Assembly (NCBI GenBank): GCA_030647485.1
Contig: JAUSJT010000004.1
Coordinates: forward strand, 109,088 to 173,087
Direction of reading: 5' to 3'
Source: a bacterium
GTDB lineage: Bacteria; Patescibacteriota; Minisyncoccia; Minisyncoccales; UBA10102
DNA length: 64,000 nucleotides
Shown here: one piece after another, positions 1 to 64,000 of the stretch
Position numbering within the stretch: position 1 is the stretch's first letter
Layout of the letters: every line of letters starts with the position of its first letter
Made by a program: the position numbers and the translations under genes
The notes under the pieces: model-generated
The model's database searches: none
What the model saw: only the letters and a program-made list of their open reading frames with translations
What the model was told of the DNA's origin: nothing

Positions 1-186
1 AAAGCAAAAGGAAGCCTGCTCTTTACTACTATTAGAGTTATCGGTCCGCAGAAGGTATTCCAGGAGGCGGTCCCATCACGTGTCACGATCATTGGCACAT
101 CCGGAAGAAGCGATATCTTCCGCATCTGGTCCAATCAAGAGGAAGTCATGGAATCAGCTCAAGCTGAAGTCGCAGAGCTTCAGTGA
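1..186 (+). CDS. 3' end of an unidentified protein-coding gene (5' part lies outside the window)
   Basis: Frame-1 ORF open from the window edge to TGA 184-186 (...RVTIIGTSGRSDIFRIW...AEVAELQ*), followed by a hairpin terminator. Confidence 0.4.
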   Translation, partial: KAKGSLLFTTIRVIGPQKVFQEAVPSRVTIIGTSGRSDIFRIWSNQEEVMESAQAEVAELQ

Positions 187-200
187 GTGGGTTTGTTAGC

Positions 201-230
201 AGCTCCGCTTTTGCGGGGCTTTTTCTTTTT
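201..230 (+). terminator. intrinsic terminator
   Basis: AGCTCCGC-tttt-GCGGGGCT hairpin followed by TTTTTCTTTTT. Confidence 0.6.
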
Positions 231-279
231 GAAAAGAGGTCGCCAAAAGAGTGGTTTTTTGTTATGCTAGACAGGAAAT

Positions 280-1125
280 ATGAAACATGTGAGCTTTACG
301 CAGCTGATGACCTATGTGAGATGCCCAGAGCATTATTTGTTTCGTTATGTATTAGGTATAAAGCGTCCTCCAGGGAAAGCCCAGAAGCATGGGTTTGCGC
401 TTCACGAGACCTTTGCGTATCACTTTGACCAGAAAAAGAAGGATTCTAAAGGGTTGAATGCACGAGAGGCAAAGGAGTTTTTCGTTGAGGTATTCCGGAG
501 TGCGTTAGAAGAATATGAAACGGAGATGGAGGAGACGAAACGTCTCATCACAAAAGAATTCCTTTCAAAGGAAAAGGGGATTGATGTGAATCAGCTTGTT
601 GCCACGGGCTTGCGGGGCATTGATGTGTATTTCAGGGATATGAATCCGAAGATCTCACCAGATTTAGTTGAGGAACCATTTTCCATCCCAACTGCGAGTA
701 AGGTGGATCTTGTAGGCAGGATAGATATGACTGATAAGAAGGGGGTTATTCACGAGTTAAAGACCACGAGGCGCATGCCCAATGCCCAAGATATTCAACT
801 AGATCAGCAGCTCGCCATTTACCAACTGGCCTACCAATCACTCAAGGGTAAGCTTCCTAAAGGTATTACCAAAGATTACATTGTATTCTCAAAGCGCGAC
901 GCCAAAATAGTTCAGTTTCGCGTGGACAAGCCTTTCTTTGACAAGAACGTGGTGTTCCGGAATATAGCTGTCATCATGGAGGCAGTACGGCGCAACATTT
1001 TTTACTGCATTCACCCTGCAGAGAGCTGGGTATGCTCAAAAGAATGGTGCGGGTTTTACAAACTTCACAAAGAGTTGCGAGAGAAGGGGTTCGCAAAATT
1101 TATGCTACAATACTCAAGGAAATGA
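280..1125 (+). CDS. PD-(D/E)XK nuclease, RecB/Cas4-like, with Cys cluster
   Basis: 281 aa; D...ELK core (GRIDMTD...IHELK), QxxxY (QLAIYQLAY), N-terminal Cys (VRCPEHY) plus C-terminal CX8CX4C as in Cas4/AddB-type nucleases. Confidence 0.75.
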   Translation: MKHVSFTQLMTYVRCPEHYLFRYVLGIKRPPGKAQKHGFALHETFAYHFDQKKKDSKGLNAREAKEFFVEVFRSALEEYETEMEETKRLITKEFLSKEKGIDVNQLVATGLRGIDVYFRDMNPKISPDLVEEPFSIPTASKVDLVGRIDMTDKKGVIHELKTTRRMPNAQDIQLDQQLAIYQLAYQSLKGKLPKGITKDYIVFSKRDAKIVQFRVDKPFFDKNVVFRNIAVIMEAVRRNIFYCIHPAESWVCSKEWCGFYKLHKELREKGFAKFMLQYSRK

Positions 1126-1838
1126 AAAACTCATATACCGTCATTCATCTTGGGGGATCCATTGTGGTCCCCCATATTTCAGACCAAGGGGGAATGAATA
1201 TTCCCTTTTTAAAGAAGTTTCGAGTATTTCTGCAAAAAGAGTTAAAGAAAGGAAGGCGTTTTCTCATTGTTATTGGAGGTGGAAAGACCGCCAGGGCATA
1301 TCAGAAATCAGCATCTAAAGTAGTGAAGATAAAAGATTATGATTTAGATTGGATTGGTATTCACGCAACGAGGTTAAATGCGCATCTCTTGCGCACTATT
1401 TTTGAAAAGGAAGCATATCCTGTTGTTATTGATCACGATCCCGAACAGGAAGAAGTGCAGATGTTAAAGTCTTCAAATAAAAAGCTTTTCTTTGCTTCAG
1501 GATGGAGACCTGGATGGTCAACCGATTATATTGCAGTGGAATTGGCAAGGAAATTTGGAGTACAGGAGGTTATCATCGCAAAAGATACTCCCTTTGTGTA
1601 TGACAAGGACCCTGGAAAATATGCTGACGCAAAGCCGATGCATGCACTATCTTGGAAGGAATACAAAAAGTTTGTCCCCAAAACATGGAGCCCTGGGTTG
1701 TCTTCTCCGGTGGATCCTGTCGCAACCCGCCTTGCAGAAAAGGTGGGCATTACCGCCAAGATTTTACAGGGAACAAATCTTCACAATTTCCAGAAGGCAA
1801 TCCAAGGGAAGTCCTTTGAGGGAACTACAATATCCTGA
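1122..1838 (+). CDS. amino-acid-kinase-fold protein, archaeal-type UMP kinase-like
   Basis: ATG 1122 overlaps the upstream stop (ATGA); MKNSYTVIHLGGSIVV...LIVIGGGKTARAYQ motifs; the ORF-track start at 1032 is an upstream extension. Confidence 0.6.
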   Translation: MKNSYTVIHLGGSIVVPHISDQGGMNIPFLKKFRVFLQKELKKGRRFLIVIGGGKTARAYQKSASKVVKIKDYDLDWIGIHATRLNAHLLRTIFEKEAYPVVIDHDPEQEEVQMLKSSNKKLFFASGWRPGWSTDYIAVELARKFGVQEVIIAKDTPFVYDKDPGKYADAKPMHALSWKEYKKFVPKTWSPGLSSPVDPVATRLAEKVGITAKILQGTNLHNFQKAIQGKSFEGTTIS

Positions 1839-1924
1839 GATAAGGGCAGGGCTTTTCATCCATTGCTTTTTTTCAAGAAATTCTGCATACTTATTACAAT
1901 CTGTGAGATAGAAAGGAGGGGACG

Positions 1925-2629
1925 ATGGTTATTCGGATTACGCCCGTGAACATCGCCCTTGTTGCGGTGTTCATTGGGTTGCCAATCTTGCTGTGGACGA
2001 ATGAAATGCTCTTTGTACGATGGTTTAGCGGGACTTCAGGGTTGCTGGCGATTACAGTGTTAGCTTTTATTGGAAACTTTACAATCCTTTTTCCAGCACC
2101 CGCGCTTGGGCTTATAATGCCTATAGTGTCTCGGCTTGCAGAGCAGAATGGCCTCGTTCTGATTAGCGCGCTCTACGCATTAGGCTCTGCCCTCGGGGAG
2201 ACGAGCGGATATCTTGCAGGGAGAAAAGGGGCCGATATCCCGTTCTTTGGAGATTCTAAATGGCATCAGGCTTTAGAGGGGTGGCTTCGCGGAAAGAAAA
2301 CGGATGTTGCGCTCCTGATTCTTTCGGCGTTTCCAGTTATTCTTCCATTTGATGTGGCGGGAATAATTGCAGGGAGTATGCGGCATCCCTGGTGGCGATT
2401 CGTTGCCTCTACGTTCTTTGGCCGGTTGATCAAGTACGTGATGTTCATCCAGATGTGGCAGACGGTGGACAATCTTTCTGGATATTTCGCATGGGCCGTG
2501 TTTACCTGCGTCTTCGTTGGGTCGTGGATTATCGTATTGCGGTACAGGAAAACACTATGGATGTATCTGTCCGTCTTTTGGATGAATGTCAGAACCAGGC
2601 GCATTCGTATTAAGCTAGCATGGGCTTGA
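1925..2629 (+). CDS. DedA/YqaA-like (SNARE-associated/VTT) integral membrane protein
   Basis: 234 aa, multiple TM segments, GETSGYLAGRKG motif; GGAGG 5 nt upstream of the ATG. Confidence 0.5.
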   Translation: MVIRITPVNIALVAVFIGLPILLWTNEMLFVRWFSGTSGLLAITVLAFIGNFTILFPAPALGLIMPIVSRLAEQNGLVLISALYALGSALGETSGYLAGRKGADIPFFGDSKWHQALEGWLRGKKTDVALLILSAFPVILPFDVAGIIAGSMRHPWWRFVASTFFGRLIKYVMFIQMWQTVDNLSGYFAWAVFTCVFVGSWIIVLRYRKTLWMYLSVFWMNVRTRRIRIKLAWA

Positions 2630-2631
2630 TA

Positions 2632-2665
2632 GGCAGGGTCTAAGACCCTGCCTCTTTTCTTTTCG
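2632..2665 (+). terminator. intrinsic terminator
   Basis: GGCAGGGTC-taa-GACCCTGCC followed by a T-rich run. Confidence 0.8.
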
Positions 2666-2789
2666 TGAAGCTTTAATCGGACTAAGTTTTTTGGTTATGC
2701 TTGCGAAGAAGGGAATTGTACGGTATAGAAGAGATAGCTATCGCAGAGTTTTTCTGCATCTTATATCTAGCATCATTGGAGGTGCAATT

Positions 2790-3494
2790 ATGGCTAAGTT
2801 AGGGACCTACTCTTACCCGGATATCCGCTACGGCGATGCAGTAGAAATCGCCGGACGAATCCTGAGTAAGTTCCGAGGCACAGTGACCGTCAAAGGTCTG
2901 GCCTGGGAGCTGACCATGGCAGAGAACAGCGGCACCCTCTTCGCCAAAATTGCCGCGCTCAGGGACTTTGGCTTGGTAGAGGGGCGGGGAGAGCTAAGGA
3001 TTTCAGACCTGGCCCGTAGGATTATCCATCCCGCCAACCCTGAAGAGAGTCGTCAGGCCCGCATCGAAGCTTTCCATCGGGTGGACCTGCTGCGAGCGCT
3101 CTACGAGAAGTTTGAAGGCGAAGCTCCAGACGACTCTGCCCTGCTGATAACCCTGGAGGAGATTACTAAGGCGCCTCGGGAAGAGATTGTGCGACGATTC
3201 AGTCTTATTCAGAAACATCTGGGTGACGTAGCCCGGGCGATGCGGCCTATATCGGCCCCGATGAGCGCAGAACATCCTCCTAGCAGCCAGCCAAGATTTT
3301 CCGCAACGTCTCCCCAGGAGGAGCATCCGTCCCAGGAACCTTTGGCGGATAGCTCAGTCCTTTATCTGGTTGCCGGCGAGGCCCGCCTCAATGTGCCTCT
3401 GACCCCCGAGTACATAGACGTGGCCATTGGTCTGCTCCGCGCCATGCGGACTTCACTGGAGGCGGCACAGGGGGCAAGGCCTGCCTTAGGTTAG
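2790..3494 (+). CDS. hypothetical protein (visibly GC-richer than its neighbours)
   Basis: ATG 2790 preceded by GGAGGT at 7 nt; 234 aa MAKLGTYSYPDIRYGD...; no family recognised; the ORF-track start at 2691 lacks an RBS. Confidence 0.6.
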   Translation: MAKLGTYSYPDIRYGDAVEIAGRILSKFRGTVTVKGLAWELTMAENSGTLFAKIAALRDFGLVEGRGELRISDLARRIIHPANPEESRQARIEAFHRVDLLRALYEKFEGEAPDDSALLITLEEITKAPREEIVRRFSLIQKHLGDVARAMRPISAPMSAEHPPSSQPRFSATSPQEEHPSQEPLADSSVLYLVAGEARLNVPLTPEYIDVAIGLLRAMRTSLEAAQGARPALG

Positions 3495-3521
3495 GGCAGT
3501 AGGCTCCCCTAGGAGAAAAGC

Positions 3522-3561
3522 AGAGAGGTGTTGTGGCAACAACCCTCTCTTTTATTTTTTT
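3522..3561 (+). terminator. intrinsic terminator
   Basis: AGAGAGG...CCTCTCT hairpin followed by TTTTATTTTTTT. Confidence 0.7.
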
Positions 3562-3596
3562 GTTATTCTCCTATTTTGTGATACACTTTTACTGCT

Positions 3597-3656
3597 ATGA
3601 GTCTTTCTGTTGGCATGGTTGGGACACAACCCGACATGAGGAGGGGGAGAGATTGA
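3597..3656 (+). pseudogene. possible relic of a ychF 5' end
   Basis: ATG AGT CTT TCT GTT GGC ATG GTT GGG... (MSLSVGMVG) mirrors the true YchF N-terminus MASLSVGIVG at 4245, then stops after 19 codons. Confidence 0.25.
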
Positions 3657-3756
3657 TACCGTTTGAGTTTAATATCCAGCTTTCTATAAGATGTTAGACG
3701 TCGTACGTCTAACACTTTACCAAATCGCTAGAAGGTTCCTTATCTCCGCGCGGAGC

Positions 3757-3785
3757 TTGCTTTATTCATTTAGCGATAGTACTAT
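3757..3785 (+). promoter_or_regulatory. sigma70-type promoter of hicBA (leaderless-type spacing)
   Basis: TTGCTT-17 nt-TACTAT, then 6 nt to ATG 3792. Confidence 0.5.
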
Positions 3786-3791
3786 AGATAT

Positions 3792-4010
3792 ATGACATAT
3801 AAATCCACCGCAGTTATTAGAAAAGAAGGCAAATGGTTTATTGCCCGTTCTTTGGAGTTGGGTGTAACCAGTCAGGGCAGAACCATTGAAGAGGCAAAGA
3901 ACAATCTTATAGAGGCAGTTGAGTTATACCTTGAAGATATGCCAAAGAGTAGAAGTGTCCTTACTCGAGAAGCACCCTTGGTTACTTCTATAGAAGTTGG
4001 CCGTGGCTAA
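3792..4010 (+). CDS. hicB: HicB-family antitoxin
   Basis: 72 aa; ...VIRKEGKWFIARSLELGVTSQGRTIEEAKNNLIEAVELYLED, a typical HicB N-terminal fold signature. Confidence 0.75.
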   Translation: MTYKSTAVIRKEGKWFIARSLELGVTSQGRTIEEAKNNLIEAVELYLEDMPKSRSVLTREAPLVTSIEVGRG

Positions 4011-4227
4011 AACGTTCTCTGGAAAAGAAGTGATGAAAGTTTTAATCCGTGAATTCGGATTTTCTTTTGTTTCCCAGAAAGGAAGCCATGCAAAATTGAA
4101 AAAGAAAGTACGAGGGAGAATCGTTACGACGATTGTGCCTATACATAGAGAACTGGCGCATGGGACGCTTCTCGGCGCTTTGGAGCTTGCTGGAATAGAA
4201 GAGCAGGATTTCAGGGAAGCAGTTTAA
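3997..4227 (+). CDS. hicA: HicA-family mRNA interferase toxin
   Basis: 76 aa; GKEVMKVLIREFGFSFVSQKGSHAKL (YcfA/HicA GSH motif); TTG start overlaps the hicB stop (GTG 4003 is an alternative). Confidence 0.75.
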   Translation: MAVAKTFSGKEVMKVLIREFGFSFVSQKGSHAKLKKKVRGRIVTTIVPIHRELAHGTLLGALELAGIEEQDFREAV

Positions 4228-4244
4228 CTCAAAGAATCATCACG

Positions 4245-5309
4245 ATGGCATCATTATCCGTTGGCATTGTGGGCTTGCCTAATGTGGGGAAATCAACCCT
4301 GTTTCAGGCGCTCACGAAAAAGCCGGTGAATATTGCAAATTATCCTTTCTGTACTATTGATCCTAACGTAGGGGTTGTTCAGGTTCCGGATGAACGCGTA
4401 CAGAAGCTTGCTGATTTATTTAAATCAAAAAAAGTAATTCCCGCGGTAGTAGAATTTGTGGATATTGCAGGGTTAGTAAAGGGTGCTTCTAAGGGTGAGG
4501 GTTTGGGGAATCAGTTTCTTTCACATATCCGTGAGACTGACGCTATCTGCCAGGTAGTGCGCTGTTTTGAAGATCCAGACATCATTCATGTGGAGCAATC
4601 TGTGGATCCTGTACGAGACATTGATACGGTAAATACCGAACTCTTGTTAAAAGACTTGGAAACCGTTGAAAAGCGCTTGGGAACCATGGAAAAAGAAGTG
4701 AAGGGAGGGGATAAAGAAGCAATAATCAACTATCCAATCTTGCAGGAGTTCAAAATCACCCTTGAAAGGGGAGTGTCTGCGTTTTTGTATCAAAAAGAAC
4801 ATCCCGAAGCAAAAGCTGTGTTCAAAGAACTTCAGCTTTTGTCTGCAAAGCCTGTTATATATCTTTGCAATACGGACAAAAAAGAAATCTCGGAAGTTCT
4901 TAAAAAGAAGATTGGAGAGCTACACTCTTCTTTTGTTATCTTGAGCGCGAGAGAAGAATTGGATATTGTAAGTCTTTCAGAGCAAGAGGTGTTGGAGCTT
5001 GGCTTGAATTCTAGACTCCCCGCTTTGATTCAGAAAGCGTATGAGATTTTGAATTTGATTACTTTTTTTACAACTGGTCTTGACGAAACAAGGGCATGGA
5101 CGATTGAAAAGGGGATGACAGCGCCCCAGGCAGGAGGGGTTATCCATAGCGACTTTGAAAAGACATTTATCCGCGCAGAAGTCATACCGTGGAACGTACT
5201 ATTGGAAGTGGGAGGGTATACCCAGGCGTACGAAAAAGGTCAGGTCCGTACCGAGGGGAAAGAATACGTGGTGCAAGACGGGGATGTCATTGAAATCAAG
5301 CACGGCTAA
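4245..5309 (+). CDS. ychF: redox-regulated ribosome-binding ATPase YchF
   Basis: 354 aa; GIVGLPNVGKST P-loop, C-terminal TGS-like region ...YVVQDGDVIEIKH. Confidence 0.95.
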   Translation: MASLSVGIVGLPNVGKSTLFQALTKKPVNIANYPFCTIDPNVGVVQVPDERVQKLADLFKSKKVIPAVVEFVDIAGLVKGASKGEGLGNQFLSHIRETDAICQVVRCFEDPDIIHVEQSVDPVRDIDTVNTELLLKDLETVEKRLGTMEKEVKGGDKEAIINYPILQEFKITLERGVSAFLYQKEHPEAKAVFKELQLLSAKPVIYLCNTDKKEISEVLKKKIGELHSSFVILSAREELDIVSLSEQEVLELGLNSRLPALIQKAYEILNLITFFTTGLDETRAWTIEKGMTAPQAGGVIHSDFEKTFIRAEVIPWNVLLEVGGYTQAYEKGQVRTEGKEYVVQDGDVIEIKHG

Positions 5310-5311
5310 TT

Positions 5312-6457
5312 ATGGTATTTTTTGAGGTTGCAAAGAAAAGCAAAAAATCAAAGGCAAGGGCTGGGATTCTCCATACTTTACACGGGGATATTCTTACTCC
5401 TGCGTTTGTTCCCGTTGCGACAAAGGGCACCCTTAAGACTATTCCGCCCAAAGATTTTAAGGATATTGGCACGCAGGTTGCTTTTGTAAATACGTTTCAC
5501 TTAACCCTGCATCCAGGAGTTGATGTTATCAAACAGTTTGGAGGTATTCATGAGTATGCAAAACTACCTATTCCTTTAATAAGCGATTCTGCTGGATTCC
5601 AGGTGTTTTCCTTGGGAGGAAAGAAGAAGATAAAAACAAGGGAAGGAGATGAGGGATTGTTGTTGAGTATAGGTGAAGAGGGAGTACGATTCCGTTCTCC
5701 CCGGGACGGGAAAGAACTCATGTTCACCCCCGAGATTTCCATGCAGAACCAAGAAAAGATAGGAGCAGACATTCTCATGGCTTTTGACGAGTGTATTCCG
5801 TCTGGAGTGAAGTATGAATATTCCAAGCAGGCGACACAGCACACGCACGACTGGCTTTTGCGGTGCATTGCTGCAAAAGGAAGTCCTTCGACTCGCTCAG
5901 CTCGCTCAGGATTGCAGCAATTCCTTTACGGAATTGTGCAAGGTGGAGTGTTTAAAGACTTGAGGGTTCAATCAGCTCAATTTGTGGCGGAGCAGGGCAT
6001 AGACGGTATTGCGATTGGTGGAGTTTCGGTTGGAGAAACAAAAAAAGAGATGAGGGAACAGGTCGGCTGGGTTGCTCCACATCTTCCGCAAGAGCTTCCG
6101 CACCATCTTTTGGGGATTGGGCGTATTGAAGATATACTGGAGTTCGTAAAGCTCGGCATAGATACTTTTGACTGCGTGGAGCCTACGCGACTTGCGAGAA
6201 ACGGAACTGTGTTTCAACGGCAAGAAACAAAATTTCTGCGCATAGATCTTCTAAAATCAAAATACACAAAAGACAAAAACCCCATTCAAAAGAACTGCGG
6301 CTGCTATGCGTGCAAGAATTTTTCCTTGTCGTTTCTGCATCATTTATTTAAAGAACGAGAACTGTTGGGATATTATCTTGCAACATATCATAATCTTTTC
6401 TTTTTTGAGCAGGTCTTCAAAGAACTGCGCCAAAGCATTGCGCAGGGTAAACTATAG
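5312..6457 (+). CDS. tgt: tRNA-guanine transglycosylase (queuine tRNA-ribosyltransferase)
   Basis: 381 aa; ...TPAFVPVATKGT..., DSAGFQVFSL, C-terminal CxCxxC Zn site (CGCYACKNF). Confidence 0.9.
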   Translation: MVFFEVAKKSKKSKARAGILHTLHGDILTPAFVPVATKGTLKTIPPKDFKDIGTQVAFVNTFHLTLHPGVDVIKQFGGIHEYAKLPIPLISDSAGFQVFSLGGKKKIKTREGDEGLLLSIGEEGVRFRSPRDGKELMFTPEISMQNQEKIGADILMAFDECIPSGVKYEYSKQATQHTHDWLLRCIAAKGSPSTRSARSGLQQFLYGIVQGGVFKDLRVQSAQFVAEQGIDGIAIGGVSVGETKKEMREQVGWVAPHLPQELPHHLLGIGRIEDILEFVKLGIDTFDCVEPTRLARNGTVFQRQETKFLRIDLLKSKYTKDKNPIQKNCGCYACKNFSLSFLHHLFKERELLGYYLATYHNLFFFEQVFKELRQSIAQGKL

Positions 6458-7618
6458 AGAGTATTTTTCTTGGTCTACTACAAGCCCGTTCTGGTCCAGA
6501 AGTTCTATGGTATCGAATCTCTGCGTCAGAAGGTTCATATTCATATACACGTGCCACTCGTTTGTTGTAAAGCCAGATTCGTCCGCATGCCTTATAAAAC
6601 AACTGTTATATGTGAACCCAGTTGCCAGATCTGCCAGGTATGAGGTGCATTGGGTGTCCGCTTTTACCGTGATGTCTTTGGAATAATCTGGGAACTCGCA
6701 GGAAGAAAAGTTTATTTTCTTGAATATAAAGTCCTGGCATGCCTGAAGAAAGTAGAGAAGATCTTCTTCCCTCGGTTTGTCTATAGAACAAGAGGCGGGA
6801 ACCGTAAGGGGGAATGCATACCCAGACTTTAAGTACCCCATACATGTGTTTGGCCGAAAATGTTTTCCTAATCCAAACGGGCCCCGGCTGGATGAAAGGT
6901 ATACCGTATCTGATGCCCTCATATTAATAGAATCTCCTGCCTGCAGGGATGAAAATGGATTTATCCGTTCTATGCCTAGGGGGATTTGGAATTCTCCTGC
7001 CCTTCCCCGAATCTTCCATCCCGTGATGCTTATCTCTTCTCCTTGTTTGAGGTTTGCCCTGAGTGTTATAAGCGACGGAGTAGTAGTGCTTAAGGAAGAG
7101 ATTGTCACTTTCTGGAAATAGGGAGAGACGTTGATGGAAAATGTTCTTGAGGCGGGAGTTTGATCAACAACGGTGTTGAGTTTTGCTCGCGCAAAAAGCG
7201 TATATTCCTTTGGCCCTGCTGGTAGATTGAGGATTCTTGCGTTTGAGCTTTGAACCCAGTCAGAATCAATGCCTTGAATTTTACTCTCAAAGCTTATTGA
7301 TCCCTGGGTGTTCAGTGGATTCACAAACCCTGAAAATTCAAAGGTTACCCTAGTATCTGCAATGGATTCTTTCTCTTTTGGCCCTGTCGTAATGACAGTA
7401 TCAAGTACGAAGGAAGGAGGGGCTGGGGTTTGGGATTTCTGAAAAGCAGAAGGCGAGGGGGCTTGTTTTTGCTCTTTTTGATCAGAAGCTTTAGTAGCAA
7501 AGAAATACGGCCGTAGATGAGACAAAGAGTCTCCTACGCCCTTGAGGATGTTTCCTCCTCCACCAGAAAAGACGGTGATGAAAATGACAATAAAGATAGG
7601 GATAAGGAAAGCTATCAT
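6452..7618 (-). CDS. hypothetical membrane-anchored/secreted protein
   Basis: ORF track gives 6452-7687; ATG 7618 opens directly on the TM segment MIAFLIPIFIVIFITVF and lies 9 nt from a TATACT box; no family recognised. Confidence 0.5.
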   Translation of the reverse strand: MIAFLIPIFIVIFITVFSGGGGNILKGVGDSLSHLRPYFFATKASDQKEQKQAPSPSAFQKSQTPAPPSFVLDTVITTGPKEKESIADTRVTFEFSGFVNPLNTQGSISFESKIQGIDSDWVQSSNARILNLPAGPKEYTLFARAKLNTVVDQTPASRTFSINVSPYFQKVTISSLSTTTPSLITLRANLKQGEEISITGWKIRGRAGEFQIPLGIERINPFSSLQAGDSINMRASDTVYLSSSRGPFGLGKHFRPNTCMGYLKSGYAFPLTVPASCSIDKPREEDLLYFLQACQDFIFKKINFSSCEFPDYSKDITVKADTQCTSYLADLATGFTYNSCFIRHADESGFTTNEWHVYMNMNLLTQRFDTIELLDQNGLVVDQEKYSL

Positions 7619-7627
7619 AATAATGTA

Positions 7628-7634
7628 GTATACT
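7628..7634. promoter_or_regulatory. palindromic -10 box (AGTATACT) shared by two divergent genes
   Basis: Reads TATACT on both strands; 6 nt to ATG 7641 (+) and 9 nt to ATG 7618 (-). Confidence 0.4.
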
Positions 7635-7640
7635 GTAGGT

Positions 7641-8054
7641 ATGGGAAAAGGAAAGAGGGTTGTTGTGTTTGGGATATTTGATGGCATTCACGACGGCCAT
7701 CGGAGTTTGTTCTCACAGGCGAAAGAGCACGGTGATGAACTTATCGTTATAGTTGGTAGGAATTCCGCTTCCTTGAGGTGGAAGGGGAAGAAACCGCGAT
7801 ATTCCCAAAAAGAGCGTCTCCAGCTTGTTTCTAAAGAAGGGGGCATTGATCGCGTGGTACTCGGGGATGAAGAACAGTCCTCCTATGGGGTTTTCGAAGA
7901 GTTACATCCTGATGTTGTTTGCGTGGGTTACGACCAAGACGCCCTTTGGAAAGATCTTCAAGAATGGATCGTCAAGGAAAAGAAGGGCATTAAGATCGTT
8001 CGTCTTAAATCTTACTATCCCAAAACCTATCACAACTCAAAACTCCAAAGATAA
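7641..8054 (+). CDS. cytidylyltransferase-fold nucleotidyltransferase (FAD synthetase/RibL-like)
   Basis: 137 aa; VVVFGIFDGIHDGH (HxGH motif) near the N-terminus. Confidence 0.65.
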   Translation: MGKGKRVVVFGIFDGIHDGHRSLFSQAKEHGDELIVIVGRNSASLRWKGKKPRYSQKERLQLVSKEGGIDRVVLGDEEQSSYGVFEELHPDVVCVGYDQDALWKDLQEWIVKEKKGIKIVRLKSYYPKTYHNSKLQR

Positions 8055-8085
8055 ATTTATGCAAGGAAATGGGATTTTGAAGTTC

Positions 8086-8114
8086 TTTACAAATTCTTTT
8101 TCTCAGGGTATAAT
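8086..8114 (+). promoter_or_regulatory. sigma70-type promoter of the atp operon
   Basis: TTTACA-17 nt-TATAAT; 8 nt to the ATG of TATG 8122-8125 (left target copy of the inserted element). Confidence 0.6.
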
Positions 8115-8125
8115 CTCTTTCTATG

Positions 8126-8277
8126 CCCCGTACGAAATTTACACAGGCATAGTCACGCGAAGCGCGAGGGGCGAATAGCCCCATCCTTTCATGGGCGCAG
8201 CGCTTCGCCAATGACAGCATGCACCTATTCGGTGCGCGCACTGCGCAATGTAATAATATGGTAAATTTCTAACGGGG
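8126..8277 (+). mobile_element. 152-bp TIR element, copy A (non-coding relative of the GIY-YIG element)
   Basis: CCCCGTACGAAATTTAC...GTAAATTTCTAACGGGG termini, flanked by TATG on both sides; near-identical to 38754-38905 and 40729-40880. Confidence 0.75.
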
Positions 8278-8278
8278 T

Positions 8279-9022
8279 ATGCATATATCGCTACGGCCAG
8301 AAATTATTGGAACACTCTTTGGCATTCCCATTACCAACAGCTTGATTCTTTCTCTTATAACCGCTTTTCTTCTTGTTGGAGGCGGTTTTTTGCTTGCGCG
8401 TTCTTTGCGGATGATCCCAGGAAAAGCGCAAAATGCCATTGAAACGCTCCTGGAAGGAATCCTCGCCTTCATGGGCCAGACATTAGGGAATAAAGAGCAA
8501 GCGAAGAAATTCTTTCCTCTTGTAGCCACCATATTCTTGTTTATCCTGTTTAATAATTGGATCGGGGTGCTTCCTGGAACCGGGTCTCTGGGATTTTTTG
8601 AAGAAAACCAAGGAGTAAGAACATTTGTTCCTTTGTTTCGTTCTGCGAACAGCGATCTCAATACCACGTTTGCCCTAGCTTTAATCTCCATGGCCGCCAT
8701 TCAGTGGTATGGAATACGAAAGCTGGGGTTCTTGCGCCATATCTCCAAGTTTCTCGTGTTCACCAAGGGCCCGATTGATTTCTTCGTGGGGATATTGGAG
8801 TTGATAGGAGAGTTCGCAAAGATTCTGTCATTCTCGTTTAGGCTATTTGGCAACATATTCGCAGGAGAGGTGCTCCTCATTATTATCATGGCCTTAGTGC
8901 CGGTCATAGTGCCCCTTCCTTTTATCATGCTGGAATTCTTTGTAGGCTTTATTCAGGCCTTGGTTTTTGCTATGCTTACGTTGATATTCTTGAAAATAGC
9001 AACAGCTGAGGTCGAGCATTAG
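8279..9022 (+). CDS. atpB: F0F1 ATP synthase subunit a
   Basis: 247 aa polytopic; ...FSFRLFGNIFAGEVLL... signature. Confidence 0.9.
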   Translation: MHISLRPEIIGTLFGIPITNSLILSLITAFLLVGGGFLLARSLRMIPGKAQNAIETLLEGILAFMGQTLGNKEQAKKFFPLVATIFLFILFNNWIGVLPGTGSLGFFEENQGVRTFVPLFRSANSDLNTTFALALISMAAIQWYGIRKLGFLRHISKFLVFTKGPIDFFVGILELIGEFAKILSFSFRLFGNIFAGEVLLIIIMALVPVIVPLPFIMLEFFVGFIQALVFAMLTLIFLKIATAEVEH

Positions 9023-9033
9023 TATTAAAGGTC

Positions 9034-9290
<257 letters not shown>

Positions 9291-9307
9291 CGCGCCTACG
9301 CATACCG

Positions 9308-9817
9308 ATGACGGAGTTATTCGAAAACCTGGGTGTTGACTGGAAACTCTTGTTTGCGCAGGCAGTGAATTTTCTCTTAGTGTTGTGGCTGCTGAATCGC
9401 TTTGTATTCAGAAAGCTCCTTTCATTGCTGGAAGAGCGTAAAAAGAAGATTGAACAGGGATTGGAGCTGCGAGACCGAGCGGAAAAAGAGGTTGCGCAAA
9501 TTGGAAACGCACGCCATCGTGCATTACAAGAGGTAAAGAAAGAAGCAGAAATCGTGCTGTCTCAAACAAGGGATTTGGCTCGACAAAAAGAGCAAGAATT
9601 ATTAAAAGCCGCTAAAGAACAGCAAGAAACCATACTTTTGAATGCTCGTGCCCAGGGAGAAAAAGACAAGGAAGATATGCTACGGGAAGCGCAGCAGGAG
9701 ATACGCATGAGAGCTTTGTTCTTAGCGGAGCAGGCGTTAGGGAGAACGCTTACCCCTAAAGACGAAGAGAGAATAGCAAAAGAAGTAGTGCAGGCGTTGA
9801 AGAACTATGCAAAGTAA
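9308..9817 (+). CDS. atpF: F0F1 ATP synthase subunit b
   Basis: 169 aa; one N-terminal TM followed by a long charged coiled-coil; operon position. Confidence 0.85.
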   Translation: MTELFENLGVDWKLLFAQAVNFLLVLWLLNRFVFRKLLSLLEERKKKIEQGLELRDRAEKEVAQIGNARHRALQEVKKEAEIVLSQTRDLARQKEQELLKAAKEQQETILLNARAQGEKDKEDMLREAQQEIRMRALFLAEQALGRTLTPKDEERIAKEVVQALKNYAK

Positions 9818-10202
9818 AGTACGAATATACGCAAAGGTATTATATGAAGTCCTGAAGGGAGTTTCTTTAAGCGAGCAGAAAAAAAGGATTCATGCATTAT
9901 ATGGTATCTTAAAAAAGAGGGGAGATATAAAGATAAGCAACGGCATTTTGCAGGAATTTCAACGGTTAGAGAAAGAACAGAAGGGAAAAATAGGGAAAGC
10001 GGTTTCTGCACGGCGTCTGTCCTCATCTGTCAAAGCAACGCTTGTTTCAAAGTTAAAATCCATGAAGTTTGTATTGCAAGATCGAATTGATCCTAGTGTT
10101 ATAGGCGGAGTTGCACTGTTTTTAGGAAATGATTTTTTAATTGATAACACCATCCTTGCAAGATTGAGAAAACTATCCTATGGAAAAAGATTATCTTTTT
10201 GA
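9807..10202 (+). CDS. atpH: F0F1 ATP synthase subunit delta (OSCP), short form
   Basis: 131 aa; C-terminal [31 protein letters not shown] signature; operon position. Confidence 0.75.
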
Positions 10203-11718
10203 CATATTAAAAAAGGAATTAGAAGGCACAAACCTTACTCCCACGAAAGAAGAGGTGGGGCGCGTGGTGAGCGTGGGAGACGGAGTCGTGCAAATTGAAG
10301 GTCTTCCTAATGTGGTGTTTTCTGAAATGGTAGAAATTACCAGGTGGCCGGGTGAGAAGAATGCTCCAGTTCTTCCTGCTCTCGTATTAAACTTGGAAGA
10401 GTACGCCGTAGGAGCAGTTATCTTAGGAGACGATACCTTGGTGCAGGAAGGAGACCTGGTGCGCAGGACAGGAAAAGTATTGTCTGTTCCTGTGGGAGAA
10501 GCATTGCTGGGAAGAGTAGTGAGCCCTTTAGGAGTTCCGTTAGACGGGAAAGGAAGTTTAGACCAAAAAAAGCTTTCATTCTTGCCCATTGAGAGGCCAG
10601 CTCCTGGGGTTATTGACCGAAGCCCGGTGAATATTTCTTTGGCTACAGGCATTAAGGTTATTGATGCCGCCATTCCTATAGGACGGGGACAAAGAGAGCT
10701 TATCATAGGAGACCGGCAAATAGGCAAAACTGCCATGGTGCAAGACACCATTTTGAACCAACTGCACGAGCCAAAAGAGAAGCGCCCTGTCTGCATTTAT
10801 GTTGCCATTGGGCAAAAAGCTTCCAAGGTAGCCCAGTTGGTAAAAGATTTGGAAAGCAGGGGAGCCATGGAATATACCATAGTGGTTGCAGCAGTTGCTT
10901 CAGATCCGGTTCCATTGTGGTTTGTTGCTCCGTATGCCGGATGTTCTATGGGAGAATATTTCAGAGACAAGGGCAAGGACGCTTTGATTATTTATGACGA
11001 TCTTTCCAAACACGCATGGGCATGGCGCCAGATTGCCTTGCTCTTAAGAAGACCGCCAGGAAGAGAGGCGTACCCTGGAGACGTGTTCTATCTCCATTCA
11101 AGGCTGTTGGAACGCGCGGCAAAGCTGTCTGAAGAGAAGGGCGGAGGTTCTCTTACCGCCCTGCCTATTGTGGAAACGCAATTGGGAGACGTGTCAGCAT
11201 ATATCCCCACCAACATCATTTCTATTACCGACGGTCAAATCTATTTGGAATCTGATTTGTTTAGCAAAGGACAAAGGCCTGCGGTGAATATAGGGTTGTC
11301 GGTGTCTCGCGTGGGAAGCTCGGCGCAAACCAAGGCGATGAAGAAAGTTGCTTCTCAACTTAAGCTTGATTTGGCCCAATACCAAGAGCTGGCGGCGTTT
11401 GCTCAATTCAGCCAGGATTTGGATGCGACAACTAAAAAACGCATTGACAGGGGAGCGCGGCTTATGGAGTTGTTGAAACAACCCCAATTTGAGGTTTTGC
11501 CTATGGAACAGCAGGTGTGCGTGTTGTTTGCGGGCAATGCAGGATATTTGGATTCTGTCCCTTTAGAAAAAGTGAGAGAGTTTGAATCAAAACTGTTGGA
11601 ATATATGCAGGCGCATAACCCTGATATTTTAGAATCTATTCAAAAGACAAGAGATTTTTCAGAAGAAACGCAGAATAAACTAAAGCAAGTGTTAGATGAG
11701 TTCAAAGAAACAGCTTAA
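10180..11718 (+). CDS. atpA: F0F1 ATP synthase subunit alpha
   Basis: 512 aa; GDRQIGKT P-loop, ...[21 protein letters not shown]... Confidence 0.97.
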
Positions 11719-12622
11719 AACTAAAATACGCGCGGTGGGGAATATTAAGCAGATAACGCGAGCCATGGAAATGGTGGCTGCAACTAAAATGAGAAAAACT
11801 CAAGAGGTTGCGCTACGTGCCCGTCCTTATGCGAAATACGCGCTTTCACTATTGCGCAGCCTTTTGCTTCTTGAAGGAGGGGAGGAGTTGAGAGCGCAGA
11901 GCCATTTCTTCAAGGAAGTGAACCGAAAGAATCCCTGTCTTGTGGTGGTGACTTCAGATAGGGGCTTGTGCGGAGGGTTCAATAGCCAGGTGTTAAGAGC
12001 TGCACTCAAGTTTAGAGAGGAGTATCCAGAGTTATCTGTTGTGGCTATTGGGAAAAAAGGGAAAGAGTTCTTTGAAAGACGTGATATCCCTGTTTTGAAA
12101 AGCTTCTCTGATTTCTCCGAGGTTGTAACTCTTGCCGATGTTGCTCCCGTAGCAGAGTTTCTTATGACAGAATATGCACAGCATAGGCATGACACCATTG
12201 AGTTTTGTTCCACTCAATTTGTTTCTGCGCTATTCCAAAAAGTGGCGCTGCACAGGGTGTTGCCCATTACGGAAGATGAGCTGGAAAAGACGATTCAAGG
12301 AATTATTCCAAAGTCGGGGAGGTATTCTGATATTCAAAACGTAGAAGAAAAGCAAGAATCCGTTGTGTCGCTCCTAGAACCTGGAGCAAAGAATATCTTT
12401 GAAGAACTGGTAGAAGATTTAGTCAGGGTAGAGATCCTTCATCTTATCTTTGAATCCAATGCGTCAGAACATTCAGCCAGAATGTTTGCCATGAAGAATG
12501 CAACAGACAATGCCGAAGATTTAGAAGAAGATCTCCAACTTCTTTTAAACAAAGCGAGACAGGGAGCCATTACCCAGGAATTGAGCGAGATCGCAAGCGC
12601 AAAAGAAGCATTGATATCATGA
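11696..12622 (+). CDS. atpG: F0F1 ATP synthase subunit gamma
   Basis: 308 aa; [19 protein letters not shown]-terminus, C-terminal ...ITQELSEI... Confidence 0.92.
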
Positions 12623-14117
<1,495 letters not shown>

Positions 14118-14119
<2 letters not shown>

Positions 14120-14138
14120 ACTTAGCTAAGCTAAGTTT
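14118..14138 (+). repeat. AACTTA...TAAGTT-type palindrome after atpD
   Basis: AAACTTAGC-taa-GCTAAGTTT; similar palindromes at 15029-15055 and 34148-34168. Confidence 0.5.
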
Positions 14139-14146
14139 GAACAGAT

Positions 14147-14392
14147 ATGACATTTCCACTTTTGGTATTCGCAATAGACAGGGAAATCTTTGCGGGGAAC
14201 GCGCAGTCCCTTATCGTGCCCGGAGCAGACGGGGAACTTCAGATTTTAGCTGACCACACTCCGCTTATCGTCCAGTTAAAGGAGGGGGACGTGAGAATTG
14301 AGGGAGAAAACGGAATAACAACAAAGCTGCCCATCGCAGGAGGAGTAGTGGAGGTAAAACCCCATGAGGTCGTGGCGCTTGTAAACTTTTAA
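14147..14392 (+). CDS. atpC: F0F1 ATP synthase subunit epsilon, N-terminal beta-sandwich only
   Basis: 81 aa; ...SLIVPGADGELQILADHTPLIVQLKEGDVRI...; no C-terminal helical hairpin is encoded. Confidence 0.8.
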   Translation: MTFPLLVFAIDREIFAGNAQSLIVPGADGELQILADHTPLIVQLKEGDVRIEGENGITTKLPIAGGVVEVKPHEVVALVNF

Positions 14393-14407
14393 AATATCTA
14401 CTATAAT
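14379..14407 (+). promoter_or_regulatory. sigma70-type promoter
   Basis: TTGTAA-17 nt-TATAAT; leader carries GGAAGGAG 10 nt before ATG 14441. Confidence 0.55.
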
Positions 14408-14440
14408 GCCCAGCAGCGTAAAGGAAGGAGCTTTCGTTTT

Positions 14441-14851
14441 ATGACACAGCATGTTCAATGCCCGGCAGTAGTTGTTCATTGCATGGACTTTAGGTTCAGA
14501 GGGTTCCTGAACAGGCATTTTGATGAGCGTTTTCCCGAAGGATATGATTTAGTATCTCTTGCAGGGGGTATTAAATCACTCATCGAAGACGGCCAAATCG
14601 ATAACTTTGAGTTAAGGCAATTGCAGCTTTCAGATCGTCTGCATCACCCGTCCGTAATCGTACTTGTGCAGCATGAGGACTGCGGTGCATACGGTGGGAG
14701 CAAAGGATTTCAAGAAGCTGACCAGGAACTCAACTTCCAAGGTCAAGAACTTGCAAAGGCAAAAATCCTGTTACAAGAGCAGTTGCCGAATCACAAGATC
14801 GAAACCTACTTTATCCGATTGTCAGGCGAAATGGTCTCTCTGCCGGGCTGA
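14441..14851 (+). CDS. beta-carbonic-anhydrase-like small protein
   Basis: 136 aa; CxDxR (HCMDFRF) and HxxC (QHEDCGAYGG) motifs in beta-CA order. Confidence 0.5.
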   Translation: MTQHVQCPAVVVHCMDFRFRGFLNRHFDERFPEGYDLVSLAGGIKSLIEDGQIDNFELRQLQLSDRLHHPSVIVLVQHEDCGAYGGSKGFQEADQELNFQGQELAKAKILLQEQLPNHKIETYFIRLSGEMVSLPG

Positions 14852-14866
14852 AGCCCCCGGCTTTTT
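14842..14866 (+). terminator. intrinsic terminator
   Basis: GCCGGG-ctgaagcc-CCCGGC followed by TTTTT. Confidence 0.7.
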
Positions 14867-14869
14867 CTT

Positions 14870-14898
14870 TTGACAGGAGGTTTTGAAGGGGATATAAT
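14870..14898 (+). promoter_or_regulatory. consensus sigma70 promoter of the micro-ORF unit
   Basis: TTGACA-17 nt-TATAAT, 7 nt to ATG 14906. Confidence 0.7.
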
Positions 14899-14905
14899 AC
14901 ACGAT

Positions 14906-14956
14906 ATGAAAAACACATGCCCCACGTGTGGCAAGGACACTTGTACTGGTTGTTAA
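14906..14956 (+). CDS. 16-aa four-cysteine micropeptide candidate (MKNTCPTCGKDTCTGC)
   Basis: ATG...TAA between a consensus promoter and an intrinsic terminator; CxxC-x5-CxxC; too short for the ORF track. Confidence 0.45.
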   Translation: MKNTCPTCGKDTCTGC

Positions 14957-14977
14957 GCGGTCACGCCACCTCATCAC

Positions 14978-15010
14978 AAAACACCCTCTCTGGAGAGTGT
15001 TTTGTTTTCT
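14978..15010 (+). terminator. intrinsic terminator
   Basis: AAACACCCTCTC-tg-GAGAGTGTTT imperfect hairpin followed by TGTTTTCT. Confidence 0.6.
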
Positions 15011-15028
15011 GCAAGAGACGCCGCATAG

Positions 15029-15055
15029 GTAAAACTTAATTCCATTAAGTTTTAC
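15029..15055. promoter_or_regulatory. perfect 12-bp-arm palindrome abutting the -35 box (operator candidate)
   Basis: GTAAAACTTAAT-tcc-ATTAAGTTTTAC, ends 4 nt before TTGACG at 15060. Confidence 0.45.
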
Positions 15056-15059
15056 AATT

Positions 15060-15088
15060 TTGACGGGAGAATATGGGAAAGGTATAAT
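15060..15088 (+). promoter_or_regulatory. sigma70-type promoter (leaderless-type spacing)
   Basis: TTGACG-17 nt-TATAAT, 6 nt to ATG 15095. Confidence 0.65.
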
Positions 15089-15094
15089 ATTCCT

Positions 15095-15331
15095 ATGCCA
15101 AAAGTTATTATCTATAGCACGCCTTACTGCGTGTATTGCAAAGCAGCAAAAGAATTCTTCCAGGAACACGGAGTTAAGTATGAGGAAAAAGATGTGGCAA
15201 ATGATGAAGAGGCAAGAGAGCGTATGATTCATAAATCAGGCCAGCTTGGGGTCCCCGTTATTGAGATTGGTGACGAGGTTGTTGTTGGATTTGATAAAAA
15301 GAGGTTAGCAGTATTGCTTGCAATAAGATAA
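15095..15331 (+). CDS. glutaredoxin/NrdH-like thiol-disulfide oxidoreductase
   Basis: 78 aa; VIIYSTPYCVYCKAAKEFF (CxxC), ...GQLGVPVIEIGDEVVVGFD. Confidence 0.85.
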   Translation: MPKVIIYSTPYCVYCKAAKEFFQEHGVKYEEKDVANDEEARERMIHKSGQLGVPVIEIGDEVVVGFDKKRLAVLLAIR

Positions 15332-16470
15332 TGGAGAAAGAGCCGCAGTTATACGACGAATGGGGACCAGAAGATGTGGTTCAAGTATCAAGGCCAGAAA
15401 TCAATCTGGTTGGTTTTTTGGTCATAGACAACATGGCCCTTGGTCCTGGAAAGGGAGGTATTCGCATGACTCCGAACGTGACAGAGGAAGAGGTGCGAAG
15501 ACTTGCACGGGCAATGACGTGGAAGAACGCCCTGGCAGGCATCCCATTCGGAGGAGCGAAAGCCGGAATTAGATTTACCGGAACTTCCGTGGAAGAAAAA
15601 AAGAGAGCCATACAGGAGTTTGCAAGAGCAATCAAAATCTTCACTCCTGGAAAATATATCGCAGGGCCTGACGTGAATACCGGAGAACAAGAGATGCAGT
15701 GGTTTGTAGAAGCAACAGGAAACTGGAGGTCAGCTACTGGAAAGCCCGCAAAGCTGTGCATGCTCGTATTCGGAAAAGGGGGAACAAAACAGCAATGCGG
15801 TATTCCTCATGAGTTTGGGAGTACGGGGTTTGGAGTAGCGCATGCAACAAAAGTTGCTGCAGAGCTTCTGAAACTGGATATGAAGGGCGCGAGGGTTTCT
15901 ATCCATGGGTTTGGGAACGTGGGAACATTCACTGCCCAGCATCTTTACAATATGGGGGCTAAAATTGTTGCGGTCGCAGATAAAGACGGAGCGGTATATG
16001 CAAAAGACGGACTAGATCTGAAAAAACTTCTCAAGCTTTCTTCTGCGAGAAAGCCAGTAACAGAATATGGCAAGGGAAGCGTGATACGGCCCGAGGATTT
16101 TTGGGGCGTTCCGGTAGATATCCTTATTCCTGCTTCTGTAACTGATGTGATTAATGAAAAGAATAAAGACCATATCAAGACAAAACTTATTGTAGAGGGG
16201 GCGAACATCCCAATGCGAGAAGAAGTTGAAAGAGAATTGTGGGAGAAGGGAATTTGTATAATCCCTGATTTTGTTGCAAATGCGGGAGGGGTGATTTCTT
16301 CCTATGCCGAGTATCGGGGGTATAACCCAAAGAAAATGTTTGACACAGTGCAAAAGAAGATTATTGCGAGCACTACTCGAGTTATGGGAGAAAGCTTGAA
16401 AAGGGGAATATACCCCAGGCAGGTGGCTCTGGATATTGCCCAGCGTATTATCAAAGAGAAAAAGAGATAA
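15331..16470 (+). CDS. Glu/Leu/Phe/Val-family amino-acid dehydrogenase (glutamate dehydrogenase-like)
   Basis: 379 aa; GPGKGGIRM..., IPFGGAKAGI, GFGNVG Rossmann motif. Confidence 0.88.
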   Translation: MEKEPQLYDEWGPEDVVQVSRPEINLVGFLVIDNMALGPGKGGIRMTPNVTEEEVRRLARAMTWKNALAGIPFGGAKAGIRFTGTSVEEKKRAIQEFARAIKIFTPGKYIAGPDVNTGEQEMQWFVEATGNWRSATGKPAKLCMLVFGKGGTKQQCGIPHEFGSTGFGVAHATKVAAELLKLDMKGARVSIHGFGNVGTFTAQHLYNMGAKIVAVADKDGAVYAKDGLDLKKLLKLSSARKPVTEYGKGSVIRPEDFWGVPVDILIPASVTDVINEKNKDHIKTKLIVEGANIPMREEVERELWEKGICIIPDFVANAGGVISSYAEYRGYNPKKMFDTVQKKIIASTTRVMGESLKRGIYPRQVALDIAQRIIKEKKR

Positions 16471-16474
16471 GAGA

Positions 16475-17620
16475 ATGAAGTCAAACTCTGCATTGAAGGA
16501 ATTATCTATAGCTTCTCATCGCAAACTGAGGGGAAAGATTGGTATTGTCAGCAAGGCGCCATTGCGATCCCAGAATGATCTTAAGATTTATTACACGCCC
16601 GGAGTGGGGGCAGTAGCCGCATACCTTGCAACACACAAGAAGGAAGCAAGGGATTTAACCATGAAAGGGAATGCGGTTGCTGTTATATCAGATGGTTCTC
16701 GCGTGCTGGGATTGGGGAATATTGGACCTGAAGCAGCGCTTCCTGTCATGGAGGGTAAGGCAATGATTTTCAAGGAGTTTGCAGGCATTGACGCCTTTCC
16801 CATTGTTTTAGATACCCAAGATGTAGGAGAAATTGTAAAGACCATACGATACATTTCTCCTGCATTCGGAGCCATTAACCTAGAAGACATTGCCGCTCCT
16901 CGATGTTTTGAGATAGAGAAGCAGCTTCAGAAAATTCTTCCCTTGTTTGTTATGCATGACGACCAGCATGCAACGGCAATTGCCGTCTTAGCAGGGCTTA
17001 TCAATGCTTTTAAGGTTGTAAAGAAGAACCTAAAAACAAGCAAGATCGTGGTTATAGGCGCGGGAGCTGCGGGATCTGCAACTGCAAAGCTCCTTGTTGC
17101 ATACGGAGCGCGCAATGTAGTTGTTGTAGACGAGAAGGGCATTCTTTCTGCCAAGAGGAAGGGGCTCAATCTATATCAGAAAGAGCTTGCAGCCATGACA
17201 AATAAAAAGAATGTGCAAGGGACGCTTCAGGGTGCTCTTTTAGGGGCTGACGCAATGGTGGGGCTTTCTGCGCCCAATATTGTGAAGTCAGGGGATGTGA
17301 AACGCATGGCTGTCAAATCTATTGTGTTCGCCCTTGCAAATCCTGTGCCGGAAATTATGCCCCAAGATGCCAAGGTAGGAGGAGCATTTATTGTGGCGAC
17401 CGGGAGATCTGACTTTGAAAATCAAGTGAACAATGCCCTTGTGTTCCCCGGGGTATTCAGGGGAGCGCTTGATCATAGGGTGAAAAAGATAACATGGGAT
17501 ATGAAGATACGGGCTGCAAAGGTTTTAGCTTCGCTCGTCAAGAAACCGACCCCTCGCGCTATTGTTCCTTCCGTGTTTGACCCTAGGGTGGTAAAGGCAT
17601 TAGCTTCTGTTATACAATAA
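16475..17620 (+). CDS. NAD(P)-dependent malic enzyme (short form)
   Basis: 381 aa from ATG 16475; YTPGVG..., VISDGSRVLGLGNIGP, GAGAAG; the ORF-track start at 16436 overlaps the previous gene. Confidence 0.85.
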   Translation: MKSNSALKELSIASHRKLRGKIGIVSKAPLRSQNDLKIYYTPGVGAVAAYLATHKKEARDLTMKGNAVAVISDGSRVLGLGNIGPEAALPVMEGKAMIFKEFAGIDAFPIVLDTQDVGEIVKTIRYISPAFGAINLEDIAAPRCFEIEKQLQKILPLFVMHDDQHATAIAVLAGLINAFKVVKKNLKTSKIVVIGAGAAGSATAKLLVAYGARNVVVVDEKGILSAKRKGLNLYQKELAAMTNKKNVQGTLQGALLGADAMVGLSAPNIVKSGDVKRMAVKSIVFALANPVPEIMPQDAKVGGAFIVATGRSDFENQVNNALVFPGVFRGALDHRVKKITWDMKIRAAKVLASLVKKPTPRAIVPSVFDPRVVKALASVIQ

Positions 17621-17630
17621 AGCAACAACT

Positions 17631-18554
17631 ATGACGTATGATCTTGTTATCGTGGGGTCGGGGGCTGCGGGGTTGTCTGCGGCCTTGTACGCGAGAAGAT
17701 ATAACATGAATACTCTTGTGTTTGAGGGTGAGTTTGGAGGGGAAACGGCAACCGCAGGAAAGATTGAGAACTACCCTGGCATTATGTCTGTTGATGGGTA
17801 TGATTTAATGAAAACCATGAAAGAACAAGGGAAAGTTCTTGGGGTTCAGTTCTTGGAAGAGAGAGTGCAAAAGATTGAGCGCCAGGAAGCATATTTTCTT
17901 GTGACAGGAGAGAAGGAGACGTTCCAAGCAAAAGCCATTATCTTGGCCATAGGATCCCAAAGAAGGCATTTGGGTCTTTCCAAGGAGCAGGAGCTTACCG
18001 GGCGGGGCGTGCACTACTGCGTAACCTGCGACGGCCCCGTATTCGCGGGCAAGACCGTTGCCATGGTTGGGGGAGGGGATTCTTCTGTAAAGGGAGTGAA
18101 CTTTCTGGGAGAATACGCGCAGAAGATTTATTTCATTGTCCGTGGTAAAGAGATTGTTGCTGAATTTATAAACCTTGCCCAGATGAAGAAACTTGGAGAC
18201 AAGGTAGAGGTGTTGTTAGAAACAGAAGTGAAAGAACTGGTAGGGGATAAGATGCTCGAGAAAGTCGTTCTTTCAAAAGCATATAAGGGATCTGCGGAGC
18301 TTGCCTTAGACGGCATGTTTGTTGAGGTTGGATATGACCCCGATCAAACATTCGTAAAGCAGCTTGGTCTCCAAGTGGATGAAGCGGGATACACAAAAGC
18401 AGACAATATGATGTGCACCAATATTCCTGGGGTTTTTGCCGCAGGAGATTCAACCAATCATTTTGGGAGATTTAAGCAAGATATTACCGCCGCGGCCTTG
18501 GGAGCTGTTGCGGCAACTTCTGCGTACGAGTATAATACAATCTATGGACAATAA
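17631..18554 (+). CDS. trxB: thioredoxin-disulfide reductase
   Basis: 307 aa; VIVGSGAAGLSAA, redox-active CVTCDG, GGGDSS. Confidence 0.9.
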   Translation: MTYDLVIVGSGAAGLSAALYARRYNMNTLVFEGEFGGETATAGKIENYPGIMSVDGYDLMKTMKEQGKVLGVQFLEERVQKIERQEAYFLVTGEKETFQAKAIILAIGSQRRHLGLSKEQELTGRGVHYCVTCDGPVFAGKTVAMVGGGDSSVKGVNFLGEYAQKIYFIVRGKEIVAEFINLAQMKKLGDKVEVLLETEVKELVGDKMLEKVVLSKAYKGSAELALDGMFVEVGYDPDQTFVKQLGLQVDEAGYTKADNMMCTNIPGVFAAGDSTNHFGRFKQDITAAALGAVAATSAYEYNTIYGQ

Positions 18555-19236
18555 ATTTGCTATTCCAGGAGCAATCCTGGCAGGCGCCCTCATTATCGCA
18601 GGAGCAGTAGTATACGGAGATGATATTAGGGAAAGGATGCAGCCGGGGAATACGCCTAGCGTAAGAGAGCAGAGGGGTGATACCCTTGTTGTTCCTACCC
18701 TTGATGTTGCTGTAGCTGCTTCTGACCATATCCGAGGGAACGTGAATGCCCAAATTACCATTGTGGAGTATTCGGATTTGGAATGCACGTTCTGCAAGAG
18801 ATTCCATGAGACTATGAATCAGGTACTTGCAGTGTATGGAGACAAGGTACGCTGGGTATACAGGCATTTCCCCTTAGACCAAATACATACGAAGGCAGAT
18901 AAAGAAGCAGAGGCTGCAGAGTGCGCAGGGGAATTGGGAGGAAACGATGCGTTCTGGGCGTATATTGATAAGATATTTGAAATTACTCCTTCCAATAACG
19001 GATTGGATCTTGCCTTATTGCCTCAAATTGCTCAGGATATGGGTTTGGATAAGGGAAAGTTTGAATCCTGTCTGTCATCAGGAAAATATGCCGAGCTTGT
19101 AGAAGCACAATTTCAGGAAGGAATGAGATTGGGAGTGAACGGAACTCCAGGAAGCTTTATAAACGGTCAACCCGTTCGCGGAGCAGTTCCTTTTGAGGCG
19201 CTTAAGGGCATGATTGACGATCAATTAGCGAAATAG
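18544..19236 (+). CDS. DsbA-like thioredoxin-fold protein with N-terminal membrane anchor
   Basis: ATG 18544 (MDNKFAIPGAILAGALIIAG...); CTFC active site in ...VEYSDLECTFCKRFH; the upstream part of ORF 18436 overlaps trxB. Confidence 0.8.
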   Translation: MDNKFAIPGAILAGALIIAGAVVYGDDIRERMQPGNTPSVREQRGDTLVVPTLDVAVAASDHIRGNVNAQITIVEYSDLECTFCKRFHETMNQVLAVYGDKVRWVYRHFPLDQIHTKADKEAEAAECAGELGGNDAFWAYIDKIFEITPSNNGLDLALLPQIAQDMGLDKGKFESCLSSGKYAELVEAQFQEGMRLGVNGTPGSFINGQPVRGAVPFEALKGMIDDQLAK

Positions 19237-19237
19237 G

Positions 19238-19930
19238 ATGAGAAGGTTTCTTGTTATTTCTCCTCATCCTGACGATGTGGACTTTTCGTGCGCTGGAACC
19301 ATAGCTAAGCTTGTAAAAGAGGGGAATCAGGTAGAAGAGCTTATCGTTTCAGACGGATCTAAAGGAAGCCATGCGGTAGGGTTTGGAGGCAAGAAGCTTG
19401 CAGGGTTGAGGAAAAAAGAACAGAGGAATGCGGGAAAGGTCCTGGGCGTAGCAGATGTTTCTTTCCTTAGTGAAACAGACGGAGAAGTGGAGAATACGAG
19501 AAATCTGCGGAAGAAACTTGTTGTCTTTATGCGGCAAAGAAAACCCGATGTGGTAATGTGTCCAGAGCCATTCTTGTTTCGTTTTGATAGGGCAGGGATT
19601 CTTCATAGAGATCATAGAAATACTGGAGAGGCGGTATTTGATGCGGTGTATCCTGCGGTAGGGAACGCATCATTCTTCCCCGAGCTTTTAAAGAAGAATC
19701 TTAAACCGCATAACGTGCAAGAGTTTTGGTTCTGGGGATCTTCAAAGCCCCAGCTTATTATTGATATATCAAAAACAATAGAGCAGAAGATCCAGGCTCT
19801 TTTCTGTCATAAGAGCCAGATACGAGACATGGAGGCTTTAGAATTGAGAATCAAGGAGTGGGCAAGAACCATGGGAAAGAAAAAGCACATGCGGTACGCA
19901 GAAGCCTTCCGAGTATTGAAGCTGGGATAA
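19238..19930 (+). CDS. PIG-L/LmbE-family deacetylase
   Basis: 230 aa; VISPHPDDVDFSCAGT, ...HRDHRNTGEAV... Confidence 0.8.
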   Translation: MRRFLVISPHPDDVDFSCAGTIAKLVKEGNQVEELIVSDGSKGSHAVGFGGKKLAGLRKKEQRNAGKVLGVADVSFLSETDGEVENTRNLRKKLVVFMRQRKPDVVMCPEPFLFRFDRAGILHRDHRNTGEAVFDAVYPAVGNASFFPELLKKNLKPHNVQEFWFWGSSKPQLIIDISKTIEQKIQALFCHKSQIRDMEALELRIKEWARTMGKKKHMRYAEAFRVLKLG

Positions 19931-20061
19931 GGGACTTGCTCTAAGCTTGTCGAAGGGCTTGACTATACTTTTTGCTTCATTTAGGGTATACTAACATAAG
20001 GAGTTCTTCTGTAAACCAAAAGGTCGCCTGTTAACACACAACATAAAACTTACATTTTTCT

Positions 20062-20226
20062 ATGGCAACTGAAGGATATTGTGTAAAGTGCAAGGCAAAG
20101 AGAGACATGACTGGCGAAAAAGAGGTAGCAATGAAGGGAAAGGGCGGAAAGACAAGAAGAGCTATGACCGGCACCTGCCCAAAGTGCGGAACCAAGATGT
20201 TCCGAATTCTAGGGAACAAGAAATAG
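20062..20226 (+). CDS. small zinc-ribbon protein (DUF5679-like)
   Basis: 54 aa MATEGYCVKCKAKRDM...GTCPKCGTKMFRILG; CxxC...CxxC; below the ORF-track size cutoff; followed by a terminator. Confidence 0.65.
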   Translation: MATEGYCVKCKAKRDMTGEKEVAMKGKGGKTRRAMTGTCPKCGTKMFRILGNKK

Positions 20227-20245
20227 GATAATCGTTCTGCTTTTG

Positions 20246-20282
20246 CCCCCACACTCATATTTGAGTAGTGGGGGTTTGTGTT
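20246..20282 (+). terminator. intrinsic terminator
   Basis: CCCCCACACTCA-tatt-TGAGTAGTGGGGG followed by TTTGTGTT. Confidence 0.7.
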
Positions 20283-20293
20283 ATGCTGAATAT

Positions 20294-21139
20294 ATGCAGA
20301 AGAAAAGGATATACGTTATTGGAGGATTAGCGCTTTTGTTTCTGATTGCTGTTTCTCTTTGGAGCGAAGTCTTGAACGCAGGTTCTTTGGAGGTTACATT
20401 CTTTGACGTGGGTCAGGGAGACGCCTCATTCGTCCGTACTTCCCAAGGGCAGCAAATTGTCATTGACGGAGGGTCAGACAACGCCATCTTGACACAACTT
20501 GCCCAAAAGATTCCTTTTTGGGACAAAACCATTGATCTGCTTATTCTTTCTCATCCTGCGAAAGATCATGTGGCTGGTTTCGTTGACGTCATGGAGAAGT
20601 ACAAGGTGAAGAACATCGTATGGAATGGAATTCGCAAGGATACAGAAATTTTTAAGGCATGGGAACGAGCTTTAGAACAAGAGAAGGCAGAAGGCGCGAT
20701 TGTGTCCGTTGTAAGAGCTCCCGGAAAGATTTCTTTAGAGAGCAAGGGGTGTCCTCAATTTCTTGATATCTTATATCCCATTGATGACATTGCTGGGAAA
20801 ATCTTTGTAGACGACAATGACACAGCTCTTGTAGTTCGCCTTGTTTCATGCGATCACTCCGTGCTTTTCACGGGAGATCTCACTCAAAAAGGAGAGAAAC
20901 AAATCCTTGAGAATACTTATGATGTGAATTCAGATGTGTTGAAGGTAGGGCATCATGGGAGCAAGACCTCAAGTTCCAAAGAGTTTATTGAAGCAGTAAG
21001 TCCGGATATTGCGGTCATCTCTTCAGGGGAGGGGAATTCTTACGGGCATCCCCACGAAGAGGTTCTTGCAAGATTCCTGGAATTTGGTATAGATATATTG
21101 AGAACTGATGAATTAGGAGATATTACTTTACGTTTTTAA
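20294..21139 (+). CDS. ComEC/Rec2-related metallo-beta-lactamase domain protein with N-terminal TM
   Basis: ATG 20294 (MQKKRIYVIGGLALLFL); FFDVGQGDA..., LSHPAKDH, VGHHGSKTSSS. Confidence 0.8.
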   Translation: MQKKRIYVIGGLALLFLIAVSLWSEVLNAGSLEVTFFDVGQGDASFVRTSQGQQIVIDGGSDNAILTQLAQKIPFWDKTIDLLILSHPAKDHVAGFVDVMEKYKVKNIVWNGIRKDTEIFKAWERALEQEKAEGAIVSVVRAPGKISLESKGCPQFLDILYPIDDIAGKIFVDDNDTALVVRLVSCDHSVLFTGDLTQKGEKQILENTYDVNSDVLKVGHHGSKTSSSKEFIEAVSPDIAVISSGEGNSYGHPHEEVLARFLEFGIDILRTDELGDITLRF

Positions 21140-21142
21140 TAT

Positions 21143-21745
21143 ATGCATCCAAAAGAAGAACAAACGCTTGTGCTGATAAAGCCAGATGGTATTCAGCGCT
21201 CTCTCATGGGAGAGATTATTTCGCGCTATGAAAGAGCTGGATTAAAGATGGTTGGGTTAAAGATGCTTGTCCCAACTCCTGACATGATAGAGAAACATTA
21301 TACGTTAGATCCCACATGGAGGCAGAGAAACGGAGAAAAGACCATTGCGAGCTACAAGGCAAAGGGATTGAATCCGCCCTCTGAAGATCCTTTGGAGCTT
21401 TCAGGGAAAACACTAGGGAATCTGAAAAAGTATCTTTCTGCGGGACCCGTCATAGCAATGGTTTGGGAAGGAGCCCATGCCGTGGCCATAGTAAAGAAAC
21501 TCACAGGCACTACAGAGCCCTTAACTTCTGACGTAGGTACCATACGAGGAGACTTTGTGATTGATTCATACGAAATGTCAGATATGGATGGCAGGGCAGT
21601 ACGGAATCTTACGCATATGTCAGGATCTATCAAAGAGGCCGAAGAGGAGATAGGGCTTTGGTTTTCTGAAAAGGAGCTCATTTCTTACAAAGTTATTCAC
21701 GAAAAAATTCTCTACGACGTAAACCTTGACGGCATCCTTGAATGA
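21143..21745 (+). CDS. ndk: nucleoside-diphosphate kinase (long form with internal insertion)
   Basis: 200 aa; TLVLIKPDGIQRSLMGEIISRYERAGLKMVGLKM, ...TIRGDF..., NLTHMSGS. Confidence 0.85.
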   Translation: MHPKEEQTLVLIKPDGIQRSLMGEIISRYERAGLKMVGLKMLVPTPDMIEKHYTLDPTWRQRNGEKTIASYKAKGLNPPSEDPLELSGKTLGNLKKYLSAGPVIAMVWEGAHAVAIVKKLTGTTEPLTSDVGTIRGDFVIDSYEMSDMDGRAVRNLTHMSGSIKEAEEEIGLWFSEKELISYKVIHEKILYDVNLDGILE

Positions 21746-21800
21746 ACTTGTTGAACTTGTTGAAATTAAAAGTCAACAAGTCAAAGTCAATAAGTCAAAG
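21744..21800. repeat. cluster of short direct/inverted repeats downstream of ndk
   Basis: GAACTTGTT x2 in tandem; ACTTGTTGA-aattaaaag-TCAACAAGT hairpin; AGTCAA x4 at 21771, 21779, 21785 and 21793. Confidence 0.6.
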
Positions 21801-21813
21801 AAGATATGGTGTT

Positions 21814-21850
21814 TAAAAAAAAGACCCCTATCTGCCTTCAGACAGGGGTC
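21814..21850 (-). terminator. intrinsic terminator of the minus-strand gene
   Basis: Minus strand reads GACCCCT-gtctgaaggcagat-AGGGGTC followed by T9; the stop codon lies inside the stem. Confidence 0.75.
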
Positions 21851-22229
21851 CTTCTAACTTCTGGAAGTTCCTTAGAGTTTTCTCCCCCGCAGGCGTGATG
21901 GAGAGACATTGTGTTAAATGGCCATCTATATTTTTTCTGGTTACGCGTATTGATCCTTCGTATGCAAGCGCATCTCTAGCTGAGCTCCCCGTGGTGTCAG
22001 TCAACTCCAGTGCCGTATACGCCTGCCCGGAAGGTGTTCCTGGATTTTCGCAAACAAACCTAAGGAACTTTATTTCTTCCTCTGCGTCTCTGTGGAGGCG
22101 TTTCGCCTTTTTTTCTTCTGCTTTTGCTTCCCTCTCCTTTTGCAATTTCAGTCTCTTGGGTTCAATACTTGGACCCCTGCGGTCAGAGGGGACTAGAAGA
22201 GTCCCGCTAAAACTGCTCGTCCTCGGCAT
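21828..22229 (-). CDS. hypothetical protein, Lys/Glu-rich N-terminal half plus possible winged-helix C-terminal half
   Basis: ATG 22229 (MPRTSSF...) preceded by AGGAGGGAG; the ORF-track start at 22268 lacks an RBS. Confidence 0.55.
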   Translation of the reverse strand: MPRTSSFSGTLLVPSDRRGPSIEPKRLKLQKEREAKAEEKKAKRLHRDAEEEIKFLRFVCENPGTPSGQAYTALELTDTTGSSARDALAYEGSIRVTRKNIDGHLTQCLSITPAGEKTLRNFQKLEGPLSEGR

Positions 22230-22348
22230 ATTCTCCCTCCTTTTAGCGATACGATTTTGAAGGTGCAACTATTCTTGCTTCTATTATAGACGTATCCTAT
22301 GAAGATTTTTAACTTTTGTCAAACTTACTTGACTGGTTTCTTGGGCTA

Positions 22349-23515
22349 TCATGGCTCTTTCGATTGGGAGGTTTTTGCCAGCACGCTTCCGAGAGGCGTG
22401 GCAATCAAGAGGAGAACGGCAAGAAGCGTGAGACCCCCGTTGGCCAGAAAGATGTATGAGATGCCGAAGTTCTCTGAGATTACCCCGGAAATGAAGGGTC
22501 CAAGAAGGAATCCTGCGGCATATATAGTTTGGAATATCCCCATTGCTTCATTGCGGTGTTCAATCGGCAGGTCTTCAACGCTCAAGGACATAAGGGTTGA
22601 AAACACGATTCCAAGGCCAGCTCCCACAACAACATGGAGCAGGGAAAGGCCGAGGATGCTGCCAGACAGTGGAATGAGCAGGGTTGCCGCTCCTGCCATT
22701 CCCAAACCGCCAGCAACAATGTTCTTTACTCCAAACTTGTTTCGCGGGACATAGGAGAACCGGATTCCCAGAGCATAGGGCCCAAGCATGGCAAGGGCTA
22801 TGATGCCAAGCTGCAGAGGGGTTGCTCCAAACTCTTGGAACGCGAAGTTCGTGGTGAATCCCCACACTGTGGATGTTCCTAGAAAGAACAGCAGAGCCGC
22901 AAGGAAGGAAACCAGGATGAGCCGTGTATTTTTGAGCTTGGCAAGCAGAAGCTCTCGATGGAAGGAATACGAGAATACCACCTTTTCCTGCTCTGGCAGA
23001 AGAACGGCCATGGAAATGAGCGCGACCGCGAGTCCCGCCCAAAAGGGTGCGTGCCAGCCCCAGTATTCCGCGAGTATGCCCCCTGCTATGCCTCCAATGG
23101 TTATCCCCATGCCGTAGGTCAGCGTTATCTGCGCCATGGCTTTTGGAAGCTCATCCTTCCGGTGGTGGTTTACGTACAGGATGCTGTAGACAATCCAGAA
23201 TCCTGCCCCTGCTCCCAAAATGAATCTTGAGATGAGAAGAGTTGCAGGATGCGGCACAAGGGGAACTATTGCGTTCCCGAGGGCTATGAGGAACAGCCCG
23301 AAAAACAGAAGAGGCTTCTGGTGGAGCATTTTTCCTGAAATGATTCCTATGGGAATGCGCGCCAAGAGCAATGCTCCGCCAAACAGACCGTTCATGACCC
23401 CCACCAAAAGCGGGGAGAGCTCTGCAACTGTTTCTGCTTGCACAGAAACGGTTGATACGCTAAGGTACAGGGCGATCCAGAACAAAAGACCTGAGTTCCA
23501 TAGCCACTTCATCAT
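22349..23515 (-). CDS. MFS transporter
   Basis: 388 aa, about 12 TM segments, typical MFS loop motifs (...LLARIPIGIISGKM...). Confidence 0.8.
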   Translation of the reverse strand: MMKWLWNSGLLFWIALYLSVSTVSVQAETVAELSPLLVGVMNGLFGGALLLARIPIGIISGKMLHQKPLLFFGLFLIALGNAIVPLVPHPATLLISRFILGAGAGFWIVYSILYVNHHRKDELPKAMAQITLTYGMGITIGGIAGGILAEYWGWHAPFWAGLAVALISMAVLLPEQEKVVFSYSFHRELLLAKLKNTRLILVSFLAALLFFLGTSTVWGFTTNFAFQEFGATPLQLGIIALAMLGPYALGIRFSYVPRNKFGVKNIVAGGLGMAGAATLLIPLSGSILGLSLLHVVVGAGLGIVFSTLMSLSVEDLPIEHRNEAMGIFQTIYAAGFLLGPFISGVISENFGISYIFLANGGLTLLAVLLLIATPLGSVLAKTSQSKEP

Positions 23516-23517
23516 GA

Positions 23518-25260
23518 TTATTCTCCTTCGTATGCCCCTTTTGGCATATCTTTCGTTAGAATAGGGAACTGCAAGGTGAAAGTGGTCCCTTTGTCCTCTT
23601 CCGATTCAAACAGGATAACTCCATTATGCCGTTTCACAATTTCATTTGCAATCCATAACCCAAGACCAGATCCTTCGGTTTGGGCGTGAACGGCATTGCG
23701 GGCCCGAAAGAACTTAGTGAAAATGAATTTTTGCTGATCCTTTGGAATTCCAATCCCCGGATCTTTTACATCTAGTGCAATAGAAGATGATCCTTGGTGG
23801 AATGAAATATCAATGGAGCCCTTGCGGGTGTATTTTATGGCATTGTCAATGACGTTGGAGATGGCCATTTTTAGCTTGTTGGGATCTGCAGAAATCGTTT
23901 GCAGCTTCTGTTCTGCCTTATGAAAAGAGACGCGGACCTCTTTTTTATTTTCAATAATGGAAGGCAGGTCCTGCAATGTTTCATTCACCAGAAGTTGGAG
24001 GTCAACATTCCTGAACTTATATCCGAATCGCCCCTCTTCAATGCGGGAAGCGTCAAGGAGGTCGCTGACCAAAGCTATGAGCCTGTCGTTTGCCTCGGCA
24101 GTTTTTCTAAGGAGATTTGCCTGTTCTGCGGTAAGCGTTCCAAGGTCCTTGCTTTGAAGCGTGGAGAGCGACCACTTGATCCCAGAAAGCGGAGTGCGGA
24201 GCTGATGGGAAGCAATGGTGATGAAGCTGGATTTTAATTCCTCTGCTTCTTTTGCAGCTGTAATATCATGGAGAATGCGAATGGATCCTATCTTTTGGTC
24301 CCTTGGATCTCGTACGGGGAGATGGGTTACTTCAAGGGTTATGCGTTGGGGATCTGTCATTTTGAATTCTGCGCTTTGGAATTCTCCAAGTCGAAGACCG
24401 GAGATCTCTTTGAGGTTCTTGATCATGTGCTTTTCTGTTCCCGTTGCATGGATTGTTCGGAGATCTTTTCCTAGAACCAGTTTTTTTTGTATCCAGAGAA
24501 GCTCCTCTGCCCTTGGGTTGAATGCAGTAATGTTATTCTCCAGATCATACATGATGAGCCCGTCTGAAAGGCTATTAAGCATTGCAAGGGTGTTGTTGCG
24601 TTCAGTCGCAAGCTCATTGAAAATCTGGGCATTGGTGATGGAAGTTGCAGCCTGATTTGCCGCCACCGTTACCAGGCGCATCTCAAAATCGGAAAACTCA
24701 TGCACATCGGGATAGTACACGCACATTCCACCAATAGGTCCCCTCTTGCTGATTGTGGGAACGCAAAGAAGTGCGCGATAATCTTGCTTCTTGATTGCCT
24801 TTCCCCACGCAGGTCCAAGATCTGCCACGAAGTTGGGATCGGTTAAGATGTCGTTCGTGCTCCACGCCCTTCCGCTTTTAATTGCTCGTCCAATCCAGGC
24901 CTTTCCGATTTTGATGGGATGAGTGCGTGAATGCTCAATGTAGGATTGCTGCATTCCATACGCGGCTGCAATATACGTAGCTTTTTTATCTGGAGTAAGC
25001 TCCCAGAAGTTAACCCACTTGGCCCCAAGCGTTTTTGCTACAATGGTTGCCATGTCCTCGAGAATTTTTTGGAGCTGTACCTCTACCGTTAATACATGGG
25101 AAACTTTTTCAAGGGCATAGAGAAGTTCTTGCTGTCCCTGGATTTCTTTTTTATCAACGAGATGTTTAGACTCCCTTGGTTTATTAAAAATAGTGCGGGT
25201 ACGTCCTTTACGAGAAAGGGGAGATGTGGATAAGTTGTTTCTTGCGCGGGTAGTATTCAT
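23518..25260 (-). CDS. sensor histidine kinase (GAF-PAS-HisKA-HATPase_c), no adjacent response regulator
   Basis: 580 aa; H-box ASHQLRTPLSGI, N/G boxes ...DNAIKYT..., DPGIGI, GSGLGLWIA. Confidence 0.88.
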   Translation of the reverse strand: MNTTRARNNLSTSPLSRKGRTRTIFNKPRESKHLVDKKEIQGQQELLYALEKVSHVLTVEVQLQKILEDMATIVAKTLGAKWVNFWELTPDKKATYIAAAYGMQQSYIEHSRTHPIKIGKAWIGRAIKSGRAWSTNDILTDPNFVADLGPAWGKAIKKQDYRALLCVPTISKRGPIGGMCVYYPDVHEFSDFEMRLVTVAANQAATSITNAQIFNELATERNNTLAMLNSLSDGLIMYDLENNITAFNPRAEELLWIQKKLVLGKDLRTIHATGTEKHMIKNLKEISGLRLGEFQSAEFKMTDPQRITLEVTHLPVRDPRDQKIGSIRILHDITAAKEAEELKSSFITIASHQLRTPLSGIKWSLSTLQSKDLGTLTAEQANLLRKTAEANDRLIALVSDLLDASRIEEGRFGYKFRNVDLQLLVNETLQDLPSIIENKKEVRVSFHKAEQKLQTISADPNKLKMAISNVIDNAIKYTRKGSIDISFHQGSSSIALDVKDPGIGIPKDQQKFIFTKFFRARNAVHAQTEGSGLGLWIANEIVKRHNGVILFESEEDKGTTFTLQFPILTKDMPKGAYEGE

Positions 25261-25347
25261 GTATAATAAAAAGGTAGAGAGTTCGTTAAAGGTCGTATTC
25301 TGTCTTGTCCTAATTATATCATACCAACTAATACTTGAAAGAATATT

Positions 25348-25902
25348 ATGACATTTGGAAAATTCTTGCCTGTAGCCGTATCGGTTGGGCTTCTTGCCGC
25401 GCTATGGGTTGCGGTGGGATCTGCGTATGCTTTGGTGCTGTGGGTGCCATTTTTGAGCTGGGCTTTGGTATTTGGAGCAGGAGCAGGGAAACTAAGCCGC
25501 GTACCAAAAGAGATTATTGCCTTGATCGGAGGAACCATCGCAGGAGTACTCGTGGTATATTTGCTTCCGAGCTTCAACTCTCTGCTTGGGGATACGCTTG
25601 GTTTGCCAGCGCTGGTATTCCTTGCAGGCACCTCCATTGTGCTCCTCGAACTTACCAATTGGTTTGAACTGGCTCCTGCCTATTTTTATAGCTTTGCCGG
25701 GTTTTTTGCCTATTTGTTTGGAGGTTTCGCAGGGCCTGCCGGGATGACCGTTGCTTCCATTACGATGTACCTCGTGTTGCTTTTCGTGGGAACGGGGTTG
25801 GGAGTTATCACGGTGTTCATGAGAACCTTTTTGCTTGACTTAATGAAGGTTCCTTTGGATCAGCGCCAAACAATTTTTGACAAGGAAAGAAAAGTTTCGT
25901 AG
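25348..25902 (+). CDS. hypothetical integral membrane protein
   Basis: 184 aa, 5-6 hydrophobic segments; family not recognised with confidence. Confidence 0.6.
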   Translation: MTFGKFLPVAVSVGLLAALWVAVGSAYALVLWVPFLSWALVFGAGAGKLSRVPKEIIALIGGTIAGVLVVYLLPSFNSLLGDTLGLPALVFLAGTSIVLLELTNWFELAPAYFYSFAGFFAYLFGGFAGPAGMTVASITMYLVLLFVGTGLGVITVFMRTFLLDLMKVPLDQRQTIFDKERKVS

Positions 25903-25918
25903 TGATACGGGGAGAAAG

Positions 25919-25948
25919 TTGACTGGCTTGTTGACAAAAAGGTATAAT
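25919..25948 (+). promoter_or_regulatory. sigma70-type promoter of the sRNA candidate
   Basis: TTGACT-18 nt-TATAAT. Confidence 0.6.
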
Positions 25949-25954
25949 GAAAGT

Positions 25955-26122
25955 AGCCCTGTGTTCCTTTCTATGTGATTTCTACTATACACTTCTTTAG
26001 GAAACTGGATACAGTGTGTCCACCTTGGTGAACACCTTAGGTTTCCACCTTGGATCTTCGTAGGATAATCTAATAGAAAGGGAGCAGGGTTCAAAAAAGC
26101 ACCGCGAGAGCGGTGTTTTTTT
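25955..26122 (+). ncRNA. candidate small RNA of unknown class (about 165 nt)
   Basis: Promoter upstream, no plausible ORF, closing helix 25956-25974/26073-26090, internal hairpins, TCCACCTTGG x2, and a GCACCGC-gaga-GCGGTG + T7 terminator. Confidence 0.45.
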
Positions 26123-26131
26123 GGTGGTCTG

Positions 26132-26782
26132 CTAATCGTATGTTTTCCCTCCTCCGCTTCCGGGGATAAACTCTGGACCCTTATTCCGCCAGCGGTTTAT
26201 AAAGTCAGTGATGCGTTGTTCGTCCACAGTTCCGTCTGGGTTGAGGCTAAAAGTGTCTAACCTATTCCATGCAGCTAACGCGATATCCATGTCATTTGCA
26301 GATCGCGGAGTGAGCACAGTTCCACCGTACTTTTTGAGAAGTTCTTCAAGAGTTTTTTTCGTTTGTTCGGGTATAGAGGGTTTGTATGAAACCCATACTC
26401 TTCCGTGCTCCAAGCTGTGCACGATTGCCTCGTCTGGCTTTTCTGTGTTATATATTCCGTCTGCCAAGGGCTCTGACCAGTGATTTCCTGAAGTTGGGGG
26501 ATTAGAGTTGTATTCTACCGTGGTTCCTTCCGATAGGTGTGTTCTTCCTTCGTCCGGTATGGCTTTTGAAAAATCAGGTTCAGAAGTTTGCCCTTTGGAA
26601 CCGAAGAGAAAGAACGACCCAATAATTCCTACGATTGCAAGAATACCCAAACCCCACAGCGCTATCTTTTTCATACCCTTTTTGTTTTTCTCCTGGGATT
26701 TTTGTTCTTGTTTTTCTGCTCTCTTAGATGCTCTTCTCTCTTTTCTGGTGAGAGGTTGCATAGGTGTAGTTTCTTGTTCCAT
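26132..26782 (-). CDS. DUF3105-like membrane-anchored protein
   Basis: 216 aa; N-terminal Lys-rich tail plus TM; ...PPTSGNHW..., VHSLEHGRVWVSY. Confidence 0.55.
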   Translation of the reverse strand: MEQETTPMQPLTRKERRASKRAEKQEQKSQEKNKKGMKKIALWGLGILAIVGIIGSFFLFGSKGQTSEPDFSKAIPDEGRTHLSEGTTVEYNSNPPTSGNHWSEPLADGIYNTEKPDEAIVHSLEHGRVWVSYKPSIPEQTKKTLEELLKKYGGTVLTPRSANDMDIALAAWNRLDTFSLNPDGTVDEQRITDFINRWRNKGPEFIPGSGGGKTYD

Positions 26783-26789
26783 AGAATGA

Positions 26790-27101
26790 TTATACCACGC
26801 CAGTTGTTATTTGTTGAATACGTTTTGCTTCTCTTTCTACAACTGGTCCGTCATACTCTCCGCTATGCGCACGAGAACCTTGGTAGCTGGGTTGTTTTTG
26901 GTCTAGGTGCAGTTCAAGCGTTGCCCTCGTATTATCTGGAGATATTCTTGAGTAGATATGGAAACGTGGATAGCGCCTGCCCATGAGGGGACGAGTCCAC
27001 TTCTGTTCTCCTGTGCTTTCATCTGCGCCTTCTGGAGCGTATCCGCAGTGCCGCATGATCGAAAGTATATTGTCTCTTGAGAGCGTGATTTCAATCCTCA
27101 T
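26790..27101 (-). CDS. hypothetical protein
   Basis: ATG 27101 (MRIEITLSRDNILSIMRH...); the longer ORF-track version would run into the tRNA gene. Confidence 0.5.
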   Translation of the reverse strand: MRIEITLSRDNILSIMRHCGYAPEGADESTGEQKWTRPLMGRRYPRFHIYSRISPDNTRATLELHLDQKQPSYQGSRAHSGEYDGPVVEREAKRIQQITTGVV

Positions 27102-27129
27102 GATAAAGCATTGAGTTATGCTCAATATG

Positions 27130-27201
27130 TCGGGGCAGTGGGAGTCGGACCCACCGTCACATTCACCCCAAGAATGCATGTTGCCGCTACACTATGCCCC
27201 G
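27130..27201 (-). tRNA. tRNA-Pro (anticodon GGG)
   Basis: Hand-folded cloverleaf: acceptor CGGGGCA/TGCCCCG, D arm GTGT/ACAT with GG loop, anticodon stem CATTC/GAATG with loop TTGGGGT, T arm GTGGG/CCCAC; no encoded CCA; T-loop TCCGACT is atypical. Confidence 0.75.
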
Positions 27202-27245
27202 CATTGGATTCTTTTTCAATGCAATTTCTAGTATAATAGATAAAC

Positions 27246-28025
27246 ATGAATAATGGAAGAAGGCATCCACAAGTGGTAAAAATAAGGGCACGTGAGTTGC
27301 GTAAAAATGGGTATACGCACAGAGAGATTGCAAAAACATTAGGAATCAGTAAGGGTTCTGCGCATTTATGGGCTACAGGCATTGTTTTAACATTTCATCA
27401 AAAAGAAGCGGTTGAACGAAGAAAGAATCAGCATGTTTACACTGAACAGGAGAAACAGGTGCTTCGGGAAAATCTCCGTAAAAACGTATGGCCACGCAAC
27501 ATCAAATATACAAGAGACTCATTGCTCCAGCTTATTCGAACTTTCTATAAAAAGAATGGAAGAATACCCCTGAAGAGAGAATTTAATATGTGGGGTGAGT
27601 ATAGAAGGCATTTTCAAGGATGGAACGATGCCATTAAAACAGCAGGATTTGAGCCGAATCAAGCCATTTTCTCAAAGAGGTGTTATGCGTGTGATGGTCA
27701 TATCTGCGATTCTTTTGTGGAAAAGATTTTGGATGATTGGCTTTCTTCGAAAAAGGTTCTCCATGAGAAAAATGCTCCATACGTTGGGACAAAAATGACA
27801 GCGGATTTTGCGATTGGCAACCTGCGTATTGAATATTTTGGTCTTGCAAAAGAAATGGACGGGTATGACGAGGCAATCAAAAAGAAAAGAACCCTATGTA
27901 GAAAGGAAGGGCTCAGACTTTTAGAAATATATCCCAAAGACCTTTTTTCCTCGTCGAGGGGATTCAAAAAATGTCTTGGTCAAATCCTACGAGCAGTAAG
28001 AGGCGGAACCTTATCTTTTACCTAA
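27246..28025 (+). CDS. HTH + homing-endonuclease-associated-repeat-like + nuclease-like C-terminal domain protein
   Basis: 259 aa; N-terminal RELRKNGYTHREIAKTLGISKGSAHLW (HTH); ...GRIPLKREFNMWGEYRRHFQGWNDAIKTAGFEPN; C-terminal DSFVEKILDDWL...ADFAIGNLRIEYFG resembles a restriction-endonuclease fold. Confidence 0.5.
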   Translation: MNNGRRHPQVVKIRARELRKNGYTHREIAKTLGISKGSAHLWATGIVLTFHQKEAVERRKNQHVYTEQEKQVLRENLRKNVWPRNIKYTRDSLLQLIRTFYKKNGRIPLKREFNMWGEYRRHFQGWNDAIKTAGFEPNQAIFSKRCYACDGHICDSFVEKILDDWLSSKKVLHEKNAPYVGTKMTADFAIGNLRIEYFGLAKEMDGYDEAIKKKRTLCRKEGLRLLEIYPKDLFSSSRGFKKCLGQILRAVRGGTLSFT

Positions 28026-28217
28026 AGACTTCATGCATTTAGTGCATGCTTTGATTCTAGCGCCCATATCAAAACCAAACTTCTTAAATGGTAAGGTAAG
28101 CCACTGGAGATTAGGTTTCTGGTGTTGCTTCACCGTTGGATTATATTTCCCCCTTAGCTTTGAGTGCCTCATAATGGGGTTTTTATGTTTTCCGCATATC
28201 GCGCATTCTTGTGCCAT
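28011..28217 (-). CDS. rpmB: 50S ribosomal protein L28
   Basis: 68 aa from ATG 28217: MAQECAICGKHKNPIMRHSKLRGKYNPTVKQHQKPNLQ... Confidence 0.75.
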   Translation of the reverse strand: MAQECAICGKHKNPIMRHSKLRGKYNPTVKQHQKPNLQWLTLPFKKFGFDMGARIKACTKCMKSLGKR

Positions 28218-28274
28218 AGAGCATAGTGTAGCAGGATTATTTTTCTTTTGCAAGGAGTATGGTACAATAAGTTC

Positions 28275-28892
28275 ATGGAGTTCATCTTTCTTATTGCCAT
28301 TCTTGTATTTTCGGTTGTGTTCCACGAGGTTTCTCATGGAGTAGTTGCAAATTCTCTTGGAGACACTACCGCTAGGGATGCAGGACGTTTAACCCTGAAT
28401 CCCTTGCCCCACCTTGATCCCTTGGGATCTATTATTGTCCCCGCGTTCCTTATTCTTATGAATCAGATTGCAGGAGGAGGCATTATCTTTGGATGGGCAA
28501 AGCCGGTCCCAGTGAATCCCCAGTATCTCCGCGACCGCAAGTTCGGGGAGGCAAAGGTAAGCTTGGCTGGCCCTGCTTCTAACTTTGCCTTGGCCCTCGT
28601 ATTTGGATTAGCGTTGAGGTTTCTCCCCATAGGAGATATTCATCCCAGCCTTGTGGTTATATTCCAGTCCATTGTGTACATTAATCTTTTGTTGGCCGCA
28701 TTCAACCTTCTTCCCATTCCTCCCCTGGATGGTTCCCATATTTTGTTCTCCCTTCTCCCGCGCTCCATGCACAAGGTGAAGACATTCTTGCAGCAGTACG
28801 GCCTTATGCTTCTTTTCATTCTCATTTTCTTCTTCTTTGACTTTATCTCTCTCTTCGTAGACCTGGTGTTCCGCCTTATTGTCGGAGTGTAG
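28275..28892 (+). CDS. site-2 protease (M50) family zinc metalloprotease
   Basis: HEVSHG (HExxH) in the first TM segment; ...NLLPIPPLDGSHIL; the ORF-track TTG 28248 is an alternative start. Confidence 0.8.
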   Translation: MEFIFLIAILVFSVVFHEVSHGVVANSLGDTTARDAGRLTLNPLPHLDPLGSIIVPAFLILMNQIAGGGIIFGWAKPVPVNPQYLRDRKFGEAKVSLAGPASNFALALVFGLALRFLPIGDIHPSLVVIFQSIVYINLLLAAFNLLPIPPLDGSHILFSLLPRSMHKVKTFLQQYGLMLLFILIFFFFDFISLFVDLVFRLIVGV

Positions 28893-28904
28893 TCGTTTTG
28901 TTTG

Positions 28905-28933
28905 TTGACAAACAAGCGTTCTTTTGATAGAGT
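28905..28933 (+). promoter_or_regulatory. sigma70-type promoter of the str cluster
   Basis: TTGACA-17 nt-TAGAGT. Confidence 0.55.
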
Positions 28934-28951
28934 TTATTTTGATATTGCATG

Positions 28952-29036
28952 ATAAATTTTCTTTGAAAATTTTCGGTTTCCCCCGTGTAGGAAAACAGGT
29001 CGCCTAAGGCGACCGTTAGAAACCGTGTGAGCGTAT
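28952..29036 (+). repeat. structured repeat family 2, copy 2 (rpsL leader)
   Basis: Begins after ATG 28949-28951 and ends at ATG 29037; CGGTTTC...GAAACCG outer stem, CCCCGTGTAGGAAA, variant inner hairpin GGTCGCC-taa-GGCGACC, ...GTGTGAGCGTAT. Confidence 0.7.
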
Positions 29037-29447
29037 ATGCCTACTATTCATCAGCTTTTAAAGCATCCAAGAGTAAAAGGGAAAAAGAAAGACAAAACTC
29101 CTGCCTTGACGTTTGGTTTTAACACAAAAATGAATCAGCCTTCAGAGTATGCGTCTCCTTTCAAGCGCGGGGTATGCGTGAAGGTGTTTACCACCACGCC
29201 CAAGAAGCCAAACTCTGCATTGAGAAAAGTTGCGAGAGTCAGGCTGTCTAACGGCATGGAAGTGACCGCATATATCCCTGGAGAAGGGCATAATCTCCAA
29301 GAGCACTCTGTGGTTCTGATCAGGGGAGGGAGGGTGAAAGACCTTCCTGGGGTGAGATATCACATTGTGCGCGGCGTATTGGATGCCGCGGGCATTGAAA
29401 CAAGAAAACAAACACGATCAAAGTATGGAACAAAGAGACCGAAATAG
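29037..29447 (+). CDS. rpsL: 30S ribosomal protein S12
   Basis: 136 aa; MPTIHQLLK..., ...[21 protein letters not shown]... Confidence 0.97.
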
Positions 29448-29859
29448 TGAAATGGTGGTGAAACTGGTGAACCAGGTCATGAAGGAGGGAAAGAAATCAA
29501 TCGCACGGAAGATTGTTTCTGGCGCCTTTGACATTATTGCAGAAAAGCTTAAGAAAGATCCCGTGGAGGTCTATGAGCAAAGCATTCAGAATGTTTCTCC
29601 CATGGTGGAGGTGCGTTCAAAACGAGTGGGAGGCGCAACCTACCAGGTTCCCGTAGAGGTAAAAGGAAGCAGGGCGTTGAGTTTGGCCTTGAGATGGGTT
29701 CTTGGCGCCGCACGGTCTAAAAAGGGAAAGCCCATGGCAGAGAAACTCGCAGAAGAGCTCATGCTAGCGTACAAGAAAGAGGGGACCGCTTTTAAAAAGA
29801 AAGAAGATACTCATCGCATGGCAGAGGCGAACCGCGCCTTTGCCCACTTTGCCTGGTGA
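29425..29859 (+). CDS. rpsG: 30S ribosomal protein S7 (short N-terminus)
   Basis: ...[24 protein letters not shown]... aligns with the S7 core; start at 29425 (overlaps rpsL) or 29452. Confidence 0.9.
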
Positions 29860-30180
29860 GGTATGCTCGGCAACAAACCACGAAAGTACCGAGCCTCAAA
29901 ATCCCTGCGAGATTTTGGGCTCTGCGTTCTCAACTCGCTATCCTCGTTTTACTCGGAACCATGCTAGCGAGTTTCCGAAAGCTACTTTCATGATTTATTG
30001 CCTCGCATTCTCAAACGCGAAGATTCTGCAGTAAGGTTTTTCACGAGCTTTCGCAGGTCTGTCAGCATGGTCCCCGAGTGTATCGAGGGGTGACAGACCG
30101 AGAAGGCAACCCGCAAACATTCGCTGGAATGTTTGACGAGGTGGTCGTAGAAAACCTTACTACAGAATCTTATTGAACAT
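29860..30180 (+). other. unusually long, GC-richer, highly structured rpsG-fusA spacer (candidate cis-regulatory RNA or embedded ncRNA)
   Basis: 19-bp long-range helix 30022-30040/30151-30169 enclosing hairpins 30056-30099 and 30114-30135; competing helices 29865-29894 versus 29891-29922. Confidence 0.45.
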
Positions 30181-32286
30181 ATGCCACGACAATATCCTAT
30201 TGAGAAATATCGGAACATTGGCATTATTGCCCATATTGACGCTGGGAAAACAACCACGACCGAGCGTATTTTGTTTTACACGGGCGTGTCGCACAAGATA
30301 GGGGACATTGATGAAGGAAACACGGTTATGGACTGGATGGTGCAGGAGCGAGAGCGGGGAATTACCATTACCTCGGCTGCTACCACATGCTTCTGGACTC
30401 CAACATATCTTCCAAAGACCAAAGAGAATGAATACCGAATTAATATCATTGATACTCCAGGACACATTGACTTTACCGTGGAAGTGCAGCGTTCCTTGAG
30501 GGTGCTGGACGGAGCCGTGGTGCTCTTTGACGGAGTAGCAGGAGTGGAACCCCAGTCTGAAACCGTATGGCGCCAGGCAGACAAGTTTGGGGTTCCCCGC
30601 ATGTGCTTTATCAACAAGCTAGACCGCATGGGAGCTTCATTTGAGAAGAGCTTAGATTCCATACTCCAAAAGCTTACTCCTAACGCGGTTGCTCTTCAAA
30701 TCCCCGTAGGGGAAGAAGAGAACTTTCAAGGAGTCATTGATCTCTTTTCAATGAAGCTTTTGGTGTTTGAGGGAGACTTTGGAGAAACGGTGACAGAAAA
30801 AGAAATTCCAGCAGACATGCAAGAGAAGGCAAAAGAATGGAGGAATAAAATGCTAGAGAAGATTGCAGCGGAAGACGAGCAATTATTGACCAAGTATTTG
30901 GAAGGCAAAGAATTAGACATACAGGCAGTGAAAGCGGTGTTGAGAAAAGCAACGCTCGCGAATAAGTTAGTTCCCGTGTTCACCGGGTCTTCCTTAAAGA
31001 ATAAAGGAGTGCAGCCCATGCTAGACGGCGTTGTCGCGTATCTTCCCAGCCCAGCTGATCTTCCTCCGGTAAAAGGCATTGACCCTAAAACTTCAGGGGA
31101 GATTGAGCGAAAGCCCTTAGACGCAGAACCTTTTTCTGCACTTGCTTTTAAGATTGCCACTGACCCATACGTTGGCACGCTTACATTCTTTCGATTGTAT
31201 TCAGGCAGTTTGCAGAAGGGTTCGTATGTTTTGAACGCTACCACAGGAGAAAAAGAAAGAATAAGCAGAATTTTGCAAATGCATGCGAACGAGAGAGAAG
31301 ACGTAGACGAGCTGTTTGCGGGAGACATTGCCGCAACCGTAGGATTGAAGAGCACAAGCACTGGCCACACGCTGTGCGACGAAAACCAGCCTATTGTTCT
31401 AGAACAGATTTCCTTTCCAGAGCCTGTTATTTCCGTACGCATTGAGCCTAACACCAAGGTAGATCAAGAAAAGATGGGTATGGCCTTGAAACGCTTGTCT
31501 GACGAAGACCCTACCTTTAGGATAAAGTCTGACATGGAGACAGGAGAAACTATTATTTCTGGCATGGGAGAACTGCACTTGGATATTATCGTAGACCGCA
31601 TGAAGCGGGAATTTGGGGTTTCCGCGAACGTGGGCAGGCCCCAGGTTGCGTACAAGGAAACCATTAAAGGTGAGGCAGAGGCAGAGGGAAAGTACATTCG
31701 CCAATCAGGGGGTAAGGGACAGTATGGCCACGTATACTTGAGGGTAGCTCCCAGGGAAAGGGGCCAGGGCTTTGAGTTCCTTAATGAGATTAGAGGAGGA
31801 ACAATACCTCAAGAATTCATTCCAGCAGTGGAAAAGGGAGTGAAGGAGGCCTTAGATAAAGGCGTACTCGCAGGGTATCCTTTGGTGGACCTTGAGGTTG
31901 CGCTCTTTGACGGATCATTCCACGATGTTGACTCTTCAGAGTTCGCCTTTAAGATAGCCGCATCCATGGCTCTTCAAGACGCAACAAAGAGAGCCAAGCT
32001 TATATTGCTAGAACCTATTATGAAATTAGAAGTGGTTATCCCTTCCCAGTTCTTGGGGGATACTATTGGAGATCTTTCTGCAAGGAGAGGGAGGATTGAG
32101 GAAACGTATGACCGCATGAATCTTAAGGTTATTGACGCTAAAATCCCATTGGCCGAGATGTTTGGATACGCAACCTCTTTGCGGTCTCTCACAGAAGGAA
32201 GGGGAACCTTTACCATGGAGTTTGACAAATACGAGGAGATACCCCAGAATATAACCACGGAGATTATAGAAGGGAAACGACGGTAA
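30181..32286 (+). CDS. fusA: elongation factor G
   Basis: 701 aa; [23 protein letters not shown], full five-domain length. Confidence 0.98.
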
Positions 32287-32312
32287 TCCTTCGATAAACT
32301 CAGGATCAAGAT

Positions 32313-32522
32313 ATGGATTTCAACGAAATCAAGAATTTAATACAGCAGGAAGGCGGGAAAATCATTGTAGTGGAGAATGGGAAACCCGTTATGGTCGTCC
32401 TGTCTTTTGAAGACTTTAAGGCAAGGAATGCCAAGAAGGTACAGGCGCAAACTCCTGTTCCGTTTCCTCAAGAAGAGTTGCAGGGCGAGGAGGAATTGAC
32501 AATTGATGATTTGCCGCTATAA
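32313..32522 (+). CDS. Phd/YefM-like antitoxin-fold protein, no cognate toxin adjacent
   Basis: 69 aa; ...GGKIIVVENGKPVMVVLSFEDFKA... matches the Phd/YefM core; acidic C-terminal tail. Confidence 0.55.
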   Translation: MDFNEIKNLIQQEGGKIIVVENGKPVMVVLSFEDFKARNAKKVQAQTPVPFPQEELQGEEELTIDDLPL

Positions 32523-32555
32523 TAGTAAACATTGCGTCGATATTAACAACTAATA

Positions 32556-32575
32556 ACTACAAACTATAAACTAAA
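32556..32575 (+). promoter_or_regulatory. G-less 20-nt leader motif ACTACAAACTATAAACTAAA (copy 2, upstream of tuf)
   Basis: Identical to 9034-9053; ends 3 nt before ATG 32579. Confidence 0.5.
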
Positions 32576-32578
32576 TCT

Positions 32579-33772
32579 ATGGCAGAAAAATTCGACAGAA
32601 CAAAACCGCATATCAACATCGGCACCATTGGCCACGTTGATCACGGGAAAACTACCCTTTCTGCAGCCATTTTGCATGTGCTGAAGTTAAAGGGCATGAA
32701 TGTCACAGAGAAGTCTGTTGACCAGATAGACGCAGCTCCAGAAGAGAAGCAGAGAGGCATTACTATTAATATCTCGCATTTGGAGTATGAGACCGAGAAG
32801 CGCCACTATGCGCACATTGACGCTCCAGGACATGCAGACTATATCAAGAACATGATCACAGGAGCCGCTCAAATGGACGGCGCTATTTTGGTTGTTTCAG
32901 CTCCTGACGGCCCTATGCCTCAAACCAGAGAGCACATTCTCTTGGCTCGTCAAGTAGGGTTGCCTAATATCATAGTATTCTTAAACAAGTGCGATGCGGT
33001 GGATGACCCTGAAATCATTGATCTTGTAGAGTCTGAAGTCAGAGAGCTCTTAAAGAAGTATAACTTCCCAGGAGATACCACGCCTATTATCAGAGGATCT
33101 GCATTGAAAGCGTTGGAGGTGAAGTCCGCAGATGAGGAAGCCGCAAAGCCCATTCTAGAACTCATGAAGACGGTTGATGAATACTTCCCGCAACCGGTGA
33201 GAGAATTGGATAAGCCATTCTTAATGGCGGTGGAAGACGTCTTCTCTATTGAAGGGAGAGGAACCGTTGCAACAGGAAGAGTGGAACGAGGAATCGTAAA
33301 GGCAAACGAAGAAGTGGAATTGGTTGGATTAAAACCAACGTCCAAGACCGTTGCCGTGAGCATGGAAATGTTTAACAAGACCTTAGATCAGGCGCAAGCA
33401 GGAGACAATGTTGGTATTCTTTTAAGAGGAACAAAGAAAGAAGAGATTGAAAGGGGACAGGTGCTGGCAAAACCCGGAACTGTGACTCCTCACACCGAGT
33501 TTGACGCTGAAGTCTACATTCTTGCAAAAGAAGAAGGCGGAAGGCATACCCCGTTCTTTACCGGATACAAGCCACAGTTCTACTTTAGAACTACTGACGT
33601 GACAGGAGACGTTACCTTGTCTACGGGAGTAGAAATGGTTATGCCAGGGGATACAGTGAACGTGAAAGTAAAGCTTTTGGTGCCTATAGCCATGGAAGAG
33701 AAACAGAGATTTGCTATCCGTGAAGGAGGAAAGACAGTAGGAGCTGGAGTGGTTGCAAAGATCAACAACTAA
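32579..33772 (+). CDS. tuf: elongation factor Tu
   Basis: 397 aa; [22 protein letters not shown]. Confidence 0.98.
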
Positions 33773-33800
33773 AAGAAAGAATAGCTCCTTCACACTTACA

Positions 33801-34145
33801 ATGCCCGCAAAAAAAGCAGTCATGGAAAAAGAGGCCCCAGTTCAGCCCAAGATCCGCATTCGGATTTCTGCCTATGACCATAAGGTTATAGACGCATCGT
33901 GCAAGCAAATCATAGACACGGTGGTGCGCCAGGGATGCGAGCTGTTGGGTCCCATACCTTTGCCCACCGAGATACGAAAGTACACGGTGAACAGGTCTTC
34001 TTTTGTCCATAAAGACGCGAGGGAGCAGTATGAAATGCGGGTGCACAAAAGATTGATTGACATACTTTCTCCTAACCCCAAGGTGATAGACGCTTTAACA
34101 AATCTGAACTTGCCTGCGGGAGTGGATATTGAAATCAAAATGTAG
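33801..34145 (+). CDS. rpsJ: 30S ribosomal protein S10
   Basis: ...[25 protein letters not shown]...[24 protein letters not shown]...; start at 33801 or 33822. Confidence 0.93.
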
Positions 34146-34193
34146 TGTAACTTAGCTTAGTTAAGTTATCCACACCTTAGTGAGATTAAGGAG

Positions 34194-34229
34194 CCAAAGA
34201 ACCGCCACGGAGGCGGTTTTTGGTATAGT
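34194..34229 (+). repeat. 36-bp direct repeat, left copy (contains the rpsJ terminator hairpin)
   Basis: CCAAAGAACCGCCACGGAGGCGGTTTTTGGTATAGT; 34/36 identical to 35330-35365; AACCGCC...GGCGGTT + T-run. Confidence 0.8.
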
Positions 34230-34240
34230 AGGCCTAAATC

Positions 34241-34289
34241 TGCATAGTTTTAGTATATACTTGCATAGTTTCTAGGATTATGTTAAGCT
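34241..34289 (+). promoter_or_regulatory. cassette promoter with duplicated TGCATAGTTT operator-like boxes
   Basis: TGCATAGTTT at 34241 and 34262 (21-bp spacing); TTGCAT-17 nt-TAAGCT, 6 nt to ATG 34296. Confidence 0.45.
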
Positions 34290-34295
34290 AGCAAT

Positions 34296-35015
34296 ATGAA
34301 CGGAAAACTTTTAAATATAAGGGAAGCTACCAAATTTCTTGGAGTTTCCGTTGATACGCTTAGACGCTGGGATAAAAGCGGCAAGTTAGTTGCGGTTAGA
34401 AAACCTGGGGGAACCCATCGCTATTACGCAATAAAGGATTTGGAGATGTTTTCCAGTGACTTGATAAAGCTTGCGAATGAGTGGGCGCTTTCTGGAAAAG
34501 AAATATCGCCGGATTTATATTGCTCCAATAGCGCGGTTTTCCAGACAAAATTGATGAGAATGCAAGATGAGATGCTTGTCCTCGGAAAGGAGCGGGGGTT
34601 GGTTTCACTTATGGGCGCCGTTGCAGGAGAAATCGGCAATAACTCGTATGATCACAACTTGGGAAATTGGCCAGATGTGCCCGGAGTGTTTTTTGGTTAT
34701 GATATTCAAAAGGGCACAATCGTACTTGCTGACAGGGGATTAGGTATTTTAAAAACTTTGAGCAGGGTGAAACCTTCGCTCATCTCTCATGAGGAAGCTG
34801 TTAGAGCGGCATTTACTGAAACAATCTCGGGGCGCGCGCCAGAGAAACGGGGTAACGGTTTGAAGTTTGTTCGCAAGATTATTGCTCAAAATCCCATTAG
34901 TCTGTCTTTCCAGACTGGGGACGTGGAATTGCAAATAGAAAAAGAGAGCGGTGATCTGCGCATTGTAAAAACAAAAGACAAAATCCAGGGATGTCTTGCA
35001 ATAATCAAATTCTAA
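34296..35015 (+). CDS. excisionase/MerR-type HTH fused to a GHKL (RsbW/SpoIIAB-like) ATPase/kinase domain
   Basis: 239 aa; N-terminal LLNIREATKFLGVSVDTLRRWDKSGKLVAVRKPGGTHRYY; N-box EIGNNSYDH, G1 LADRGLGI, G2 RGNGLKFV. Confidence 0.65.
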   Translation: MNGKLLNIREATKFLGVSVDTLRRWDKSGKLVAVRKPGGTHRYYAIKDLEMFSSDLIKLANEWALSGKEISPDLYCSNSAVFQTKLMRMQDEMLVLGKERGLVSLMGAVAGEIGNNSYDHNLGNWPDVPGVFFGYDIQKGTIVLADRGLGILKTLSRVKPSLISHEEAVRAAFTETISGRAPEKRGNGLKFVRKIIAQNPISLSFQTGDVELQIEKESGDLRIVKTKDKIQGCLAIIKF

Positions 35016-35025
35016 CTACGATTCT

Positions 35026-35286
35026 ATGATCATCAAACTTAGTAAATTTGGGACTACTCTCGTATCCAGACAAGCCGGGCGGGAAGCTTGGGCTGCTTTT
35101 CAACCAGCCCTGCAATCCGTTGGCCTTAAAGAAAACATTGAAGTTAGTTTTGATGAAGTTTTGACTCTTTCTCCTTCTTGGGCAGACGAGTTTATTACGT
35201 TGCTCAAAAAAGAGTATGGCAGCCGAGTTGTTTTACGCGCAAGCGGTAATCCTTCTGTGAAAGCAACGTTGGATATCCTTGAGTGA
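35026..35286 (+). CDS. STAS-like small protein (DUF4325-type)
   Basis: 86 aa; ...LVSRQAGREAW...IEVSFDEVLTLSPSWADEFI... pattern as I recall it for the DUF4325 STAS-like family; 10 nt after the GHKL gene. Confidence 0.5.
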   Translation: MIIKLSKFGTTLVSRQAGREAWAAFQPALQSVGLKENIEVSFDEVLTLSPSWADEFITLLKKEYGSRVVLRASGNPSVKATLDILE

Positions 35287-35329
35287 AAATAGGGTTAGTC
35301 TTATTCATGCCTTGGCGAGACCCAAGAAT

Positions 35330-35365
35330 CCAAAGAACCGCCACGGAGGCGGTTTTGGGTAGAGT
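35330..35365 (+). repeat. 36-bp direct repeat, right copy (terminator hairpin)
   Basis: CCAAAGAACCGCCACGGAGGCGGTTTTGGGTAGAGT; weaker similarity extends about 25 bp upstream in both copies. Confidence 0.8.
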
Positions 35366-35395
35366 GATCATGGGGTATTGAACCATGGTACGAAC

Positions 35396-35426
35396 TTGAC
35401 ATTTTGGAGATTTTTAGTATTATACT
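35396..35426 (+). promoter_or_regulatory. sigma70-type promoter
   Basis: TTGACA followed at 16-19 nt by overlapping TATTAT/ATTATA/TATACT boxes. Confidence 0.5.
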
Positions 35427-35473
35427 ATAGTTCAATAAGTTGGCAGTCCATTAGTATCAATAGGAGGTGACAC

Positions 35474-35734
35474 GTGGCTAAGCAGATGGCGATTATCAGG
35501 GATGTTCAATGGTCCCCCAACGATGAGCGGAATCCTGGTTTGCGTCTCAACGTGGCCCTCTATGAGGCTAGCGGAACACATCTCACTATTCCTCCGCATG
35601 AAACGTGGAGTCTCTTCCAGAGCTACGAGCTTATCTCTCCTGAGGGTATCCGTTTCGCAGATCTCAATGGTAAGCCCGTATGGGTTGAGGAAGAGGATGG
35701 GATTATTAGGTTCATAGGTCCTTGTGTTGTCTAA
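35474..35734 (+). CDS. hypothetical 86-aa protein (ORFan inside the rpsJ-rplC island)
   Basis: GTG start 4 nt after a strong SD (GGAGGTGA); own promoter and terminator; preferred over the antisense ORF 35432-35821. Confidence 0.6.
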   Translation: MAKQMAIIRDVQWSPNDERNPGLRLNVALYEASGTHLTIPPHETWSLFQSYELISPEGIRFADLNGKPVWVEEEDGIIRFIGPCVV

Positions 35735-35756
35735 TTCAAGGGTTCCGTAATAAAGT

Positions 35757-35790
35757 CCTCCAAGGCGCATGCCAAGGAGGTTTTTCTTTC
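35757..35790 (+). terminator. intrinsic terminator
   Basis: CCTCCaaGGC-gcat-GCCaaGGAGG followed by TTTTTCTTTC. Confidence 0.6.
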
Positions 35791-35793
35791 CTG

Positions 35794-35822
35794 TTGACAT
35801 TTGTTTTAGGGTAGGGTACACT
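35794..35822 (+). promoter_or_regulatory. sigma70-type promoter for rplC and downstream r-protein genes
   Basis: TTGACA-17 nt-TACACT. Confidence 0.6.
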
Positions 35823-35889
35823 GGTTGGTATGAGGATAAGGAGCGTCACCTCATAAAAAACACAGAAAGAGTACTACCCGTGAAATACA

Positions 35890-35915
35890 CGAGGGTTGGT
35901 ACCCTCGTTTTTGTT
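35890..35915 (+). promoter_or_regulatory. terminator-like hairpin in the rplC leader (attenuator candidate)
   Basis: CGAGGGT-tggt-ACCCTCG followed by TTTTTGTT, 11 nt before ATG 35926. Confidence 0.45.
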
Positions 35916-35925
35916 GGAAAAGAAC

Positions 35926-36519
35926 ATGAAAGCGATTCTCGGAAAAAAGATAGGCATGACCCAGATGTTCCAAAATGATAAGGTTATACCCGTAACCCTT
36001 ATTGAAGCTGGTCCATGCAAGGTGATAGACAGAAAGACTGTCGCTCGTGACGGATACGAAGCCTTGCAGGTAGGGTATGAGGCATTACCCGATAAGAGGA
36101 AATTGAAATCCCAGAAAGGAAAAGAGTTTAGATACGTGCGTGAGTTTCCCGTGTCCGCAGGAGATACAATCTTGGAGGCGCAAGACCTTACCGTTGCCTT
36201 ATTCCAGGAGGGAGACGTAGTGAAGGTTTCTGGAACCTCAAAAGGAAAGGGATATGCTGGCGCAGTAAAGAAATGGGGGGTTCATGGAAGGGGCGCAAGC
36301 CATGGAATGAAACATGAGGAACGCACCATTGGGTCTATTGGTACATCTTTCCCAGAACGGGTTACTCCTGGCAAGAAAATGGCAGGGCGCATGGGATCTG
36401 ACCGGGTAACGTTAAAAAGCGTGAAAATCGTGAAAATAGATCCAGAGAACAATATGTTAATAGTCCGCGGAGCAATTCCCGGACGGCCAGGGACGCTGTT
36501 GGAAATTAGAACCGTATAA
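35926..36519 (+). CDS. rplC: 50S ribosomal protein L3
   Basis: MKAILGKKIGMTQMF...; GKGYAGAVKKWG; the ORF-track start at 35896 is a leader extension. Confidence 0.95.
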   Translation: MKAILGKKIGMTQMFQNDKVIPVTLIEAGPCKVIDRKTVARDGYEALQVGYEALPDKRKLKSQKGKEFRYVREFPVSAGDTILEAQDLTVALFQEGDVVKVSGTSKGKGYAGAVKKWGVHGRGASHGMKHEERTIGSIGTSFPERVTPGKKMAGRMGSDRVTLKSVKIVKIDPENNMLIVRGAIPGRPGTLLEIRTV

Positions 36520-36521
36520 CC

Positions 36522-37154
36522 ATGAAAGTTCAAGCATACAGCCAAGAGGGAAAGAAGTTAGAAGAGGTTGCGTTGCCTTCTGCCGTTTTTGATATCCCTT
36601 GGAACGCTGACCTTGTCCATCAGGTTGTAGTTTCCCAGCAGTCCAACAGGAGAGTGGTGAGGGCGAATACGAAAGGAAGGGGAGAGGTAAGAGGTGGAGG
36701 AAAGAAGCCATGGGCGCAAAAACATACAGGCCGTGCTCGCCATGGCAGCATACGTTCTCCTTTATGGAAAGGAGGAGGAGTAACATTTGGCCCTACCAAA
36801 GAGCGGGTGTTTACAAAGAAAATAAACAAAAAGATGAGGATAGGCGCGCTTTTCGCGCTGCTTTCTGCAAAAGCGAGAGAGAATGCTCTTGTGGTGTTAG
36901 ACACCCTTGAAGTTGCAGGACGCAAGACAAAAACCTTGAAAGGGATGTTTACTAAACTGCCTTCAGATACAAGGCCCACCTTGCTTGTCCTGCCTTCTAT
37001 GGAGCGCAATCTTATTTCTGCCGCGTCAAATATCCCATTCGTGCAGACCATACAGGCAAAGGATTTGAACGCATTGGATGTAGCAACCTATCAATACTTG
37101 GTACTGCCTCAAAAGTCCATTGAGGTTATTGAAAAAACATTCCATAAGGCATAA
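36522..37154 (+). CDS. rplD: 50S ribosomal protein L4
   Basis: 210 aa; ...RGEVRGGGKKPWAQKHTGRARHGSIRSPLWKGGGVTFGP. Confidence 0.95.
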   Translation: MKVQAYSQEGKKLEEVALPSAVFDIPWNADLVHQVVVSQQSNRRVVRANTKGRGEVRGGGKKPWAQKHTGRARHGSIRSPLWKGGGVTFGPTKERVFTKKINKKMRIGALFALLSAKARENALVVLDTLEVAGRKTKTLKGMFTKLPSDTRPTLLVLPSMERNLISAASNIPFVQTIQAKDLNALDVATYQYLVLPQKSIEVIEKTFHKA

Positions 37155-37156
37155 TC

Positions 37157-37555
37157 ATGGCATTCAATATTTTTAAAAAGAAAGAGGAGGTAAAGAAAAC
37201 TCCTATCAAGAAACAAGAGGAGACAAAAGCAGTTGTCGTGAAGACTGCTAGTGCTCCTGCGAAGAAAGAGAAACGGAAGATATCTTCTTTTGCTCTTTCT
37301 CTGCCGCATATCACCGAAAAGGCAGGCATGCTCCAAGCACAGAATCAGTATGTGTTCAGGGTTGTCCCCGGATCAACGAAGTATGGGGTAAGGGATTCTG
37401 TAGAGGCGCAGTATGGCGTTGAGGTTGAGAAAGTGCGCATGATCACTGTTTCTTCAAAGTCCATTCGGGTTGGCAAAAGAATGGGGAAAAGGCCAGGGTA
37501 CAAAAAAGCGGTGATTACCCTCGCAGAGGGGCATAAGATAGAAATAGGCGCGTAA
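37157..37555 (+). CDS. rplW: 50S ribosomal protein L23 (Lys-rich N-terminal extension)
   Basis: 132 aa; ...YVFRVVPGSTKYGVRDSVEAQYGVEVEKVRMI...; gene order. Confidence 0.9.
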   Translation: MAFNIFKKKEEVKKTPIKKQEETKAVVVKTASAPAKKEKRKISSFALSLPHITEKAGMLQAQNQYVFRVVPGSTKYGVRDSVEAQYGVEVEKVRMITVSSKSIRVGKRMGKRPGYKKAVITLAEGHKIEIGA

Positions 37556-37559
37556 TACC

Positions 37560-38345
37560 ATGAAGACCGTCTTGTCAAAAAAAGAGCCAGAGAGATCTTT
37601 GCTCATATCTATTAGCAAAACCGGAGGGCGAGGGTCTTCAGGCCGCATTACCTCATGGCAGAAAGGAGGAGGAATGCGCCAGATGTACCGCATGGTAGAT
37701 TTTGGCCAAGAGCATATGGGTGTTAAAGGAAAAGTTCTTGCTCTTGAGTATGACCCTTATAGAAATGCATTTATTATTTTGATTCAGTATGAAGACGCAA
37801 AGAAAGGATATCTTGTAGCTCCCGATGGGATTACAGTAGGAGATGAGATTGTATGTCAGGAAAAGGCAGAGATAAAACCAGGGAATAGGATGCTGTTGGA
37901 GAATATTCCCATTGGTACTGTGGTGTATAATGTTGAGCTGGATCCAGGACGCGGAGGAAAACTCGTGCGGGGAGCTGGGGTAGGAGCACGTGTGCTTGCT
38001 CTTGAAGGAGGGTATGTGCATTTGCAGCTTCCTTCCACGGAAATTAGGAAGGTTCCTGCAAAGTGTTTTGCAAGCATTGGCATGGTGTCTAATCCAGGGT
38101 TTATGTATGAAAAAGACCACAAGGCAGGCACCACAAGATGGAAAGGAGTGAGGCCTCATGTGCGAGGCACGGTAATGAACCCAGTTGATCATCCTCATGG
38201 AGGGGGAGAAGGACGCCAGCCCTTGGGCATGCATCCTAAAACTCCTTGGGGCAAACCAGCGTTTGGAGTCAAAACAAGAAACAAGAAGAAATGGAGCACC
38301 AAGCTTATTCTGCAAAGGCGAGCCAAAAAGAAAAAGACCGCATAA
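37560..38345 (+). CDS. rplB: 50S ribosomal protein L2
   Basis: 261 aa; ...GGRGSSGRITSWQKGGG..., VRGTVMNPVDHPHGGGEG. Confidence 0.97.
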   Translation: MKTVLSKKEPERSLLISISKTGGRGSSGRITSWQKGGGMRQMYRMVDFGQEHMGVKGKVLALEYDPYRNAFIILIQYEDAKKGYLVAPDGITVGDEIVCQEKAEIKPGNRMLLENIPIGTVVYNVELDPGRGGKLVRGAGVGARVLALEGGYVHLQLPSTEIRKVPAKCFASIGMVSNPGFMYEKDHKAGTTRWKGVRPHVRGTVMNPVDHPHGGGEGRQPLGMHPKTPWGKPAFGVKTRNKKKWSTKLILQRRAKKKKTA

Positions 38346-38348
38346 CCT

Positions 38349-38747
38349 ATGACACGTTCACTTAAAAAAGGCCCATTTATTGACGAGAATCTTTTAAAGA
38401 AGATTCAAGGAACAAAACCCTTAGGGAAAGCCCCGGTAAATACCTGGTCTCGAAGGGCGACCATCACCCCTGAAATGGTGGGGTTTACCTTTGGAGTATA
38501 CAATGGAAAACAATTTATTCCAGTGCTGGTGGCAGAAGATATGGTGGGGCATAAGCTAGGAGAATTTTCTCCTACCACAAAGTTTGTACGGCATGGAGGA
38601 AGAATGCAGAAAGACATAGAACAGGGAGCAACAGCAGCTGCGGCTCCAGGAGCCGTTAGCGCACCCGCCTCCGCTGGACCTGCCCGTCCGGCAGGCGGGG
38701 CTACGGCGGGCAAGGCAGGGAAAACAGAGAAACCAACAGCGAAATAG
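38349..38747 (+). CDS. rpsS: 30S ribosomal protein S19 with about 40-aa Ala/Gly/Pro-rich C-terminal extension
   Basis: [12 protein letters not shown]...[25 protein letters not shown]...; tail ...[36 protein letters not shown]. Confidence 0.95.
38664..38714 (+). repeat. 51-nt GC-rich palindromic segment inside the rpsS tail (in frame)
   Basis: CCCGCCTCCGCTG + 23 nt (CCTGCC...GGCAGG) + GCTACGGCGGGCAAG; flanking 13-mer and 15-mer identical to atpD 12824-12853. Confidence 0.6.
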
Positions 38748-38753
38748 CCTATG

Positions 38754-38905
38754 CCCCGTATGAAATTTACAAAGGTCTATACACGCGAAGCGCGAGGGGC
38801 GAATAGCCCCATCCTTTCATGGGCGCAGCGCTTCGCCAATGACAGCATGCACCTATTCGGTGCGCGCGCTGCGCTTTATAATAATATGGTAAATTTCTAA
38901 CGGGG
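38754..38905 (+). mobile_element. 152-bp TIR element, copy B (rpsS-rplV junction)
   Basis: Flanked by TATG 38750-38753 and 38906-38909; termini CCCCGTATGAAATTTAC / GTAAATTTCTAACGGGG. Confidence 0.75.
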
Positions 38906-38906
38906 T

Positions 38907-39419
38907 ATGCAAACATTGATGAGGTTACAACGAATACGAATTGCGCCCAGAAAGATGAGAATGGTTATTGATCTGGTGCGAGGAAAGAAAGTTGCTCTTG
39001 CAAGGGATGTGTTGCGTTTTAAGACAAACAAGGGAGCTAGGATTCTTTCAAAGCTTCTAGACTCTGCGATTGCGACAGCCAAGTCATTGGGACAGGGAGA
39101 CGAGTCAAATCTTATGGTATTGAAAATAGCAGTGGACGAGGGTCCAAAGTTAAAACGCTGGAGAGCTCGGGCTAAAGGATCAGCCTATGAAATCCAAAAG
39201 AAAGTTTCTCACATTACGCTTATCTTAGACGAGGTGAAGGGTGCAAAATCCGCATCAGTATCCAGGAAAGAGATAAAAACAGGACAAGAAGCTGTGAAGA
39301 AAGATCAAGTTGCGATAAAGACAGAAAAGCCTAAGTTTAAGGCTGTATCTAGCGAGCTCAAGACTTCAAGGACTGAAAAAGGAGTTCAGAGATTCTTTAG
39401 GAAATCAGGAGAAAAGTAG
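38907..39419 (+). CDS. rplV: 50S ribosomal protein L22 with Lys-rich C-terminal extension
   Basis: 170 aa; ...RIAPRKMRMVIDLVRGKKVALARDVLRF..., ...RWRARAKGSAYEIQKKVSHITLIL. Confidence 0.93.
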   Translation: MQTLMRLQRIRIAPRKMRMVIDLVRGKKVALARDVLRFKTNKGARILSKLLDSAIATAKSLGQGDESNLMVLKIAVDEGPKLKRWRARAKGSAYEIQKKVSHITLILDEVKGAKSASVSRKEIKTGQEAVKKDQVAIKTEKPKFKAVSSELKTSRTEKGVQRFFRKSGEK

Positions 39420-39429
39420 TTTAATGATG

Positions 39430-39499
39430 GAATGTAGAAATGTTAGACTGTTGGAATGAACATTCTAACATTCTGACAAAGCGAATCGTTCAAACATTC
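39430..39499. repeat. AACATTC / GAATGTT short-repeat cluster in the rplV-rpsC spacer
   Basis: AACATTC at 39459, 39467 and 39493; GAATGT(T) at 39430 and 39438-region; the same motif forms hairpin 30114-30135. Confidence 0.5.
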
Positions 39500-39509
39500 A
39501 AACATAGCA

Positions 39510-40151
39510 ATGGCACACAAAGTACACCCAAAAGCATTTCGCATGAAAGAGATGAAGGACTGGAGTTCCCGATGGATTGAGAAAAAGAATTATGCAAAAA
39601 CCCTGCAGGAAGATTTTGTGATCCGCGAGTTTCTTCTTAAGAAATTGAAAGAAGCAAGCGTTGAGAGCATTGATATTGAACGCATTCTTGGTAAAATCAT
39701 GGTTATTGTGACTTCGGGAAGGCCTGGTTTGATCATAGGCCGCGCAGGAGCTGGCATTGAAATCCTGCGAAAATCTATTGAGGGCATTGTAGGAAAAGCA
39801 AAGGCAAAAGAAGTACGGCTGGAGGTTCGCGAGATAAAAAACCCATGGGAGTCCGCAACCCTTACCGCGCAGTTCGTGGCCCAGCAGCTAGAGAAGCGCA
39901 TGCCTCCCAGAAGGGTGTTAAAGCAGACCTTGCAAAAGGCCATGGCAACCAAGGGCATAGAGGGTGTGAAGGTGGAGATTGCAGGCCGCTTGGGAGGAGC
40001 TGAGATAGCAAGACGCGAATGGCTGAAATTGGGCCGACTTCCGCTTGCAACATTGAGAGCCAGGATTGATTACGGTTTTGCAGAGGCCTTAACTACTTTT
40101 GGGACCATAGGAGTGAAAGTTTGGATGTTTAAGGGTGAAGAATTCAAGTAA
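39510..40151 (+). CDS. rpsC: 30S ribosomal protein S3
   Basis: 213 aa; MAHKVHPKAFR..., KH domain ...GRPGLIIGRAGAGIE... Confidence 0.96.
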   Translation: MAHKVHPKAFRMKEMKDWSSRWIEKKNYAKTLQEDFVIREFLLKKLKEASVESIDIERILGKIMVIVTSGRPGLIIGRAGAGIEILRKSIEGIVGKAKAKEVRLEVREIKNPWESATLTAQFVAQQLEKRMPPRRVLKQTLQKAMATKGIEGVKVEIAGRLGGAEIARREWLKLGRLPLATLRARIDYGFAEALTTFGTIGVKVWMFKGEEFK

Positions 40152-40152
40152 T

Positions 40153-40557
40153 ATGTTAACACCAAAACGCGTAAAACATAGGAAGTGGCAGAGGGGAACG
40201 TCAAAGGGCAACGAAGTCCGAGGCACGGAGTTGGCTTTTGGAAGTTTTGGATTAAAGTGTTTTGAAACAAAGTGGATTTCCGCAAAAGAATTGGAAGCGG
40301 CTAGGAGAACCATTATCCGGTATTTGAGAAAGGGGGGAAAGGTATGGTTGAGAGTTTTTACAGACAAGCCTTTTACTACGAAGGGAGCTGAAACTCCCAT
40401 GGGAGGAGGGAAGGGGAATGTTGACCATTATGTCTTTCCCATTCGCCCAGGAAGAATCATTTTTGAAATAGAAGGGATAAAAGAAGATATGGCGAGAGCG
40501 GCATTAAAAGAGGCGGCCTCAAAATTAAGCGTAAAAACCAAGTTTATCAAAGAATAG
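40153..40557 (+). CDS. rplP: 50S ribosomal protein L16
   Basis: MLTPKRVKHRKWQRG...; ATG 40153 directly follows the rpsC stop. Confidence 0.96.
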   Translation: MLTPKRVKHRKWQRGTSKGNEVRGTELAFGSFGLKCFETKWISAKELEAARRTIIRYLRKGGKVWLRVFTDKPFTTKGAETPMGGGKGNVDHYVFPIRPGRIIFEIEGIKEDMARAALKEAASKLSVKTKFIKE

Positions 40558-40558
40558 C

Positions 40559-40738
40559 ATGAACATCGCTGAACTGCGGCAAAAATCAAAAGGGGAGTTG
40601 CAGGAGTTCCTTCAAGGGCAGAAAGAAACACTGCGTCAACTTAGGTTTGATCTTGCTGCGGGAAAAGTAAAAAACGTGCGTCAGATAAGACAATTGAAAA
40701 AAACAATAGCACAAATACTAACCGTATGCCCCGTATGA
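40559..40738 (+). CDS. rpmC: 50S ribosomal protein L29 (stop codon supplied by the inserted element)
   Basis: 59 aa MNIAELRQKSKGELQEFLQGQKETLRQLRFDLAAGKVKNVRQIRQLKKTIAQILTVCPV*; below the ORF-track cutoff. Confidence 0.88.
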   Translation: MNIAELRQKSKGELQEFLQGQKETLRQLRFDLAAGKVKNVRQIRQLKKTIAQILTVCPV

Positions 40739-40880
40739 AATTTACAAAGGTCTATACACGCGAAGCGCGAGTGGCGAATAGCCACATCCATACAGGGGCG
40801 CAGCGCTTCGCCAATGACAGTATGCACCTATTCGGTGCGCGCACTGCGCTATGTAATAATATGGTAAATTTCTAACGGGG
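40729..40880 (+). mobile_element. 152-bp TIR element, copy C (rpmC-rpsQ junction)
   Basis: Flanked by TATG 40725-40728 and 40881-40884; carries the compensatory GTGGC...GCCAC variant of the GGGGC...GCCCC hairpin. Confidence 0.75.
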
Positions 40881-40881
40881 T

Positions 40882-41115
40882 ATGCCCAAAAAACAATTAA
40901 CTGGCATTGTGGTGTCAGACAAAATGCAAAAGACCATTGTGGTAGAGGTTGAACAATGGCATGTGAACTCAAAGTACAAGAGGAGATTTCGCATGCACAA
41001 AAAGTACAAAGCCCATGATGAGAAAGGAGAATACAAAATAGGAGACACGGTTGTTATTGAGGAATCAGTCCCTATTTCAAAAGATAAGAAGTGGAGAGTT
41101 ATTTCCAAGGCGTAA
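40882..41115 (+). CDS. rpsQ: 30S ribosomal protein S17
   Basis: 77 aa; ...LTGIVVSDKMQKTIVVEVE...HKKYKAHDE...GDTVVIEESVPISK. Confidence 0.95.
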   Translation: MPKKQLTGIVVSDKMQKTIVVEVEQWHVNSKYKRRFRMHKKYKAHDEKGEYKIGDTVVIEESVPISKDKKWRVISKA

Positions 41116-41124
41116 GCACCCTAT

Positions 41125-41493
41125 ATGATACAGCCACGCACCATGTTGAACGTAGCGGATAACACAGGAGCAAAGCTTCTGCAGTGTTTTCGCATATTGG
41201 GAGGATCAAAACGGCATTATGGAGTTATTGGGGATATTATTGTTGCTACCGTAAAAGATGCTGAACCAAGAAAACTTGTGAAGAAACATGAAGTGGTAAA
41301 AGCGGTCATAGTGCGAACCCGCAGCGTATACCGCAGGGCAGATGGCTCTTATATCCGTTTTGACGAGAACAGCGCAGTCATTTTAGAAAAAGACAAGGAG
41401 CCCAAGGGAACCCGCATGTTCGGTCCCTTTCCACGGGAAATCAGGGAAAAAGGATATACCAAGATAGCGGCGCTTGCCCCCGAGATTTTGTAA
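41125..41493 (+). CDS. rplN: 50S ribosomal protein L14
   Basis: 122 aa; [17 protein letters not shown]... Confidence 0.97.
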
Positions 41494-41496
41494 CCT

Positions 41497-41808
41497 ATGA
41501 AAATCAAGAAAGGCGACAACGTTATAGTGCTGAAAGGAAAAGATAGGGGAAAGAAGGGAAAGGTTCAGCAAGTGTTTCCCAAAGAGGGGAAGCTTGTTGT
41601 TGAAGGAATGAACATTCGAAAGAAACACATTAAACCAAGGAAGGCTGGAGAAAAAGGGCAGGTCGTTTCCACGGCAGGCCGCATGTCCAGCTCAAACGTT
41701 GCTCTTGTGTGCCCTAAATGTTCAAAGCCTGCGAGAATAGGGCATGTCATGCAAGGTTCAAAGAAATACCGCTCTTGCAAGAACTGCAAGGCAACCATTG
41801 ATATATAA
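41497..41808 (+). CDS. rplX: 50S ribosomal protein L24 (KOW) with CxxC...CxxC C-terminal segment
   Basis: 103 aa; MKIKKGDNVIVLKGKDRGKKGKV...; CPKC...CKNC. Confidence 0.93.
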   Translation: MKIKKGDNVIVLKGKDRGKKGKVQQVFPKEGKLVVEGMNIRKKHIKPRKAGEKGQVVSTAGRMSSSNVALVCPKCSKPARIGHVMQGSKKYRSCKNCKATIDI

Positions 41809-41812
41809 CACC

Positions 41813-42367
41813 ATGATGTTACTGAAAGAAACATACGAAAAGAAGGCAGTGCCTGCCATGCAAAAGCAATTCCATTACAAGAGCGTCATGGCTGTTCCTC
41901 GTATTGAGAAAGTGACTCTTAACACCGGCATAGGAAGATTCGTAGGAGGGAAATCAACAGAAGAGCAGAAAAAGATTGCAGTTGACATTGCAGGAGATAT
42001 GTCTCTCATTGCGGGGCAAAAGGCCGTGCCGACCCTTGCGAAAACCTCCATTGCATCCTTTAAATCAAGGCAGGGCATGCCCATTGGCGTTAAGGTAACG
42101 CTTCGTGGACAGAGAATGTATGATTTTCTTGACCGCTTGGTCAATGTGGTGCTTCCCAGATCCCGCGACTTTCAAGGGTTAGATCCAAAATCCCTTGACA
42201 AAGAAGGGAATATGTCTATAGGAATAAAGGAGCATATCTTCTTTCCTGAAATCAGCCCCGAGAAGGTAAAACATATGATAGGGTTGGAGATTACGGTAAC
42301 GACAAGCGCAAAGACAAGAGAAGAATGCTCGGTATTATTGAAACTTCTCGGATTTCCTTTGAGATAA
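41813..42367 (+). CDS. rplE: 50S ribosomal protein L5
   Basis: ATG 41813 ([20 protein letters not shown]...); the ORF-track start at 41744 overlaps rplX. Confidence 0.95.
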
Positions 42368-42371
42368 CGTT

Positions 42372-42557
42372 ATGGCCACAAAAGCACAGATTGAAAAATC
42401 AAAGAAAAAGCCGAAGTTTAGCTCGCGTTCCACTCGAAGGTGTTTTCGCTGCGGCAGAAAGCGCGGGTATTTGAGGGACTTTGGTTTGTGCAGGATTTGC
42501 TTTCGAGAAATGGCGAACAAGGGATTAATTCCTGGAATTACAAAAAGCAGCTGGTAA
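42372..42557 (+). CDS. rpsN: 30S ribosomal protein S14, zinc-ribbon (type Z) form
   Basis: 61 aa; [24 protein letters not shown]. Confidence 0.95.
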
Positions 42558-42566
42558 TATTCAACT

Positions 42567-42956
42567 ATGGATCCTTTAGTAGACATGTTTAATAGGATAC
42601 GGAACGCGCTAGCTGTTGGAAAAGAACAGGTGGAGGTTCCGTATTCCATGATGAAGCTTGATATCGCCAAAATCTTGGAGCGTTTGGGATTTGTGAAAAG
42701 CGTGGATTCAAAAGGGAGGAAAGTGAAAAGGACCATTGAGATTGTATTGAAATATCATGATAAGGAGCCCGCGATTGGGGGGTTGAGAAAAATATCCAAA
42801 CAGGGTAACCGCGTGTATGCGTCTGCCTTGAAACTCTTTCGGATAAAAAAGAGAAACGCGGTTGCCATATTCTCAACGTCAAAGGGTATTATGACAGACG
42901 GAGAGGCAAGAGAACAAAAGATAGGAGGGGAAGTATTGTGTGAAGTTTGGGGCTAA
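42567..42956 (+). CDS. rpsH: 30S ribosomal protein S8
   Basis: 129 aa; MDPLVDMFNRIRNA...; ...GIMTDGEAREQKIGGEVLCEVW. Confidence 0.96.
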   Translation: MDPLVDMFNRIRNALAVGKEQVEVPYSMMKLDIAKILERLGFVKSVDSKGRKVKRTIEIVLKYHDKEPAIGGLRKISKQGNRVYASALKLFRIKKRNAVAIFSTSKGIMTDGEAREQKIGGEVLCEVWG

Positions 42957-42969
42957 GTCAACAAAAAAT

Positions 42970-43545
42970 ATGAGTAGAATAGGAAAAAAACCAATAGAAA
43001 TACCCACAGGAGTCACGGTTGACATCACAGCTAGTGAGATTAAAGTTGCAGGCCCCAAAGGGGAGCTTTCAAGATCTTTGCCCTATCAGGTGAGCGTGAA
43101 GAAAGAGGGGAATCAGATTATGGTTTCCTTGAATGAGCATACGGGAGCACGGGAACTTTTGAATATACGGGCGCTCTGGGGATTGGTTCGTGCTCTCATT
43201 GCGAACATGATAGAAGGAGTGACCAAGGGATACTCAATAAAGCTGGAGATTGAAGGGGTGGGGTATAAGGCGGAAGTGCAGGGGAACGACTTGGTCTTAG
43301 ATGTCGGATTTTCCCATACCGTGAAGATTCCTGCACTTTTTGGGGTAACATTCTTAGTTGAAAAGAATATCATCACTGTTTCTGGCATTGATAAGGAAGC
43401 CGTGGGCCAGGTTGCTGCATCCGTCAGAAAAACAAAGCCAGTGGAACCCTACAAAGGGAAGGGCATTAAATATCAAGGAGAATACGTGCGTAGGAAATTA
43501 GGCAAAAGAGTGGCAGGAGCTACGGGAGCTGCTGCGGCAAAATAA
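42970..43545 (+). CDS. rplF: 50S ribosomal protein L6
   Basis: MSRIGKKPIEIPTGV...; ...PYKGKGIKYQGE. Confidence 0.95.
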   Translation: MSRIGKKPIEIPTGVTVDITASEIKVAGPKGELSRSLPYQVSVKKEGNQIMVSLNEHTGARELLNIRALWGLVRALIANMIEGVTKGYSIKLEIEGVGYKAEVQGNDLVLDVGFSHTVKIPALFGVTFLVEKNIITVSGIDKEAVGQVAASVRKTKPVEPYKGKGIKYQGEYVRRKLGKRVAGATGAAAAK

Positions 43546-43554
43546 TATTTTTCT

Positions 43555-43908
43555 ATGGATAGTACTGCAAAACAACAGAAAAGAAAGGCAAGACAAAGGC
43601 GCATACGTTCTCGTGTTTCAGGTTCAAAAGAGCGTCCTAGGCTTGCGGTTTTTCGTTCAAACAAGCATCTTTTCATTCAGATTATTGATGACACAAAGCA
43701 TGTGACTTTAGTTTCTCTTGCAGATACGGGCATTACAAAGGGCAAGGGGAAAAGAGTTGAGAGGGCAAAAGAATTAGGAAAGTCTCTTGCAAAAAAAGCA
43801 AAAGAAGCGAAGATTACCAAAGTCGTGTTTGATCGTCGAGGATACGCATATCATGGTATTGTACAGGCAGTTGCCCAAGGGGCCCGAGAGGGCGGGCTAG
43901 AATTTTAA
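43555..43908 (+). CDS. rplR: 50S ribosomal protein L18
   Basis: 117 aa; ...RPRLAVFRSNKHLFIQIIDD..., ...FDRRGYAYHGIVQAVAQGAREGGLEF. Confidence 0.96.
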   Translation: MDSTAKQQKRKARQRRIRSRVSGSKERPRLAVFRSNKHLFIQIIDDTKHVTLVSLADTGITKGKGKRVERAKELGKSLAKKAKEAKITKVVFDRRGYAYHGIVQAVAQGAREGGLEF

Positions 43909-43917
43909 TATATACAT

Positions 43918-44466
43918 ATGCCACTTCAATCTCAAAGAAATTCTGGAAGGCCCCAACGATTTGAAAAGAAAAGCGAGTTTGATTCCAAGCTCGTTGATTT
44001 GGCTCGCGTCACCAGGGTGGCTGCAGGAGGCAAGCATTTCAGGTTCCGCGCAACGATGGTTATAGGAGACGGAAAGGGCAGGGTTGGAATTGGGGTTGCC
44101 AAGGGTCTTGATGTAGCCCAGGCCATAGAAAAGGGCACCAAAGCTGCCCAAAGAAAGATGATTACCGTCCCCATAGTAAACGAGACCATTCCTCATGAGG
44201 TAGAGGCGCATTTTGGAGCTTCCCATGTGCTTTTAAAACCTCAAAAAACAGGACGGGGATTGGTGGCAGGAGGAGTCACGAGAATTATATGCGAGAAAGC
44301 GGGTATTAAGAATGTTTCCGCAAAATTATTGTCTAAGACGCACAATAAACTAAACAACGCGTTGGCAACCATAAAAGCACTGCAGAAGTTAAAGATAAAA
44401 AAGTCTGGGGTAGCCCCAGTTGAAGAACAAAGCAATGCAACTCCATCAAATCCAACCCAAGCATAG
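43918..44466 (+). CDS. rpsE: 30S ribosomal protein S5
   Basis: 182 aa; ...LARVTRVAAGGKHFRFRATMVIGDGKGRVGIGVAKG... Confidence 0.96.
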   Translation: MPLQSQRNSGRPQRFEKKSEFDSKLVDLARVTRVAAGGKHFRFRATMVIGDGKGRVGIGVAKGLDVAQAIEKGTKAAQRKMITVPIVNETIPHEVEAHFGASHVLLKPQKTGRGLVAGGVTRIICEKAGIKNVSAKLLSKTHNKLNNALATIKALQKLKIKKSGVAPVEEQSNATPSNPTQA

Positions 44467-44869
44467 TTTACAGAGAAAGCACAGGATAGGAAGGGGGGGG
44501 AAGAAGGGCACCTATTCTGGGCGCGGCATGAAAGGGCAGAAAGCAAGGGCTGGAGCCAAGTTTTTGCCTATCATCAGAAGTTTGATTAAACGGTATCCAA
44601 AAATGCGTGGTTATCGTGTTCAGAAAACATTCCCTGCGTTCCAGATAGTTTCGCTTCTGGCAGTAGAAAAGGCATTCAAAGTCAACGAAGTCGTGAGTCC
44701 TGCCTCGTTGCTGGAAAAACAGGTGGTTTCGCGTTTTGGAGGAAAATTGCTCCCGATAAAGATTCTGGCTTCAGAGACAATGGCAAAGGCGTTGACCTTT
44801 GAGGGATGCAAGGTTTCCAAGAATGCAAAAATCCTTATTGAAAAAGCAGGCGGCACAGTAAAGGCATGA
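44435..44869 (+). CDS. rplO: 50S ribosomal protein L15 (follows S5 directly; no L30 gene)
   Basis: MQLHQIQPKHSLQRKHRIGRGGKKGTYSGRGMKGQKAR...; overlaps the rpsE end. Confidence 0.92.
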   Translation: MQLHQIQPKHSLQRKHRIGRGGKKGTYSGRGMKGQKARAGAKFLPIIRSLIKRYPKMRGYRVQKTFPAFQIVSLLAVEKAFKVNEVVSPASLLEKQVVSRFGGKLLPIKILASETMAKALTFEGCKVSKNAKILIEKAGGTVKA

Positions 44870-46143
44870 ACTGGAAAAATATCATTCGTATATTTCAGAT
44901 CCGAGACCTTAGAAATAAGCTTCTCTTTGTCTTGGGAATTTTTCTCGTATTCCGTTTGATGGCTAATATTCCCATCCCCAGCATTGACGCAGAAAAACTG
45001 CAGGCATTTTTCGGAGGAAATCAGCTCTTGGGATTACTTAACCTATTTACAGGAGGCGCATTAGATAATCTTTCTATTGCCATGTTGGGAGTCGGGCCGT
45101 ATATTACAGCTACCATTATACTCCAGCTTTTGACCATGATTTTCCCGGCTCTGAATAAAATGTACAAAGAGGAAGGAGAAGCGGGAAGACAGAAATTCAA
45201 TCAGTATGGGCGCCTCCTTTCCGTTCCTTTTGCATTCGTGCAGGGATACGGGCTTCTTACGCTTCTTGTACGGCAACAAATCATAGAACCCCTTGCGTTT
45301 CTTCCCACCATTGCGGTGCTCCTTACCGTTACTGCGGGGACGATATTCTTAATGTGGTTAGGTGAATTGATTTCAGAAAAGGGGATAGGCAACGGAGTGT
45401 CGCTCATCATTTTTGCGGGTATCGTTGCCGAGTTTCCTACGTCTATACGGCAGCTTTTTCTTGCTTGGGATCCATCAAAGCTTCTCCCTACAGTTGCCTT
45501 TTTTGTCATGGCTTTGTTTATTATTGCCGCAGTTGTGTTTATTACCGAGGCAAGGAGAAACGTTCCAGTATCATACGCAAAGAGAGTGCGTGGGAATAGG
45601 GTGTATGGGGGGGTCTCCACATACTTGCCCCTCCAACTCAATCCCGCAGGCGTGATTCCTATTATCTTTGCTTTGTCCATACTGACGTTTCCTTCCATGA
45701 TTGCTTCGTTCTTTGCGGGATCTGGAGGACTGGTAGGGAATATCGCCAATTCCATACAGAATTTCTTTTTAAACCCATGGAGCTATGGCATTCTCTATTT
45801 TCTTTTAGTTGCGATGTTTACTTTCTTTTATACCGCAGTGACGTTTGATCCCAAAGCCGTAGCTACCAATCTTCAAAAGTCAGGAGGATTTATTCCTGGC
45901 GTAAGGCCTGGGATTTCAACCTCTTCTTTTCTCTCTTATATTCTTAATCGCATTTTGCTGGTTGGTGCCTTGTTCCTTGGAACCATAGCAGTGCTTCCTT
46001 CTGTGATCCAGGGATCCACGGGGATTCAAACCTTCCAATTTTTGGTTGGCGGTGCCGCGCTCTTAATCGTGGTGAACGTGGTGCTCGACACCATACGCCA
46101 GATTAGATCACAGCTTCAAATGAGAGATTATGACAGTTTCTAA
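44866..46143 (+). CDS. secY: preprotein translocase subunit SecY
   Basis: 425 aa, 10 TM; ...ALGVGPYITATIILQLL..., ...LMWLGELISEKGIGNG. Confidence 0.97.
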   Translation: MNWKNIIRIFQIRDLRNKLLFVLGIFLVFRLMANIPIPSIDAEKLQAFFGGNQLLGLLNLFTGGALDNLSIAMLGVGPYITATIILQLLTMIFPALNKMYKEEGEAGRQKFNQYGRLLSVPFAFVQGYGLLTLLVRQQIIEPLAFLPTIAVLLTVTAGTIFLMWLGELISEKGIGNGVSLIIFAGIVAEFPTSIRQLFLAWDPSKLLPTVAFFVMALFIIAAVVFITEARRNVPVSYAKRVRGNRVYGGVSTYLPLQLNPAGVIPIIFALSILTFPSMIASFFAGSGGLVGNIANSIQNFFLNPWSYGILYFLLVAMFTFFYTAVTFDPKAVATNLQKSGGFIPGVRPGISTSSFLSYILNRILLVGALFLGTIAVLPSVIQGSTGIQTFQFLVGGAALLIVVNVVLDTIRQIRSQLQMRDYDSF

Positions 46144-46729
46144 AGCTAAGGAGTTTAAGTTTATCTCCTTGCTAGGGAAGCCAGGTTCTGGCAAGGGCAC
46201 TCAAGCAGAGTTGCTGGAGAGCAAGTTTCCTTTTGAACATATCAGCACAGGAGAACTTCTTCGTGAGCGTGTCAAAAAGAGAGATTTTATTGCCAAGCGA
46301 TTGCATGAAATTATGGAAACAGGGGGTCTAGTGCCTACTCCTTCGGTATTTCAGCTCTGGATGCCAAGGCTAGAACATTTGAGAAAGCAGAAGACCTTTC
46401 AAGGTCTTGTATTTGATGGCAGTCCTCGCAAACTCTACGAGGCCCAGATGTTAGATGAACTTTTACAGCTGTATGACTGGGATAAGAATTTTAAGGTATT
46501 ACACATTAAAATCTCAGACAAAGAATCGCTTAAAAGATTGCAAAAGCGCGCCAGATCTGATGATGACAAAAAAGACGTCCTCTATCGATTGAGAGTATTC
46601 AAAAAAGAAGTGCTTCCCGCCCTCGCCTATTACAAGAAAAAAGGAGAGGTTGTTGAGATCAACGGGGAACAATCTGTAGAGAATGTGCATAAAGAGATTC
46701 TTAGGAAATTGAAAACGTTCTTGAAATGA
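46130..46729 (+). CDS. adk: adenylate kinase
   Basis: 199 aa; LLGKPGSGKGTQAELL, ...FDGSPR... Confidence 0.9.
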   Translation: MTVSKAKEFKFISLLGKPGSGKGTQAELLESKFPFEHISTGELLRERVKKRDFIAKRLHEIMETGGLVPTPSVFQLWMPRLEHLRKQKTFQGLVFDGSPRKLYEAQMLDELLQLYDWDKNFKVLHIKISDKESLKRLQKRARSDDDKKDVLYRLRVFKKEVLPALAYYKKKGEVVEINGEQSVENVHKEILRKLKTFLK

Positions 46730-47475
46730 TTTCTTTAAAATCGCTTCAGGAGATTTCTGTCATGAGAGAAGGGGGAAGAAAGCTTGCCCAAGTTATGGCG
46801 CAGCTTATCTCTCTTGTAAGGCCAGGGATTCCTACAAGAGAATTAGACAGGGCCGCACGGGCCCTTATTTTAGATTCTGGGGGCGAATTGGCTTTCGAGG
46901 GATATGATGGGTTCCCTGGGGCAATATGTACCTCGATAAACGAGGAAGTGGTGCATTCTGTGCCCTCCTCGCGCGTATTGAAAGAAGGGGACATCGTCAC
47001 CTTGGACATCGGTCTTACATGGCAGGGATGGTTTTTAGATATGGCTCGTACCGTTCCTGTAGGAAACATTGATAAGGCAACCATGCGTCTTTGCAAGGTT
47101 ACACAGGAGTCTTTAGACATTGGTATGAAAAAAGCAAAGGCAGGAAATAAGGTTGGAGGCATCGGATACGCGGTACAGCAGTTTGTGGAGAAAAATGGGT
47201 ATAACGTGGTGCGGGAATTATGCGGACATGGCATAGGAAAGAATCTTCATGAAGATCCTAAGGTGCTCAATTATGGAGAAAGAGATACGGGGTTGGTATT
47301 GAAAGAAGGCATGGTTATTTGCATAGAACCTATGGTGACAGTAGGGGATTGGAAGTTAAAGAGGTCAAAAGACGGCCACGGCTTTGAAACAAAAGACGGT
47401 TCTTTGTCCTGTCATTTTGAAGACACCGTTGCCATCACTTCCTCTGGCCCCCAGGTGTTGACGAGAAGCGAGTAA
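46726..47475 (+). CDS. map: type I methionyl aminopeptidase
   Basis: 249 aa; ...HSVPSSRVLKEGDIVTLDIG..., ...CGHGIGKNLHEDP..., ...FEDTVAIT. Confidence 0.95.
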   Translation: MISLKSLQEISVMREGGRKLAQVMAQLISLVRPGIPTRELDRAARALILDSGGELAFEGYDGFPGAICTSINEEVVHSVPSSRVLKEGDIVTLDIGLTWQGWFLDMARTVPVGNIDKATMRLCKVTQESLDIGMKKAKAGNKVGGIGYAVQQFVEKNGYNVVRELCGHGIGKNLHEDPKVLNYGERDTGLVLKEGMVICIEPMVTVGDWKLKRSKDGHGFETKDGSLSCHFEDTVAITSSGPQVLTRSE

Positions 47476-47492
47476 GACGGGATGATAGAAGA

Positions 47493-47942
47493 ATGTTTGA
47501 ACTGAAAACATTTCTCATTGCCATGTCTCCGGTGGTGGAGTTGCGGGGATCTATCCCTATTGCCTTAGAAATGTTCCATTTGCCTTTGTGGTCTGCGTAT
47601 TTCTTCTCTGTGTTGGGGAATATGGTTCCCGTGCTTCTTCTGCCATTTCTGGGAGTTGTGAGTAGTGAGCTTTCCCGTCGTTTTTCTTTTTTGGAAAGGT
47701 TTCTCTCATGGCTCTTTTTGTATACAAGAAAAAAACATGAGAGATCATTTGAACTCTTTCGAGATTTTGCTTTGGTGATATTCGTGGCAATCCCTCTGCC
47801 TCTCACAGGAGCATGGACTGCAACCCTTGTTGCGTTTGTTTTTGGGATTCCTCTTCGCAAGGCATTTCCACTTATCCTTCTTGGGGTTATAATAGCTGGA
47901 GTAACGGTAACCTTGATTACTTTAGGAATCACAAGCATATGA
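47493..47942 (+). CDS. small multi-drug-export-like membrane protein (COG2426-type)
   Basis: 149 aa; ...SPVVELRGSIPIAL..., 4 TM segments. Confidence 0.5.
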   Translation: MFELKTFLIAMSPVVELRGSIPIALEMFHLPLWSAYFFSVLGNMVPVLLLPFLGVVSSELSRRFSFLERFLSWLFLYTRKKHERSFELFRDFALVIFVAIPLPLTGAWTATLVAFVFGIPLRKAFPLILLGVIIAGVTVTLITLGITSI

Positions 47943-48631
47943 GGCCACTTATTATCGCAAATTGGAAAATGAATCCTGCAAACTCAAAGGATGCCTTTGA
48001 TCTTGCAAGAGCCGTTGTGCGGGGGTTGGAGGGCGTAGAGGCTGACGTAGTGCTGTGCCCGCCTTTTGTGTATGTTCCCCAGCTACTGCCTTCTCCAAAC
48101 GTCTTTATTGGCTCCCAGGATGCTTTCTGGGAACAGGAAGGGGCGTATACGGGAGAGGTTTCTCCCCTAATGCTCAAGAATCTTGGATGTTCTTATGTAA
48201 TTCTTGGGCATTCAGAACGGAGGAAGTTGGGAGAAACTTCCCAAATGGTTGCAAAAAAGATTCAGGCCGTTCTCGACGCCGTCCTTGTCCCAGTCGTGTG
48301 CATCGGAGAAGATATTGAGCGCGAGATGAACATAACCCTCAAAGATATCAAGGAGACAGATGTCTCAAAGATTGTGTTCGTGTATGAACCTGAAGGAGCA
48401 ATTAGTACGGAACCTAACGCAAAGCCAGCTTCCCTAGAACAACTAGAGCGTGCATTGAACAGAATGCGTACTCTTCTTCCTAAAACCGCTACCATCCTGT
48501 ACGGAGGGAGCGTGAACAGCAGGAATATTCAGGGGTTTATGGGAAAGGGCGTCCAGGGAGCTCTTGTGGGAGCAGTCTCCCTAGATGCGCAGGAATTCAT
48601 CCAGCTTGTAAAAAATGCAGTTTCCATGTAG
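47939..48631 (+). CDS. tpiA: triose-phosphate isomerase
   Basis: MRPLIIANWKMN...; ILGHSERR; ATGA overlap with the previous gene; the ORF-track start at 47813 is an extension. Confidence 0.93.
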   Translation: MRPLIIANWKMNPANSKDAFDLARAVVRGLEGVEADVVLCPPFVYVPQLLPSPNVFIGSQDAFWEQEGAYTGEVSPLMLKNLGCSYVILGHSERRKLGETSQMVAKKIQAVLDAVLVPVVCIGEDIEREMNITLKDIKETDVSKIVFVYEPEGAISTEPNAKPASLEQLERALNRMRTLLPKTATILYGGSVNSRNIQGFMGKGVQGALVGAVSLDAQEFIQLVKNAVSM

Positions 48632-48645
48632 AATATTCTCTTATG

Positions 48646-48734
48646 ACGATCACATGGTTTCCCCCGACCCCCCTCTTTTCACAACCCTTGGTTTTGAATA
48701 ATTTCCTACACGGGGGAAACCACAAATTTATTAC
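48646..48734 (-). repeat. structured repeat family 2, copy 3 (inverted orientation, tpiA 3' flank)
   Basis: Reverse complement reads GTAATAAATTTGTGGTTTCCCCCGTGTAGGAAATTATTCAAAACCAAGGGTTGTGAAAAGAGGGGGGTCGGGGGAAACCATGTGATCGT. Confidence 0.75.
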
Positions 48735-48741
48735 ATAAATT

Positions 48742-49257
48742 ATGGATATTTTTCTGCAAGATACATTCTTTAATCCAACCAAGGGAGCAATGAAGCTTTC
48801 CGAGGTGCTGGATGAAATGGTGGGGTATATGAGAGAGAAGCCCCACTATAAGTACGAGGTTATTGTTGGATGCGATTCTTCTCCTTCTGAAGAGCCTACG
48901 TTTCCTGTGGTTATAGTCGTCTTAAGAAAGGGAGAAGGGGGAAGATTCTTTTTAAAGAAGGTGCATTATCAGCCCACCATAAAGAGATTTTACAATATCC
49001 ATGACAGGATTTTAGAAGAAGTTTGGCTTTCTTGCCAGTTAGCTTTGTGGTTGAGGGAGAACTTTGCGCTACGCGTGAAGCAAGAAAAGAGCCCATTGGA
49101 ATATCAGTTTGAATACATTCATGCGGACGTAGGGGAGAACGGTTTAACGAGAGACATGATCAAAGAGGTTACCGGCCTTATCAAGGGAAACGGGTTTGAG
49201 GCAAGGATCAAACCGTACTCTTTTGCTGCTTCTTGTGTGGCAGACAGGTATTCTTGA
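48742..49257 (+). CDS. YkuK/DUF458-like RNase-H-fold protein
   Basis: 171 aa; ...YEVIVGCDSS...FPVVIVVLRKGEGGRFF...YIHADVG... Confidence 0.6.
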   Translation: MDIFLQDTFFNPTKGAMKLSEVLDEMVGYMREKPHYKYEVIVGCDSSPSEEPTFPVVIVVLRKGEGGRFFLKKVHYQPTIKRFYNIHDRILEEVWLSCQLALWLRENFALRVKQEKSPLEYQFEYIHADVGENGLTRDMIKEVTGLIKGNGFEARIKPYSFAASCVADRYS

Positions 49258-49259
49258 TT

Positions 49260-49823
49260 ATGATGGGCTCGATTGTAACTCTTACGGGTGCTTCTGGGGT
49301 AGGGAAGACAACCATTACAGATAAGCTTCTTTTGAGTATTCCAGATATAAAGTTTATTGGAACCCTTAATACTCGAGAGAGAAGGAAAATCGATCGTCCA
49401 GAAGATTCTTACAGCGTTTCTCAACAGGAGTTTGAAAAGAGGAAACAAGCAGGGGAGTTTTTGTGGACGGTAAAAGTTCATGAACATTGGAAAGGAACCC
49501 TTAAGTCAGCAGTAGACGATGCGCTTTTGCGTCCAAGCTCCTCTCTTATCATTCTCGTTCCAGAAATCGTCCCAATTCTTCTTAAGTATGCGCCAAACCA
49601 TGTTTTTTCTTTCTTCATCCCCTCTCCTTCGGAAGAGATTTTAAGGGCACGACTTTTAAAGCGAGGTGATTCTTCGCAGGATATTGAACAAAGAATTAAC
49701 GACTGCAAGCGGTGGGATGATGCAGCGAAGGCATCTGGTCTCCCGTATATTTTTATAACTAACGAGGGTCCGATAGAGGATACGGTCTCGCAAATTCTCC
49801 GTAATCTTCCTCGAGGGTATTGA
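49260..49823 (+). CDS. guanylate-kinase-like P-loop kinase
   Basis: MMGSIVTLTGASGVGKTTI...TRERR...YSVSQQEFE...GEFLW... Confidence 0.6.
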   Translation: MMGSIVTLTGASGVGKTTITDKLLLSIPDIKFIGTLNTRERRKIDRPEDSYSVSQQEFEKRKQAGEFLWTVKVHEHWKGTLKSAVDDALLRPSSSLIILVPEIVPILLKYAPNHVFSFFIPSPSEEILRARLLKRGDSSQDIEQRINDCKRWDDAAKASGLPYIFITNEGPIEDTVSQILRNLPRGY

Positions 49824-49830
49824 ACATTGT

Positions 49831-50877
49831 ATGCCGAAGAGAAAGGAAAAAGTATACGTGGGAATGTCAGGCGGCGTTGATAGTTCAGTTGCGGCGGCTC
49901 TTCTAAAAAGAGACGGTTTTGACGTTGTAGGAGTATATATGAAGTGCTGGACAGAAGGCGTCGCTTGCACGTCTCAAGACGATGAGAGGTCTGCCAGACT
50001 TGCAGCCGATCACCTTAATATCCCTTTCTATACCTGGAACTTTCTTAAAGAATACAAAGAGAAAGTGGTGGACTATATGCTCAAGGGGTATAGCCAGGGC
50101 ATTACTCCAAATCCAGATATTATGTGCAATAAAGAGATTAAATTTGGGTTGTTCTATGACCGGGCAATGAAGCTGGGAGCTGACTATGTTGCAACTGGGC
50201 ACTATGTAAGGAAAGAAAAGAGGGGAGATAGTTTTGCCTTGCTAAAAGGAAAGGATCCAGACAAGGATCAGTCCTATTTTCTTTCCTTTATCCGTCCCTC
50301 GGTGTTAGCAAGCCTTATATTTCCCGTTGGTAACCATTTAAAATCTGAAGTGCGCGCTTATGCAAAAAAGATAGGGCTGCCCAATGCGGAAAGAAAAGAC
50401 AGTCAAGGAATATGTTTTGTGGGGAAGGTTGAGATGGGAGATTTTTTAAGAGAGCATATACCAACTCAAGAAGGGGATATTGTCTCTGTTGACGGAAAAC
50501 TCCTGGGAAAGCATGATGGTGCTTTTTACTACACCATTGGGCAGAGAGAGGGGATTGGGTTGAGCGGTGGCCCATATTATGTGGTACAAAAAGAGTTCAA
50601 AACCAATCGCTTGGTGGTGAGTACAGAAATGAAGGATATTCTTGAAGAAGAGATTACGGTTAAGGATATTAACTGGTTCTCAAAACCAACAGAAAACCCA
50701 GCAAAAGTTTCTGCAAAATTCAGGTATCGTCAGCCAGATGTGGAAGTGACAATTGATTGCAAGACCGGTGGTATATGCATAGTAAAACCAGATATTCCGC
50801 AACGTGCTATAACCCCAGGGCAATTTGCCGTTTTGTACCAGAACGAAACTCTCATTGGCGGAGGCGTGATTCAGTGA
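49831..50877 (+). CDS. mnmA: tRNA 2-thiouridine(34) synthase MnmA
   Basis: 348 aa; VYVGMSGGVDSSVAA, ...GITPNPDIMCNKEIKF..., ...KDQSYFL. Confidence 0.95.
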   Translation: MPKRKEKVYVGMSGGVDSSVAAALLKRDGFDVVGVYMKCWTEGVACTSQDDERSARLAADHLNIPFYTWNFLKEYKEKVVDYMLKGYSQGITPNPDIMCNKEIKFGLFYDRAMKLGADYVATGHYVRKEKRGDSFALLKGKDPDKDQSYFLSFIRPSVLASLIFPVGNHLKSEVRAYAKKIGLPNAERKDSQGICFVGKVEMGDFLREHIPTQEGDIVSVDGKLLGKHDGAFYYTIGQREGIGLSGGPYYVVQKEFKTNRLVVSTEMKDILEEEITVKDINWFSKPTENPAKVSAKFRYRQPDVEVTIDCKTGGICIVKPDIPQRAITPGQFAVLYQNETLIGGGVIQ

Positions 50878-50889
50878 TATAATTTTGAT

Positions 50890-52728
50890 ATGGATTCTGG
50901 TTCATTGCGTCACGCGTTCCTTAATTTTTTCAAAGAGAGGGGGCATACGATTGTGCCATCCTCTTCTTTGGTCCCAGATGATCCTTCCGTACTCCTTACG
51001 ACTGCAGGAATGCAGCAATTCAAGCCCTATTACACTGGGGCTGTAGACCCTTTCGTTTCTCCTCATCCTACGTTAGGGGGTAAGTCCCTGGGAAGCAAGA
51101 ATGCTGCCTCCATTCAAAAGAGTTTTCGCACCTCTGATATTGATGAAGTAGGGGATGAACGGCACCTCACGTTTTTTGAGATGATGGGAAACTTTTCCTT
51201 TGGAGGATATTTTAAGGAAGAAGCTATCAGGTATGCGTATGATTTTATTGTGAAAGAAGTGGGGTTAAAGATTGATTATGTGAGCGTATTCGGAGGAGAA
51301 AGTTCGGTACCCGTTGATGAGGAATCCGAACGGATATGGAAATCTATTGATTCTGACCTTGTGGTGAAAAGATTCGGAAGAGCAGATAATTTTTGGGGGC
51401 CCACGGGCAACGAAGGGCCATGCGGTCCAACCACGGAAATTTATGTGAACGGCATTGAGATTTGGAATATTGTTTTTAACCAGTATTTCCAGGACCGCAA
51501 CGGGAATCTGGAACCCTTGAAAACTCCTGGCATTGATACTGGTATGGGTTTGGAGCGATTGGCAATGGTTTCGCAGGACAAGTCTCATGTATTTGAGACA
51601 GATTTATTCAGCTCGCTACAATCTTTTTTACCTTCAGGAACGCACTCTGTCGCATTTAGGCGAACACTTGATCATATGCGTGCAGTATCATTTTTACTTG
51701 CAGACGGTGTTCGTCCATCTAATAAAGAGGCCGGATATGTACTTCGCCGCCTCATAAGGAAAACGGTACTTTATGAAGATAGATATAAGTTTTCTGAAGA
51801 TGCACTTCGTAATATATTGTCGGTTATTACCCAAGAGTACGGTGATTTTTATAGAGAACTGATAGAAAACCAAAATGTTATTCTTGAAGCATTCGCAGGT
51901 GAACAGCAGAAGTTCAGAAAACTTGTTAGCGAGGGCCGGAAACGAATTCATGACCTCATTAAGAAAAAAGAAGAGCAGTCGCACTTTGCGGTGCGTGTTA
52001 AAGAGGATTTTGGTTCAAAAAGCGAGCATTTTATTAACTTGATTTCCGGAGATGAGGCCTTTGATATCTATCAGACGTTTGGCTTCCCACCCGAACTTAT
52101 TGAAGATGAACTTGCGCAGTATGCTTATAGTTATCACAAAGAAGAGTTTAAGCAGGCATTTGAAAGGGCGCAACAGAAGCACCAAGAAATTTCTCGCGCA
52201 GGACTCGAGAGGAAATTCGGGGGACACGGCCTTCTTCTTGATACGGGAGAATTGAAAGCTGCAAACGAAGAAGAGTTGCAGATTGTTACAAGACTCCATA
52301 CCGCAACTCATCTTTTGCAGGCAGGCCTCAGGAAAGTACTTGGGGAAACGGTTCATCAGGCAGGTTCCGATATTACGGTCGAGCGTACTCGATTCGATTT
52401 CACATACGATCGAAAGCTCACTCCAGAAGAGTTGAAGAGCGCAGAACAGCTTGTCAACGAAGCAATTGAAAAAGATTTAAGCATGGAGTACAAGGAAATG
52501 TCTTTCCAGGAAGCCATAGCTACAGGAGCTTTGTATTCTCCCAAAGAAAAGTATCCAGCGCGAGTAAAGGTATACTCAGCATGGAATCCTCAAACAAAGG
52601 AGGTATTTTCGAGAGAGCTTTGCGGAGGTCCCCATGTAACCCATACAGGGGAGATAGGGAAAGTGAAAATCATTAAAGAAGAGGGGGTCGCTGCAGGGGT
52701 GAGAAGAATACGAGCCGTTTTAGAATAA
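50890..52728 (+). CDS. alaS: alanine--tRNA ligase, short form lacking the C-terminal (C-Ala) region
   Basis: 612 aa; ...FLNFFKERGHTIVPSSSLVP.DPSVLLTTAGMQQFKPYY; editing-domain HTATHLL...CGGPHV. Confidence 0.9.
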   Translation: MDSGSLRHAFLNFFKERGHTIVPSSSLVPDDPSVLLTTAGMQQFKPYYTGAVDPFVSPHPTLGGKSLGSKNAASIQKSFRTSDIDEVGDERHLTFFEMMGNFSFGGYFKEEAIRYAYDFIVKEVGLKIDYVSVFGGESSVPVDEESERIWKSIDSDLVVKRFGRADNFWGPTGNEGPCGPTTEIYVNGIEIWNIVFNQYFQDRNGNLEPLKTPGIDTGMGLERLAMVSQDKSHVFETDLFSSLQSFLPSGTHSVAFRRTLDHMRAVSFLLADGVRPSNKEAGYVLRRLIRKTVLYEDRYKFSEDALRNILSVITQEYGDFYRELIENQNVILEAFAGEQQKFRKLVSEGRKRIHDLIKKKEEQSHFAVRVKEDFGSKSEHFINLISGDEAFDIYQTFGFPPELIEDELAQYAYSYHKEEFKQAFERAQQKHQEISRAGLERKFGGHGLLLDTGELKAANEEELQIVTRLHTATHLLQAGLRKVLGETVHQAGSDITVERTRFDFTYDRKLTPEELKSAEQLVNEAIEKDLSMEYKEMSFQEAIATGALYSPKEKYPARVKVYSAWNPQTKEVFSRELCGGPHVTHTGEIGKVKIIKEEGVAAGVRRIRAVLE

Positions 52729-52734
52729 AAAGAT

Positions 52735-53811
52735 ATGCTGCTTGTTGATTTTGGAGAAAGCACCTGCAAGTTCGCTCTTGTGAAAGAATATGAAAAGAGC
52801 CTCGAGGTGCAAGAATGGGGGATAGAGGATATCCGCTCTTTAGAGTATGCAGCAGAGCATATCCTTGAGAGGATGAAAGGCGTGCATGGAGATATGGAGC
52901 CCGTCTTTGTAAGCTTGCCCGCCACCCTATGGAGATCGCGTGTATTGTATGAGGGAATAGAGAGGAAGAACGCGGCCTTGCGCATTGACTCTGCAGAAAA
53001 AGAAACCATCCTCGAAGGTCTTTTTGCGAGGACGCGCTCATCGCTCAAGGAACAGGTGCAAGATTCCTCTGGAATCCTCGCAGAGGACGTAAGTATCCAA
53101 AAGTTGCAGATCCTTAAGTACACGATTGATGGATACCATGTGCAAGACATTTTGGGCTTTCCGGGAACACACCTGGATGTTCAGATTATGGCAGTGTTTG
53201 CTCTTGTAAAGCATCTCCCTATCGTGGATAATATAATACAGAGGTTCTCTAGTATCTCTTCCCCCCGTATTGTTCATCTTGCAGAAGCCCTTGAGGGCTT
53301 TTCTCAAACGAGACCGCAGGACGCAATATACATTGATATGGGGGATGCATTCACCCGGATTATCGCGACGCAGCAAAAACGTGTTGCATTCGTTGACGAA
53401 GTTTCTCGCGGAGGCAGGGATTTCACGCTCTATCTTCAAGAGACCCTTTCTCTGGGAGAGAATACTGCAAAAGATTTTAAAGAACGGTATGCCTCAGGCG
53501 ACTTCTCGTTTCCCTTGAGGGAAGCGGTAAAGGAAGGATTCCTAGCCATAGCAGAAGATCTTGCACGTCTTGTATGTAAGAGTTTGCGCAGTACCAGGGT
53601 ATCTCTTCCTTCTTCTATTTTCCTTTTTGGAGAAGCCAGCAAGCTTCCAGAAATTGAAAAAGCCTTTCTAGGCAACATCTTTGAAGGATTGCCATTCCAC
53701 GAGAAGCCCCGCATCTCGTTCTTGCTGCCAAAGGATCTCTGGACCTTGGAGTTCCCCGGCAAAACAAATCCCGTCTTCACTCCATTATTTTTCTTGCCTT
53801 ATGCCCCGTAA
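52735..53811 (+). CDS. divergent FtsA/PilM-like actin-fold ATPase (stop codon supplied by the GIY-YIG element TIR)
   Basis: 358 aa; phosphate-1-like LLVDFGESTCKF, phosphate-2-like IYIDMGDAFTRI, SRGGRDFT, IFLFGEASKLPEI. Confidence 0.5.
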   Translation: MLLVDFGESTCKFALVKEYEKSLEVQEWGIEDIRSLEYAAEHILERMKGVHGDMEPVFVSLPATLWRSRVLYEGIERKNAALRIDSAEKETILEGLFARTRSSLKEQVQDSSGILAEDVSIQKLQILKYTIDGYHVQDILGFPGTHLDVQIMAVFALVKHLPIVDNIIQRFSSISSPRIVHLAEALEGFSQTRPQDAIYIDMGDAFTRIIATQQKRVAFVDEVSRGGRDFTLYLQETLSLGENTAKDFKERYASGDFSFPLREAVKEGFLAIAEDLARLVCKSLRSTRVSLPSSIFLFGEASKLPEIEKAFLGNIFEGLPFHEKPRISFLLPKDLWTLEFPGKTNPVFTPLFFLPYAP

Positions 53812-54088
53812 CATTACATCGGTAGTGTTCTTCTACGTCTATGTACTTTTGAGTTTGAAAGATGGAAACCATTATGTAGGATATACTACTGACTTGAGAA
53901 AGAGAATAGAAGAACACAAGAAGGGGCTGGTGTTCTCGACAAAAACACGAAGGCCCCTCACACTTATCTATTTTGAGGGTTGTCGAAATGAACAAGATGC
54001 TAAACAGCGCGAGCGATACCTCAAGATGACTATTGGTCGCAGATGGCTTGGCACAAGATTGAGGAATTTTAATAAAAAACTGATGTAA
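53801..54088 (+). CDS. stand-alone GIY-YIG nuclease-domain protein (95 aa)
   Basis: MPRNITSVVFFYVYVLLSLKDGNHYVGYTTDLRKRIEEHKKG...ERYLK; ATG is the left TATG copy and TAA lies inside the right TIR; the ORF-track start at 53681 is an extension into the upstream gene. Confidence 0.8.
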   Translation: MPRNITSVVFFYVYVLLSLKDGNHYVGYTTDLRKRIEEHKKGLVFSTKTRRPLTLIYFEGCRNEQDAKQRERYLKMTIGRRWLGTRLRNFNKKLM

Positions 54089-54098
54089 TGTTACGGGG
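53804..54098 (+). mobile_element. 295-bp GIY-YIG element with perfect 17-bp TIRs and TATG target duplication
   Basis: CCCCGTAACATTACATC (53804-53820) / GATGTAATGTTACGGGG (54082-54098); TATG at 53800-53803 and 54099-54102. Confidence 0.7.
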
Positions 54099-54099
54099 T

Positions 54100-55356
54100 A
54101 TGCAAAAAAAGAAAGTTCGTGATATTCTTCCTCCCAGGCGTGTCAAGGCGCACGAGCCTGAAAAAGCAACTCCATCTTCTCTCGTGCAGCGTTCCCCACA
54201 AAGAACCCCTAGGAGAATGCTGTTTTTTCTACTCTTTGTCGTGCTCATAGGAGGAATTACAGGGGTGCTTAGCCTCCACTTCTTTTTTGCCAAGGTCTGG
54301 ATTATCGTCCACCCGTACACAAGAGAGGTAACTGCCAAAGCGTCTATGACTGCCCGTGCAGGAATTGAGGGAACAGATATTGAAAAGAGTATCTCCGCAT
54401 TGATTATTAATGAAGAGAAGTCATTGACCAGACTATTTCCTGCGACAGGGATATCTACCGAGGAAGGAAGAGCTCGGGGCACCATACGGGTATTCAACGG
54501 ATTCTCCACGTTTCCTCAAAAATTAGTCGCGCAGACACGATTTCTTTCAGAAGACGGGAAGCTATTCCGTTCTCCAGGAGCCGTGGTGGTACCCGCAGGG
54601 CGTATGGAAGGAGGTAGCATTATTGCGGGATTCCTTGATATTGAGGTTGTAGCCGCAGAATCCAAAGAGGAATACAATATTGGACCTTCTAATTTTTCCC
54701 TTCCTGGACTCTTTGGGAATCCCGCATATACGACCATAACTGGAAAATCATCTGAACCTATGACTGGCGGGTCAAAAACGGAAGTTTCCGTTGTAACAGA
54801 ATCTGATTTGAATGCTGCACGGGATGCTCTTATGGCAGAGTTGCAGCAAGACGTGCGAGAATCCCTGGAGGGCAAGGTGCCAGAGGGTATGATATTGCTT
54901 TCTGACGCAGTAGACCTCCGGGTTGTTCAGGCGTCTTCACCTATCAAGGCAGCAGCTCCGTTAGACAATTTTAATTTCTCTGTGAAAGTCCAGGGAGTAG
55001 CCATAGTTTTTTCCAAGGCCGATGTTGAGAACGCAGCCAAAACGCTTCTTGCCAACCTTACAGAAGGGGGAGAAAAAATAGCCGAACGGGCCGATTCAAT
55101 AGAGTACGAAAACGTGGAAATGAATATGAGCGCCCAGAGCCTTTCTTTTGACATGAGAGCGTCCACGAGGACCTACAAAGAGATTGACCCTGTTGAATTC
55201 AAGGCGCGCTTAGCGGGGATATCAAAGGATGAGGCGGCTTTAGCGCTTTCCTTAAATCCCAGCCTGCAAAAAGCAGAGATTCTTTTATTTCCCTTCTGGC
55301 TTACATATCTCCCCCAAGACCCCAATAAGGTGGAGGTTAGCATAGTTATTGACTAG
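54100..55356 (+). CDS. hypothetical membrane-anchored protein
   Basis: ATG of the right TATG copy (MQKKKVRD...); one N-terminal TM ([20 protein letters not shown]); no family recognised. Confidence 0.6.
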
Positions 55357-55393
55357 CAGAATGATTCCTGCTAGAATAGGCCAAGTCGAGTTC

Positions 55394-55618
55394 ATGAGAA
55401 ATTCTACACAAGGAGACCTTGTAAAAATGGGGGAGGTCACAGAAGCCTTGCCTTCTGTTCAATTTCGCGTGAAACTTGAGGACGGAAAGGAAGTATTGGC
55501 CTACCTTTCTGGCAAGCTGCGGATGTTCAAAATTCGCATTCTTCCCGGAGATAAGGTGACCGTTGAATTGAGCCCGTACGACCTAACCAAAGGAAGAATT
55601 ACATATAGGAACAAATGA
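55394..55618 (+). CDS. infA: translation initiation factor IF-1
   Basis: 74 aa from ATG 55394; ...[58 protein letters not shown]. Confidence 0.93.
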
Positions 55619-55728
55619 AGATACGCTCTTCTTTAAAAAAAGTGTGCAAGGACTGCCAAATCGTGAAGAGGGAGGGAAGGCTGTATGTGCGATGTAAAAA
55701 CCCGAAACATAAACAACGTCAAGGATGA
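55615..55728 (+). CDS. rpmJ: 50S ribosomal protein L36
   Basis: 37 aa [37 protein letters not shown]; ATGA overlap with infA; below the ORF-track cutoff. Confidence 0.93.
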
Positions 55729-55797
55729 GCGAGCTTTTAGCTTGTAGCTGGTAGGCAGATTCTACAAGCTATTTTCTATAAGCTACAACCTAACTTT

Positions 55798-56187
55798 ATG
55801 CCTCGCATTTCAGGGGTTCCAATCCCAGACAATAAAAGTATTTCTGTCGCATTAACCTACATCTACGGTATTGGCTCTTCTTTGAGTGCTAAAATCTTAA
55901 AGGAGGCTCAGATAAAGCCCGATGTAAAGGCATCCTTGCTCAAGCCAGAGGAACTCAACCTCATCAAGGATATTATTGAGAAGAACTACAAGATAGAAGG
56001 AGGGTTGCGAAGAGAAATCATGACCCATATCAAGCGTCTGAAAGACATTGGATCATGGAGGGGCATGAGACATATGAAGAAACTTCCGGTTCGAGGCCAG
56101 ACTACGCGCACGAACACGAGAACCGTGAAAGGAAACGTACGCAAGACCATGGGTTCAGGACGAAAACCAGCCGCTACACCTACATAA
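55798..56187 (+). CDS. rpsM: 30S ribosomal protein S13
   Basis: 129 aa; MPRISGVPIPDNK...; ...SWRGMRHMKKLPVRGQTTRTN. Confidence 0.96.
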   Translation: MPRISGVPIPDNKSISVALTYIYGIGSSLSAKILKEAQIKPDVKASLLKPEELNLIKDIIEKNYKIEGGLRREIMTHIKRLKDIGSWRGMRHMKKLPVRGQTTRTNTRTVKGNVRKTMGSGRKPAATPT

Positions 56188-56200
56188 TAGTTATTGGTAT

Positions 56201-56653
56201 ATGGGAAAGAAACGTATCATTGCAAAAAGTGAAGAAACATCGCAAAAGCAATCTTCTAATGCTAATCCTGAAGGAGAGGTTTTGGGCGTGCAAGAAACCC
56301 ACAAAACAAGAAAGGAAGGCCGCATATACATCTTTTCTTCATATAACAATACAAAGATGTCTTTGACGGATCCTGCTGGAAACGTAATTGTCAATGTGAG
56401 CGCAGGAGCCATAGGATTCAAGGGAGCACGAAAGTCAACTCCATTTGCCGCATCTAAAGTTGCAGAAACGTTAAGCACTGCCGCTAAAAACAAGGGAATT
56501 GACAGAGTGGATATTTTAATAAAAGGGATAGGGTCGGGGCGAGAGAGCGCCTTGCGGTCGTTTGCTACAAAAGGCATGGAGATTCTTTCTATTAAAGATA
56601 TTACTCCTGTCCCGCATAATGGGCCTCGTCCTCGTAAAGTAAGAAGAGTATAA
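56201..56653 (+). CDS. rpsK: 30S ribosomal protein S11 (N-terminal extension)
   Basis: 150 aa; ...GRIYIFSSYNNTKMSLTD..., ...ITPVPHNGPRPRKVRRV. Confidence 0.95.
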   Translation: MGKKRIIAKSEETSQKQSSNANPEGEVLGVQETHKTRKEGRIYIFSSYNNTKMSLTDPAGNVIVNVSAGAIGFKGARKSTPFAASKVAETLSTAAKNKGIDRVDILIKGIGSGRESALRSFATKGMEILSIKDITPVPHNGPRPRKVRRV

Positions 56654-56657
56654 TCAT

Positions 56658-57188
56658 ATGCAAAAAGCAGTAGTACGAAAAAGAAGGCCAACCCCTCTTT
56701 CAGAATACGGCAGGCAGCTTGCGCAGAAGCAAGAGTTGCGAAACCAGTACAACCTGAAAGAGCACCAGTTCGCAAAATACGTTAAAGAAACCCTCGCCAA
56801 AAAAATCAAGGGGGATGTTACTGCAGCTCAAGTATTTATAGAGAGGCTAGAACGACGCCTAGATAACATCGTTTTTCGTTCGGGCATAGCCGATACAAGA
56901 TCCCATGCGCGCCAAATGGTGTCCCACGGGCATTTTATGGTTAACGGAAAGCGCACGAGAATCCCTTCCTATGAAACGCATGTGGGCAACGTGATTTCCG
57001 TAGTTCCTTCTGCTCTTGGCAGAACGCTATTCAAGAACATTCTTTTGAAAATCAAGAAGTACAACCCTCCTGCGTGGCTGGAGGTGAATAAAGAAACATT
57101 AGAAATTACAAGAAAAGGGGTGCCAAGCTTGCAGGAGTTGGGCTTGGCCGTCGAAGTTCCCCTCATATTCGAATTTTATTCAAGATAA
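56658..57188 (+). CDS. rpsD: 30S ribosomal protein S4 (short form)
   Basis: 176 aa; ...LERRLDNIVFRSGIADTRSHARQMVSHGHFMVNGKR... Confidence 0.93.
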   Translation: MQKAVVRKRRPTPLSEYGRQLAQKQELRNQYNLKEHQFAKYVKETLAKKIKGDVTAAQVFIERLERRLDNIVFRSGIADTRSHARQMVSHGHFMVNGKRTRIPSYETHVGNVISVVPSALGRTLFKNILLKIKKYNPPAWLEVNKETLEITRKGVPSLQELGLAVEVPLIFEFYSR

Positions 57189-57236
57189 CAGAATAAAATG
57201 AGAATACATCAGTAGATGATATTCGAATTTTATTCA
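57165..57236 (+). repeat. 18-bp direct repeat pair around the rpsD stop
   Basis: ATATTCGAATTTTATTCA at 57165-57182 and 57219-57236; ATTTTATTC-aagataaca-GAATAAAAT hairpin in between. Confidence 0.7.
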
Positions 57237-57252
57237 CGGTAAACATTTATTT

Positions 57253-58029
57253 ATGATTCCTTTCCCAAAGCCAGTTACAATTAAAGAAGAAGCAGGAAAT
57301 AGGGGAGTATTCGAAATTGAAGAATTATACCCCGGGTACGGAGCTACCATAGGGAATAGCTTGCGCCGTGTTCTTCTCTCTTCCCTTGAGGGAGCTGCGG
57401 TGACGCAGGCAAAAATTAAGGGAGTCGCCCACGAATTTTCCACGATTCCCGGCATAGCGGAAGATGTTATTACCATTATGCTGAATCTCAAGCAGATGAG
57501 GTTTAAAATGTATGGAACAGAACCCCAGCTAGCAACACTCAAAATAAAAGGGGAAAAGGAAATACGGGGTTCTGATTTTAAATTGTCCAGCCAGCTTGAG
57601 CTCGTCAATAAAGATATTGTGATTGCGCACCGCACCGAAAAGAGCGGAGAGTTTGAAATGGAGCTTCAGATTGAACGGGGAGTTGGGTATGTTCCAATAT
57701 TGCAACAAAAGAAAGAAAAGAGCGAAATCGGAACACTTCCCTTAGACGGCATCTTTACTCCTGTGCAGAACGTAAGCTTTAGGGTTGAGCATATGCGCGT
57801 TGGAGAGAAAACTGATTTCGATAGGGTCATTCTGGAAATTGAAACAGACGGAACTATGAGTCCTGCAATAGCCGTTCAGACAGCGATAGAAATCCTTCAA
57901 AAGCATTTTGAGCGAATCGGAGAAGGATTGAAAGATGTGAAAGAAGAGGAGCCAAAGGAAGAGAAAAAATCTCCCAAGGAGAAAAAAGAAAAGAAACCGT
58001 CAAAGAAAAAGGAGGCAAAGAAGAAATGA
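57253..58029 (+). CDS. rpoA: DNA-directed RNA polymerase subunit alpha, N-terminal domain only plus Lys/Glu-rich tail
   Basis: 258 aa; ...YGATIGNSLRRVLLSSLEGAAVT...; ends ...EEEPKEEKKSPKEKKEKKPSKKKEAKKK with no alpha-CTD sequence. Confidence 0.9.
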   Translation: MIPFPKPVTIKEEAGNRGVFEIEELYPGYGATIGNSLRRVLLSSLEGAAVTQAKIKGVAHEFSTIPGIAEDVITIMLNLKQMRFKMYGTEPQLATLKIKGEKEIRGSDFKLSSQLELVNKDIVIAHRTEKSGEFEMELQIERGVGYVPILQQKKEKSEIGTLPLDGIFTPVQNVSFRVEHMRVGEKTDFDRVILEIETDGTMSPAIAVQTAIEILQKHFERIGEGLKDVKEEEPKEEKKSPKEKKEKKPSKKKEAKKK

Positions 58030-58376
58030 GAAAGCGAAAGAAAGGGAGAAAATTTTCAATGAAGGCAGATCCCAGGCGGGCGCTCTTGCATTCTCTTTTG
58101 CGGGCTCTTATGGACAAAGAGAAGATTGAAACTACGGAGGCAAAGGCAAAAGAAATGAGGTCGTTTGCAGAGAAGCTTATCACAAGGGCAAAGCAGGGGA
58201 ATTTGGCGGACAGGAGGCATATCACAAAAACATTAGGAGACGACCTTGCAAAAAAGCTTATTGAGAAAATCGCTCCTACTTTTAAAGAGCGCAAGGGAGG
58301 GTATACTCGTGTGATTAAGCTTGGGCAGAGAAAAAGCGACAGCGCAAAATTGGCAATTATTGAATTGGTAAAGTAG
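58026..58376 (+). CDS. rplQ: 50S ribosomal protein L17
   Basis: 116 aa; ...LLRALMDKEKIETTEAKAKEMRSFAEKLIT..., GGYTRVIKLG. Confidence 0.95.
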   Translation: MRKRKKGRKFSMKADPRRALLHSLLRALMDKEKIETTEAKAKEMRSFAEKLITRAKQGNLADRRHITKTLGDDLAKKLIEKIAPTFKERKGGYTRVIKLGQRKSDSAKLAIIELVK

Positions 58377-58377
58377 C

Positions 58378-58728
58378 ATGGAACGAATTACCCATACAGT
58401 TGACGCAAAAGGACAAAGCCTTGGCAGGTTGGCAACAAGAGTTGCTTTGCTGCTCCGGGGGAAAGGAAAGTCCGCATACGAGCATCACATTGACAGCGGT
58501 GACGCTGTTATTGTCACGAATTTCAAGCATGTGCGCATAACTGGAAAGAAAATGGAGCAAAAGACGTACTATCGCCATTCAGCATACCTTGGAGGGTTAA
58601 AATCCAGGACTCTCAAGGAATCTTTTGCGATAGCACCCAAAGAAATTCTGAGAAAAGCGGTATGGGGCATGCTGCCAAAGAATAAGTTGAGACCAGAGCA
58701 GATAAAACGCTTGCGCATTGAACTATGA
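58378..58728 (+). CDS. rplM: 50S ribosomal protein L13 (short form)
   Basis: 116 aa; ...DAKGQSLGRLATRVALLLRGK..., ...YYRHSAYLGGLK. Confidence 0.93.
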   Translation: MERITHTVDAKGQSLGRLATRVALLLRGKGKSAYEHHIDSGDAVIVTNFKHVRITGKKMEQKTYYRHSAYLGGLKSRTLKESFAIAPKEILRKAVWGMLPKNKLRPEQIKRLRIEL

Positions 58729-59189
58729 AGGCATTAAAGGGCACAAAGAAAAAGAAAACACAGCGTGCAAAAAAACAAGAAATTCCAGCCCTGGTAGGTA
58801 AGTACCAAGAAGGCATAGGAAGACGAAAAACAGCAGTGGCCCGCGTGAGGATTACAGAGCAAGAAAAGGACGGACTTTTTGTTGTTAATGGAAAGCCTGT
58901 GAAAGAGTACTTTCAGGATGTGGAGTGTCAGCACATTGCACAAGAAATATTTGAAAAGATTACTCTAGCAAAGCCGCTTGGCATTTCCGTATATGTACAG
59001 GGCGGAGGGATACAAGCCCAGGCAGAGGCTGTGCGCCACGGTTTGGCCAGGGCTCTTGTTAAACTTGATCAAACCCTCCGGCCGCAGTTGAGAGCTCTAA
59101 AAGTTTTGACCCGCGATCCCAGAATGCGAGAGAGGAAGAAATTTGGGTTGAAGCGCGCCCGAAGAGCCAGACAATGGAGAAAACGTTAG
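58725..59189 (+). CDS. rpsI: 30S ribosomal protein S9 (N-terminal extension)
   Basis: 154 aa; ...GIGRRKTAVARVRI..., ...TRDPRMRERKKFGLKRARRARQWRKR. Confidence 0.95.
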   Translation: MKALKGTKKKKTQRAKKQEIPALVGKYQEGIGRRKTAVARVRITEQEKDGLFVVNGKPVKEYFQDVECQHIAQEIFEKITLAKPLGISVYVQGGGIQAQAEAVRHGLARALVKLDQTLRPQLRALKVLTRDPRMRERKKFGLKRARRARQWRKR

Positions 59190-59208
59190 TTTTTGACATT
59201 GTCTGTAC

Positions 59209-59273
59209 AGAGGGGGTCGGGGAGATTGGGTATCTCCCCGTGTAGGAAATTATTCAAAACCGAGGGTTTTGAA
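59209..59273 (+). repeat. structured repeat family 2, copy 4 (permuted: 3' half precedes 5' half)
   Basis: AGAGGGGGTCGGGGA + gattgggtatc + TCCCCGTGTAGGAAATTATTCAAAACCGAGGGTTTTGAA. Confidence 0.65.
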
Positions 59274-59315
59274 GGAGCGAAGCGACACGACATTGGAGAA
59301 AGAGATAAAACAGTG

Positions 59316-59345
59316 CGTCTCGGATTTTTCCGAGACGTTTTGTTT
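59316..59345. terminator. bidirectional intrinsic terminator between rpsI (+) and the convergent gene (-)
   Basis: CGTCTCGG-attttt-CCGAGACG flanked by AAAA upstream and TTTTGTTTT downstream. Confidence 0.75.
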
Positions 59346-60736
59346 TACTTCACTAATATTTCTGAAACATAGAGATTCCCTTGAGATAGTACCGTCAGTA
59401 CTTTTGAGGCTTCCTGCCAGAAGAGCTTTGGGTCTGGGAATTTGATCAAGTGCGCCGTATTGACGGTATCTCTCTCGTCAATCTCTATCGTTTGTATATC
59501 CGTACCAGCTGAGAATACGAGATAGTGGGAGCTTATCCAGAGAAGATTATCTATATTATTGCTTAATCTGGTAAGGAATACCTTGTCTCCTGCGAGATGA
59601 TATGGCTGGTCTTCTGAATCCTGCAGATACAGAACCCATATTTCAGATCCGCTTGAGACCGCAAGTTTCTTGCCGTCAGGGCTTTCTGCAATCATGTGTG
59701 CTTGAGAAAAGACCTCTTTCATGTTTTTCTCTCGCGTATCTACGGAAAGAAGGCGTGTCCCTTCCCTGAGAAATAGAGCATCTCCAAAGCCGTGGATACT
59801 GTATTCTGTTTCTTCCTGTAGAGGGGTAGGTAGGGAGGATATCATTTGAGGGGGATTTTGCGGCGTATCTTTCTGCCACAATTTCCCTGAGCTTTCAAGC
59901 CAGAGCAATATTGACCCTTGTGTTGTAAAGGTTATGACATTATTTGCAAAGGTCGCAAGCATCTCTTTCTGTATAAAGTTTGCTTCTCTTAAAACAATGG
60001 AATTACGTACGTATTTTGAAAAGATAACTCGGTCTTCCTCCGTATTAGAAAACAGTAGCGTATCTAAGGGCTTTCCCAGGAAATCGAGAGAACAGGGTGT
60101 AGCGTTGCACGGCTGGCCCTTTTCCAGTGCAAGAATAAACGAGTAGATATCCTCTCTTCGTACGAGCGAAAGGAGAATCTGCTTCTGGCTAGGGGACCAT
60201 TGGATATCCCAGAGAGTTTCTTTCGTTTCAGACGTGAATATCGTTTCCTCCCGCAGCGTTTCCGTATTGAAAAGAACAAGTTTCCAGAATTTTGAGGTAT
60301 TCTTTTGAAGCAAGAGCGTGTTTTCTTTCGGGGTCTTCCAGATTTGCTGTACGTTGTCTGCTGCAATGGTGAATTCCGGTTTCTCGGGGAACAGAATGAC
60401 GTTCTTCGCGTCGGTCACCTGCTTTTCCTGAATTTCCAGTTGCTTTGTCCATGGTTGGTATCCTTCCTTGGAGATTTGGATCTTGTGGGATCCTGGGAAT
60501 AGGTTTCCCAGAAGCGCTGAACCAAAAAAGAAGTCCGTTGTCTTGGGGGTTTTGCCGTCTACAGTAATGTCTGTTCTTGTTGGAATAATCTTAAAGTACA
60601 GGGCTCCTGTTTGGACTACCTGTTTTAACTTCCAGTCAATTCGATATCCTTGAGAATAGAGGATAAGAGAGGGTACAGCAAAGAGGAATGCGGCAGCTAA
60701 AAAAAGAAACAAAATCGTTCTCGTGCGTTTTGTCAT
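59345..60736 (-). CDS. membrane-anchored PEGA-domain plus beta-propeller-like protein
   Basis: 463 aa; N-terminal TM; ...TDITVDGKTPKTT...GSHKIQISKEGYQPW (PEGA-like); repetitive beta-rich C-terminal part. Confidence 0.55.
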   Translation of the reverse strand: MTKRTRTILFLFLAAAFLFAVPSLILYSQGYRIDWKLKQVVQTGALYFKIIPTRTDITVDGKTPKTTDFFFGSALLGNLFPGSHKIQISKEGYQPWTKQLEIQEKQVTDAKNVILFPEKPEFTIAADNVQQIWKTPKENTLLLQKNTSKFWKLVLFNTETLREETIFTSETKETLWDIQWSPSQKQILLSLVRREDIYSFILALEKGQPCNATPCSLDFLGKPLDTLLFSNTEEDRVIFSKYVRNSIVLREANFIQKEMLATFANNVITFTTQGSILLWLESSGKLWQKDTPQNPPQMISSLPTPLQEETEYSIHGFGDALFLREGTRLLSVDTREKNMKEVFSQAHMIAESPDGKKLAVSSGSEIWVLYLQDSEDQPYHLAGDKVFLTRLSNNIDNLLWISSHYLVFSAGTDIQTIEIDERDTVNTAHLIKFPDPKLFWQEASKVLTVLSQGNLYVSEILVK

Positions 60737-60819
60737 AATGAGGTAGTATAGTGTTTTTACTCGTATACTTCAAGGAGTTGCCAAAGCACAAGGTTTCAGA
60801 TAGAATGAAGCAGACTCAT

Positions 60820-62094
60820 ATGGATAAATTTGTCATTCAAGGGAGAAAATCGCTAGAGGGGGAGATTGAGGCAAGGGGGGCAAAGAATGCTGCTTTTCCT
60901 CTTTTAGCCGCCACCATTCTTACCACAGAAGACTGCATTATAAGCAATCTTCCATTGGTGGAAGATGTATACCGGAGTATTGAGATTTTACAAAGTATGG
61001 GCGCTACGGTTGAATGGCTGGAAGAGAGAACGGTGAAGATAAATACAAAAGATTTAAATCCTGCAACGTTGAATCGCGATCTCATGCTCAAGCTGCGCGG
61101 TTCCGTGTTGTTTGCAGGTCCCTTGCTTGCCAGATTTGGGCAAGTTAACTTGCCTCAGCCAGGAGGAGATGTCATTGGAGCCCGCCCCATTAACACGCAT
61201 CTGGACGCATTTTCTCAATTAGGGGTGAATGTGGAGCCGCATAACGGGTTTCACATGGAGTTTAAAGGAAGTTTCAAAAAGAAAGAGGTGGTATTGAGCG
61301 AATTCTCGGTTACTGCGACAGAGAATCTCCTGCTTTTTGCAAGCGTTTTTGAGGGTTCCATAACGATAAAGATTGCGGATCAAGACTATCAAGTGCAAGA
61401 GTTAATGGCCGTGCTCTCAAAAATGGGAGTGATTTTTCATACTCCTAAACTCCATACAATTATCATTGAAGGGAAAAAGAACCTCAAGGGGTTTTCCCAT
61501 CGTCTTATGTACGACCCCATTGAAGCGGGGACATTCGTATTGCTTGGGGCTACTACAGGAGGGAATATTACCGTAAAGAATGTAGAGTTCAGATTTCTAG
61601 ATCTCTTCTTTAAGAAATTGCAGGATTCCAAGATTCTATTTGATATATTAAAAGAACAAGAGGGGGTGGGAGACGTGAGGATTCTTCCTTCTCCCGACAT
61701 GGTTATTGATAAAATTCAGAGTTGGATCTATCCTGGCGTTCATTCTGATCTTCAGAGTGCCTTTGGGGTTCTTGCAACCCAGACTCCAGGCTCTACGCTT
61801 TTGCATGATCCCTTGTACGAAGGAAGATTGAAGTATTTAGAGGAGCTCACCAAGATGGGAGCTGAAATTTACTTTGCAGATCCTCACCGAGCAATCATCA
61901 ATGGTCCTTCTCGACTTTATGGAACAAATCTTGGAGCGTTTGACTTGCGGGGAGGCGCAGCGCTTATCATCGCAGCTTTGATTGCAGAGGGGACAAGCAC
62001 GATTTCAAACATCTACCAAGTAGACAGAGGATATGAGAAGATAGAAGAACGACTGGGGAAGCTTGGAGCTGACATTACAAGGGTAACGGCATAA
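60820..62094 (+). CDS. murA: UDP-N-acetylglucosamine 1-carboxyvinyltransferase
   Basis: MDKFVIQGRKSLEGEIEARGAKNAAFPLLAATIL...; start at 60820 (60805 is an alternative); the ORF-track start at 60751 is an extension. Confidence 0.93.
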   Translation: MDKFVIQGRKSLEGEIEARGAKNAAFPLLAATILTTEDCIISNLPLVEDVYRSIEILQSMGATVEWLEERTVKINTKDLNPATLNRDLMLKLRGSVLFAGPLLARFGQVNLPQPGGDVIGARPINTHLDAFSQLGVNVEPHNGFHMEFKGSFKKKEVVLSEFSVTATENLLLFASVFEGSITIKIADQDYQVQELMAVLSKMGVIFHTPKLHTIIIEGKKNLKGFSHRLMYDPIEAGTFVLLGATTGGNITVKNVEFRFLDLFFKKLQDSKILFDILKEQEGVGDVRILPSPDMVIDKIQSWIYPGVHSDLQSAFGVLATQTPGSTLLHDPLYEGRLKYLEELTKMGAEIYFADPHRAIINGPSRLYGTNLGAFDLRGGAALIIAALIAEGTSTISNIYQVDRGYEKIEERLGKLGADITRVTA

Positions 62095-62102
62095 CCTTAT
62101 TC

Positions 62103-63116
62103 ATGTCTCTATTCGTCACAAAAATTGGCATTGACCTTGGGACAAAGAATTCTTTGGTGTTTGTGCCAAAGAAAGGCATTGTGCTCAGGGAGCCCTCGGT
62201 GGTTGCGGTATCTCTTAATGAAAATGCAATTCTAGCGGTCGGGGAAGCAGCAAAAGAAATGACAGGCAGAACTCCAGACAGCATAAGGGTGTATCGCCCC
62301 ATGAGAGACGGAGTTATCGCAGATTTTAGGGTTACCCTGGCAATGCTCCGATATTTCTTAAAACGGGTTATTCCACGATACCAGTTTTTCAAGCCAGAAG
62401 TGCTGGTGGCGGTGCCTGCCGGGGTTAGTTCTACTGAACGCCGGGCAGTGATTGAGGCAACGGTGCGTGCCGGGGCAAAGGCGGCATATGTGGCTAAAGA
62501 ACCTATTTTAGCCGCCATTGGAGCTGGCATACCCATCAACTCTTCTTCCGGGCATATGATCGTGGACATTGGGGGAGGCACCACAGAGGCTGCCGTTATT
62601 TCCCTGGGAGGCATTGTATCGTGTACCTCTATTCGTGTTGCAGGAGATAAAATGGACCAGGCCATTTCAGACTTCATCAAGAAAAAGTACAATCTTGCCA
62701 TTGGAGAAAATACGGCAGAAGAGATAAAAATAAAGATAGGATCTGCTATTCCTGCAAAACAGGAGGAAAGTATGGAAATCCGAGGCAGAGACTTGGTATT
62801 GGGATTGCCAAAGAATATGAAGATATCTTCCAATGAAGTATGCCAGGCGCTAGGGGAGGCATTGCAAGAGATTATTCAGATTATAAAGATTTTGCTTCGT
62901 GATACCCCTCCGGAGCTTTCTGCAGACGTTATGGATAAGGGCATGATTATATCTGGGGGAGGATCATTGCTCAAGAATATTGACCAGCTTATTTCCCAAT
63001 CAACCGGAGTGCCTTGTTTTGTGGCAAATGATCCCTTAACCTGCGTTGCCAGGGGTACTGGGGTGGTCTTAGATAACCTGGAAGTATACAAGAGAAGTAT
63101 TTTGAATAAGAAATAA
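62103..63116 (+). CDS. mreB: rod-shape-determining actin homologue MreB
   Basis: 337 aa; IGIDLGTKNSLVF..., MIVDIGGGTTEAAVISLGG... Confidence 0.96.
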   Translation: MSLFVTKIGIDLGTKNSLVFVPKKGIVLREPSVVAVSLNENAILAVGEAAKEMTGRTPDSIRVYRPMRDGVIADFRVTLAMLRYFLKRVIPRYQFFKPEVLVAVPAGVSSTERRAVIEATVRAGAKAAYVAKEPILAAIGAGIPINSSSGHMIVDIGGGTTEAAVISLGGIVSCTSIRVAGDKMDQAISDFIKKKYNLAIGENTAEEIKIKIGSAIPAKQEESMEIRGRDLVLGLPKNMKISSNEVCQALGEALQEIIQIIKILLRDTPPELSADVMDKGMIISGGGSLLKNIDQLISQSTGVPCFVANDPLTCVARGTGVVLDNLEVYKRSILNKK

Positions 63117-63898
63117 TGAGGTACGAAACTCACTGGGAATTCTTAAAGAATTCTGCATTACTAGGCAAGCTTTCGCATGCGTATGTGTTTTCGGGAAACG
63201 ATGAAACAGGGCAGCTACGTCTTGCCCTTAAGCTTTCTCAACTGCTGAATTGTGAGTCAAGGAAAGGAGGGGAACCGTGCCAAGTGTGCGCGTCGTGCAG
63301 AGGTATCACAGAGAGGACGCATCCTGATGCAGTGTGGATTGCGGAAACGCGAGAGATCCCTATAGGCGCAATCCGCGAGCTTCGCCATCATTTTAGCTTA
63401 AGCTCTTGGCAATCTTCTTTCAAGATTGCGGTTATAGAGAAAGCTCATGTAATGAATATAGAGGCGCAGTCAGCCCTTCTCAAGCTTCTTGAAGAACCAA
63501 GGCAAAATGCCATTCTGTTTCTTTGTACCAAGCATCCTGACCTCTTGCTAGACACCATACGGTCTCGCGCCCAGGAAATACGATGGTATGTTTTCCCTGC
63601 AGTTTTAAAGGGAAATTCAAAGAATGTAGAGGATCTCAAACGTTTGAAGGGATCTTTACTTCAGGAACGCTTTGACTACGCAAAGAAAGCAGCAGAAACT
63701 CCAGAAGATGCAGTACGAATTCTTGAGGAGTGGATGCGAACACAGCGATCCATTCTTCTAAAAACCGTTTCTGATTCTTCTGAAAATATTATGCAAGAAG
63801 AACGCGTGTTAAAAACAATGCAAGAGATGTTGCAAGTTATACAAACCACTAATGTAACGCCACGATTAGCTATAGAACAAGTACTTGTAGAACTCTAA
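63116..63898 (+). CDS. holB: DNA polymerase III subunit delta'
   Basis: 260 aa; LSHAYVFSGNDETGQ..., CQVCASCRGI..., HPD; ATGA-type junction with mreB. Confidence 0.8.
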   Translation: MRYETHWEFLKNSALLGKLSHAYVFSGNDETGQLRLALKLSQLLNCESRKGGEPCQVCASCRGITERTHPDAVWIAETREIPIGAIRELRHHFSLSSWQSSFKIAVIEKAHVMNIEAQSALLKLLEEPRQNAILFLCTKHPDLLLDTIRSRAQEIRWYVFPAVLKGNSKNVEDLKRLKGSLLQERFDYAKKAAETPEDAVRILEEWMRTQRSILLKTVSDSSENIMQEERVLKTMQEMLQVIQTTNVTPRLAIEQVLVEL

Positions 63899-63910
63899 TA
63901 TATAATAGGC

Positions 63911-64000
63911 ATGAAAGAAATTATAGAAAAAACAAAACGAGAGTTAGACAAGGTTGTGGATTTTTTCACAAAAGAGGTATCAAAGATCCGTACGGGCCAG
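63911..64000 (+). CDS. frr: ribosome recycling factor, 5' part (continues beyond the window)
   Basis: MKEIIEKTKRELDKVVDFFTKEVSKIRTGQ... resembles the RRF N-terminus. Confidence 0.7.
   Translation, partial: MKEIIEKTKRELDKVVDFFTKEVSKIRTGQ

Follow-up and report, generated by a model that had tools for sequence, protein, structure and literature searches.

A probable recent MITE insertion at the atpB start codon of an uncultivated Patescibacteria-type bacterium, with possible GIY-YIG coding relatives

Introduction

What is the 152-bp block that separates the promoter of an ATP synthase operon from the start codon of its first gene, atpB, and how is atpB read downstream of it? The question arises in a 64-kb window (the whole stretch of DNA analysed here) from an uncultivated Patescibacteria-type bacterium; the AtpB protein of the window has a 100% identical counterpart in an NCBI MAG, and its nearest named relatives are from Wildermuthbacteria and Parcubacteria. 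The genomes of candidate-phyla bacteria are small and densely packed and are believed to leave little room for mobile DNA. In Neisseria, the Correia/NEMIS elements, which are ~150 bp long, carry terminal inverted repeats (TIRs), duplicate TA at the target and occur in many copies, are co-transcribed with their neighbors as a long RNA hairpin and can alter expression. A preliminary description of the atpB locus took the block for a TIR element inserted, with duplication of TATG, into the junction of a leaderless-type promoter and the atpB ATG, and offered reinitiation, structure-dependent ribosome loading or a promoter internal to the element as ways in which atpB might still be expressed.

Results

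The atpB junction and its empty site in relatives

The atp operon opens with atpB (F0 subunit a, 247 aa, PF00119; 8279–9022, forward strand, as are all features of the window given below). A scan for σ70-type promoters between 7950 and 8450 returned a single match, TTTACA (8086–8091)-17 nt-TATAAT (8109–8114), which agrees with the consensus at 11 of 12 positions and lies 8 nt 5′ of the ATG at 8123. This ATG (8123–8125) belongs to a TATG (8122–8125) that is followed immediately by the 152-bp block (copy A, 8126–8277) and then by a second TATG (8278–8281), which provides the present atpB start codon at 8279. The block is bounded by 17-bp TIRs (8126–8142, CCCCGTACGAAATTTAC, and 8261–8277, GTAAATTTCTAACGGGG) that are complementary at 15 of 17 positions, contains an internal hairpin, GGGGC-GAATA-GCCCC (8168–8182), that covaries across six family members, and has a GC content of 0.61, vs. 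0.30–0.38 in its flanks. A mini-ORF encoding MPRTKFTQA (8123–8152, stop included) begins at the old start codon and covers the entire left TIR. The preliminary description had placed the promoter, the 8-nt gap, both TATGs, the element and the atpB start exactly to the base, and its reading of the mini-ORF and of the GC-rich character of the block likewise agrees with the sequence.

Matches to the TIR with three or fewer mismatches number six in the 64-kb window, where 0.19 would be expected, and none of 100 shuffled sequences reached six; a chance match is thus ruled out. The six matches are both ends of three 152-bp copies (see below).

In five relatives with conserved gene order and AtpB proteins that are 85–89% identical, atpB is preceded by TTTACA/TTGACA-17 nt-TATACT-8 nt-ATGCATATATCGCT..., with one TATG and without the element; the empty site therefore reads −10 hexamer-N8-ATGCATATATCG, TATG occurring once. 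Because these hexamers and the 8-nt gap directly before the atpB ATG recur in the relatives, the promoter at 8086–8114 is most simply read as the ancestral leaderless-type atpB promoter, and because they carry a single TATG at this place, ATG 8123–8125 is taken as the original start codon. The block itself, absent in 5/5 relatives, is by the same comparison evidently not ancestral leader but a recent mobile-element insertion with a 4-bp target duplication (TSD) into a leaderless-type start, as the preliminary description had proposed.

Every structural hallmark of a MITE is present in the 152-bp block: a length of 152 bp without a transposase gene, 17-bp TIRs, a TSD, empty sites and dispersed copies. 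Several other assignments were considered and set aside. A leader RNA or riboswitch is contradicted by its absence from 5/5 orthologous atpB leaders, and Rfam gave no match at E ≤ 10 for the element and none for the whole window. Correia/NEMIS elements duplicate TA rather than 4 bp; PATEs, which are derived from IS200/IS605, have a fixed 3′ motif and neither TIR nor TSD, whereas clear TIRs and varied 4-bp duplications are found here. An integron attC site would be expected at a cassette boundary in an array and would lack a target duplication, whereas this element is located in the atp and ribosomal-protein operons, carries a TSD and is missing precisely at these sites in relatives. The boundaries could also be drawn as a TA duplication with longer TIRs, in the style of IS630/mariner, but the ends would then be asymmetric and the 4-bp TSDs of other copies are non-TA.

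Further TIR-bounded units in the window

Two further 152-bp copies lie in the ribosomal-protein operon. Copy B (38754–38905) is located between the rpsS stop codon (38745–38747) and the rplV ATG (38907) and has TATG on both sides (38750–38753 and 38906–38909); copy C (40729–40880) is located between rpmC and the rpsQ ATG (40882), again with TATG on both sides (40725–40728 and 40881–40884), and the rpmC stop codon TGA (40736–40738) now lies inside its left TIR. The three copies are 92–94% identical, have the same orientation and all fall within 64 kb. The frame of the copy A mini-ORF is open for 49 codons in copies B (38751–38900, ending with TAA 6 nt before the rplV ATG) and C (40726–40875, ending 6 nt before the rpsQ ATG), forming a bridging ORF. 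In copy A it stops at codon 10 (TAG, 8150–8152), 126 nt from the atpB AUG, and the break, which copies B and C do not share, falls in a cluster of five substitutions in 10 nt. The 49-aa frames of copies B and C match no Pfam family. When the GC-rich interior of the element was shuffled the 49-codon frame stayed open in 19% of trials (P = 0.19), so that maintenance of the bridging ORF by selection is unsupported by this evidence alone; copies B and C are, moreover, mutually non-independent as evidence for an open frame.

A generic search of the window for CCCCG...CGGGG inverted ends gave one further unit and no others. This 295-bp unit (53804–54098) has perfect 17-bp TIRs (CCCCGTAACATTACATC), a TSD of TATG (53800–53803 and 54099–54102), the second copy of which contains the ATG of the host gene (54100), and a GIY-YIG nuclease gene as its sole gene. 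The ORF (53801–54088, 95 aa; Pfam PF01541, E = 9.7e-16) starts at the ATG of the left TSD, so that the N-terminal MPRNITSV is encoded by the TIR, and ends at a TAA within the right TIR that precedes the rebuilt host ATG by 11 nt. An empty site is found in a relative (L010), where the same two host genes are joined by a single TTATG. Its TIRs have no more than the tip CCCCGTA in common with those of the MITE, and no cognate enzyme for the MITE came to light in the 64-kb window. The protein has no match in plasmids and weak matches alone in phages (32–41% identity). A free-standing homing endonuclease was considered for this unit on account of the GIY-YIG domain and rejected, because the protein consists of the catalytic core alone and the unit has TIRs and a TSD. 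Copies B and C and this unit were missed in the preliminary description, which saw the atpB copy alone.

The family in other genomes

The two-TIR pattern matched five metagenome contigs and had no match in the species-representative genomes, a set in which the source genome is not included. A single-TIR pattern found 31 loci in the species-representative genomes, mostly in Patescibacteria with some in Omnitrophota, Planctomycetes and others; the viral contigs gave no match. At most family loci a partner TIR is present 28–307 bp away and the unit is flanked by a 4-bp direct duplication. These TSDs are mostly of the form TNNA (TGAA/TTCA, TCAA/TTGA, TAAA/TTTA, TACA, and TCCA), with CAAA, CCAG, and CATA/TATG also seen. 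Between lineages the TIR alone is conserved and the interiors are unrelated; within the subfamily of the window element the hairpin GNGGC-GAATA-GCCNC shows compensatory changes (UA, GC, and CG) at one pair.

Each of the four window units occupies a TATG start codon and has the orientation of the gene. In a census of the TATG sites of the window that are not fully inside genes, 35 of 96 are start codons, which gives four of four a probability of ~0.018. Across the family, 11 of 28 insertions are no more than 6 nt from a qualifying start codon (one located at most 60 nt from where an ORF of 80 aa or more begins, a definition that needs no gene calls), vs. 3.4% of all positions (P = 8e-10) and 7.9% of non-genic positions (P = 4.5e-6). 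An earlier test based on gene calls had given the lower count of 6/28 (P = 0.02), because spurious antisense ORFs masked true starts, and the test free of gene calls was substituted for it.

The geometry of these insertions is recurrent. At five loci (L006, L014, L034, L035, and L036) the host ATG is followed by two bases and then by the element, and at the far end the terminal G of the TIR together with the TG of the duplication (TGAA/TGGA) creates a GTG in the frame of a long ORF; L015 resembles these GTG-rebuilding loci but has a degenerate right end, and L016 has a TATG duplication as in the window. Elsewhere the insertion is 75 nt (L008) or ~23 nt (L007) 5′ of the start codon, and the units of L040 are inside a recombinase gene. 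Where start codons are involved, the 4-bp duplications of the family thus appear to include the TG of the host start codon, as TATG here and as TGNN preceded by the A of the ATG elsewhere, and a start codon is therefore present on both sides of the element; with TGNN duplications the final TIR base completes the new start, which is GTG where that base is G and ATG where it is A. Target preference, together with the survival of harmless insertions, could account for some of the start-codon bias.

GIY-YIG genes between MITE-type TIRs

Other uncultivated bacteria share this architecture, and GIY-YIG units with the same or related TIRs are found at L040 and L065–L067 as well as at 53804–54098 in the window. 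At L040 a GIY-YIG gene is bounded by the MITE-type TIR CCCCGTTAGAAATT, with CAAA as TSD, and is adjoined by a second unit with TIR ACCCCGCACTTT and TSD ATAC. L065 and L066/L067 have the arrangement ATGAA-TCCCGTTA[GA]A...TAACGGGA-TGAA (hyphens mark the ends of the element); the ORF starts with MNPVR/MNPVK at the host ATG and ends with ...SLTG, followed by a TGA stop that falls within the duplication and shares bases with the rebuilt ATG in the classic ATGA arrangement. At L045 and L052–L064 the arrangement is (T/C)ATG-CCC[CA]GTA...GGG-TATG, followed by the host ORF. The GIY-YIG protein of L052 is 92% identical to that of the window, and the host gene that follows it is a different one; at L053 the start is again leaderless, with TATAAT-N9 ahead of it. 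The internal codon of L045 is ATA, so that the ATG supplied by the target is the sole start. Some of the distinct flank combinations around identical GIY-YIG genes at L055–L064 may be assembly chimeras.

Coding relatives are ~280–310 bp long and, at start-codon insertions, contain one ORF alone, which encodes a GIY-YIG nuclease of ~95 aa. The ORF runs from the original start codon upstream through the left TIR, and its stop codon, 0–11 nt from the rebuilt host start, belongs either to the right TIR or to the duplication. An MP[SRK] N-terminus encoded by the TIR is found in 48 of 120 homolog clusters, the TIR-encoded extension varying in length among homologs (7, 9–12, and 20 aa are seen), and 18 of 150 distant representatives (50% identity) end in [LF]TG before the stop, which fits CTAACGGG followed by TGA. 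The catalytic Y, Y, G, R, H, and E positions are invariant. At E ≤ 1e-3 the protein family counts 6,654 cluster representatives. Its closest relatives of solved structure are UPF0213 (1zg2, E = 7.6e-7, and 1ywl) and SLX1 (7wme, E = 0.05); with the model for group I intron endonucleases the window protein reaches 23.5 bits, below the cutoff of 56. Neither the window nor the surroundings of solo TIRs (loci of up to 8 kb) showed a conventional transposase.

Translation context

The preliminary description had pointed to the lack of a Shine-Dalgarno sequence before atpB; this is correct and is not specific to atpB, as Shine-Dalgarno-like motifs occur in 16% of the upstream regions of genes in the window and in 13.9% of random 15-mers, which is no enrichment. 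Seven genes of the window have a strong −10 hexamer 5–10 nt before the start codon, and 32 of 54 same-strand gene junctions are spaced between −47 and +10, typically as a stop codon, 2–6 nt and ATG. From the unenriched Shine-Dalgarno motifs, the −10 elements close to start codons and the tight junctions, we infer that first genes are leaderless and that genes further along rely on ribosomes coming straight from termination (stop-restart coupling).

Discussion

We consider it probable that a non-autonomous MITE was recently inserted at the start codon of atpB, that its family rides start codons and has coding relatives with a GIY-YIG gene, and that its presence is tolerated through a relay of ribosomes from element to host gene. 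The layout would hand the initiation signal of the host to the element and pass ribosomes on to the host gene, and the coding units follow the grammar of the host: a host start, the ORF of the element, a stop, 0–11 nt, and a host start. Copies B and C keep this relay, with 49-codon frames that end 6 nt before rplV and rpsQ, in a manner that is suggestive only. Several members at start codons (L014, L016, L034, L035, and L036) have early stops in the bridging frame, and some mechanism besides a full-length bridging ORF must therefore work at these loci; at atpB simple coupling likewise fails as an explanation, because the frame of copy A ends 126 nt upstream.

The transcript of copy A is predicted to fold with a ~19-bp interrupted TIR stem that has both AUGs at its base (minimum free energy −73.6 kcal/mol, z = −4.7). 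Transcription from 8086–8114 would yield a 5′-terminal AUG, from which nine codons would be translated across the left TIR before the stop. Initiation at atpB would follow, by post-termination ribosomes or, after opening of the TIR stem, on the right arm. Since the nine-codon ORF spans the entire left arm, its translation would be expected to open the stem, freeing the A/U-rich right arm and AUG 8279. Two small ORFs recognized by eye (8190–8213 and 8211–8264), which overlap via ATGA and the second of which ends 14 nt before atpB, could also relay ribosomes to atpB. No terminator was found inside copy A. Among the three suggestions of the preliminary description reinitiation appears to fit the architecture of the family best, although both the operation of coupling and the mode of atpB initiation are drawn here from the arrangement of the DNA.

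Other accounts of atpB expression were weighed against reinitiation. Correia/NEMIS repeats in Neisseria are processed by RNase III-type cleavage, and cutting of the TIR stem in the mRNA by a double-strand-specific enzyme such as RNase III would create a 5′ end a few nt ahead of the rebuilt AUG and so leave near-leaderless atpB, rplV, and rpsQ messages; this agrees with the predicted stem, with its two AUGs at the base, and with the leaderless starts that the organism appears to use, but the family members of 28–50 bp have short stems and cleavage gives no account of why coding relatives end their ORF at the host start, and we regard it as unlikely. Still less probable is an outward promoter, TG-G-TAAATT (8258–8266), located 11 nt before the ATG, that would restart transcription with a leader of 4–5 nt: although TGGTAAATT is present in all three window copies, there is no −35 element, the TG is unconserved in other family members, and copies B and C lie inside an operon, where a promoter would be needless. 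For the internal promoter suggested earlier there is nothing beyond this weak TG-N-TAAATT, and the consensus scan was negative within the element. It is comparably improbable that the atpB copy is deleterious or unfixed, so that it lowers atpB expression in a fermentative organism able to tolerate this or is carried by part of the MAG population. Among the window copies the frame is broken in copy A alone (by five substitutions in 10 nt) and 5/5 relatives are without the insertion, as such a reading would have it, but the atp ORFs (8279–14119, with one further ORF at 14147–14392), assigned by order and length with Pfam families for five of them taken from a syntenic relative, are all open, and the element is otherwise well preserved.

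The architecture suggests that the GIY-YIG protein mobilizes the elements, and GIY-YIG-only TIR units may be a new kind of transposon. Tentatively, and with a confidence that stops short of even, we propose that the ~95-aa GIY-YIG protein is the mobilizing enzyme, that the ~300-bp units are the smallest autonomous DNA transposons known and a new mechanistic class, and that the miniatures of 28–170 bp, the atpB copy among them, are their non-autonomous derivatives; the units would have no promoter or start codon of their own, would capture the start of the host and would return translation to it via a stop 0–11 nt away. The alternative is that the MITE is moved by a conventional DDE-type transposase encoded elsewhere and that the GIY-YIG genes are passengers. 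TIRs with a short, variable TSD are the classical DDE signature, and 4-bp TSDs are typical of several IS families, such as IS5 or IS1380; furthermore, the interior of the MITE is unrelated to the GIY-YIG genes and the literature searched holds no GIY-YIG transposase. However, neither the 64-kb window nor the solo-TIR loci checked to 3.5 kb yielded a longer unit with these TIRs, and the GIY-YIG ORF is welded to the ends of the element: both TIRs are part of the coding sequence, the target supplies the start codon, and the stop codon is in the TIR or TSD. Because this weld holds across many diverged clusters, the passenger reading is hard to reconcile with the data, and we judge it rather unlikely.

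The family resembles several known systems without coinciding with any of them. Like Correia/NEMIS elements, its members in the window have a size of ~150 bp, TIRs, a target duplication and several copies; unlike them, they have a 4-bp TSD and an unrelated TIR, rebuild start codons and have a GIY-YIG gene as a candidate partner. Rickettsia palindromic elements are likewise small palindromic mobile elements that persist in translated regions by means of an open frame, but they are inserted in frame within genes and are translated into the protein, whereas the present element occupies the start codon, closes its frame ahead of the host start and leaves the host protein unaltered. With free-standing GIY-YIG homing genes such as Seg of phage T4 the coding units share a selfish character, a location between host genes and the use of host expression signals; homing enzymes, however, have a separate DNA-binding domain, copy by repair into one cognate site, and are without TIRs, TSDs or miniature derivatives, in contrast to a catalytic core of ~95 aa between TIRs with a 4-bp TSD at unrelated genes. 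The UPF0213/YhbQ-type GIY-YIG proteins and SLX1, the nearest solved relatives by sequence, have the same catalytic residues and are annotated as hypothetical proteins or as structure-specific repair nucleases. To our knowledge, no GIY-YIG nuclease is known as a transposase, and we know of no reported link of UPF0213/YhbQ-type or SLX1 proteins to TIR-bounded mobile units; the searchable literature, outside which most subscription journals lie, holds no description of such elements or of a GIY-YIG transposase. What appears unusual, then, is the landing on start codons with rebuilt starts, and a TIR-bounded partner that is a GIY-YIG core borrowing the start of its target.

For annotation, the family means that gene callers already count TIR-encoded extensions as protein, and that host genes beside such insertions may receive GTG or otherwise wrong starts. 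For the organism, the elements appear to persist by occupying and rebuilding start codons, including those of ATP synthase and ribosomal-protein genes, and the atpB locus is a natural test of leaderless and stop-restart translation facing a 150-nt hairpin at the site of initiation. If a lone GIY-YIG nuclease moves these elements, it would represent a new enzyme class in DNA transposition, and the large UPF0213-like family, whose members are “hypothetical” proteins, would acquire a role.

Gene starts and inserted elements in the window

Across the window, no enrichment of Shine-Dalgarno motifs was found upstream of the genes, and a strong −10 hexamer lies 5–10 nt ahead of the start codon in seven genes. 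TATG, which is also the 4-bp target-site duplication of the terminal inverted repeat (TIR) elements in the window, is the commonest start context there because T occupies position −1 in half of the called starts. The TIR-bounded GIY-YIG unit of the window (53804–54098; 295 bp), whose sole gene encodes a 95-aa GIY-YIG nuclease, likewise sits at a gene start: a 422-aa gene has its start codon at the insertion point, and the gene upstream now terminates at a stop codon inside the left TIR of the unit.

MITE copy B, one of the 152-bp TIR elements located at start codons, lies between the genes for ribosomal proteins S19 (38349–38747; 132 aa) and L22 (38907–39419; 170 aa), both of which seem longer than is usual for these proteins. 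S19 terminates, just 5′ of the element, in a GC-rich tail rich in Ala, Pro, and Gly.

Elsewhere in the window, ARAGORN called a tRNA-Pro (GGG) on the minus strand at 27129–27201, overlapping the 5′ part of a called minus-strand ORF (26790–27179); despite this call, scanning the entire window against Rfam at the gathering thresholds yielded zero families, tRNA included.

Related elements at other loci

Among the related loci from other genomes and metagenomes, some 'elements' are 28–29 bp long and amount to hardly more than two abutting TIRs (L027, 990–1017; L033, 5506–5534). At L031 (4160–4260), a GIY-YIG gene has a 49-bp TIR-only element 5 nt away from its right end, and at L020 (55–326) two miniature elements 13 bp apart have the same TIRs and are unrelated to each other. 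By eye, the 49-bp element of L031 directly adjoins the apparent 5′ end of a tRNA-Pro-like sequence.

GIY-YIG units also occur close together: at L040 (5001–5596), two differing units, with TIRs CCCCGTTAGAAATT and ACCCCGCACTTT, lie ~40 bp apart within a tyrosine-recombinase-like gene (HTLRHSFATHLLESGTDLRY..IQELLGHANSKTTEIY), and the ORF of the first carries a frameshift within a T-run. At L055–L064, an identical 101-aa GIY-YIG protein, often followed downstream by a DUF134 gene, is flanked by two different upstream and four different downstream sequences in several combinations. These combinations could reflect recombination between copies, insertion at several sites, or assembly chimeras formed across the repeat.

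Follow-up and report, generated by a model that had tools for sequence, protein, structure and literature searches.

Introduction

Does a transcription unit of about 100 bases, which stands alone between a carbonic-anhydrase-like and a glutaredoxin-like gene of an uncultivated groundwater bacterium (Patescibacteria), encode a functional peptide, and what would such a peptide do? The unit lies in a 64,000-nucleotide stretch of genomic DNA, referred to here as the window. The original prediction described it as encoding a four-cysteine peptide beside thiol-redox genes and left its role open among a metal- or redox-active micropeptide or mini zinc knuckle, a cysteine-sensing leader, a RiPP-like precursor and an sRNA whose reading frame is incidental. 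Genes of 15-16 codons are invisible to gene callers; here, comparison reveals purifying selection on one of them in an uncultivated CPR lineage, whose genomes are so small that each retained gene is informative. We describe the anatomy and conservation of this unit and of its longer relatives, and we argue that a very small protein of this kind has been overlooked by gene annotation and is probably a real metal-binding or redox-active protein.

Results

Anatomy of the micro-gene

The unit consists of a consensus promoter, a short reading frame and an intrinsic terminator, at the following positions in the window:

14870-14875, forward strand: -35 hexamer TTGACA, part of a 12/12 consensus promoter
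14876-14892, forward strand: 17-nt purine-rich spacer GGAGGTTTTGAAGGGGA between the -35 and -10 hexamers
14893-14898, forward strand: -10 hexamer TATAAT, part of the same 12/12 promoter
14906-14956, forward strand: micro-gene of 16 codons plus TAA, product MKNTCPTCGKDTCTGC, identified from the sequence and nine distinct homologues
14957-14975, forward strand: 3' untranslated spacer GCGGTCACGCCACCTCATC, from the stop codon to the terminator
14976-15009, forward strand: intrinsic terminator, with the hairpin ACAAAACACCCTCTCTGGAGAGTGTTTTGT at 14976-15005 followed by TTTC; identified by folding (-12.6 kcal/mol)

The consensus promoter (TTGACA-17-TATAAT, 14870-14898) and the frame ending in TAA (14906-14956, translated to MKNTCPTCGKDTCTGC) were both found where the original prediction had placed them. 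The terminator that it had posited downstream of the frame was recovered by folding; a simple terminator scan omitted it because the stem is bulged and part of the U-run lies inside the stem. The predicted length of about 110 nt for the whole unit holds approximately for the transcript (~103 nt) but not for the span from the -35 hexamer to the end of the terminator, which is 140 nt. The four cysteines of MKNTCPTCGKDTCTGC (C5, C8, C13 and C16) are spaced CxxC-x4-CxxC and not CxxC-x5-CxxC as originally given. The four-residue linker is far below the linker length of zinc ribbons.

The gap between the -10 hexamer and the ATG at 14906 is 7 nt (ACACGAT). A single copy of the exact composite TTGACA-N17-TATAAT-N7-ATG is present in the window and none in 100 shuffles, and there are only two 12/12 promoters in the 64 kb. 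The TATAAT hexamer also lies 6-7 nt 5' of the ATG at the glutaredoxin gene grx (15095), at a 612-aa gene (50890) and at a 216-aa gene (26782, reverse strand). Since bona fide genes of the genome share this promoter-to-ATG geometry, the micro-gene mRNA is probably leaderless. The purine-rich promoter spacer is absent from other promoters of the window, the grx promoter showing a partial resemblance only; it is kept in distant relatives as a AGGAGTTTTGAGGGG-like sequence, a conservation for which we have no explanation. An antisense reading frame of 136 aa (14822-15232, reverse strand), which overlaps grx and lacks conservation, was rejected.

Conservation of the unit and evidence for coding

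Nine distinct sequences of this peptide, termed type A, were found in Wildermuthbacteria-like genomes and metagenomes, the window's included. The other eight are listed by locus:

L088: MKDNCPTCGKDPCTC
L091 group: MKDKCPTCGKDPCAC
L012: MKDTCPTCGKDPCTC
L007: MKDKCPKCGQDPCACS
L095: MKDMCPTCGNDTCTGC
L101: MKDQCPTCGNDPCTC
L108: MIITCPKCGSETCKGC
L119: MIITCPSCGSETCKGC

The stand-alone arrangement proposed for the window is conserved as a whole unit in these relatives: promoter, 6-7 nt gap, frame of 15-16 codons and terminator are retained in 9/9. The -35 hexamer TTGACA is unchanged in all nine, and the -10 hexamer of the relatives is TATAAT, TATACT or TACAAT at an unchanged distance, with a gap to the ATG of 6 nt in L001 and 7 nt in the remaining relatives. 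The peptides follow the consensus M-x-x-x-C-P-x-C-G-x-[DE]-x-C-x-(G)-C, in which C-P-x-C-G never varies and every sequence has a CxC or CxxC pair at its C-terminal end; P6, G9 and D/E11 are kept together with the Cys codons.

Codon statistics were obtained for eight homologues, with L119 left out. The minimum numbers of substitutions at codon positions 1, 2 and 3 are 5:7:19 (binomial P=0.0013), the pooled pN/pS is 0.25 and the Cys codons vary exclusively between TGT and TGC. The sole indel in the type A alignment is a whole codon (GGT), and a start codon together with a conserved stop occurs in frame +1 alone. The substitution pattern, the pN/pS and the whole-codon indel thus argue for a protein-coding micro-gene rather than an incidental reading frame; they show that the unit is a genuine gene and that its peptide is under purifying selection. 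The original prediction had named relatives that keep the promoter and terminator without the frame or the cysteines as evidence against a peptide; in the relatives, the frame, its length and all four cysteines are conserved, with substitutions of the coding type.

When JGI metagenomes were scanned with an unanchored pattern, all true matches fell within the Pro_CA_2/Grx neighbourhood described below, adjoining grx in L088 and L091 and adjoining Pro_CA_2 in L007-type loci. Six further matches were rejected: L085, L089, L090 and L094 as longer reading frames or other contexts, and L086 and L093 as a 22-aa reading frame in a phage-like ThyX contig.

The thiol-redox island

The neighbours listed in the original prediction (carbonic-anhydrase-like, glutaredoxin-like, trxB, DsbA-like, PIG-L and zinc-ribbon genes) were all confirmed:

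14441-14851, forward strand: upstream Pro_CA_2 gene, putative beta-carbonic-anhydrase-like (PF20393, E=4e-10)
15060-15088, forward strand: grx promoter TTGACG-17-TATAAT, 6 nt 5' of the ATG at 15095
15095-15331, forward strand: downstream YruB-family glutaredoxin-like gene, active site CVYC (PF00462, E=1e-20; TIGR02196)
17631-18554: TrxB-like gene
18436-19236: DsbA-like gene
19238-19930: PIG-L gene
20062-20226: gene for a 54-aa zinc ribbon

The TIGR02196 match of the glutaredoxin-like protein scores 93.3 bits (cut-off 88.55). The Pro_CA_2 gene has its own terminator-like hairpin (14842-14861) followed by a T-run, and it precedes the micro-gene in the window, L001, L007, L012, L101, L102 and L119. 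Owing to its own promoter, grx is independent of read-through from the micro-gene. Downstream of the micro-gene, the homologues differ: the next gene, under a promoter of its own, encodes Grx, an FMN reductase, a membrane protein, ArsR or a 101-aa protein. All of the peptide genes found, of type A or of the type B described below, sit within about 1.3 kb of a YruB-type grx orthologue, and the Grx proteins beside the micro-gene in the homologue genomes are 58-89% identical to that of the window. About half of the related genomes with a Pro_CA_2/Grx neighbourhood carry neither peptide type within 6 kb, and the function is therefore dispensable or replaceable.

An ArsR/SmtB-family regulator (NF033788) is present in the same island in L004, L007, L013, L017 and L108; there is none in the window. 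As support for a metallothionein, this linkage looked promising in the first loci, but with more loci it fell to 5/15 peptide-bearing loci vs 1/12 loci without a peptide, which is not significant by count.

Longer Cys/His-rich relatives

Relatives without type A carry, beside the same glutaredoxin gene, Cys/His-rich peptides of 26-49 aa with the motif CxxCGHxH..GEDGxCECGCG, which we term type B. Their substitutions by codon position (4:2:19, P=1.6e-5) show that they are coding. In L019, type B occupies the same slot, the order being promoter, small reading frame, terminator and then the -10 element of grx. The invariant residues of type B include His as well as Cys, and two His and several acidic residues are kept; the 49-aa version has nine Cys and seven His, a composition typical of metal ligands. 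Types A and B never occur together at one locus within the fetched DNA. As far as sequence can tell, type A belongs to a larger group of unannotated micro-proteins, rich in Cys and His and linked to glutaredoxin, in Wildermuthbacteria-like Patescibacteria.

Neither Pfam nor NCBIfam contains a family that matches type A (padded), type B or the 49-aa form; padded type A gave only sub-threshold Pfam scores (Zn_ribbon_4, 16.1 bits with a cut-off of 30.3; IBR, 17.4 with a cut-off of 24.3). A PDB profile search returned zinc-ribbon knuckle noise only (E>0.2), and a homologous-protein search with the 49-aa Cys/His-rich relative found no match. Exact look-up showed that two 30-aa type B peptides exist in public collections, without names. 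We found no description of the type A peptide in the literature on CPR small Cys-rich proteins, CPR metallothioneins and minimal rubredoxins.

Terminator and 3' untranslated region

A hairpin is present at the same position in every relative with a different sequence, four pairs showing compensatory changes, and RNAalifold identified the terminator as the sole conserved RNA structure. Between stop codon and stem, the homologues have 7 to 19 nt. In the closest relatives, the 52 nt past the stop codon are 92-100% identical, compared with 76-78% for the reading frame. The 3' untranslated region (UTR) and terminator of the window are 92% identical to those of L088/L091, where grx and GDH reach 81-84%, and they are 100% identical among L088, L091, L101 and L105. 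This hints at an extra RNA-level or DNA-level constraint on this part in the closest clade. The UTR sequence is unconserved in L007, L012, L108 and L095 despite the kept peptide. Rfam gave only noise for the micro-gene region at E<=10 and nothing across the window at the gathering threshold.

Discussion

A candidate metal-thiolate mini-knuckle

We consider it rather probable that the micro-gene is a leaderless protein-coding unit for a mini metal-thiolate "knuckle" peptide that partners the Grx/TrxB thiol-redox island. The near-optimal sigma-70-type promoter would start transcription at or beside the A of the ATG, giving a monocistronic leaderless mRNA of about 103 nt that would be translated directly from its 5' AUG, and transcription would stop at the intrinsic terminator, ahead of the separately promoted glutaredoxin gene. 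The predicted product is a soluble peptide of 15-16 residues, in which a CPxCG knuckle of the rubredoxin/zinc-ribbon type is followed by a four-residue turn and a C-terminal CxC or CxxC. Its four thiolates may form one small metal-thiolate centre, within a single peptide or shared between two, with Zn(II) as the most likely metal and Fe, Cu(I) or Ni as possible ones. Such a peptide could be a very small metal chaperone or buffer, or else a redox module that the metal stabilises, and the adjacent YruB-glutaredoxin/thioredoxin-reductase system would keep its cysteines reduced. Among the roles suggested originally, that of a metal- or redox-active micropeptide or mini zinc knuckle is favoured by the CPxCG motif, the invariant P, G and D-or-E, the longer Cys/His-rich relatives and the Grx linkage.

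A more far-reaching proposal, which we regard as distinctly unlikely, is that the peptide is the smallest natural gene-encoded redox/metal cofactor protein. It would be an abundant 15-16-residue 'mini-rubredoxin' or thiolate module, made from a consensus leaderless promoter and recycled by YruB-glutaredoxin/TrxB, which replaces low-molecular-weight thiols or larger electron carriers absent in genome-reduced Patescibacteria.

Alternative explanations

Sequence alone cannot separate metal binding from pure dithiol/disulfide chemistry. An abundant metal-free peptide cycling between two disulfides and four thiols is unlikely; it would stand in, as a gene-encoded substitute, for low-molecular-weight thiols, or Grx, TrxB and CcdA/DsbA would use it as a substrate or electron shuttle. 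The linkage to a YruB-type Grx is constant, and the island also holds TrxB, DsbA-like, DsbD_TM/CcdA and three NADPH-producing enzymes, GDH, malic enzyme and G6PD. The 12/12 promoter, one of two in the 64 kb, points to the very high expression that a buffer would call for, and CPxC is akin to the CPYC-type active-site motifs of thiol-disulfide oxidoreductases. Nevertheless, the Gly that always follows the second Cys, like the Asp/Glu-x turn, belongs to a metal-site knuckle rather than to an oxidoreductase active site, the two His and the acidic residues kept in type B would be superfluous for a pure thiol buffer, and a 15-residue peptide has no thioredoxin fold with which to tune its redox potential. 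Short Cys-rich peptides are also common as RiPP cores; however, a RiPP precursor, or a secreted signal or toxin, is extremely improbable here. Within 5 kb on either side, the window has no gene for a radical-SAM enzyme, YcaO, a lanthipeptide synthetase, a protease or an exporter, and no maturase, protease or exporter is conserved beside the homologues (L007, L012 and L108), so that the RiPP-like option of the original prediction is disfavoured. Moreover, 15-16 residues hold neither a leader/core architecture nor a signal peptide, and the neighbours are housekeeping redox enzymes.

The two remaining explanations assign the function to the RNA. Classical trp/his leaders are attenuators that work by ribosome pausing, and a cysteine-responsive equivalent, in which pausing at the four Cys codons governs terminator read-through or downstream translation, would account for a leaderless, very short reading frame with 25% Cys codons that precedes a terminator and, beyond it, a thiol-redox gene. 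Although the mycobacterial polycysteine leaderless sORFs provide a precedent (10.1101/834739), this explanation is highly improbable. The peptide has no consecutive Cys codons, and P6, G9 and D/E11 are conserved besides the cysteines. There is no conserved antiterminator. Until the 3' arm has been transcribed, the 5' arm of the terminator stays largely unpaired (0.17 in the window), and a search for ribosome reach into the terminator and for a consistent pairing partner of its 5' arm found neither. The 7-19 nt variation in the stop-to-stem distance, the differing downstream genes, each with its own promoter, and the lack of cysteine-biosynthesis genes nearby likewise speak against the leader that had been suggested. 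A small regulatory RNA is very unlikely too, whether its reading frame is incidental or the RNA has a dual function; such a highly expressed transcript of ~100 nt would use its conserved 3' part for base-pairing. An sRNA typically has this size, a strong promoter and a terminator, the spacer contains an anti-Shine-Dalgarno-like CACCUC, and the 52 nt that follow the stop codon are better conserved in the window clade than either the reading frame or the flanking genes. However, the codon-position bias, the pN/pS, the whole-codon indel and the invariant Cys, Pro and Gly reflect selection on the peptide and disfavour the earlier idea of an incidental reading frame. The peptide is kept where the UTR is not, no RNA structure beyond the terminator is conserved, and the window shows no enrichment of the UTR motif CGCCACCTCA, which resembles an anti-Shine-Dalgarno sequence, with 6 matches vs 2.8 expected. 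Owing to the coding statistics, the unconserved UTR, the missing Rfam match and this lack of enrichment, a pure sRNA is unlikely; the unit may have a secondary RNA role in one clade.

Implications

We know of no characterised natural zinc-binding protein as short as 15-16 residues. Should the mini-knuckle peptide bind metal or pass on electrons, the minimum size of natural metal or redox proteins that stand alone would have to be lowered. The peptide would also supply a missing part of a thiol-redox system (YruB-Grx, TrxB, CcdA and DsbA) that is poorly understood in Patescibacteria. The unit would also be a clean example of leaderless expression beyond Actinobacteria and Deinococcus. Furthermore, the whole product is accessible by peptide synthesis and is thus experimentally tractable.

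Comparison with known systems

The retroviral-type zinc knuckle (PF00098), C-x2-C-x4-H-x4-C, packs a metal site into about 14 residues. The type A peptide resembles it in this minimal size, in the spacing of the first three ligands and in the Gly after the second Cys (C-x2-C-G-x3-ligand). Nevertheless, its third ligand is Cys rather than His, its last ligand follows after one or two residues rather than four, and it is a free peptide and not a domain; there is no HMM match. Rubredoxins share the CPxCG knuckle, four potentially Fe-binding Cys and a pyridine-nucleotide-disulfide oxidoreductase nearby, but their ~50 aa, two CxxCG knuckles about 30 residues apart and aromatic core are all absent from type A. 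The SmtA/SmtB-type metallothionein loci likewise have small Cys-rich products (type B is also His-rich) with CxxC/CxC motifs, and ArsR/SmtB occurs in some of our islands. Compared with bacterial metallothioneins, however, type A is 3-4 times shorter and has no family match, and its four Cys would provide one metal site rather than a cluster.

The haloarchaeal CPxCG zinc-finger micro-proteins (e.g. Brz, PMC2253796) and zinc ribbons in general have in common with type A the CPxCG knuckle, four Cys ligands and a very small size as independent proteins. At about 55-60 aa, the haloarchaeal ones have room for at least two CPxCG knuckles split by a beta-hairpin and for flanking structure, whereas the peptide described here is bacterial (CPR) and has 15-16 aa, one CPxCG, a C-terminal CxC/CxxC and a four-residue linker. 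With zinc ribbons, it shares two Cys pairs with CPxCG, but not the linker of about ten or more residues or a profile match.

The mycobacterial polycysteine sORFs of the 'Cys ribulon' (Canestrari et al., 2020, bioRxiv 10.1101/834739) are likewise unannotated, leaderless, very short and Cys-rich, and were also found by promoter geometry and conservation. They are defined by at least two consecutive Cys codons; each stands as first cistron at the head of an operon for cysteine metabolism, where an RNA duplex mediates its action in cis (10.1101/834739). The type A units resemble them in the leaderless geometry of the promoter (TATAAT 7 nt before the ATG), but adjacent Cys residues occur in 0/9 type A peptides and in no type B peptide, and no alternative structure was found that a stalled ribosome could disrupt, RNAalifold returning the terminator only. 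Here, instead, a strong terminator follows every homologue, the Cys residues are arranged as CxxC/CxC pairs and non-Cys residues are conserved.

Anatomy of the micro-gene

The original prediction described a stand-alone transcription unit for a four-cysteine peptide beside thiol-redox genes, and the promoter, ORF and terminator that it claimed are all present in the sequence at 14870-15009.

Elements of the micro-gene (type A unit) in the window
14870-14875, + strand: -35 hexamer TTGACA, then a 17-nt spacer (sequence reading)
14893-14898, + strand: -10 hexamer TATAAT (sequence reading)
TATAAT to the ATG at 14906, + strand: gap of seven bases, ACACGAT (sequence reading)
14906-14956, + strand: micro-ORF, ATG AAA AAC ACA TGC CCC ACG TGT GGC AAG GAC ACT TGT ACT GGT TGT TAA; product MKNTCPTCGKDTCTGC
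14976-15005, + strand: terminator hairpin ACAAAACACCCTCTCTGGAGAGTGTTTTGT, fold -12.6 kcal/mol, with TTTC directly 3'

Four residues (G K D T) separate the two CxxC pairs, not the five originally counted. The promoter scores 12/12 in a scan of the window, a score found at only one other site in the 64 kb (32496), and TTGACA-N17-TATAAT-N7-ATG as a composite is found a single time in the window and never in 100 shuffles. Its purine-rich, AGGAGTTTTGAGGGG-like spacer (14876-14892) has equivalents in L007, L012, L088, L101, L108 and L119 (L numbers denote related genome or metagenome loci), its conservation reaching distant relatives, and is partly resembled by the spacer of the window's glutaredoxin gene (grx) promoter, other window promoters showing no resemblance; the spacer could be where a regulator binds.

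A Shine-Dalgarno sequence is missing from most of the window's genes, and TATAAT lies 6-7 nt ahead of the ATG at several undoubted genes: grx, a 612-aa gene (50890) and a 216-aa gene (26782, - strand). Judged by promoter geometry, the micro-ORF is thus arranged exactly as the organism's real leaderless genes appear to be.

Elsewhere in the window, three copies of a MITE-like repeat of ~158 nt (8123-8280, ~38751-38908 and ~40726-40883, + strand) share >90% identity, with 20-nt terminal inverted repeats ATGCCCCGTACGAAATTTAC / GTAAATTTCTAACGGGGTAT and no match in Rfam. Mechanical ORF calling takes the ATG of two genes, at 8279 and 38907, from the 3' end of the repeat, and the copy at 8123 follows an 11/12 promoter (8086) at a distance of 8 nt.

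Homologous units and coding evidence

Loci for comparison came from contigs encoding homologues of the upstream carbonic-anhydrase-like protein (Pro_CA_2), from 80 GTDB genome loci anchored on Pro_CA_2, from JGI metagenomes scanned without an anchor using a degenerate pattern, and from contigs encoding close homologues of the glutaredoxin-like protein (Grx). Nine distinct full-length type A homologues were found, the window included, together with one more (L001) that is truncated where its contig ends.

Type A peptides, with the gene behind the unit
Window: MKNTCPTCGKDTCTGC; Grx
L088: MKDNCPTCGKDPCTC; Grx
L091, L102-L104, L106, L107: MKDKCPTCGKDPCAC; Grx (L091)
L012: MKDTCPTCGKDPCTC; 169-aa membrane protein
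L007, L087, L092: MKDKCPKCGQDPCACS; FMN reductase (L007)
L095: MKDMCPTCGNDTCTGC; 101-aa protein
L101, L105: MKDQCPTCGNDPCTC; Grx (L105)
L108-L110: MIITCPKCGSETCKGC; ArsR/SmtB regulator (L108)
L119, L120: MIITCPSCGSETCKGC; Grx (L119)

All units consist of TTGACA, a 16-17 nt spacer, TATAAT, TATACT or TACAAT, a 6-7 nt gap and an ATG opening 15-16 codons, followed by a hairpin terminator with a terminal U-run. The flanking Grx and Pro_CA_2 proteins of these genomes are 58-89% and 52-86% identical to those of the window, respectively; the unit has therefore outlasted substantial divergence. The search pattern also matched a 22-aa ORF, MKK[PT]CPCCGCDPCDCDWGNRKE (L086 1081-1149; L093 5724-5792), which was ruled out by its unrelated context of low-GC, phage-like contigs with an adjoining ThyX-like gene.

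Among eight homologues (L119 left out), the first, second and third codon positions carry a minimum of 5, 7 and 19 substitutions (binomial P=0.0013). The pooled pN/pS ratio comes to 0.25, synonymous sites being nearly saturated. Changes in the four cysteine codons are confined to TGT/TGC exchanges; P6 and G9 never vary, D or E fills position 11, and the sole indel is a whole codon, GGT. Only frame +1 opens with a start codon and closes with a positionally conserved stop; stops are scattered in the other frames and on the reverse strand. Relatives that keep promoter and terminator thus clearly keep the frame and the cysteines too, whose loss had been named as the finding that would count against the original prediction. 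These patterns make it very probable that the type A unit is a protein-coding micro-gene.

Longer peptides beside the glutaredoxin gene

Other relatives carry unannotated Cys/His-rich peptides of 26-49 aa (type B) beside the glutaredoxin gene, with the motif CxxCGHxH..GEDGxCECGCG.

Type B peptides
L004, 3065-3154: MFTAENTGVTCAACGHEHGEDGTCECGCG
L010, 6740-6832: MREEIKAQTTCTVCGHEHGEDGKCECGCGE
L013, 8125-8217: MFKNEDMPSTCAGCGHEHKGEDGKCECGCG
L017, 7964-8044: MDTPTTCSMCGHKHGEDGKCECGCGG
L019, 7245-7343: MDQEIKAQGACSACSHEHEGSCSECKECSPAA
L116-L118 (L116, 4252-4401): MEDKNKDCHACHCACGMHTEHNHLTDLKKCSRCGHKHEKSDGSCECGCK, 49-aa form with 9 Cys and 7 His

By its substitutions (4:2:19 by codon position, P=1.6e-5) the type B core reads plainly as coding. 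Both types share C-x-x-C-G-(K/H)...D-(G)-x-C-x-C, and the type B slot of L019 matches the type A slot of L088: promoter, sORF, terminator, then the grx -10 element. Type B lies directly 3' of grx in L004, L010 and L116; in L017 it is flanked by ArsR and a 55-aa CxxC protein. The two types never occur together in the loci collected and are likely to be homologous. Searches of Pfam, NCBIfam and solved structures with either type gave nothing above noise; two 30-aa type B peptides are present, unnamed, in public protein collections. At about half of the Patescibacteria loci having the Pro_CA_2/Grx neighbourhood, neither type lies within 6 kb.

Another small, conserved protein of 55-56 aa, CxxC...C..C..H (MVKE..CEACGYRYETRELAEKCEAWCVAHHSCN; L007 7759-7926, L004 3208-3378, L108 5245-5415), is encoded between Grx and a membrane protein of the DsbD_TM/CcdA type, behind an ArsR/SmtB regulator; its only match is a sub-threshold one to DUF7128.

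Genomic neighbourhood

Gene and family assignments bear out the neighbours first proposed (carbonic-anhydrase-like, glutaredoxin-like, TrxB, DsbA-like, PIG-L and zinc-ribbon), and add glutamate dehydrogenase (GDH) and malic enzyme.

Neighbouring genes in the window
14441-14851: Pro_CA_2 gene, upstream neighbour
15095-15331: YruB-family glutaredoxin-like gene, own promoter TTGACG-17-TATAAT, 6 nt before the ATG
17631-18554: TrxB-like reductase gene
19238-19930, + strand: PIG-L deacetylase gene
20062-20226, + strand: 54-aa zinc-ribbon gene, MATEGYCVKCKAKRDMTGEKEV..TGTCPKCGTKMFRILGNKK

The Pro_CA_2 protein has an identical counterpart in a metagenome-assembled bacterial genome at NCBI, and its relatives are found in Candidatus Wildermuthbacteria and other Patescibacteria. 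Among NCBIfam models, the PIG-L deacetylase scores highest against that for the bacillithiol-biosynthesis deacetylase BshB1, with 105.7 bits where the cut-off is 182.5; this hints at a low-molecular-weight-thiol pathway adjoining DsbA and TrxB. The position of the zinc-ribbon gene, before a metallo-beta-lactamase-fold gene, is conserved in L012, and L108 has a 54-aa gene at the equivalent position.

Alternative readings

That the unit is merely an sRNA is probably not the case. RNAalifold finds conserved structure only in the terminator, where four pairs show compensatory changes on both sides, besides a 4-bp stem within the ORF that is invariant and hence uninformative. Rfam has no match in the micro-gene region, and across the 64 kb (1-64000) no family, tRNA included, reaches its gathering threshold, despite the ribosomal-protein, EF-Tu and ATP-synthase operons there. 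A secondary RNA- or DNA-level role in one clade is conceivable, since the 52 nt 3' of the stop (UTR and terminator, 14957-15009) are 92% identical between the window and its closest relatives and 100% identical among L088, L091, L101 and L105, whereas the ORF is 76-78% and grx and GDH are 81-84% identical to the window, and the promoters differ. This conservation may arise in part because the grx promoter overlaps the micro-gene terminator in L088, L091 and L105 (a -35-like TTGAGA in the hairpin, TGGTATAAT directly next), an overlap that leaves the identical 3' region of L101 unexplained. The UTR is unconserved in L007, L012, L095 and L108, and its motif with CACCUC shows no enrichment within the window.

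Mycobacterial polycysteine attenuators need consecutive Cys codons, a cysteine-gene operon following the sORF, and an RNA duplex disrupted by stalled ribosomes (10.1101/834739). The type A unit has none of these and is very unlikely to be a cysteine-responsive leader peptide: no cysteines are adjacent, the terminators are strong (-12.6 to -22 kcal/mol), the stop-to-stem distance ranges from 7 to 19 nt across homologues, and the downstream gene varies between genomes and has its own promoter. Moreover, no alternative partner of the terminator 5' arm is conserved, and in the window this arm pairs with a probability of 0.17 before 3' arm synthesis. A RiPP precursor is likewise very unlikely, as maturase, protease and exporter are absent nearby in the window and relatives.

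Proposed function and comparison with known systems

The invariant residues of the micro-gene product correspond to a metal knuckle: C-P-x-C-G matches the knuckle of rubredoxin and zinc ribbons, and the C-x2-C-G-x3-ligand spacing that of the retroviral zinc knuckle. The D/E-P/T residues would form a turn, with the second cysteine pair closing the metal site. The conserved His of type B and its Cys/His-rich 49-aa form suggest that what matters is metal ligation, not the Cys codons themselves. In the genome the constant partner is the YruB-type Grx, accompanied by TrxB, DsbA-like and DsbD_TM/CcdA proteins and by NADPH-generating GDH, malic enzyme and G6PD. A linked ArsR/SmtB regulator (NF033788) in five loci is suggestive, but the association is not significant overall. 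We somewhat favour, as a whole, a highly expressed peptide, translated leaderless, whose tetrathiolate mini-knuckle would bind one metal ion, most likely Zn, and act in metal buffering or chaperoning, or work as a metal-stabilized redox module serviced by Grx/TrxB. Metal binding by the type A peptide, taken by itself, is a tentative proposal with a little under an even chance, and a purely dithiol/disulfide role is unlikely.

Our literature search found no description of the type A peptide. The unit would work most like the haloarchaeal CPxCG zinc-finger micro-proteins (e.g. Brz, PMC2253796), and its peptide like a single-site fragment of metallothionein or rubredoxin, but length, linker and profile match place it outside all three. 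With the mycobacterial attenuators it shares the leaderless Cys-rich sORF format, yet it lacks three of their four defining features. We place the unit in an unannotated family of very short Cys-rich micro-proteins that is clearly real and conserved, unusually small and amenable to experiment, and whose function we infer.

Follow-up and report, generated by a model that had tools for sequence, protein, structure and literature searches.

Why should three near-identical 152-bp repeats stand directly in front of atpB, rplV and rpsQ, three unrelated genes of one bacterium? The window (the whole stretch of DNA analyzed, 64,000 nucleotides) comes from a Patescibacteria contig, and our data consist of these 64 kb of the source genome plus short flanks of other genomes, which are referred to by their locus numbers (L). 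The best explanation we can offer, and one that we hold to be probable, is that the repeats are MITEs accompanying minimal GIY-YIG transposons in Patescibacteria (CPR), with the start signals of host genes borrowed by the elements.

Repeats, ends and folds in the window

The three repeats have a pairwise identity of 91.4-94.1% (n=3), and their coordinates and sequences, collected in Table 1, are all as originally predicted. The termini CCCCGTAYGAAATTTAC and GTAAATTTCTAACGGGG match as an inverted repeat at 15/17 positions in the window copies, also as predicted, and at 17/17 in the L004 and L005 copies of the family. The window contains this terminus pattern 6 times (3 copies, 2 ends each), versus 0.38 expected, and 0/100 shuffles reach 6. 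A fourth element, of 295 bp, carries a GIY-YIG gene between perfect 17-nt inverted ends, CCCCGTAACATTACATC and GATGTAATGTTACGGGG. All four elements (4/4) have TATG at both sides, and the right-hand ATG is in each case a host start (atpB, rplV, rpsQ and gene 54100). That bracketing had been read from the sequence, and independent evidence bears it out: Pfam identifies atpB as ATP-synt_A, rplV as L22 and rpsQ as S17, and homologue N-termini back the starts of rplV and rpsQ (in L022 and L021) and of gene 54100 (in L006).

Table 1. Positions of the elements, their flanking duplications and associated features in the window.
Feature	Position	Strand	Remarks
Promoter-like TTTACA-17-TATAAT	8086..8114	+	11/12 consensus matches only; ends 8 nt before left TATG
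Left TATG duplication, copy 1	8122..8125	+	ATG opens 9-codon frame, TAG 8150-8152
Repeat copy 1, 152 bp	8126..8277	+	inverted ends 8126-8142, 8261-8277; covariance model 183 bits
Right TATG duplication, copy 1	8278..8281	+	ATG 8279 is the atpB start; ATP-synt_A for 8279-9022
Left TATG duplication, copy 2	38750..38753	+	ATG 38751 opens 49-codon frame
Repeat copy 2	38754..38905	+	inverted ends 38754-38770, 38889-38905; GC-rich core 38785-38874
Helix of copy 2, GCGAAGCGC with GCGCTTCGC	38785-38793 with 38828-38836	+	predicted by alignment folding
Hairpin of copy 2, GGGGC with GCCCC	38796-38800 with 38806-38810	+	
Hairpin of copy 2, GCACC with GGTGC	38849-38853 with 38859-38863	+	
Right TATG duplication, copy 2	38906..38909	+	ATG 38907 is the rplV start; MQTLMRLQ conserved in L022, L021
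Left TATG duplication, copy 3	40725..40728	+	ATG 40726 opens 49-codon frame, TAA 40873-40875
Repeat copy 3, 152 bp	40729..40880	+	inverted ends 40729-40745, 40864-40880
Right TATG duplication, copy 3	40881..40884	+	ATG 40882 is the rpsQ start
Left TATG duplication, GIY-YIG element	53800..53803	+	gives the element ORF its start codon
GIY-YIG ORF, 95 aa	53801..54088	+	read from left-flank ATG; Pfam GIY-YIG E=7e-16
GIY-YIG element, 295 bp	53804..54098	+	perfect 17-nt inverted ends 53804-53820, 54082-54098
Right TATG duplication, GIY-YIG element	54099..54102	+	ATG 54100 starts host gene; compared with L006 homologue N-terminus

The insertions have left traces in the genes around them. Copy 1 sits between a promoter-like site of the atp operon and atpB, and before insertion the atp mRNA would have been leaderless or nearly so. 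The rpmC frame now closes at a TGA within copy 3 (40736-40738), and the FtsA/PilM-like gene upstream of the GIY-YIG element now closes at a TAA within that element (53809-53811).

The repeat is strongly structured, with an MFE z-score of -5.6. The hairpins proposed for its GC-rich core are recovered by folding the alignment of the copies, in which columns 1/153, 44/56 and 45/55 are compensatory pairs; in copy 3 the compensatory changes give a GTGGC hairpin arm paired with GCCAC. In the structural check suggested with the original prediction, a covariance model (R1), copy 1 scores 183 bits and the reverse strands of the repeats also score 107-123 bits, which indicates a two-fold symmetry and not a strand-specific RNA. 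Indeed, the whole repeat is a foldback, as its left 76 nt and the reverse complement of its right 76 nt are identical at 52/76 positions. Model R1 found no further copies within 198 kb of fetched loci, and there is no Rfam match at the gathering threshold in the whole window, nor any at E <= 1 in 38700-38960.

What do the repeats encode? None has a complete transposase gene, and the sole frame is a 49-codon read-through: the ATG of the left flank opens a frame that crosses copies 2 and 3 and closes at a TAA in the right terminus, which in copy 2 (38898-38900) lies 6 nt ahead of the rplV ATG. In 4/5 start-codon copies the frame in phase with the host ATG stays open through the repeat and stops within 0-6 nt of the host start, a weak statistic (P ~0.04); the open-frame copies show three phase and orientation combinations, with lengths of 151, 152 and 153 bp that fit the phase, and copy 1 has an early stop. 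Used as a protein query, the 49-aa frame has a single match, P0161, which is another copy of the repeat, and so the frame is no protein family. A consensus scan found no outward promoter in the repeat. We also considered the right end as a source of a Shine-Dalgarno sequence and rejected it: its GGGG is only 1 nt from the ATG, and Shine-Dalgarno sequences are rare in this genome (14/86 genes).

Empty sites and residence at start codons

Relatives that carry the same gene junctions without the elements show that the elements move. The rpmC-rpsQ junction of L022 equals the window sequence once 152 bp and one TATG are taken away, which leaves the empty site aaccgTATGcccaaaaaacaattaactggc. Similarly, the junction between the FtsA-like gene and gene 54100 in L006 (minus strand) is the window sequence minus 295 bp and one TATG, ttttttgccTTATGcaaacaaagaaagttcgtgac. 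The rpsS-rplV junction, where a gap of 159 nt had been pointed out, does have that gap in the window (rpsS stop 38747, rplV ATG 38907) versus 3 nt in L021 and L022, where it is empty. Since the empty junctions of relatives have a single TATG, the paired TATG is a genuine target-site duplication of 4 bp, and the elements have inserted recently.

Flank pairs differ among copies yet match within each pair: TATG/TATG, TGAA/TGAA, TCAA/TCAA and ATGA/ATGA. Imperfect flanks are ATAG/TATG in L007, TATG/TATA in the first GIY-YIG element of L012, and a 3-bp TGG for the L012 MITE. Outside the window, the 152-bp family duplicates TGAA or TCAA (L004, L005, L006, L025), and GIY-YIG elements elsewhere also use ATGA and TGAA. 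Thus the strict preference for TATG(C) claimed from the window alone fails outside the window genome, as relatives have TGAA, TCAA, ATGA and TGG duplications. With a single exception, these likewise overlap an ATG. Relative to the host gene, MITEs bordered by TGAA point one way in L025 and the other way in L004 and L006; an inversion of the stretch between the ends could give the same picture.

There are three copies in the 64 kb and four more at different loci in other contigs. Short (<~300 bp), with inverted ends, a duplication verified by empty sites, dispersed copies that are present in some genomes and absent from others, and a partner sharing their ends, the 152-bp repeats are, on their sequence features, mobile non-autonomous miniature transposons (MITEs). 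Searches farther afield returned little. A metagenome scan with both MITE ends found only three further copies. The 18-nt terminus had three matches only in representative-genome contigs (Lysobacterales, Rhodanobacteraceae, Clostridia), no more than the chance expectation of ~35. MITE-sized and GIY-sized end patterns had 0 matches in viral contigs, and MITE DNA and GIY-YIG protein queries of plasmid and phage collections gave nothing, or remote phage GIY-YIG genes only.

Insertion at translation starts, another of the proposals made from the window, holds for 15/17 independent insertions, in which the duplication overlaps the ATG of a downstream co-directional gene. The genes are as varied as atpB, rplV, rpsQ, prfA, def, fmt, a PBP, PMT_2, GT2 and a TraC-like gene, among others. 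It does not hold everywhere: the L005 MITE copy lies off the start codon, 76 nt upstream of tuf, and the L006 copy is without a start-codon call.

How surprising is this residence on start codons? In the window, 43/86 genes start with TATG and 43/76 non-coding TATG sites are start codons, and on the assumption that purging removes intragenic insertions alone, finding 4/4 elements at start codons has P ~0.1. Specificity for TATG together with the loss of insertions inside genes accounts for the start-codon bias seen within the window. When the window site counts are taken as the null (TATG, 43 start vs. 33 other non-coding sites; TGAA, 14 vs. 49), the insertions across genomes have P ~0.004 for the TATG type (10/10 at start codons) and P ~0.0025 for the TGAA type (5/6), so that the association is significant only once other genomes are included. 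In addition, C is found at +4 in 8/10 TATG-type sites vs. ~25% of window ATG starts. Start-codon residence probably reflects targeting, rather than only the survival of harmless insertions.

A probable minimal GIY-YIG partner and the alternatives

The resident GIY-YIG element and the three MITEs have the same TATG duplication, and CCCCGTA (7 nt), correctly noted from the start, is all that their ends have in common. The link is closer elsewhere. L036, a 301-bp GIY-YIG element in another Patescibacteria contig, has 15/15 terminal nucleotides in common with the window MITE, and in the L012 contig a 118-bp MITE and a GIY-YIG element, 540 bp apart, have 15-17 nt of terminus in common. Altogether, eight independent GIY-YIG genes with 56-99% amino acid identity (window, L007, L009, two in L012, L036, L039 and L040) are bounded exactly by 14-20-nt inverted ends starting YCCNGT, plus a 4-bp duplication. 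These elements are 277-326 bp long with a single ORF of ~87-100 aa, and both inverted ends (consensus YCCNGTW...) belong to the coding sequence. The end classes differ by protein clade, such that the ends diverge along with the protein. More distant members, L026 (inside an integron-integrase gene) and L042, are without a clean duplication; a scan of viral proteins gave two distant members, of which L042 is the one with recognizable inverted ends. The MITE core, considered as a deletion derivative of the GIY-YIG gene, was rejected in that role because the similarity is confined to the ends.

The GIY-YIG reading frames are phased to the host. Six of the eight are in frame with the left-flank ATG, and at least 22/40 database homologues are annotated as starting with MP[RSG], which is ATG followed by CCCNGT. 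One of them, P0001, differs from the window protein at the start codon only, and its annotation begins at the left-flank ATG; starting from the GTG inside the window ORF (53825) would give 87 aa. At the other end, five elements have their stop 2-11 nt ahead of the host ATG (in the window it is TAA 54086-54088, 11 nt upstream of ATG 54100); the stop overlaps the host ATG as ATGA in the second L012 element, and falls 14 nt beyond it in L036. In the wider family, many proteins have ...LTG as their last residues; these are the in-frame reading of the right end CTAACGGG, and the TGA comes from the duplication.

The protein has Pfam matches to GIY-YIG (PF01541, E=7e-16) and T5orf172 only. With 87-95 aa it is wholly covered by the catalytic domain, and a separate DNA-binding domain is absent. 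Residues Y14, Y25, G27, R35, H39 and E71 are invariant in 26 homologues. Since the catalytic residues are invariant and all the observed ORFs of elements are intact, the protein is predicted to be an active enzyme.

We propose the following mechanism. The 152-bp repeats would be the MITEs of a family of very small elements with inverted ends in Patescibacteria (CPR), whose autonomous members would consist of a lone ORF for a minimal Slx1/UPF0213-like GIY-YIG nuclease. Insertion would duplicate 4 bp overlapping the host start codon (TATG here; in relatives, ATGA or TGAA). Of the two ATG copies, the upstream one, together with the host promoter and initiation context, would then drive the element ORF, and the downstream one would restore the host start; for TGAA-type insertions, the element's last base plus TG would restore it as ATG or GTG. 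The element ORF would close inside the right end or overlap the restored ATG (ATGA), and because its stop is placed there, ribosomes could re-initiate on the host gene via termination-reinitiation coupling, which would make the insertion nearly neutral. Such translational coupling probably does operate between element ORF and host gene. The 152-bp MITE would keep the ends only, around a GC-rich, two-fold symmetric foldback core that is predicted to form a three-way junction closed by the paired ends, and it would be moved in trans, probably by a TATG-type GIY-YIG enzyme such as that of 53804-54098. The original prediction had called the repeats MITE-like and mobilized by the GIY-YIG element or a relative; they are mobile and non-autonomous, and their ends and duplication match. 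As for the mobilizing enzyme, we infer that the GIY-YIG nuclease catalyzes both excision and integration, perhaps helped by host repair or ligation. GIY-YIG enzymes act as hydrolytic nucleases and are not known to transfer strands, and integration would therefore need host functions. A restriction-like reaction that cuts at TATG and ligates is disfavored by the occurrence of the same TGAA with both MITE orientations (L025 vs. L004).

Could another enzyme do the work? Inverted ends with a short duplication of fixed length are established as the signature of DDE transposases, and both MITE orientations occur with the same TGAA, as in classical staggered-cut integration. Strand transfer is not known for GIY-YIG nucleases, and each genome is covered in part only. 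The MITEs and the ~300-bp elements could then be passengers of an unseen conventional transposase, with the GIY-YIG gene as cargo or hitch-hiker. We regard this as unlikely, given that eight diverged GIY-YIG genes keep inverted ends at their ORF boundaries and translate them, that ends and protein diverge together, and that the catalytic residues are invariant. Moreover, no conventional transposase domain is present in the 39 window proteins scanned, nor do the genes called in the fetched GIY-YIG loci encode one.

The other ways of explaining the data are less likely still. GIY-YIG is a classic homing-endonuclease fold, as the Pfam match and a weak TIGR01453 match (24 bits vs. a cut-off of 56) recall, and each exact GIY-YIG protein is found at one locus across samples; no case was observed of the same element at two loci of one genome. 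But a free-standing homing gene copied by homologous repair, with the 152-bp repeats unrelated to it, is quite improbable, because homing makes no duplication and needs no inverted ends, both of which are present and verified by the empty sites. Besides, the protein is a catalytic domain of 87-95 aa without the DNA-binding domains of I-TevI or Seg/Mob, and MITEs with the same ends occur at many unrelated loci. The two inverted units of ~76 nt, with a GC-rich hairpin in each, and a Y1_Tnp gene 120 nt from the L025 copy might instead recall REP/BIME or IS200/IS605-PATE elements, which a Y1 (HUH) transposase moves in single-stranded form. This we find very improbable: Y1 elements have neither duplication nor inverted ends, whereas here flank pairs vary but always match; the palindrome by the L025 Y1 gene has no relation to the MITE; no Y1 gene is among the window proteins scanned; and the GIY-YIG elements have the same ends as the MITEs but no hairpins. 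Finally, the strong predicted structure and the covarying hairpin pairs are what one would look for if the blocks were not mobile DNA but long-standing leaders (attenuators or structured RNAs) that regulate their own operons in cis. That idea is barely tenable, as it is contradicted by the same junctions being empty in close relatives, by near-identical copies ahead of unrelated genes, and by the lack of any Rfam match.

Implications and known systems

How far may the proposal of GIY-YIG transposons with MITE derivatives be taken? We are evenly divided over the stronger statement that these are the smallest autonomous bacterial transposons known (~280-330 bp), a new superfamily whose sole protein is a minimal Slx1-like GIY-YIG nuclease and which integrates on host starts and has MITE derivatives. 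Such an element would be without promoter and RBS of its own, often without its own start codon and sometimes without its own stop, and its derivatives, the 152-bp foldback included, would be found at the beginnings of essential operons of streamlined CPR genomes. In the literature that we searched, neither GIY-YIG transposons nor MITEs in CPR nor elements that target start codons are described.

If the GIY-YIG nuclease does mobilize these elements, it would be a new catalytic class for prokaryotic DNA transposons, and the elements would set a new lower size limit for autonomous mobile elements. It would also give a function to part of the stand-alone minimal GIY-YIG family, which is large (6,587 clusters at 50% identity, E <= 1e-3) and uncharacterized. 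Residence on a start codon with duplication of the ATG, combined with stop-start coupling, would be a distinct route of persistence for a parasite in genomes that are ~90% coding, letting insertions precede rplV, rpsQ and atpB without host death. Gene prediction in CPR MAGs suffers from these elements: it yields N-terminal extensions that are spurious, starts placed within MITEs, and ORFs fused together. Biotechnology may have an interest in a nuclease that prefers TATG(C)/ATGAA.

Slx1-like/UPF0213 proteins such as BH0048 and EF2693 are a minimal variant of the Slx1 family (PMC1564403). Those two single-domain proteins of ~90-100 aa are the closest solved relatives by sequence (PDB 1zg2, E=5.9e-7; 1ywl, E=1.3e-6), and the literature that we searched assigns neither function nor mobility to the minimal family. 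Compared with the homing genes (phage T4 seg and mob; I-TevI), the elements here have the same GIY-YIG domain with the homing-type catalytic residues Y14, Y25, R35, H39 and E71 invariant, and they too are small selfish genes between essential host genes, dependent on host expression signals. Homing enzymes, by contrast, are larger (>200 aa) through additional DNA-binding domains, and their genes occupy one allelic site, lack inverted ends and a target duplication, and have no MITE derivatives.

Among transposons, classical insertion sequences (DDE, serine, tyrosine, HUH) encode a recognized transposase class, which is absent from the element ORF here. IS200/IS605 with PATEs, and REP/BIME with RAYT, offer structured hairpin ends, non-autonomous palindromic derivatives and tetranucleotide target preferences. 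IS200/IS605 are, to our knowledge, the smallest known autonomous bacterial transposons (~700 bp); they use a Y1 HUH enzyme on single strands and lack inverted ends and duplication, whereas the elements here are less than half that size and have another enzyme fold.

The repeats themselves resemble bacterial MITEs (Correia/NEMIS of Neisseria, RUP, Nezha, MITEAba12), which are also ~100-300 bp, non-coding and multi-copy with inverted ends and a short duplication, are often co-transcribed with their neighbors, fold into long hairpins, and have an autonomous partner that shares only the ends. Known MITEs derive from DDE insertion sequences, while here the sole end-matching partner encodes a ~90-aa GIY-YIG nuclease. 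Also unlike known MITEs, the elements here sit on start codons and duplicate the ATG, and a host-phased frame tends to cross the element to a stop beside the host start. The Rickettsia palindromic elements (RPE) are likewise foldbacks of ~100-150 bp in expressed regions that keep a reading frame open; RPEs have no known partner enzyme, lie inside coding sequences and add peptide segments to them, whereas the elements described here occupy the start codon and have a stop immediately ahead of the host ATG.

Mobility and anatomy of the 152-bp repeats

The 152-bp repeats are, almost certainly, mobile MITEs. Their three copies are 91.4-94.1% identical to one another, and the termini CCCCGTAYGAAATTTAC and GTAAATTTCTAACGGGG match in inverted orientation at 15 of 17 positions. 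With 0.38 occurrences of the terminus pattern expected, the window has 6, a count not reached in any of 100 shuffles. The GIY-YIG element, which carries an ORF for a minimal GIY-YIG nuclease, ends in perfect 17-nt inverted repeats (CCCCGTAACATTACATC / GATGTAATGTTACGGGG), and CCCCGTA is common to its ends and to the 152-bp repeats. TATG is present on both sides of all four elements, and the host starts on their right are backed by Pfam matches and by the N-termini of homologues in relatives. Positions, length, inverted termini, shared heptamer, TATG bracketing and host starts all agree with the original observation.

Elements of the window and the host start codon on the right of each
Element	Position	Length	Right-hand ATG
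MITE copy 1	8126-8277	152 bp	atpB start
MITE copy 2	38754-38905	152 bp	rplV start
MITE copy 3	40729-40880	152 bp	rpsQ start
GIY-YIG element	53804-54098	295 bp	start of gene at 54100

The evidence for mobility comes from empty sites in contigs of other genomes (L-numbers). In L022, from a relative whose L22 is 76% identical, the rpmC-rpsQ junction aaccgTATGcccaaaaaacaattaactggc is the window sequence minus 152 bp and one TATG. The rpsS-rplV junction, which had been singled out for comparison, is empty in relatives L021 and L022, with a spacer of 3 nt vs. 159 nt in the window. In L006, an FtsA/PilM-like homologue is followed by the homologue of gene 54100, and their junction ttttttgccTTATGcaaacaaag has a single TATG and no element. 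TATG is a true 4-bp duplication, and the window insertions are recent. The presence/absence pattern and the single-TATG empty sites bear out the mobility first read from the sequence.

Upstream genes are altered by these insertions. Copy 3 gives rpmC a TGA inside the MITE (40736-40738), so that its product ends ...TVCPV instead of ...TVCPKNN, and the FtsA/PilM-like gene now stops at a TAA (53809-53811) inside the left end of the GIY-YIG element. In relatives, both genes have tails of 3-6 codons overlapping the next gene, which are replaced in the window.

Each MITE is a foldback, in which the left 76 nt agree with the reverse complement of the right 76 nt at 52 positions, and for this reason the covariance model matches both strands (183 vs. 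about 110 bits). Each half consists of the terminus, a variable AT-rich spacer, GCGMAGCGCGM, a 5-bp hairpin with a GAATA loop, and GCGMAGC. The folding predicted for the core is recovered from seven copies in five contigs: their consensus is a three-way junction closed by the paired termini. Compensatory changes affect the terminal pair, where C:G becomes T:A, and two pairs in the first hairpin, which reads GGGGC/GCCCC, GTGGC/GCCAC, GCGGC/GCCGC or GTTGC/GCAAC. Apart from these hairpin pairs the core is invariant. Folded as a single sequence, the MITE has z = -5.6. GC content is 66% in the core vs. 45% over the window, and Rfam has no match for the MITE.

Some observations concern the surroundings. 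The window is otherwise housekeeping in content (atp operon, S10-spc-alpha ribosomal clusters, tuf, alaS, mreB), and the closest protein matches of this small genome are in Patescibacteria/Parcubacteria MAGs. An exact ACGGGGTATG inside tuf (33545-33554, minus strand) has no partner end nearby and is probably due to chance. A 259-aa protein (27246-28025, plus strand) matches HNH_repeat, the homing endonuclease associated repeat (Pfam E = 5e-11), and may be a second selfish-nuclease-related gene. In L018 (2915-3000), from another relative, the rpsS-rplV junction is occupied by an unrelated spacer of 85 nt that includes a perfect palindrome of 20 bp (atgtaaagtaggactttaaa / ttaaagtcctactttacat); foldback DNA seems to land at this junction repeatedly. 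S19 (38349-38747, 132 aa in total) is extended at its C-terminus by ~40 residues, with much Ala, Gly and Pro, and the extension is also found in relatives at differing lengths (118-130 aa in total). The public annotation of L22 (database protein P0041, 166 aa) begins at the second ATG, 4 codons downstream (38919 vs. 38907); the first is conserved in relatives (MQTLM, MQTVM, MKTMM), and the gene caller was probably misled by the MITE. In L025, a Y1_Tnp (IS200/RAYT-like) gene (9223-9960, minus strand) lies ~120 nt from a MITE copy, and its own palindrome, ccactttacacccc-cgg-ggtgtaaagtgg, is unrelated to the MITE in sequence.

GIY-YIG elements and their reading frames

A single ORF spans the whole GIY-YIG element. 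Translation from the left-flank ATG (53801) yields 95 aa, as annotated for the identical database protein P0001, and from an internal GTG, 87 aa. The product is a bare GIY-YIG domain (Pfam E = 7e-16). Among solved structures, it is closest to the UPF0213 proteins BH0048 and EF2693, which belong to the bacterial, minimal branch of the Slx1 family (PMC1564403). We examined the genomic context of seven further homologues (56-78% identity). In all seven, inverted ends of 14-20 nt that begin YCCNGT enclose the gene, a 4-bp repeat flanks these ends, and a co-directional gene follows directly. The catalytic residues Y14, Y25, R35, H39 and E71 are invariant, and the ORFs are intact.

MITEs are tied to GIY-YIG genes by two pairs with common ends. 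The 301-bp element of L036 (protein P0028) ends in CCCCGTTAGAAATTT, which matches the terminus of the window MITE exactly over its first 15 nt, and in L012 a 277-bp GIY-YIG element lies 540 bp from a 118-bp MITE with which it has TCCCGTTAGAGACAA in common. Beyond the ends, we found no kinship of MITE interiors with GIY-YIG genes or with each other.

The ORF is fitted to its flanks. The left-flank ATG is in frame in 6 of 8 elements, and MP[RSG]..., that is, ATG plus CCCNGT, opens the sequence of at least 22 of 40 database homologues. In five elements the stop falls in the right end and leaves 2-11 nt to the host ATG; in L012 #2 it overlaps that ATG as ATGA, and in L036 the ORF extends 14 nt into the host gene. 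Many proteins of the wider family have ...LTG at the C-terminus, an in-frame translation of the right end CTAACGGG, and their stop TGA comes from the duplication. Because an SD-like motif precedes only 14 of 86 window genes, and a strong promoter-like site ends 8 nt before the left TATG at atpB, many targets are probably starts that are leaderless or do not depend on an SD sequence. Once an element is in place, its ORF would be served by the original start signals, and the host gene would most plausibly depend on termination-reinitiation; we regard such translational coupling as moderately likely. Among the MITEs, copies 2 and 3, L004 and L025 can be read without interruption in the frame set by the host, up to a stop 0-6 nt away from the host start. 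They do so in three phase/orientation combinations, and their lengths (152, 153, 151 bp) agree with the phase; in copy 1 this frame is closed early by a TAG. As a sequence pattern this is suggestive only (P about 0.04). Alternatively or in addition, paired ends might juxtapose the old upstream context and the new ATG.

Target sites and start codons

We scored 17 independent insertions for duplication. TATG is duplicated in the four window elements, L009, L039, L040 and the L036 MITE, and with one copy decayed in L007 and L012 #1; TGAA in L004, L006, L012 #2 and L025; ATGA in L036; TGG in the L012 MITE; and TCAA in L005. The strict TATG preference originally proposed thus describes the window genome and not the family. 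Since the 152-bp MITEs themselves show TATG here and TGAA or TCAA elsewhere, the pattern suggests that the target is set by the resident enzyme, not by the ends, and it fits the window's TATG-type GIY-YIG element, or a relative, as mobiliser.

Every duplication but TCAA overlaps an ATG (T/ATG, ATG/A, A/TGAA). In the TGAA and TGG cases, an ATG or GTG start is restored by TG together with the element's last base, A or G, as in fmt, def, prfA and the L025 gene. The L012 def gene is annotated from 30 nt inside the 118-bp MITE (2252 vs. 2282); the rebuilt ATG is more likely its original start. Altogether, 15 of the 17 insertions coincide with a start codon, in each case that of a co-directional gene; the exceptions lie 76 nt upstream of tuf (L005) or are cut by a contig end (L006).

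How surprising is this? TATG occurs at the start of 43 of 86 window genes, and at 33 other non-coding and 447 coding sites. If only intragenic insertions were purged, four of four at starts has P about 0.1, so the window alone proves nothing. Using the window's site proportions as a rough null for other genomes, 10 of 10 TATG-type insertions at starts has P about 0.004, and 5 of 6 of TGAA type P about 0.0025 (14 start vs. 49 other non-coding sites). C follows TATG at 8 of 10 TATG-type sites vs. about 25% of ATG starts. The start-codon association first proposed from the window is real across genomes, and it could arise either from targeting or from stronger selection for harmless sites. Over all gene starts of the window (279, 3791, 9062, 32578, 41124 and others), T precedes 62% of the ATG starts, an unusual initiation context; this TATG-rich, SD-poor context may be what the elements exploit, or conceivably their footprint.

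The putative mobilising enzyme and the breadth of the family

Shared ends, a true 4-bp duplication, inverted ends, presence/absence polymorphism and intact catalytic ORFs are all observed. The sharing of ends (L036, L012) upholds part of the original proposal of a GIY-YIG mobiliser; the role of the enzyme itself we infer, and consider moderately likely. The ~90-aa nuclease would recognise the element ends and cut both the element boundaries and the target with a 4-nt stagger, and host repair would complete integration; given its Slx1 kinship, it might work as a multimer or on an extruded structure. GIY-YIG enzymes are hydrolytic, and therefore this route would not be canonical transposition chemistry. 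A pure sticky-end "cut and ligate" version is disfavoured, as the MITE occurs in both orientations with the same TGAA duplication (L025 vs. L004). The main rival, a conventional transposase, unseen, moving both MITEs and GIY-YIG elements, we find improbable. None appears in the scanned window proteins or among the called genes of the GIY-YIG loci, a search that covered fragments of each genome. Homing-only, Y1/REP-like and native regulatory RNA readings are contradicted by the duplication and the empty sites. Overall, a model of mobile MITEs, a GIY-YIG enzyme and translational coupling seems to us reasonably probable.

The stand-alone GIY-YIG family has 6,587 clusters at 50% identity with E <= 1e-3 (893 with E <= 1e-10). 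YCCNGT-type ends are also found in more distant members, which behave less tidily. As an example, a Verrucomicrobia GIY-YIG element (L026/L029, 1184-1461, with CCCCGTGAGATA as its ends) splits an integron-integrase gene, leaving the LLGHS motif on one side and TTMIYTHV (KNVATTMIYTHV) on the other, without a clean duplication; an IMG/VR member also has no clean duplication. Database entries P0312 and P0324 read as IntI-GIY-YIG fusions of about 400 aa. In the P0199 cluster, P0345, P0350 and P0353 (otherwise >90% identical) have 36 aa inserted between ...GFL and SLTG, inside the right terminal repeat, which judging by sequence may be a nested insertion; N-terminal extensions vary among members of this cluster, a sign that their upstream flanks differ.

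In the literature searched, neither GIY-YIG transposons nor MITEs in CPR nor start-codon-targeting elements are described. The 152-bp repeats belong to a kind already known, MITEs; if the enzyme has the role proposed here, their autonomous GIY-YIG partners would be a new transposon class.
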